20,000 nucleotides of DNA from an uncultured virus (IMG/VR IMGVR_UViG_3300047319_000709) (lineage: Duplodnaviria > Heunggongvirae > Uroviricota > Caudoviricetes). A program made the translations under genes and the position numbers. Below the pieces are notes generated by a model, which saw only the letters and a program-made list of their open reading frames with translations, was not told where the DNA came from and did not search any database. The stretch lies in the IMG/VR virus record IMGVR_UViG_3300047319_000709; one strand, given 5' to 3'. Below are positions 1-20,000 of the stretch, in pieces. The stretch's first letter is position 1; every line of letters starts with the position of its first letter.

Positions 1-41
1 GTTTGTCGCCAACATAGCAAGCAGAATCGCGAATTGCCGCA

Positions 42-689
42 TCATTCACTTTCCTTTTTAACTGCGCCGAAGTCGTCGGGATTGAACCTCGGGCATACGT
101 CGCAGTGCCGCGCTGCGCCCTCCGCCTGGATCTGATCAGATATTGATGCGGGATGCCCGCGCTGAGGCCGGAACCACTGCAGCATATGCCGACAAGGGAA
201 TACGAAGACCCCATTTTCTGAGGCCGCTTCGTAGTGCCTGAAGTGCGGCGTTATATGGTCGAACGTCCGATGCGGTGCCAGCGGATTGAATGGGTCGTCC
301 ACCATCCTGAAGCAGTGCGCCCTGTGGTCTCGAGCAGCGCACGAATCGGCGAAACATTTCAATACCGCCTCGATCTCGAACGCGGGCTCCATTTCGCCGA
401 TGACCATACGCCCTTGCGCATAGAAATGAGTACCTCGCCAGCCTCGAACGTAGTGGATAAGGTCCATCGCCTGAGTGGCACCATCAAACGTCCTGGCGAA
501 TCCCGCAACATGAATCTTGAGGGTCTCAAGGTCTCGCTCTGCGAATAGCGTTGCGCGCCTGGCCACTTCCATGGCCCACGGAAATGCCTCCGATCGACTT
601 CGCAGGAACAGAACGAGCACCAGATAGTCGCGCGACGTCCTCAACAGATTGTCGTGCGCAAAGAAACTTGGTGAGTGGGTATCTGGCAT
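42..689 (-). CDS. Hypothetical Cys/His-rich protein (about 215 aa), antisense moron in the baseplate operon
   Basis: Part of ORF 42..881. The ATG at 689 (MPDTHSPS) avoids overlap with the 714 gene. C-terminal CFADSC...HC, FPCRH and HCDVC motifs. Confidence 0.7.
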   Translation of the reverse strand: MPDTHSPSFFAHDNLLRTSRDYLVLVLFLRSRSEAFPWAMEVARRATLFAERDLETLKIHVAGFARTFDGATQAMDLIHYVRGWRGTHFYAQGRMVIGEMEPAFEIEAVLKCFADSCAARDHRAHCFRMVDDPFNPLAPHRTFDHITPHFRHYEAASENGVFVFPCRHMLQWFRPQRGHPASISDQIQAEGAARHCDVCPRFNPDDFGAVKKESE

Positions 690-713
690 AGATAAATGGA
701 AATGGTCAAGTAA

Positions 714-1118
714 ATGCGCACATATGGGCGAATCCTGAACGAGGACGGTTCGAAAACATGGGTTGTGGTCGAGACCGATGCGAACGGATACAACGACAAC
801 GTTTATCTGACTACTCTCGCGCAATGTCTGAAACTGAATCTTGGCGAGAGTCCGATCTACGCGAACTACGGTATCCCTCAATACCAGACGATCGTGACGC
901 AGGTCTTGCCTGATTACTACGTTATGCAGACGCAGACGCAGTTCTCGCAGTACTTCGCGTCACTCACGATTAACCGGGTGCAGGGCTCGTCTCCGCCCGT
1001 CTATAACGTCAGTGCGGTGTGCCACAGCGGCGCAATCCTGACTCCGTATGTGGATTCATCGATCAACGCTCCGCAACTCGACAGCACTTTCATTCTCAAT
1101 CAATCGGCCCTGGCATGA
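714..1118 (+). CDS. Phage baseplate protein (gp25/gpW/gp46-like)
   Basis: MRTYGR...TDANGYNDNVYLTTL..LKLNLGESP resembles small baseplate proteins found upstream of baseplate J. Stop overlaps the next start (ATGA). Confidence 0.7.
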   Translation: MRTYGRILNEDGSKTWVVVETDANGYNDNVYLTTLAQCLKLNLGESPIYANYGIPQYQTIVTQVLPDYYVMQTQTQFSQYFASLTINRVQGSSPPVYNVSAVCHSGAILTPYVDSSINAPQLDSTFILNQSALA

Positions 1119-2479
1119 TTCGACGCACTCTCTTTCTGCTCGCGTTTGTTTGTTCAACGGCCAACGCACAGTTTACGCCCGGTCAAATTCTGACGGCGTC
1201 TCAACTTAACGCCGCGTTAGCCGCAAAGACGAGCAATTCAGCTGCGGCGATCACGGGCGGCTCGATTACGAATGCCACCATCAACGGTGGAACGATGTCG
1301 GGTACTGCCATAACCGGCGGGACAATCTCGGGGCTGACGTCACCGCTTCCCGTCGCATCGGGAGGCACCGGCGCCACCGCGTCGACCGGATCAGGAAGCG
1401 TGGTCCTGGCCACCGCTCCAACAATTGCAGGTCTGACCGTAACTGGAACGTTCACCGCTCCCGGTTTAATCTCCCCCGCTTCGCTGGCGTCACAAGCGGC
1501 GAATACGGTACTCGCGAACGTCACGGCATCAAGCGCGTCTCCCACGGCGTTCGCGATGCCGAGTTGCTCGACGTCGACCAGTGCGTTGCAGTACACAAGC
1601 GGCACGGGATTTACCTGCTACGCCAATTCCGCCACGACGACCGGAACACTAGCGCAATTCGCATCCACCACCTCTGCACAACTGGCCGGCGTGTTGTCGG
1701 ACGAAACAGGCAGCGGCGCCGCGGTGTTCGGTACGAACCCGGCAATCAGCGGGGCAACAATCACCGGATCGTCGTATGCGGGCAGTGTCGCCGCAACCAC
1801 GCTGTCGGCAAGCAGTACTGTCAGCGGCACTGGCTTCAGCACGTATCTCGCGTCGCCTCCAGCGATCGGCGGCACCGCGCCAGCCGCGGGCACATTCACC
1901 AATCTCTCATCGAGTGGAACGGTCAGCGGAACCGGATTTAGCGCATATCTTGCTTCTCCGCCCGCCATTGGCACAACCACTGCGGCAGCCGGCAAGTTCA
2001 CCACCTTGCAAGCTACGTCCGCAATCACGCCAGCGTATCCCGCGGGCGTCGTAGGCAACACAACTGGCAGCAACGTGACGGCCGGCAGTGTTGGCGAACT
2101 GATTTCCTCGAACGTCCTTCAAGCTTCGGCCGTAAGTTTCCCCAACCAGACATCGACCAACGTCACGTCGATCACTCTGACGCCGGGCGACTGGGACATC
2201 TGGGGGCAATTTATTACCAAGCCTAGCAGCGTGACCTCCATTGCCCTGATTTCCGCATGGCTTAGCACAACGTCCGCGACGATGCCAACGGATTCTGATC
2301 CGGCGAAACCGTGGTTCTTCATGTCGACTGCCTTCACTGCCAGTCAGGGGACCGCCGTACAAACCGGCATGGGTCGGATCAATGTTTCAGCAACCACGAC
2401 ACTTTATCTGTCCGGCTCCGTGACGTTCTCCGGAGGCACGATGGCGGCGTACGGAAACATTCAGGCACGCCGCCGCTAA
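1115..2479 (+). CDS. Thr/Ser/Gly/Ala-rich tail fibre-like protein with a predicted Sec signal peptide
   Basis: ATG at 1115 is coupled to the upstream TGA. N-terminus MIRRTLFLLAFVCSTANA|QF. Contains LPVASGGTG fibre motifs, internal repeats and a beta-rich C-terminal domain. Confidence 0.7.
   Translation: MIRRTLFLLAFVCSTANAQFTPGQILTASQLNAALAAKTSNSAAAITGGSITNATINGGTMSGTAITGGTISGLTSPLPVASGGTGATASTGSGSVVLATAPTIAGLTVTGTFTAPGLISPASLASQAANTVLANVTASSASPTAFAMPSCSTSTSALQYTSGTGFTCYANSATTTGTLAQFASTTSAQLAGVLSDETGSGAAVFGTNPAISGATITGSSYAGSVAATTLSASSTVSGTGFSTYLASPPAIGGTAPAAGTFTNLSSSGTVSGTGFSAYLASPPAIGTTTAAAGKFTTLQATSAITPAYPAGVVGNTTGSNVTAGSVGELISSNVLQASAVSFPNQTSTNVTSITLTPGDWDIWGQFITKPSSVTSIALISAWLSTTSATMPTDSDPAKPWFFMSTAFTASQGTAVQTGMGRINVSATTTLYLSGSVTFSGGTMAAYGNIQARRR
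1802..2005 (+). repeat. Two tandem 34-codon (102 bp) intragenic repeats
   Basis: LSASSTVSGTGFSTYLASPPAIGGTAPAAGTFTN and LSSSGTVSGTGFSAYLASPPAIGTTTAAAGKFTT. Confidence 0.9.
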
Positions 2480-2546
2480 GACCATGCATACCAAGCCGCT
2501 CGCCCTGCGACGGCAACTTCCATTGCTGAACTGACCACTACGCCGC

Positions 2547-3962
2547 ATGAGCACAACGTCTATTCCACTGATAATGACGACGGCAGGGCCGCAGGCGACT
2601 CCCGTGGCGACGCTGTACGACACCCTGATCAATTATGTTGCCAATCAGGTTCCCGGCTACACGGCTAACCTTCCCGGCTCTCTGATCGACGATGTCGCGG
2701 GCACCGATACCGGCGCGCTCGTCGCGATCGATCAGGCGCGAGTTGATGCGATCAACAGCGTCAGTCCATATGGTGCCAATGCTTTTGTGCTGGCCCAACT
2801 CGGCGCTCAATTCGGGATCGCTCCAGGAGTGGGCGCAAACGGCAGTGTGTATGTGCAGTTCGCTGGTCCCGCTGGATACGTGTTCCAGAAAGGCTTCGTC
2901 GTGGGTGACGGGACCAATCAGTACGCACTTCAGGATGGTGGTGTCATCCAGGCCAACGGACTAAGCCCGCTCCTTTTTGCGGTAGCGACGACTAGCGGTA
3001 GCTTCGCTATTCCGGCCAACACCGTTAATCAGTTGGTGACGTCGGTTCCAAGCGCTTATGCAGTCACGGTTACGAACCCGGAGGCCGGAACTGCTGCAAC
3101 AACTACACAGAGCGTGCCGGACTATCGCGCGCAGGTGTTACAGGCAGGGTTGGTAGCAGCTACTGGAACGCCCGCTTACCTTAAGACTCTGCTTTACAAA
3201 ATCACGGGCGTTCAACAGCAACTAGTTTCGATTAACGCAGTTTCAGGCGGTTGGCAGGTCATCTGCGGAGGCGGTGATGCCTACGCCGTTGCGAACGCAA
3301 TTCTTCAGGGTGCCGGCGACATAGCACTGCTAAAGGGATCGCAATTGTCGATCACGACAATGACCGCAGCCAACCCGGTCGTCGTCACGACCAACCTGAA
3401 TCATGGATACGTCGCGGGCGGCACGGTTACAGTGGCGGGGGCTACGCCAAGCGCATACAACGGCACCTATACGATCGCCTCGGTCACGCCAACAACGATC
3501 ACGACGACGACTAACGGCAGCGGATTTGGTGCATATGTCGGTGGTGCCACGCTCAGTCCGAATCCTCGAAATGTGACGGTGTCCCTGTTCCAGAATCCCG
3601 ATACGTATTCGATAACCTTCGTCAATCCTCCGCAGCAAGTTGTGACAGTAGCGGTGACGTGGAATACGACTCTGCCCAACTTCACGGCAGGAACGTCGGT
3701 CAACCAGTTGGCAGCTCCAGCGCTCCAGTCATACATCAACTCGATCTACGTCGGGCAGCCGATCAACGAACTCGAGATGACGGCGGTGTTTCAGAGTGCG
3801 GTTTCTTCAGTTATCGCCGCGTCCAACATAACCACATTGCAGTTTGCAGTGACCATCAACGGTGTTCCGGCGTCCCCCGCAGCCGGCACCAGCATTATTG
3901 CCGGAGATGTTGAGGGCTACTTCTCTGCGAGTGCAACTGCGATCACGGTAACTCAAGGATAA
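2547..3962 (+). CDS. Baseplate J/gp47-like protein
   Basis: 471 aa. PGYTANLPGSLIDD, VQFAGPAGYVFQKGFVVGDG and QSVPDYRAQV are typical of J-like wedge proteins, and the gene position fits. Confidence 0.85.
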   Translation: MSTTSIPLIMTTAGPQATPVATLYDTLINYVANQVPGYTANLPGSLIDDVAGTDTGALVAIDQARVDAINSVSPYGANAFVLAQLGAQFGIAPGVGANGSVYVQFAGPAGYVFQKGFVVGDGTNQYALQDGGVIQANGLSPLLFAVATTSGSFAIPANTVNQLVTSVPSAYAVTVTNPEAGTAATTTQSVPDYRAQVLQAGLVAATGTPAYLKTLLYKITGVQQQLVSINAVSGGWQVICGGGDAYAVANAILQGAGDIALLKGSQLSITTMTAANPVVVTTNLNHGYVAGGTVTVAGATPSAYNGTYTIASVTPTTITTTTNGSGFGAYVGGATLSPNPRNVTVSLFQNPDTYSITFVNPPQQVVTVAVTWNTTLPNFTAGTSVNQLAAPALQSYINSIYVGQPINELEMTAVFQSAVSSVIAASNITTLQFAVTINGVPASPAAGTSIIAGDVEGYFSASATAITVTQG

Positions 3963-3964
3963 CC

Positions 3965-4864
3965 ATGGGCAATATCGAATCATTCTCGACTTTGCCGCTT
4001 CAGAAAACGATCCCGAGCTACCTATACCTTCAATACAGCGATGACGAGAACCTTCAGGCTTTCGTCGATGCGTTCAACTCGATTTCGCAAGGATATGTCG
4101 ACTGGTTCAACGACACACCGCTTGGCCTCTATACGTCGCCAAACATAACGGGCCCGCTGTTGGACTGGATAGGTAACGGTGTCTATGGAATTCCCCGCCC
4201 GGTTCTGTCGACGCAAACATCCACAACGATAGCTGGATACAACACCGCCCCCTATAACACAGTCCCATACAACGGCCTCAGCCACTCATCGTCTGGAACC
4301 GCAGAGATCGCTTCGGACGACATCTACAAACGTGTGATGACGTGGAACCTGTATCGCGGTGACGGGCAGGTTTTCAATATGGGCTGGCTCAAGAACCGGG
4401 TCAACAGGTTCCTCAACGGCGCGAATGGATCCGACTACACGGTACTGGACAATCCTCCATCGATAACCGTATCTGGGAACGTATTCACCATTACGTCGTT
4501 TGAGGATTCGAACTTTACGATCCTGCAGGAGTGCCTGAACAACGGTGTTCTAGCGTTTCCGTTTCAGTACACGTTCGCATTCGTCAATATCGGGTTCTTT
4601 AACGATGGCGGTGTTCTGTGGATGACTGCTCCGCTCAATTATCCGACTAGCCCCACAGGGTTAGCAGCGGGTTCCGTTTGGTACAACGGCGGCACCGTCT
4701 CTGTGATTCCGGGCATCACCCCCGATCCCCTGGCGCCGCCAGTCTATTTCGGAACACTTACCGCTTCGGGGCTGCTGGCCCTTGGCGGCGGAAATCTGCC
4801 TCTTATCAATCCGGGTTCAACCGGTCAACTCTGGAACAACGGCGGCGTCATCTCGATCGCCTGA
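3965..4864 (+). CDS. Baseplate wedge protein (gpI/gp48-like) with C-terminal WxNGG repeats
   Basis: Directly follows J. YLQYSDDENLQAFVDAFN, LLDWIGNGVYGIPRP and SDDIYKR motifs. Confidence 0.75.
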   Translation: MGNIESFSTLPLQKTIPSYLYLQYSDDENLQAFVDAFNSISQGYVDWFNDTPLGLYTSPNITGPLLDWIGNGVYGIPRPVLSTQTSTTIAGYNTAPYNTVPYNGLSHSSSGTAEIASDDIYKRVMTWNLYRGDGQVFNMGWLKNRVNRFLNGANGSDYTVLDNPPSITVSGNVFTITSFEDSNFTILQECLNNGVLAFPFQYTFAFVNIGFFNDGGVLWMTAPLNYPTSPTGLAAGSVWYNGGTVSVIPGITPDPLAPPVYFGTLTASGLLALGGGNLPLINPGSTGQLWNNGGVISIA

Positions 4865-4869
4865 CGACA

Positions 4870-5592
4870 ATGACAATTTTTACGTTCGCGAACAACGTCA
4901 ACACGACGTTGGCAGGACCGGTCTCGTCCAGCGCCACCTCGATAACGCTTTCAAATACCGCGAACCTGCCGGCATCGATTCCTGCCGGCCAGGTACTGGT
5001 AATCACGCTGAATGACGTCGCTACGCGCCAGAACTACGAAGTGGTGTATGCGACCGCGAGGACCGGATCGACATTAACAGTATTGCGCGGTCAGGAAGGC
5101 ACGGCAGCGCTTTCGTGGCTAACAGGAGACTACGCCTACAGCCCTCCTACTGCGGGACAGCAGTCGTCCTTTGGACAACTTGCGGCGGCCAATACCTGGG
5201 CGGGGCCAAACACGTTCACTGATCCTGTGGCTGTAGCGGCTGCTTCCTCCGCTGGACAAGCGGTGAATCTTGGTCAGTTCTCTGCGGACACTACTGGAAC
5301 AGGTCACCTTGTAATTCCGTGCTCCGTCGCGGGCGCTCTCGTTCCGATGGTCTTTCAGTGGGGGCAGGCTGTGACTAACGCCTCCGGGATTGCCACTCTG
5401 ACGCTCGATTTGCCGTTTCCGAATGCATTGCTGTCTGGAGTCGCAAACTACGTGAACAACGGCACAACGGTTACCAACAATCAAGCCTCTTTCTCCAATT
5501 TATCAACGAGATTGAACCTGGTGGCTGTAGTTGCGAACAACGGCTCTCCGGTCAACCTCGCTCAGGTCAACTTCATGGCGATCGGATATTAA
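4870..5592 (+). CDS. Short tail fibre protein
   Basis: ATG at 4870 (MTIFTFANNVNTTLAG). Virion-anchor-like N-terminus (LTVLRGQEGTAA). C-terminal QWG...LPFPNA...FMAIGY is typical of fibre tip domains. Confidence 0.75.
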   Translation: MTIFTFANNVNTTLAGPVSSSATSITLSNTANLPASIPAGQVLVITLNDVATRQNYEVVYATARTGSTLTVLRGQEGTAALSWLTGDYAYSPPTAGQQSSFGQLAAANTWAGPNTFTDPVAVAAASSAGQAVNLGQFSADTTGTGHLVIPCSVAGALVPMVFQWGQAVTNASGIATLTLDLPFPNALLSGVANYVNNGTTVTNNQASFSNLSTRLNLVAVVANNGSPVNLAQVNFMAIGY

Positions 5593-5808
5593 ATGAGTCA
5601 GGTGTTCGGATTACCTCAGCCACTTACCGGTAGCGAGACGGTGACCATCAGGCAAACACAGAACGGGCAAACCGCCCTATGCACGATGCCTCTTTCTTCC
5701 CTTCTTACGGTCATCACCCTTACCGCTCTCGCTTCCGGCCTACCGACAACTCGTCCCTCAGCCCCTGGCGTCGTCTGGAACAACGGCGGCGTAGTTTCAA
5801 TCTCCTGA
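5593..5808 (+). CDS. Small tail-associated protein ending in WNNGGVVSIS
   Basis: 71 aa, abuts the fibre gene, and shares its C-terminal motif with 3965..4864. Confidence 0.7.
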   Translation: MSQVFGLPQPLTGSETVTIRQTQNGQTALCTMPLSSLLTVITLTALASGLPTTRPSAPGVVWNNGGVVSIS

Positions 5809-5818
5809 TTCGAAAACA

Positions 5819-7564
5819 ATGAAGAAAATCATCATCGCGGCGCTGTTTGCGCCGCTGGCGGCGCTCGCCCAGACTTACCCTTCACCCACGTTCAACAGTA
5901 TTACGCTTCAAAATCCGTTGACGCCGGCCAACGGTGGAACCGGCGTCGCGAACTCCGGGACGATCACGCTTGGAGGAAGCTTTTCGACCACTGGCGGTAA
6001 CCCGCTTGTGCTCAATACGACAGCTCCCACCAATATCACGTTGCCGACCAGCGGTACCCTTCTGAACAGTTCCAGTGGCGCTACCGCAGGAGCTAACAGT
6101 AACATTACCTCGCTTTCCGGCCTGACGACGCCGCTGTCTGTCTCCCAAGGTGGAACGGGTTCGTCAACAGCGACTGGATCTGGTTCGGCAGTCCTGGCGA
6201 CCAGTCCTACGCTAGTCACCCCCAACTTGGGTACGCCTTCCGCGGCTACACTGACGAACGCCACGGGACTTCCCGTGTCGACCGGCATATCCGGTCTTGG
6301 AACCGGCGTGGCGGCGGCGCTCGCCAATGCAGTGACGGGCAGTGGTAGTCCCGTTCTGGCAACGTCCCCCACGCTTTCCAATGCGATTGTCGGGACGCAA
6401 TCTGCCGGCAACAACAGTACGCTCGCGGCGAGCACGGGGTTTGTCGCTGCTCACGCTCCTTGCCCTTCCATCCTCGACTACGGCGGCAATAACGGCGGAG
6501 TCGTATCGAACAATGCCGCATGGACGAATGCGGTGGCCGCGCAATCGACGGGCAACGTGTGTGTATTTTTTCCGCAAGGCACGTATTACTTCGCATCAAG
6601 CATCGGATATACGTTCCCGAACACCAACCCCAATTCGATAACCATTAAAGGCGTCGCGGCTGACTCGTCGATTCTGAAGTTTAACGCCACGTCATTCGGG
6701 ATATCCATCGCAGCAAACGGTCCGTTTTCCGGTATCCACATCAGAGATCTATCAGTCACCACAACCGCATCAACGCCGACCGGTGTTGCAATCAACCTGG
6801 CGCAGCAGCAGAGCACCATCGCCAATCCGGCCAACTCCGCTCTCTCGGATATCACAAATGTGACGACCCGCGGCGCTGACGGCTACGTTGTTACTGACGG
6901 GTGGTCGAATGGTGTAAATGTCGCGAGCGTATCGAACATCAACTTCACGAACCTCACTACGATCGGACCCTCAACCGCATCGTACGGAGTCATCCTGAAC
7001 GGCACGTCGACCGCTTTGGGCGTCGTGTACAACTTTCAGGGCTGTACCTTCAACTATCTTGGCATTGGCCTTTACTACGCGGCCTATGTGCAAGGAGTCA
7101 CTGTCAACCAGAGCAACTTCACTGGCGACACCAACGGGATCGTCGTCCCGACTGGTCAGGCAGGCCTCGACCAGTTGAGCGTGACGAATAGTCAGTTCAA
7201 CACCTACAACAACGGCATCCTTACCCAGTCGAACGTTGGCGTCATCATGATCGCCAACAATTTCTTTCTCGTCCAGAACAACAGCAACGGGATTTCGTTG
7301 CAGAACTACAGCGCATTCAGCATCATCGGTAACACGTTCAACCCTGCCGTTGCATCTCCGACTGGTACTCGCGGCATATACATCGACACCTGGGCGTCAA
7401 GCGCCGGTGTGATTACGGCTAATGCGATTCAGGAAATGACAACGGGCATCCTCCTCGGGTCGGGCTCCAAGTCTGTCAATGTGCAATCGAATGTCTACTT
7501 CGCTAACACGACCAACATTTCGAACAGCGGTACAGGCAATACGCTCGGCGGCGGCTCTCAATAA
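5819..7564 (+). CDS. Tailspike-like protein (fibre-like N-half plus right-handed beta-helix, pectate-lyase-like) with a predicted signal peptide
   Basis: MKKIIIAALFAPLAALA|QT. SILDYGG...NNAAW...VFFPQGTY..ITIKG is the usual beta-helix entry motif, followed by Asn/Gly/Ile-rich rungs. Confidence 0.8.
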   Translation: MKKIIIAALFAPLAALAQTYPSPTFNSITLQNPLTPANGGTGVANSGTITLGGSFSTTGGNPLVLNTTAPTNITLPTSGTLLNSSSGATAGANSNITSLSGLTTPLSVSQGGTGSSTATGSGSAVLATSPTLVTPNLGTPSAATLTNATGLPVSTGISGLGTGVAAALANAVTGSGSPVLATSPTLSNAIVGTQSAGNNSTLAASTGFVAAHAPCPSILDYGGNNGGVVSNNAAWTNAVAAQSTGNVCVFFPQGTYYFASSIGYTFPNTNPNSITIKGVAADSSILKFNATSFGISIAANGPFSGIHIRDLSVTTTASTPTGVAINLAQQQSTIANPANSALSDITNVTTRGADGYVVTDGWSNGVNVASVSNINFTNLTTIGPSTASYGVILNGTSTALGVVYNFQGCTFNYLGIGLYYAAYVQGVTVNQSNFTGDTNGIVVPTGQAGLDQLSVTNSQFNTYNNGILTQSNVGVIMIANNFFLVQNNSNGISLQNYSAFSIIGNTFNPAVASPTGTRGIYIDTWASSAGVITANAIQEMTTGILLGSGSKSVNVQSNVYFANTTNISNSGTGNTLGGGSQ

Positions 7565-7565
7565 G

Positions 7566-8774
7566 TCACGGCTGCCCCGTCGTGACTCCAGTACCTGGAT
7601 GAACGTCTGATGCCCGGTTGAGCCGCGTAATCGCGGCTTTTCCGATTGAGATACCGACCCGTTCAATCGCCGAGAACGTTGCAACCGACATTGCGACGGT
7701 GGTGACATACATGAAGGCGCAGGTGATCCAGAATGCAGAATTGTTTCCGAGAGCATAGGAAACAATAGCGGGACGGGTCATCACCATCGTAATGACGAGG
7801 CTGTGAAGCAGATACACGCTGTAGCTCATGTTACCCAAGCGATGCGCGCCCCGCGTTTGAAGCACTCCGAAGATTGACGTTCCGGAAACTATCATCATGA
7901 AAAATCCACCGAGCAGCAACGTGCCAACCGGCGAGTAGATGATGTCTGGGACACGAAACGCGGCGACGATCAAGGCGCAAGCGATGATGGACCGTATTGC
8001 TCCATCTCCTTTGAGGGCCGGTCGCGTGCGCATGATTGATGATGCGAGCATCCCGCACAGAAATTCGGCAAGAAACGACCTGAACGGCTCCGCGATCAGA
8101 CCGTCGACTGCCAGAACAAGAAACAGTGCTGATGCCGTCAATGCGACCGGACGTCCGAGGCGAGCAAATATAGACAATATCGGTAAGCTTGCGTAGAACA
8201 GCCACTCATAACGCAAGCTCCACACAGGTCCCACTACAGACATCGCAGCATCCATGTTCAAAAAAGGCGTTGGATTCTTGACGACCCCGAGTGCGAGCCA
8301 TTGGCCAATTTGAAAGACAGTTTGCTTGAACGGTTGGTCGATCTCAAAGTGGACGCGGCACAAAACCACTGCGAAGTACGACGCAATCAGGAAAAGATAC
8401 AGTGGATAGATCCTGAAGAAACGGTTGACATATAACTCCGCCCAGTTCACGGAATCGGCTTTAGCAAGAAGGCGACTCCAGAACAGGTAGCCGGTAATCA
8501 TGAAGAATATAGCTACGGCTGCGGGCCCAAGAGACATATAAAAATGGGAAGGTGCAGCCACTCCAAACTTCGCGCCATATCCATGCAGCACGAAATGATG
8601 GAATGCAACGGCTGTTGCAAGGATCCCGCGCAGGCCGTCGATAGAATCTAGTCGGTGCGCAAATACAGTCGGACTGACGTCCAGAAACCGGAGGAATCGC
8701 CCGGAAAGCGCGACCACAACCAGGCCGACAATGGCCATCATGGGCCATACCGAAAAAATGGATATATCAGGCAC
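7566..8774 (-). CDS. Acyltransferase_3 family (OafA/Oac-like) O-acetyltransferase
   Basis: RLDSIDGLRG, FFMITGY, RFFRIYP, WSLRYEWLFY and SYSVYLLH motifs; many TM segments. Confidence 0.92.
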   Translation of the reverse strand: MPDISIFSVWPMMAIVGLVVVALSGRFLRFLDVSPTVFAHRLDSIDGLRGILATAVAFHHFVLHGYGAKFGVAAPSHFYMSLGPAAVAIFFMITGYLFWSRLLAKADSVNWAELYVNRFFRIYPLYLFLIASYFAVVLCRVHFEIDQPFKQTVFQIGQWLALGVVKNPTPFLNMDAAMSVVGPVWSLRYEWLFYASLPILSIFARLGRPVALTASALFLVLAVDGLIAEPFRSFLAEFLCGMLASSIMRTRPALKGDGAIRSIIACALIVAAFRVPDIIYSPVGTLLLGGFFMMIVSGTSIFGVLQTRGAHRLGNMSYSVYLLHSLVITMVMTRPAIVSYALGNNSAFWITCAFMYVTTVAMSVATFSAIERVGISIGKAAITRLNRASDVHPGTGVTTGQP

Positions 8775-8827
8775 CGCGTTCGCCTTCTTTGGGTCTAAAA
8801 AATCGCAGCCTTAACGAATTCTGGGAT

Positions 8828-10165
8828 CTACAAATAGTATTTCCAGATCAGCGTCGACACAGTCATCGACATTGAGAATGCGAGAAAAGCGCCGCAAACG
8901 ATCATGGTCACCGATGATCGCCGCTTCATAGGTTCTGCATCACTTAGGGCGTAAGCAGCGAGGATGGCCGGAGCGGTGAAATAACGACCTTGCACACCGA
9001 TGATAAGTTGGGCGTGAAGATCCGTCCAAGTGACAAGCAGCGCGACGAGGGTAAGCATTACCGCGGCCGCGGCGACCATTAACGGCACCGTCCGGGCAAG
9101 CGCCCCCACCCCGCGGGAGCAGGAGATCACCAATGCAATTAGCAAGCCAACACCCGCGAATTTGTAGGTAACGGGCGGCATGGGCCGATCGAGCCAACCA
9201 AGGACGCCGACGAACTGACGCCAGTACGAATCGATGACTGCCGGGTTCGACAGCGTTCGCCAAATGACTTCTATCAGTTCGACGGGATGATGCATGTAGA
9301 ACGAGACGGCCTGACCGGTCGTAATCGAGCGCGGCCACCGCAGATCGACGGTGTGTGATGCTCCATACATCACCCACCCCACAGCGAGCAACGCCGCGAT
9401 GACAGAAGCAGCCAGCGCACGGCGGTCTTTTCGGACGAAGAAAACCACTGGTGCCAGTATCAGGATCGCCATCAGTTGCGGCCGACTCGTGGCAATCATG
9501 AACGGCGCAACGATCAGCAGCAAGGACCACAGAAGCGGAAACGGCTGCTCTCGATCCAAGCCACGGCGGAATAGGCTTGCTGCTAACACAGTCCAGGCGA
9601 ACGACATACCGTCAGCCGACGCGCTCGATAACTGGAACATCGTCATTGGCAGCGCTAGGAGGCAAATTACCAACGCATTCGGCGGGAAGACCGTGAATGC
9701 GTAAGCAATGATAACGGCAACAGCAATCAAAGTTGTCGCGCGTGCAAGCCGGTATGATGCGCCCACACCCAAGTGCAATGATTCGCCAATCCGCAGTCCT
9801 ACAGCTTGCGGGAGGTAGCCTAGCGGGAAATATGGCGCAGCACCGGCCATGTCGACGTAACTCCGAGCGCCGCTCCATTTTATGGCTGCACCGGCCTCTG
9901 CCGTTTTCGCATCAAACCGGGCATTAGGCTTGGTAGAAAGCGCCTGAAAGTTCAGCACCTGGTACTGTTGCAACGCGTCGTCGAAATAACCTCCGGTCGA
10001 GCGCCCCGGCTCTGTTACGGTTTGCGATAGCACAGAAAGCAGATATGCGCGCTTGATATGGTCGTTTTCATCTGGCGACTGCATCGGCGGTATGATTGCC
10101 GATAGAAAACTGCCAATGATGACGATGGAAAAAAACGCAATTGTCCATTGACGCAGCGAATTCAT
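8828..10165 (-). CDS. DUF2142-type multi-pass membrane protein, putative GT-C glycosyltransferase
   Basis: PPMQSPDENDHIKRAY, YFPLGYLPQAVG, GVLGWLD and GVQGRYF motifs. Start at 10165 (MNSLRQ) preferred; 10198 is possible. Confidence 0.8.
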   Translation of the reverse strand: MNSLRQWTIAFFSIVIIGSFLSAIIPPMQSPDENDHIKRAYLLSVLSQTVTEPGRSTGGYFDDALQQYQVLNFQALSTKPNARFDAKTAEAGAAIKWSGARSYVDMAGAAPYFPLGYLPQAVGLRIGESLHLGVGASYRLARATTLIAVAVIIAYAFTVFPPNALVICLLALPMTMFQLSSASADGMSFAWTVLAASLFRRGLDREQPFPLLWSLLLIVAPFMIATSRPQLMAILILAPVVFFVRKDRRALAASVIAALLAVGWVMYGASHTVDLRWPRSITTGQAVSFYMHHPVELIEVIWRTLSNPAVIDSYWRQFVGVLGWLDRPMPPVTYKFAGVGLLIALVISCSRGVGALARTVPLMVAAAAVMLTLVALLVTWTDLHAQLIIGVQGRYFTAPAILAAYALSDAEPMKRRSSVTMIVCGAFLAFSMSMTVSTLIWKYYL

Positions 10166-10211
10166 TGCCTTTATTCCTGAATTGTTCGGGCGCATCATAG
10201 CGCAATCGAGA

Positions 10212-10233
10212 GACGGATTCGTCCGAATCCGTC
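10212..10233. promoter_or_regulatory. Perfect 10-bp inverted repeat (hairpin or operator)
   Basis: GACGGATTCG-TC-CGAATCCGTC between the SGNH and DUF2142 genes; no U-tract. Confidence 0.6.
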
Positions 10234-10266
10234 AGCTCTTGCGATTTGCTTGCCTAGCGCAGGCGT

Positions 10267-11361
10267 CTATCCGCCGAACTCAGCCTTAACGATAGGGCCG
10301 ATGACTGCCAACTCCTGCTGAGCCTTGAGCGTCTGCAATGTCTCGTCCGGCAATATGCATGTCGCATCCATGTGCGAACCCCAATCCGCCAGAGCAGAAA
10401 TCGCAGCGTGGTTATCGACCACCGGCACATCGTAGGTCACTCCCGCCGCCTTGATCGCCGCGGCGTAACTTGCCGTGAACGGATGATCGCTGTCGCACGT
10501 TGGCGACGGAGTCTCAAGAACTGGTCTTCTGCCGGCAGCCCGCACGGTCTGGATGGCTTGTGCAAGGTAGCCCGAGAAATCGGAAACTGTTTCGCCGCCG
10601 TACTGCTCGTTCAGGCCGTAACTAATCACGACGATCGTAGATTGCGTCGATGCCAATCGTTGAGCAAACGGAGCGCCGCCGCCATCCATGCCGTCGAGCA
10701 GGTTCATCAGACTCGCTGACGTCCCGCCGGTCGCATGGTTGGCGACCGTTATGCCGGTATCGTTGAACTCCCTCTGCAGCGAATCTTGCAGGCTGGCCGA
10801 AGCTGGTTTAACGATGACCGGAATGCCGAAGCCATACGATGCAAGACCCATCGCCGCGTCGTCGCCATAGACATCGATATGGATGATCGGCGTAGATGTT
10901 GGCCACGACGCGGGCGCCCCAGATGCTGCCGAGGCTGGCAAAGCAGTCGACGGAATGATCGGCTTTGCAACTGCGGTGTCAGCCGGTTTCTCTCCGCCGC
11001 CACAGGCAGCCAGGCAAACGCTCAGGGCTGCGACGAATCCTGCTCGCCAGCGGGAACCTGCTTCACGTGTGCGCCGAACGTCTCCATGAACTGCAGCACA
11101 CGGTTGAACTCTTCTTCCGTCAATGCCATGTGAGCCGCTCCCACGAACGCAACGTGTGGTCCCATCTTTCGAGGTTCCTTGCCGCCCGTATATTTGCGCC
11201 ATTGCTGATCGCTTCCCAGCCAGAACGCCTCGGCCATCTCCTTCCCGGTCGCATTGCGACGGCGCTTGAGCTCCGCCAGGTCTTCTGTCGATGGTTCGTT
11301 GAATTGGATTGGCATGTCTTCTGGGTGCGCGGTCAAGGCGCGTGCGAAAGCTGATTTTCAT
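10267..11361 (-). CDS. SGNH/GDSL-fold putative lipoprotein with degenerate catalytic residues; start uncertain
   Basis: IDVYGDD (block I), NHATGG (block II), SYGLNE (block III). Lipobox LAAC with Cys at 11002-11004. The ATG at 11361 has an AGGA RBS. Confidence 0.7.
   Translation of the reverse strand: MKISFRTRLDRAPRRHANPIQRTIDRRPGGAQAPSQCDREGDGRGVLAGKRSAMAQIYGRQGTSKDGTTRCVRGSGSHGIDGRRVQPCAAVHGDVRRTREAGSRWRAGFVAALSVCLAACGGGEKPADTAVAKPIIPSTALPASAASGAPASWPTSTPIIHIDVYGDDAAMGLASYGFGIPVIVKPASASLQDSLQREFNDTGITVANHATGGTSASLMNLLDGMDGGGAPFAQRLASTQSTIVVISYGLNEQYGGETVSDFSGYLAQAIQTVRAAGRRPVLETPSPTCDSDHPFTASYAAAIKAAGVTYDVPVVDNHAAISALADWGSHMDATCILPDETLQTLKAQQELAVIGPIVKAEFGG
11022..11315 (-). CDS. XRE/Cro-like HTH transcriptional regulator
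   Basis: PSTEDLAELKRRRNATGKEMAEAFWLGSDQQWRKYTGGKEPR fits an HTH pattern. ATG at 11315 (MPIQF). Confidence 0.8.
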   Translation of the reverse strand: MPIQFNEPSTEDLAELKRRRNATGKEMAEAFWLGSDQQWRKYTGGKEPRKMGPHVAFVGAAHMALTEEEFNRVLQFMETFGAHVKQVPAGEQDSSQP

Positions 11362-11414
11362 TGGATCGTCCTATCGGGTTGTTCGGGTCGCGCGGTGCGC
11401 TACCTCTGGAACGG

Positions 11415-11444
11415 ATATTAGCCCCCTAGGGTTTGTCCCGTCAA
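11415..11444 (-). promoter_or_regulatory. Sigma70-type promoter with a palindrome in the spacer
   Basis: Minus strand TTGACG-N18-TAATAT; the spacer contains CCCTAGGG. Confidence 0.7.
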
Positions 11445-11499
11445 GTGTTTCAGTGTGAATTTTTTTGCGGCCAAGACCGCGCTAACAACAAGACCAACT

Positions 11500-11522
11500 G
11501 CCTCCCACGCGGAGGCTTTTTT
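11500..11522 (+). terminator. Rho-independent terminator upstream of the lysis genes
   Basis: GCCTCC-CACGC-GGAGGC-TTTTTT. Confidence 0.75.
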
Positions 11523-11538
11523 ATTTCCGGGAATGTGC

Positions 11539-11868
11539 ATGGACTACACCGCCGTTGTTGAGGTTGGGTGCGCAGGATTCGCTGCGGTTAGCGGTGTATT
11601 CGCGTGGCTCTGGCAGCGCTCAGAGACCGCGCGAGACAAGGTAATTCAAGAGCAAGGCGAGGCGATCAAGGAAGTATCAAAAGCCCTTGAAGGACACCGC
11701 CTGTACGTCGCTGAGCACTACGTCACGCAGACGGAACTGACCAAGGCCGTGGGCAGCCTGGAGCGCTCTATCGAACGTCTCATCGAGGCCGTCAACCTCA
11801 ACTCGAAAGAAACACGGGACGGCTTCGCTGAAATGCATAGAAAGATCGATACGAAGGCAGACAAATGA
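11539..11868 (+). CDS. Putative holin/antiholin-like protein (one N-terminal TM plus coiled coil)
   Basis: Hydrophobic VGCAGFAAVSGVFAWLW followed by a heptad-rich region; ATGA-coupled to the endolysin. Confidence 0.6.
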   Translation: MDYTAVVEVGCAGFAAVSGVFAWLWQRSETARDKVIQEQGEAIKEVSKALEGHRLYVAEHYVTQTELTKAVGSLERSIERLIEAVNLNSKETRDGFAEMHRKIDTKADK

Positions 11869-12317
11869 ACCTCGCCCTTCTCGAGGCCGAACTGCGCCGC
11901 GACGAGGGCGTCAGGTACATGCCGTATCTGGACACCGCAAAGCCGCCTAAGCGCACCGTAGGAGTAGGCCACAACATGGACGTCTCGCCGCTGCCTGCCG
12001 ACTGGAGATTCCCCCTCTCGGATGCGCAGGTCAATCAGATTCTGGCGCGCGACATCGAGACCACTCTAGCGAAGCTCGACAAGGCTATGACCTGGTGGCG
12101 GTCGCTGGACGAAGTTCGCCAACGCGTTGTCGCAAACATGGCGTTCAACTTGGGAATCGGCGGCCTGCTCGGTTTTAAGAACACGCTCGCGGCCATGCAA
12201 CGCGGCTCGTATGCGGTCGCTGCAGCAGGGATGCTTAGTTCCAAGTGGGCCGGTCAAGTCGGCGCACGCGCCAAGCGTCTCGCCCAGGCAATGGAGACGG
12301 GCGCTATGCCCTCCTAA
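11865..12317 (+). CDS. Endolysin, T4-type lysozyme (GH24)
   Basis: DEG...YLDT...TVGVGH catalytic region; NMAFNLG and SKWAGQVGARA motifs. Confidence 0.93.
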   Translation: MNLALLEAELRRDEGVRYMPYLDTAKPPKRTVGVGHNMDVSPLPADWRFPLSDAQVNQILARDIETTLAKLDKAMTWWRSLDEVRQRVVANMAFNLGIGGLLGFKNTLAAMQRGSYAVAAAGMLSSKWAGQVGARAKRLAQAMETGAMPS

Positions 12318-12360
12318 TATCCGCCAGCCGAATATTCGCAGAATATCCGCCACACGAATA
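12316..12360. repeat. Short imperfect direct repeats, AATAT(C/T)CGC
   Basis: AATATCCGCCA at 12316, AATATTCGCA at 12331 and AATATCCGCCA at 12342; palindrome CGAATATTCG at 12329-12338. Confidence 0.75.
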
Positions 12361-12367
12361 AACGAAA

Positions 12368-12913
12368 ATGACCGCACAAGACACGCATGAGACGCATCGG
12401 ACTCTGACCGAAGACGTCTTTTATCCTGGCCATGAGCCCCGCACCGAATCCGCCATCTTCCGCGCTAGCAAACACGAACTCAAAGCCGAAGGCGGCTATG
12501 TGTGCGCCGTGTGCGGAGACGATGAGAAGGTCGAGTCGCATCACCGATTTTTCGAGTGGGCGTACAGCCACGCCGTCGACTTCGCCTGGATTAGATCGGT
12601 CGCACTCAACCAGACCGACGTCATGCACTCGCACAAGTTGGGCCGCGTGGTGCCGATCCCGAAAAAGCATCCGGTCTGGGACCTGATCCGTTTGACGCAG
12701 GGCTTCGATTGGGAATCGTTCGATCCGGCCAAGCCCGAAACATTTGTGGACTCGATCTACAACCAGTTACCCCTCTGCGAGCTTCATCACCGCGGCAAGG
12801 GTCATGGACGCCACGAAGAAAGCGATCCAGTTTGGAGCGTCCAAGCGTTTCTGGTCCCCGGCTTTGTCTACTCACCCGATGAACTGAAGTCACTCCACAA
12901 GGAGCAAGCATGA
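12368..12913 (+). CDS. Hypothetical HNH-like zinc-binding protein
   Basis: CAVCG...ESHH...LCELHHRG, with a long insertion between the motif halves. Confidence 0.6.
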   Translation: MTAQDTHETHRTLTEDVFYPGHEPRTESAIFRASKHELKAEGGYVCAVCGDDEKVESHHRFFEWAYSHAVDFAWIRSVALNQTDVMHSHKLGRVVPIPKKHPVWDLIRLTQGFDWESFDPAKPETFVDSIYNQLPLCELHHRGKGHGRHEESDPVWSVQAFLVPGFVYSPDELKSLHKEQA

Positions 12914-13125
12914 ACCTCAGCAACATATCGCCAGTAACGCAAAAGCTGATCGTCGGTGGCGTTCTGTTTGCGGCCTGGTCGTATCTGGTCTACACGGGGA
13001 AGGTCCCGGCAACAGATTACGTAGAGAACATCAAGATCGGGCTTGGCGGCCTTGGGCTTTACCACGTGGTGACGAACTCGACGGCGAAGAAAGCCGACGA
13101 TTCCTCGGTACCGCCCGCAGCATGA
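12910..13125 (+). CDS. Small membrane protein, putative holin
   Basis: 71 aa with hydrophobic LIVGGVLFAAWSYLVY and IGLGGLGLYHVV and a charged tail; ATGA overlaps on both sides. Confidence 0.6.
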   Translation: MNLSNISPVTQKLIVGGVLFAAWSYLVYTGKVPATDYVENIKIGLGGLGLYHVVTNSTAKKADDSSVPPAA

Positions 13126-13427
13126 AAGCCGCTCTGCTGGCGCTATGTCTGACGGGATGCGCCGGCCAAGCCGCCTATTCGGTCAAGCCGTTCTATGAGC
13201 CCAGCTTGCAACGCATGGTCTGTTGTGAAGCCGTTGCGCTGAACTCGAAGGACATTGCCGTCCTCTCGTTCGATCTGACGACCTCGGCTGATGGCGTCGT
13301 GACGGTCCACTTCAACGAGACCGGCGTAGGCGCTACGGCCCCCGTCACCGCCCAAGGCGCAGTCGTTTCCAACGTAGCAAACGCTGCGGGCCAAGCTGCC
13401 GCGGCCATCGTCAAACTCACTCCCTAG
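13122..13427 (+). CDS. Lipoprotein, spanin candidate
   Basis: MKAALLALCLTG|C lipobox; beta-rich body and Ala/Val-rich C-terminus. Confidence 0.65.
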   Translation: MKAALLALCLTGCAGQAAYSVKPFYEPSLQRMVCCEAVALNSKDIAVLSFDLTTSADGVVTVHFNETGVGATAPVTAQGAVVSNVANAAGQAAAAIVKLTP

Positions 13428-13437
13428 GATCACCGAA

Positions 13438-13860
13438 ATGAAGAAATTAATGCTGCTCGCGGCAGGCCTTGTCGCGCTCGTCTCTGGCTGCGCCACCACT
13501 GGCACCGTTCAGACTCCCGCTCAAATTGCGTCGCAGGTATGTCCCCCGACTCAGACCGCAATCACGTCTCTGCAAGCCGTCGTTGGTCTCAGTGACGATG
13601 CCAAGGCCAAGCTCGCCGACGCCGCGCCGATTGTGGCTGCCGTATGCTCTGCTGGCTCGAGCGTCAACGTCGCCGATCTGAAGTCGCTCGGTGCAACTGC
13701 ATTGCCGGCCGTCATGGCTGTGGTCAACGCCTCACCGCTTTCGGACCAGGACAAGACGAAGATTGGCATCGACCTGACCGTTGCGCAGATCGTGTTGTCG
13801 AGCGTGCTGGCTGCCCTTCCCGCTGCGGCGGTTCCTGCGTCGGCTGCATCGGGTGTGTGA
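13438..13860 (+). CDS. Lipoprotein, spanin candidate
   Basis: MKKLMLLAAGLVALVSG|C lipobox; hydrophobic C-terminal LTVAQIVLSSVLAALPAAAV. Confidence 0.7.
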   Translation: MKKLMLLAAGLVALVSGCATTGTVQTPAQIASQVCPPTQTAITSLQAVVGLSDDAKAKLADAAPIVAAVCSAGSSVNVADLKSLGATALPAVMAVVNASPLSDQDKTKIGIDLTVAQIVLSSVLAALPAAAVPASAASGV

Positions 13861-14234
13861 TGAGCGCTTTCCTGTCTGAACTCCAGATGGAGAACGCAAC
13901 ACCGCGCGATGATGGTTTGTGGCGTCTTACGGCGCCATTGATCTATCAGTCGGACGTCGCGAAGATGACGTTCACGGTGCCAGCCGGGTTCATCACGGAT
14001 CTGGCCTCCGTGCCCCGCGTGCCGATCGCCTACCTGCTCGCTGGTGGCACTTCCAATGAAGCCAGCGTCGTGCATGACTTCATTTACAGCACGCATCCGG
14101 TCGACCGCGCAACTGCTGATGCAGTGCTTAAAGAAGCGTCGGCGGTAACTGGCGTTCCCGCCTGGCGTCGCTGGATCATCTGGGCTGGCGTCCGTTTGGG
14201 CGGCGGATCACATTGGAATCCACAAGTAGCTTGA
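13860..14234 (+). CDS. DUF1353 family protein
   Basis: ATG at 13860 (TGATG coupling). VPAGFITDLASVPR, ASVVHDFIY and DRATADAVLKEA motifs. Confidence 0.88.
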   Translation: MSAFLSELQMENATPRDDGLWRLTAPLIYQSDVAKMTFTVPAGFITDLASVPRVPIAYLLAGGTSNEASVVHDFIYSTHPVDRATADAVLKEASAVTGVPAWRRWIIWAGVRLGGGSHWNPQVA

Positions 14235-14243
14235 AGTAACCTC

Positions 14244-14273
14244 CGTCCGAAGCAACGCTACACGCTTCGGACG
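14244..14273. terminator. Hairpin between convergent operons (probable terminator)
   Basis: CGTCCGAAGC-N10-GCTTCGGACG; no clear U-tract. Confidence 0.6.
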
Positions 14274-14282
14274 CACCCCTCT

Positions 14283-14555
14283 TTAGGCCGCGTTCTGCGG
14301 CGCCATATCAATCTCAAACCTGCTGTCCTCAAAGCGATACGCGTCACCCATGCCACCGCTTAGATGAAACAGCGGATCTTCGATCATGGTCCGCTGGGCA
14401 AAGTGTGCAACTGTGCCCTCGATGCGCTCCACGGCAACCAACGTATTTCCGCGCGAAAGGTAGGCCGCAATGCCCTTGGCGCGATCATCTATCCCGCCCA
14501 GCAGCGGACCATAGCGAAAGCCGTCGATCACCTGTTGCAACGTTGGTTCATCCAT
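14283..14555 (-). CDS. Hypothetical protein
   Basis: ATG at 14555 (MDEPTLQQ) preceded by a GGAGG RBS. Confidence 0.65.
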   Translation of the reverse strand: MDEPTLQQVIDGFRYGPLLGGIDDRAKGIAAYLSRGNTLVAVERIEGTVAHFAQRTMIEDPLFHLSGGMGDAYRFEDSRFEIDMAPQNAA

Positions 14556-14588
14556 CCCTCCGCCTCCCGTGCCTAAGCGCACATCAAA

Positions 14589-14882
14589 TCATCCCGCCTC
14601 ATACGGCGGCGCATCCTTAAGCCACTCCAGAATCTCCGGTCGCACCGAAAACTTCGGCTCTTTCTTCCAGTCCGCCAAGGCATCGGCCCACTGCTCGAAC
14701 TCGTGCTCGGTGAAGTCGAACTCTTCTTCGACCCGTCCGCAGCCCTCATCGCGCAGAAACGCATACACGACCTTGTGCCCGTCCCAGTAGGCTATGGCGA
14801 AGTCCGTGATGTCGGCGGAAGTGCCGGGCGGCATCGTCGGAAGCTGCTCGGTAAGCATCTGGTGAAGTTCGTCGTGCGTCAT
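14589..14882 (-). CDS. Hypothetical acidic protein
   Basis: ATG at 14882 (MTHDELHQ) preceded by a GGAGG RBS. Confidence 0.7.
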   Translation of the reverse strand: MTHDELHQMLTEQLPTMPPGTSADITDFAIAYWDGHKVVYAFLRDEGCGRVEEEFDFTEHEFEQWADALADWKKEPKFSVRPEILEWLKDAPPYEAG

Positions 14883-14899
14883 ACTTCCTCCATGAGTGG

Positions 14900-15529
14900 T
14901 CACTTCCTGCCCCAGCCCAAAGCCGCCGGCCGCCCATACCCTTGGTACTTGATCTTAAGCCAATCCCTCGATCTTCCGCGCTGATACGTTGAGTCCATCC
15001 GCTTGGCGATCATCCCTTCAAGGCCAAGTTCTTTGACGTGCTCAAAGACAAGCTTTCCTTCGTCCTCAATCCCGCTCGCGTAGATCAGCATATTCGAATT
15101 GTCGAACGATTTGCGAAGATGGAGTTTGCGCTCGGTGAGAGGCAGGGAGCGAATGTCGGCGCCGTCAATCGATAGCGCATCGAATACATAGAGCCGGGCC
15201 GGATCAGACTTCGCCGCGGCGCGGACATTCTTCGGCGTCTTCGTGACCGCGCGCTGTCGGAGCCTCTCGAAGTCGGATCGCCCGGTGTCATCGTCGACCG
15301 TCAACTCGGCGTCCCACACGAAGTCGCCGGGCACATTTTCGACCGCCTGCGCGACCTCAGGAAAAGATCCGTTGAACATGTTGCCGTTGCGGCTCAAAAG
15401 TTTCACCTGCTCGCCTTCCTTCACGACCAGGCAGCGGAAGCCGTCGTACTTGAGTTCAAACAGCCAGTCAGGATCGGAGAATGGTCGCGGGTGCAGAGTC
15501 GCCAGCATCAAATCCGAGGCGTCAATCAC
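14900..15529 (-). CDS. ATP-dependent DNA ligase, adenylation domain only (LigD/LigC-like)
   Basis: Motif I ELKYDGFR, III WDAEL, IIIa YVFDAL, IV EGMIAK, V WLKIK. Start is GTG at 15529 or ATG at 15508. Confidence 0.9.
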   Translation of the reverse strand: MIDASDLMLATLHPRPFSDPDWLFELKYDGFRCLVVKEGEQVKLLSRNGNMFNGSFPEVAQAVENVPGDFVWDAELTVDDDTGRSDFERLRQRAVTKTPKNVRAAAKSDPARLYVFDALSIDGADIRSLPLTERKLHLRKSFDNSNMLIYASGIEDEGKLVFEHVKELGLEGMIAKRMDSTYQRGRSRDWLKIKYQGYGRPAALGWGRK

Positions 15530-15710
15530 GGTAGCGAGACGTCCAGGCCCACGCGAGCGCCAGCTTGGCCCATGCATCATCCTTCGGGCAGCCGGTCACG
15601 TCACACAGATGGGCAAAGTCCTCGTCAAGGGTATGCCCGTGCTCGTTCCGCTTGGTCCGGTCGGGCAGGACGACTTCCAGAATCGCTTCAGGGTTGCGGT
15701 ACTCGAACAT
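15522..15710 (-). CDS. Small hypothetical protein
   Basis: MFEYRNPE... with a GAGGAGG RBS; its stop overlaps the ligase GTG start region. Confidence 0.7.
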   Translation of the reverse strand: MFEYRNPEAILEVVLPDRTKRNEHGHTLDEDFAHLCDVTGCPKDDAWAKLALAWAWTSRYRD

Positions 15711-15714
15711 GGCG

Positions 15715-15927
15715 TCACCTCCTCGTTCGCGGACCAGCATGAATCGGGCCTTCGTCGTCGGCGCCGATCGCGCGAACCCAGTGCACGCACCCGCGATCCG
15801 GCATCGCCTGCACATACGGCCTGCCTTCGTGCATGCAAAGGATGACTGAACCGCCCGCGCGCCATTCCGTGAAGTGTTCGCAGCCGATGCAGTGGCGATC
15901 CGTACCTTGTTCGTTGAAGAGGCCCAT
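15715..15927 (-). CDS. Small Cys-rich (putative Zn-binding) protein
   Basis: CIGCEHF...LC...GCVHW; tight operon spacing. Confidence 0.7.
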   Translation of the reverse strand: MGLFNEQGTDRHCIGCEHFTEWRAGGSVILCMHEGRPYVQAMPDRGCVHWVRAIGADDEGPIHAGPRTRR

Positions 15928-15944
15928 CGGACCATTCTAGCTTC

Positions 15945-16469
15945 CTACGACGCCTCGCTCATCATTTTGCCGATCGCCTTAGGGACTAGGATGTTGTACT
16001 TCGGCATGAATTTGGCGATGTACTGGGTTTCAAGTCGCGTCAGGTCTTTCGGCCTGCACTCAATGATGTGGTAGGAGTCGAATTTCTTACTGCGCTCTGC
16101 GAAGTGCGTCCCTATCCGTCCATGGCAGTTTGTCGACTGCCCCACATACACCACGCGCCCTTCGCTCATTAGCAGATAGACGCCACACAACTGCCGGATG
16201 GGCTGCGCAATGACATTAAGTTCGGCCTCAGAAAGCAGGTCCTTTTCCTCGACAAACGCTGCCGATCTAACAAACCGCTTCGCAACATCTCCTTTTTTGA
16301 ATATCCCGTTGGTGATGTTCTTCTCGGTGACGAAAGCGATAGCCGATTCCCGATCGCTTCCCAGACTCTTCATCCGGCCGGTACGGGGATCGCGATAGTG
16401 GTATCGGTCTGCCGTTGCATTTACGAACAGGTTTGGAGGCAAGATCTTTCTCAGTTCTTCGATCGTCAT
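15945..16469 (-). CDS. Fusion of a lambda-integrase-type arm-DNA-binding domain and a GIY-YIG nuclease
   Basis: N-terminal LPPNLF...YHYRDPRTGRMKSLGSDRESAI. C-terminal GVY-x9-YVG, R (RIGTH), E (LETQYI) and N (PKYN). Confidence 0.85.
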   Translation of the reverse strand: MTIEELRKILPPNLFVNATADRYHYRDPRTGRMKSLGSDRESAIAFVTEKNITNGIFKKGDVAKRFVRSAAFVEEKDLLSEAELNVIAQPIRQLCGVYLLMSEGRVVYVGQSTNCHGRIGTHFAERSKKFDSYHIIECRPKDLTRLETQYIAKFMPKYNILVPKAIGKMMSEAS

Positions 16470-16527
16470 AACACTCGTGATATTGTTTTTTGAGCAAATC
16501 CGCCGCGGCGGCGACGTTCAAATTCAA

Positions 16528-16786
16528 GGCGTAGGTTAAAGCGTAGGTTCCGTGACCGAGGCCCGTCACATATACACTCTGCACATCCATCATCAAATTA
16601 CTGCAAGGTTTTTCGGAAGTCTCGCAAACCTACGCCAGTATTGAGTTGTCGGCCTGAAAGCCTTTGCTGTAGAGGCTAACTACGATTCTACCTCAAATAA
16701 TAATGGGCTCCTGATCTGACATGAGCCATCGACAAAGATAGTGTGTCGGCGTAGGATTTCGCATCCTCCTACGCCAAACCTACGCT
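16528..16786. other. Putative attP with arm-type integrase-binding repeats (consensus GCGTAGGWT)
   Basis: Forward copies: GGCGTAGGTT at 16528, AGCGTAGGTT at 16540, GGCGTAGGAT at 16748. Inverted copies: AACCTACGCC at 16627, TCCTACGCC at 16767, AACCTACGCT at 16777. Non-coding and immediately upstream of int. Confidence 0.8.
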
Positions 16787-16788
16787 AG

Positions 16789-18057
16789 ATGGCCTTTGAC
16801 GCCCGCAAAATAAAGCTCATGGCGCCCGGAACGCACGTCAATATCGACGGCTTCCCAGGCCTCCGAATCGAGGCTACGACGGCCAAACGAAGCTGGACAT
16901 ACCGCTACAAGTCGCCCATTGACGGGCGCATGAAACAGACAAAGCTTGGCGAATGGCCTGCGATGACCTACGCCTCCGCTATCGCAGCGTGGGAAGCAGC
17001 ACGAACTACGCGCAGCTCCGGCGTAGATATTTCCGCCGAAAAGCGTAGGAAAAGACGGGGCGAATCTGAGGTCAAGCCGCCATACAACGTCCGTGCTCTA
17101 TGCGAGGACTATATTGCGGGGCACATCGAACGGCACCGCGGGCCTACAGCCAGCGCGAACGCCATGCGCCTCATTCGGCGAGGCATCAAACCCATCGCCG
17201 ATCTCGCTCCAGACTCGATTACCCGCCAGCAGGCCTACGCACTGATAAGCGGCATGAGCGAATCCCCGACAATGGCTCTGCGGCTCCGGAGCGAACTTGG
17301 CGCTGCCTGGGATTTCGCTATGGACGCCGACAAGTTAGCCAGTTCCACGCCAAACTGGTGGCGCCAGATTATGCAGGGACGCATCAAGACAACTGGCCGC
17401 CTCCGCGCCGGCGAACGCACGAAAGAAAAGCGGGTGCTGAGCGACGACGAATTGGCAGAACTTCTTGTTTGGCTCCCGCACTCTCCGCAACTACTGCAGG
17501 ACGCGATCTCGCTCTACCTGTGGACCGGCACGCGCGGCGCCGAGATTATGGCGATTGAGGGTTCCGAAATCACGAAAGAGCGCGATGGCGTCTGGTGGAC
17601 AATTCCCAAAGCCAAGACTAAGAATGCCAACGTAGAAAGCGCGAACGATCACCGCGTGCCTTTGGTCGGAAGAGCGCTCGAAATTGTCGAACGCCGCAAG
17701 ACGCAGCATGGCTCGGGCTACCTGTTTCCGGCGAAGCGGGCCGAATCACATACGATTCAGAAAACGATCCAGGAGATGATTTACCGTTGCCAGCCCTACG
17801 GCAACGTCAAGAACCCATACCACACGCCGAAGTTGACGGTGACGCATTGGGCCTGCCACGACTTGCGTCGGACTGTCCGAACGATGCTAGCTAGACTGGG
17901 ATGCCCGCATGAGGTCGCCGAGGCGATCATCGGACACGTGTTGGGCGGGGTGGCCGGAGTGTACAACCGGCACCGCTACGACAATGAGCGCCGCGTATGG
18001 CTGACGAAACTGGACGTCGAGTTATGCCGCCTTGCTGGGCGGCGGCAGGACGCTTGA
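16789..18057 (+). CDS. int: Tyrosine integrase with a P4-like N-terminal arm-binding domain
   Basis: GLRIEAT...WTYRYK...KLGEWP arm domain. Catalytic motifs GTRGAE, HDLRR, IGH and GVYN. Confidence 0.95.
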   Translation: MAFDARKIKLMAPGTHVNIDGFPGLRIEATTAKRSWTYRYKSPIDGRMKQTKLGEWPAMTYASAIAAWEAARTTRSSGVDISAEKRRKRRGESEVKPPYNVRALCEDYIAGHIERHRGPTASANAMRLIRRGIKPIADLAPDSITRQQAYALISGMSESPTMALRLRSELGAAWDFAMDADKLASSTPNWWRQIMQGRIKTTGRLRAGERTKEKRVLSDDELAELLVWLPHSPQLLQDAISLYLWTGTRGAEIMAIEGSEITKERDGVWWTIPKAKTKNANVESANDHRVPLVGRALEIVERRKTQHGSGYLFPAKRAESHTIQKTIQEMIYRCQPYGNVKNPYHTPKLTVTHWACHDLRRTVRTMLARLGCPHEVAEAIIGHVLGGVAGVYNRHRYDNERRVWLTKLDVELCRLAGRRQDA

Positions 18058-18234
18058 GGCTGGGCGCGCTTCAGCCCACGCCTCAATCTCGCGAGCGAGC
18101 CAGCCGACTCGCTTACCCGTCAGGGCGCGAGGCTTCGGTAGATCTCCGGCGGCGACTAACCGTTTCACAGTCGCCGTCGAGAGCGACAACGACTGTGCGA
18201 CGCTCTGCAGGTCCAGGTAATAAACTGTATTCAT
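18022..18234 (-). CDS. AlpA-family excisionase / recombination directionality factor
   Basis: LSLSTATVKRLVAAGDLPKPRALTGKRVGWLAREIEAW; GGAGG RBS; convergent with int. Confidence 0.88.
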   Translation of the reverse strand: MNTVYYLDLQSVAQSLSLSTATVKRLVAAGDLPKPRALTGKRVGWLAREIEAWAEARPASSVLPPPSKAA

Positions 18235-18298
18235 GGTCTTTCCTCCCTCCGAAACCATTCCCGTTGTGTGACTTCAATTACACGTTTCGCGGCTTCCG

Positions 18299-18535
18299 TC
18301 ATGCCGCCTGCTTCTCCGCTTTCTTCCGTGGCGCCGTGATCGGCTCGCCTAGTTGGTAGTCGACACGCACGATATATGCGTCGTGCTTCTTGCAGATCGC
18401 ACGCTCATTGCGGCGGAAGTTGACGGACCCTGAAGGCTCGAACGTCTCAGCGCCAAGCGTCCACAACATCGCGCATGAATCCGACACATAAAGCACCTTG
18501 CGGCGCGGCCCTTGAACCAAGGCGTAGGCTTTCAT
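18299..18535 (-). CDS. Phage early hypothetical protein
   Basis: MKAYALVQ; ATGA coupling and AGGAG RBS. Confidence 0.7.
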   Translation of the reverse strand: MKAYALVQGPRRKVLYVSDSCAMLWTLGAETFEPSGSVNFRRNERAICKKHDAYIVRVDYQLGEPITAPRKKAEKQAA

Positions 18536-18801
18536 GTGCGACTCCTGTCGGGCAACGGTGCCCACCTATATCCGTGTGCAATCGGCCCTGCGTTTGCATC
18601 GGCGTACTTGCATACCGGAAATCGCTTGCGAACCGCCTCAAGGTCAAACCGGAACCCAGGGTTGCCAACGTATTCGAAAACGGCCTTGCGAAGACGGTTC
18701 CTGAAAACCCTCACCAAGCCGGAGTTGGGATATTCGATGAATTGCGGGCCCCAAACCGGATCGTCATAGACGTCGCAGAACAAGATGTAGCTCGTGCTCA
18801 T
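18532..18801 (-). CDS. Phage early hypothetical protein
   Basis: ATGA-coupled on both sides; GGAG RBS. Confidence 0.7.
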   Translation of the reverse strand: MSTSYILFCDVYDDPVWGPQFIEYPNSGLVRVFRNRLRKAVFEYVGNPGFRFDLEAVRKRFPVCKYADANAGPIAHGYRWAPLPDRSRT

Positions 18802-19001
18802 GATTGCTCCGTCGATTCATCGAAATGTTGCGACGCCTTGCGAGTCATCGTTCGAATTGCATCGAGCAACTTCCCATCCGGCCGATAGTGGCGAGTGTCG
18901 GTCAAGTGCTCGGCGATTTCAGCCCACTCGGCTAGCGTCATGGTGATCGTCATGGTCATCTGGATTTCTTTCGGGCATTCCGCCTTGAATTGGGCTTTCA
19001 C
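18798..19001 (-). CDS. Phage early hypothetical protein
   Basis: GTGA/ATGA coupling; GGAGG upstream. Confidence 0.7.
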   Translation of the reverse strand: MKAQFKAECPKEIQMTMTITMTLAEWAEIAEHLTDTRHYRPDGKLLDAIRTMTRKASQHFDESTEQS

Positions 19002-19249
19002 GCTTTCACCTCCAGCGCTTCCACCTGTTCTAGCGCCTCAAGCGCCCACTGCAGCGCCGCACCCGTTCGCGGCCCATATGTCCCGTTGTCGATACACCAC
19101 CGCAGTTCCGCCCTGATCTCTGGCAGATCCGTCGCTGCGTACCGATCCTTTGTGCATCCCATATATCCACCGTCCGGCATGATGTGGTTACCTCGCTCCG
19201 AGAGCGGCGCGTCGACTCTGCAGCCGTCGCATTGATTGATGTCACTCAT
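18998..19249 (-). CDS. Phage early hypothetical protein with CxxC...H...C
   Basis: Coupled start and stop; QCDGC...NH...GC. Confidence 0.7.
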   Translation of the reverse strand: MSDINQCDGCRVDAPLSERGNHIMPDGGYMGCTKDRYAATDLPEIRAELRWCIDNGTYGPRTGAALQWALEALEQVEALEVKA

Positions 19250-19440
19250 TTCCTCGGCTCCCTGACCACATTAATCCCCGCCGCAGACAGCGCCACCGCA
19301 ACCCTGTCCTGCGAGTCGTCGGCGATCATCTGGGCGAACTTCCCGCACAGGTCATGCACCTGATGCGTGGTCGGCTGCTTTGCCAGCGAGAACGAGCGGT
19401 GCGATTCTTCGAATGCTCGGCGGCTGTTGTGGTGGGTCAC
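19246..19440 (-). CDS. Phage early hypothetical protein
   Basis: GTG start with an AAGGAG RBS; coupled to its neighbours. Confidence 0.65.
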   Translation of the reverse strand: MTHHNSRRAFEESHRSFSLAKQPTTHQVHDLCGKFAQMIADDSQDRVAVALSAAGINVVREPRK

Positions 19441-19574
19441 AGTTGCTCCTTAGCGCACCATTGCGCCGGTAGATCACTTCCGTAGTACACACGGAAATTG
19501 CCGATGCCGACCGCGCCGAGCAGGTAGAGAACGACTATGCAGCCACCGATGAAGGCGAGCGCGTTACGGATCAC
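19437..19574 (-). CDS. 45-aa single-TM membrane protein (not in the ORF track)
   Basis: MIRNALAFIGGCIVVLYLLGAVGIGNFRVYYGSDLPAQWCAKEQL. GTGA overlaps at both ends fill the gap exactly; AAGGAG RBS. Confidence 0.75.
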   Translation of the reverse strand: MIRNALAFIGGCIVVLYLLGAVGIGNFRVYYGSDLPAQWCAKEQL

Positions 19575-20000
19575 TTCTTCTCTCCTTCTGCCGTCTTTTG
19601 AGACAGAGCGCGAATAGCGGCGGCTGCGTCTTCGCGAGCCTTGGCATAGCCCCGGTCATACTCTGTCGTTACCGGATACTGCGAGTGGATCGACGCACGT
19701 AACGCCGCCTCAAAGAACGCCTCGCGCCGTACCGCATCCTTCCTCAATCCCTCTGATTGCGCGGATGCGTAGAGCGGGAATACCTCACGCTTGTCCCGCC
19801 TCCATGATTCAGCAACTTCAGGATGCGTTGTAGTCAGCCAAGGCCTCCAGTCTCCCTTTGTCATCCACGCCACCGGCTGCGCATCGACGGCTGGCGCTAC
19901 AGTGGCGATCTGCGCTTCGAGTTCGGCTATGCGGGCGGCCTGCTGCGCCTTCTCGGCCTTCAATTCCTTTGCCGCCTGAAATAGCGCCATGCCGATCAGC
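19571..20000 (-). CDS. Phage early protein (Ead/Ea22-like modular type), probably 5'-truncated by the window
   Basis: AARIAELEAQ...AQPVAW...PLYA motifs; the frame stays open to the window edge. Confidence 0.6.
   Translation of the reverse strand, partial: LIGMALFQAAKELKAEKAQQAARIAELEAQIATVAPAVDAQPVAWMTKGDWRPWLTTTHPEVAESWRRDKREVFPLYASAQSEGLRKDAVRREAFFEAALRASIHSQYPVTTEYDRGYAKAREDAAAAIRALSQKTAEGEKK

Follow-up and report, generated by a model that had tools for sequence, protein, structure and literature searches.

A phage protein family joining a lambda-integrase-type arm-binding domain to a GIY-YIG nuclease domain beside integrase genes

Integration modules are among the parts that temperate phages exchange most often, and what sets the boundaries of these exchanges is poorly understood. 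Homing endonuclease genes (HEGs) of phages lie at boundaries of genetic exchange, and their products carry a DNA-binding terminus and a nuclease terminus (excerpted text of PMC10448857). In the freestanding GIY-YIG HEGs of T-even phages (I-TevI, Seg), a linker joins the GIY-YIG domain and a distinct DNA-binding module of the NUMOD, zinc-finger or HTH kind, and the genes are located between conserved genes in some relatives and are missing from others. A further precedent is Odn (gp88) of Vibrio phage ICP1, an origin-directed nuclease whose N-terminal domain is 42% identical to the RepA_N of a satellite and whose C-terminal GIY-YIG-superfamily nuclease cleaves the satellite origin; the excerpted report states that the catalytic Glu is required and that Odn is thought to stem from phage homing-endonuclease genes (Barth, Nguyen & Seed 2021, PMC8263062). 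Putative HNH-AP2 homing endonucleases (Wuitschick et al. 2004, cited in the excerpted text of PMC1564403) combine a nuclease with a small DNA-binding domain that is a beta-sheet fold of the AP2/integrase-N kind.

We analysed a 20,000-nucleotide stretch (the window) of an uncultured Caudoviricetes virus (IMG/VR IMGVR_UViG_3300047319_000709), where an open reading frame of 174 aa with an ATG start (15945..16469, minus strand) has homologues of 55-72% identity. The encoded protein consists of a lambda-Int-type arm-binding domain at residues 8-52 (16314..16448, minus strand), a linker at residues 55-94 (16188..16307, minus strand) and a GIY-YIG nuclease domain at residues 95-159 (15993..16187, minus strand). 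The gene call of the source itself, P0001, is 142 aa long and begins at Met33, thereby losing strands one and two of the arm domain; comparison with the homologues supports the 174-aa reading over this call. A published description of an arm-binding-domain/GIY-YIG fusion was not found in the literature searched, and the 2006 GIY-YIG survey (PMC1564403) never mentions 'integrase'. The preliminary description of this DNA knew of no described system like it, which stands for the fusion itself but not for the principle, since Odn (PMC8263062) and HNH-AP2 (PMC1564403), as far as the excerpts of these sources go, are close precedents.

Pfam placed Arm-DNA-bind_1 (PF09003) at residues 8-52 (38.3 bits, gathering score 22; E 1.4e-9), and a phmmer search of PDB sequences matched the N-terminal domain of lambda Int (1kjk_A) to residues 7-52 (E 4.2e-6), over which the identity to lambda Int is about 46%. 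In the AlphaFold2 model of the 174-aa protein (44 homologues; mean pLDDT 88.7, pTM 0.57), a three-stranded sheet and a helix are followed by a linker of low confidence at residues ∼60-70 (pLDDT of 55 for the block 61-70) and then by a GIY-YIG fold, and the pTM of 0.57 does not fix how the two domains are placed relative to each other. The modelled arm domain comprises strands 14-17, 22-26 and 33-37 and helix 40-54, with the antiparallel sheet packed on the helix as in known arm domains. Foldseek superposed it on lambda-Int-type structures with rmsd of 1.1-1.4 Å, including the lambda IntDBD on P'2 DNA (2wcc; 1.4 Å over 49 columns, 45% identity) and the lambda Int N-domain 1kjk (TM 0.83).

While the arm-domain fold is shared with lambda Int (1kjk, 2wcc), the core-binding and catalytic recombinase domains of lambda Int are missing from the window protein, in which Pfam found no PF00589 recombinase catalytic domain and which stops at residue 174, past the GIY-YIG domain. 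The basic N-terminal tail that precedes LPPNLY in lambda Int is also missing, and the window protein begins MTIEELRKILPPNLF. A basic, MGRPRK-like N-terminal tail is present in most family members and absent from the closest relatives of the window protein, P0002 (from a Paraburkholderia youngii chromosome), P0003, P0005 and P0006. The tail of lambda Int has a role in DNA contact, and DNA binding by the window protein could therefore be altered. From its resemblance to lambda Int, the N-domain is predicted to bind arm-type repeats. Pfam detected neither NUMOD nor any other classical DNA-binding module of HEGs in the 174-aa protein.

The GIY-YIG domain (PF01541) was detected at residues 95-159 with 29.7 bits against a cut-off of 22.6 (E 8e-7), and phmmer matched GIY-YIG domains of UvrC among PDB sequences (E 0.07-0.7). 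Its modelled elements (b96-102, b105-112, a115-125, b132-137 and a140-154) form a sheet of three strands with helices at its sides, as in this superfamily, and were superposed by Foldseek on UvrC 1yd6_D with an rmsd of 2.0 Å over 78 columns and on the I-TevI catalytic domain 1ln0 with a target-normalised TM of 0.57. The catalytic set of GIY-YIG nucleases, established by work on I-TevI and UvrC, comprises the 'GIY' Tyr, the 'YIG' Tyr, an Arg, a His or Tyr in helix 1, a Glu and an Asn. In the window protein Y98, Y108, G110, R118, H122, E147 and N159 are present and show no variation across the 44 fused homologues. The catalytic residues are thus intact, as the preliminary description had read them (Y, R, E and N), and metal-dependent DNA cleavage is the predicted activity. 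Its reading of the protein as a lambda-Int-type arm domain fused to GIY-YIG was likewise borne out by Pfam, phmmer and Foldseek, and the two-domain architecture is confirmed.

Compared with Odn as described in the excerpted report, the window protein similarly carries an N-terminal anchor borrowed from a site-specific DNA-binding protein of a mobile element and a C-terminal nuclease of the GIY-YIG superfamily. Odn is anchored by RepA_N and directed at a replication origin, whereas an integrase arm-binding domain anchors the window protein. The nuclease of Odn belongs to the T5orf172 subfamily and lacks the helix-1 His/Tyr, whereas that of the window protein is a classical PF01541 domain with H122, and T5orf172 (PF10544) gave no match at E ≤ 1 by Pfam in the 174-aa protein. 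Cleavage has been shown for Odn and is predicted for the window protein. With the T-even HEGs the window gene shares the combination of GIY-YIG, linker and separate DNA-binding module, and its location between conserved genes in some relatives but not others. Its proposed layout resembles the 'beads on a string' of I-TevI with the domain order reversed, the anchor of the window protein being N-terminal and of the integrase arm type rather than one of the T-even modules. Unlike those HEGs, it is carried by a temperate phage at an att/int junction, and homing would here be inferred.

Arm-DNA-bind_1 was located N-terminal to GIY-YIG in 44 of the 150 top HMMER matches scanned (E ≤ 0.01), and 42 of these 44 fusions reached the gathering score, so the fusion is a phage family, more than a one-off. 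Related loci were searched for in IMG/VR with a nine-row alignment of homologues as the query. A tyrosine integrase was directly upstream of the fusion gene in 16 of the 17 full-length loci. Where the two genes share a strand, they overlap or are at most 17 bp apart; where they diverge, 60-320 bp separate them. In L029 one open reading frame lies between the two. The 17th locus (L017) has a host tRNA-Leu(CAG) at its start, 465 bp before the fusion gene. The check proposed in the preliminary description, whether homologues lie beside att/int loci, therefore gave a positive answer, and the position at int/att is family-wide. Several prophage contigs stop 0-379 bp past the fusion gene. Two loci, L021 and L024, were considered as att junctions and rejected, since these trimmed prophage contigs end exactly at the stop codon of the fusion gene. 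A decayed copy, P0003, has residues 1 to ∼128 joined to the C-terminus of the open reading frame 14589-14903, with E147 and N159 lost.

The family is sparse. None of 401 genomes sampled from one phylum (that of G001) matched the family profile at E ≤ 1e-10. Nine cultured-phage records matched, all of them annotated as hypothetical and none covering 80% of the protein; the best match, in Pseudomonas phage BL4, is a different fusion that adjoins a small terminase gene. Searching genome contigs with the single protein gave 15 distant matches to the GIY-YIG domain only (29-42% identity, residues ∼70-160), and the clusters that an Atlas search returned were all hypothetical or generic GIY-YIG ones, scoring no higher than 0.84.

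In the window, the nuclease gene diverges from int across the att region, as first noted. The first 59 bp upstream of the gene (16470..16528) are specific to the nuclease cassette, contain the imperfect 18-nt palindrome I1 (16489-16522) and are not alignable with L098 or L099, two relatives whose integrases are 87% and 82% identical, respectively, in amino acid sequence to that of the window. The adjoining region 16529..16785, which we infer to be attP, contains five GCGTAGGWT repeats (positions 16529, 16541, 16627 inverted, 16749 and 16777 inverted) and a variant at 16767-16775. All five occurrences of GCGTAGGWT in the window, where 0.17 are expected, fall inside this region. The repeats are all invariant in L098 and L099, both of which lack the GIY-YIG nuclease gene. 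A scan of 15800-16900 for promoters and terminators gave sites no more numerous than in shuffled sequence.

The integrase gene (16789..18057, plus strand; PF00589 E 1.1e-10) encodes a tyrosine integrase with a P4-like arm domain, Arm-DNA-bind_3 (PF13356 E 3.1e-9), in agreement with the earlier remark that the resident integrase uses a different arm domain from the nuclease. It is the sole integrase in the 26.5-kb record, which is about 50% complete and in which no lambda-type integrase was found; the GCGTAGGWT repeats therefore need not be the sites of the nuclease, and the integrase of their module differs from the nuclease in arm class. An AlpA/HTH_17-type, excisionase-like regulator is encoded at 18022..18258 (minus strand; PF05930 E 7.4e-8; phrog_597 and phrog_66). 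Downstream of the nuclease gene are a 70-aa Cys-rich small open reading frame without a family match (15715..15927, minus strand), which is conserved in L025 (61% by tblastn) and L099, and an ATP-dependent DNA ligase consisting of the nucleotidyltransferase domain only (14900..15580, minus strand; PF01068 E 1.3e-29; TIGR02779 E 7.6e-45, under its cut-off). The ligase is a conserved flank that is present in L025 (83% aa), L098 and L099.

The slot between these flanks is polymorphic. DNA homology to L098 and L099 spans the ligase and restarts at window position ∼16528, the first arm repeat, and tblastn found no match to the GIY-YIG nuclease gene in either relative. In L098 the exact slot of the window gene is occupied, on the same strand, by an HNH endonuclease gene (2931-3707; PF13392 E 2.3e-14; phrog_99 E 5e-55; I-HmuI 1u3e E 9e-4), and in L099 the slot is without a nuclease. 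This phrog_99 protein is of the HNH-AP2 type, with an HNH instead of a GIY-YIG catalytic domain and the opposite domain order. The AP2 and integrase-N folds are related. In L025 the slot holds a GIY gene just 38% identical to that of the window, the integrase is in the opposite orientation, and the Cys-rich open reading frame, the ligase and the next open reading frame (62%) are retained. With conserved flanks in all four, the slot is thus filled by a clade-A GIY gene (window), by a GIY gene of 38% identity to it (L025) or by an HNH gene (L098), or is empty (L099), and such sporadic presence, absence and replacement at one locus is characteristic of freestanding HEGs. Among the three roles that the preliminary description had proposed (cutting the attP of competitors, homing of the integration module and regulation of its own att), this polymorphism favours homing.

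The same GIY-YIG subfamily, which has roughly 4,000 members, also occurs with other integrase-like N-termini, which resemble the first 45-61 residues of the neighbouring integrase (58% identity in L073, E 3e-13; 48% in L082, E 3e-14; 53% in L067, E 1e-13), so that the subfamily makes use of three or more kinds of integrase-type anchor; other members stand alone or carry HTH_17 and other N-termini. In same-strand loci with a complete integrase, all eight share the Arm_1 class with the nuclease, whereas the neighbouring integrase is of another arm class in the window, L018, L019 and L080. Of 20 pairs, 6 had the neighbouring integrase as the best match out of 20 integrases and 14 did not, and in the 'MASI..WRA' class cognate and non-cognate pairs were alike in identity. 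A recent duplication of the neighbouring integrase was rejected as a general origin of the anchor, given identities of 31-58% and these 6 of 20 cognate best matches. Class matching between anchor and neighbouring integrase was kept as a reading; the cognate signal is modest, and in these pairs it is confounded with the class signal.

In our preferred reading, the gene is freestanding, sits at an att/int exchange boundary and encodes a homing-endonuclease-like nuclease with an integrase-type domain as its tether; we believe this about as much as we doubt it. The arm-binding domain would be the DNA anchor of a site-directed GIY-YIG endonuclease, and the flexible linker of ∼40 residues would let the C-terminal domain cut at some distance from it. 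In a relative without the gene, whether co-resident or co-infecting, the protein would bind the repeated arm-type sites of a lambda-type integrase and break the DNA beside attP, and repair off the nuclease-bearing genome would copy the gene together with the adjoining integration module; the insertion adjoining the bound site would provide self-protection. The placement of the gene at the junction between the integration module (attP, int) and a conserved accessory operon (Cys-rich open reading frame, DNA ligase) suits such a role, and the invariant catalytic set, the family-wide position beside int/att, the slot polymorphism, the recurrent use of integrase-type anchors, the decayed copy P0003 and the precedent of phage HEGs at exchange boundaries (excerpted text of PMC10448857) count in its favour. 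Against homing stand the arm class of the resident integrase, Arm-DNA-bind_3, which the nuclease N-domain matched marginally in a single comparison (E 0.014), the record without a lambda-type integrase, the missing basic tail, the modest cognate signal, the lack of a classical HEG module and the sparseness of the family; the slot polymorphism fits ordinary moron turnover too.

The main rival is an Odn-like weapon, in which the arm domain mimics the lambda-type integrase of another phage or a satellite and the nuclease cuts its attP (or attL/attR), blocking integration, excision or replication of the competitor to the benefit of the carrier phage and not of the gene's own spread. Domain order and logic as in ICP1 Odn (excerpted text of PMC8263062) speak for it, as does the location at a prophage edge among moron-type genes (acyltransferase, lipase and glycosyltransferase), and the arm-class mismatch in the window and the three loci named above implies that the nuclease would be aimed at foreign, not own, arm sites. 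A pure weapon would, however, face a problem of self-targeting in the eight same-strand loci of shared arm class, where several pairs are mutual best matches. The 174-aa protein had no full-length PADLOC match, and the weak matches obtained were limited to the GIY-YIG domain (PDC-S14 E 2e-5, UzuA E 4e-4); the neighbouring genes had none save a weak one to JAB (E 0.004). No candidate target element was found, and a word search for closely similar integrase N-termini was empty, with 0 of 13 candidate longer proteins sharing the N-terminal 60 residues at E ≤ 0.001; the evidence is weak, as significance is out of reach for a 45-aa domain in that database. Taken on its merits, the weapon seems unlikely. 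Less probable still is an accessory factor of the phage's own recombination. Sitting on arm-type sites of attP, attL or attR, it would compete with Int or serve as its architectural partner and thereby modulate integration or excision, its GIY-YIG domain nicking DNA or just binding. It would account for a gene that adjoins int, often translationally coupled or overlapping, with the arm class shared in same-strand loci and N-termini 48-58% identical to the neighbouring integrase; but the catalytic set invariant in 44 sequences points to catalysis over mere binding, the modules of close relatives carry no such gene (L099) or an unrelated HNH gene (L098), and the arm classes differ in the window. 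We know of no directionality factor with a nuclease domain.

Equally improbable to us is a general prophage defence or host-DNA nuclease without att specificity, for which the integrase-like domain would be one interchangeable anchor and the position the usual moron hot spot. The solitary and HTH_17-linked members of the subfamily fit this, morons cluster at this prophage end, and 49 of 63 other IMG/VR loci had no integrase in the stretch covered. It is harder to reconcile with at least three kinds of integrase-type anchor, several of which match the neighbouring integrase best, and with the 16 of 17 integrase adjacencies, which far exceed what we would expect from random position in a ∼40-kb phage.

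If the homing reading is correct, it may extend to an 'att-homing' class in temperate phages, in which GIY-YIG (and HNH) nucleases would time and again take up the arm domain of the adjacent integrase. By binding arm sites and cutting next to attP, they would promote their own spread, and that of the integration module linked to them, among related phages; we put this generalisation forward tentatively, as possible but doubtful. Arm sites would make durable targets, as a rival phage could not mutate them without loss of integration. Such a class could directly explain the familiar mosaic exchange of int/att modules, and a nuclease family with integrase-type recognition at the int/att junction would be a concrete, testable driver of these swaps. 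The Odn principle, by which a nuclease takes over the DNA-recognition domain of a rival, would then apply to attachment sites as well as to replication origins. On the practical side, each fusion combines a compact, monomeric nuclease and a small beta-sheet module that reads repeats of roughly 10 bp. Between the GIY-YIG and HNH proteins, the N-terminus of the L073 GIY protein matches the C-terminal part of phrog_99 (E 2e-4).

The minus-strand ORF at 15945–16469 (174 residues) had been described from the sequence as a lambda integrase (Int)-type arm-binding domain fused to a GIY-YIG nuclease with its residue set intact, and both points were borne out. Pfam placed Arm-DNA-bind_1 (PF09003) at residues 8–52 (E = 1.4e-9; 38.3 bits against a gathering score of 22) and GIY-YIG (PF01541) at residues 95–159 (E = 8e-7; 29.7 bits against 22.6). 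A sequence search of the PDB aligned residues 7–52 with 9–53 of 1kjk_A, the N-terminal domain of lambda Int (E = 4.2e-6), and gave weaker matches to UvrC GIY-YIG domains (E = 0.07–0.7). The AlphaFold2 model computed from an alignment of 44 fused homologues (mean pLDDT 88.7; pTM 0.57) has strands at residues 14–17, 22–26 and 33–37 and then a helix at 40–54, with confidence falling to 55 near residues 61–70, between the N-domain and the GIY-YIG fold. When the model was searched with Foldseek, the N-domain matched 2wcc, the lambda IntDBD with P'2 arm DNA (rmsd 1.4 Å over 49 columns, 45% identity), and 1kjk (TM 0.83), and the C-domain matched UvrC 1yd6_D (rmsd 2.0 Å over 78 columns), I-TevI, T4 EndoII and Eco29kI. 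Y98, Y108, G110, R118, H122, E147 and N159, which we take to be the catalytic residues from work on I-TevI and UvrC, were invariant in all 44 aligned proteins. In the source annotation the protein (P0001; 142 aa) is called from Met33, which omits the 16374–16469 region and truncates the arm domain, so that the database annotation shows the GIY-YIG domain alone and hides the fusion. Homologues support the 174-residue reading.

The parent of the window is a linear 26.5-kb virus record rated about 50% complete, with one integrase and one Arm-DNA-bind_1 domain in its whole length. The region to the left of the nuclease is occupied by late genes, among them tail-fibre, baseplate, O-acetyltransferase and endolysin genes. 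From the att region, the minus strand carries first the nuclease gene and then a Cys-rich ORF of 70 aa (15715–15927), an ATP-dependent DNA ligase with the nucleotidyltransferase as its sole domain (14900–15580; PF01068, E = 1.3e-29) and two small ORFs; the ligase also gave LigD-like NCBIfam matches, all under their cut-offs. In agreement with the preliminary description, the nuclease gene diverges across the att region from a plus-strand tyrosine integrase gene (16789–18057) whose arm domain is of the different, P4-like type (Arm-DNA-bind_3 by Pfam), and an AlpA-type gene follows the integrase. In the 319 bp separating the two genes, GCGTAGGWT occurs five times, on both strands (0.17 occurrences expected), and a variant of it once, and we infer this gap to be attP carrying the arm sites of the resident integrase. 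An imperfect 18-nt palindrome was also noted ahead of the nuclease gene at 16489–16522.

Of the 4050 proteins that an exhaustive HMMER search collected at E ≤ 0.001, 321 reached E ≤ 1e-10. The Pfam-scanned set comprised 150 of the proteins (P0002, P0004–P0006 and P0018–P0163), outside which stood P0001, the deletion variant P0003 and the short word-search matches P0007–P0017. An N-terminal Arm-DNA-bind_1 was found in 44 of the 150 at E ≤ 0.01, 42 of them reaching the gathering score. Other partners in the same GIY-YIG subfamily were Arm-DNA-bind_3 (P0138, C-terminal; P0155, below cut-off), Arm-DNA-bind_4 (P0163) and HTH_17 (P0078 and P0081), with none recognisable in the remainder. Among named relatives the closest, at 72% identity, is a Paraburkholderia youngii hypothetical protein, and the few from cultured phages are all annotated as hypothetical.

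A 9-row alignment used to scan IMG/VR identified 267 relatives, from which 80 loci were kept, 17 of them full-length fusions that include near-duplicates (L020–L024, L026/27, L030/31 and L032/33). Pfam identified a tyrosine integrase directly upstream in 12 of the 13 fusion loci annotated, and a home-made HMM, built on ten integrases from these very loci, detected an adjacent integrase in 16 of the 17, those submitted to Pfam being confirmed. In the seventeenth (L017), a host tRNA-Leu(CAG) lies at 30–116 and the nuclease gene, which starts from 582, is the last prophage gene before the attachment site. The position beside att and int reported for the window gene extends to these fused homologues. 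The nuclease gene is on the same strand as the integrase in L020–L024, L025, L026/27, L030/31 and L032/33, where the two overlap or stand no more than 17 bp apart; L029 has this arrangement with one intervening ORF, and the genes diverge in L018, L019, L080 and the window. Several prophage contigs terminate 0–379 bp past the nuclease gene. Among the remaining 63 loci, with GIY-YIG alone or other N-termini, the integrase HMM found an adjacent integrase in 14, and all 11 submitted were confirmed by Pfam.

The neighbouring integrase itself carries Arm-DNA-bind_1 in all eight same-strand loci with a complete integrase. Three nucleases with N-termini of other kinds also resembled the N-terminus of the adjacent integrase: L073 (58% over 45 residues, E = 3e-13), L082 (48% over 61, E = 3e-14) and L067 (53% over 45, E = 1e-13). 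When 20 non-redundant nuclease/integrase neighbour pairs were compared by BLASTP with all 20 integrases, the cognate integrase was the top match in six (L020, L026, L029, L063, L067 and L082), second or third in two, and outside those ranks in 12, six of which gave no match to it. Identities in the 'MASI..WRA' class span 35–59% for cognate and non-cognate pairs alike, so the signal is one of matching by class, with the cognate integrase modestly favoured, and recent duplication of the neighbouring integrase N-terminus is rejected as a general rule. For the window N-domain, the nearest arm domain is the Arm-DNA-bind_1 of the integrase in L020 (37.5%, E = 5e-6), and its own integrase matches marginally (E = 0.014 in a single comparison; 0.25 in the 20-sequence search). 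Its likeness to the resident Arm-DNA-bind_3 region (41% over 27 residues, with 'GRMK' in common) may simply mean that the two arm-domain families are distantly related. The window belongs to the minority in which anchor and integrase are mismatched.

The window integrase has three relatives in IMG/VR, L098 (87% aa identity), L099 (82%) and L100 (63%), and tblastn found the nuclease protein in none of them. The window aligns at the DNA level with L098 and L099 across the ligase gene (~14914–15598) and again from 16528, the first arm repeat, through int, and the stretch between these blocks, nuclease gene included, has no counterpart in either. The GCGTAGG repeats are all invariant in the three-way alignment. 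At this junction L098 carries, on the same strand, a 258-aa HNH endonuclease (2931–3707, minus strand; PF13392, E = 2.3e-14; phrog_99, E = 5e-55; I-HmuI 1u3e, E = 9e-4), and L099 has no nuclease, its Cys-rich ORF being followed directly by the att region. In L025, where the integrase is on the same strand, the Cys-rich ORF (61%), ligase (83% aa) and next ORF (62%) are all retained, beside a GIY-YIG gene only 38% identical to that of the window. The ligase is conserved beside the junction in L025, L098 and L099, and as it persists in the nuclease-less L099 it is independent of the GIY-YIG gene. P0003, from another assembly, is a deletion product and a decayed copy, in which nuclease residues 1 to ~128 are joined in frame to the C-terminus of ORF 14589–14903, removing the Cys-rich ORF, the ligase, E147 and N159. 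The C-terminus of the L098 HNH endonuclease looks AP2-like by eye, with no Pfam AP2 match at E ≤ 0.05.

Four features seen here are the signature of phage freestanding homing-endonuclease genes: a modular DNA anchor on a nuclease, strict conservation of its catalytic residues, a decayed copy, and a junction between conserved flanks at which the gene may be present, missing or exchanged for a nuclease of another family. In the description by Barth, Dunham and Seed (PMC10448857), one terminus of such proteins binds DNA and the other is the nuclease, and the genes mark genetic-exchange boundaries. Signature and description together lead us, with evenly balanced confidence, to a tethered GIY-YIG endonuclease of homing-endonuclease-like kind, placed where att/int modules are exchanged. 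The polymorphism of the junction does most to shape this reading, although by itself it also fits ordinary moron turnover. Counted against this reading are the basic N-terminal tail, which most family members have but which both the window protein and those closest to it lack, the sparseness of the fusion family (matches in 0 of 401 genomes sampled from one phylum, E ≤ 1e-10), PADLOC matches at the domain level only, and a promoter and terminator scan of 15800–16900 in which sites were no more frequent than in shuffled sequence. Integrase-type anchors across the family, often of the neighbour's class, suggest arm-type repeats as the candidate bound sites. The nuclease would thereby bind sequences that a rival phage cannot freely change, and its cleavage, homing and self-protection are likewise putative.

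The main rival is a role like that of ICP1 Odn, which joins an N-terminal domain 42% identical to satellite RepA_N to a C-terminal GIY-YIG-superfamily domain and cleaves the satellite origin (PMC8263062). A nuclease so directed at a competing element would fit the window, where the anchor does not match the resident integrase, but fits less well with the class match in most same-strand loci; we regard it as rather improbable, and it is compatible with homing. Our literature search found no description of GIY-YIG fused to an integrase arm-binding domain, and a 2006 survey of the GIY-YIG superfamily (PMC1564403) cites putative HNH-AP2 homing endonucleases but has no mention of integrase. The principle is already known, and the arm-domain/GIY-YIG combination is new as far as this literature goes.

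The two closest IMG/VR homologues share TGGCACC-N4-TGGCACC with 11-bp spacing, ~40–60 bp ahead of the start codon (L017, 520–544; L018, 5923–5947), which is not present in the window. It resembles a sigma-54 -24/-12 element or a tandem binding site. ARAGORN called a tRNA-Trp within the GIY-YIG coding sequence of L017 (728–818) that is probably false, and the tRNA-Leu at 30–116 looks genuine. In the window, the O-acetyltransferase-like gene (7566–8774, minus strand; phrog_3333, E = 1.9e-45) lies on the strand opposite to the surrounding tail-fibre genes and is likely a lysogenic-conversion moron, and the ORF after the endolysin (12368–12913, plus strand), whose match at E = 1.1e-25 is phrog_8048, a family with the label HNH endonuclease, may represent another gene of nuclease type.
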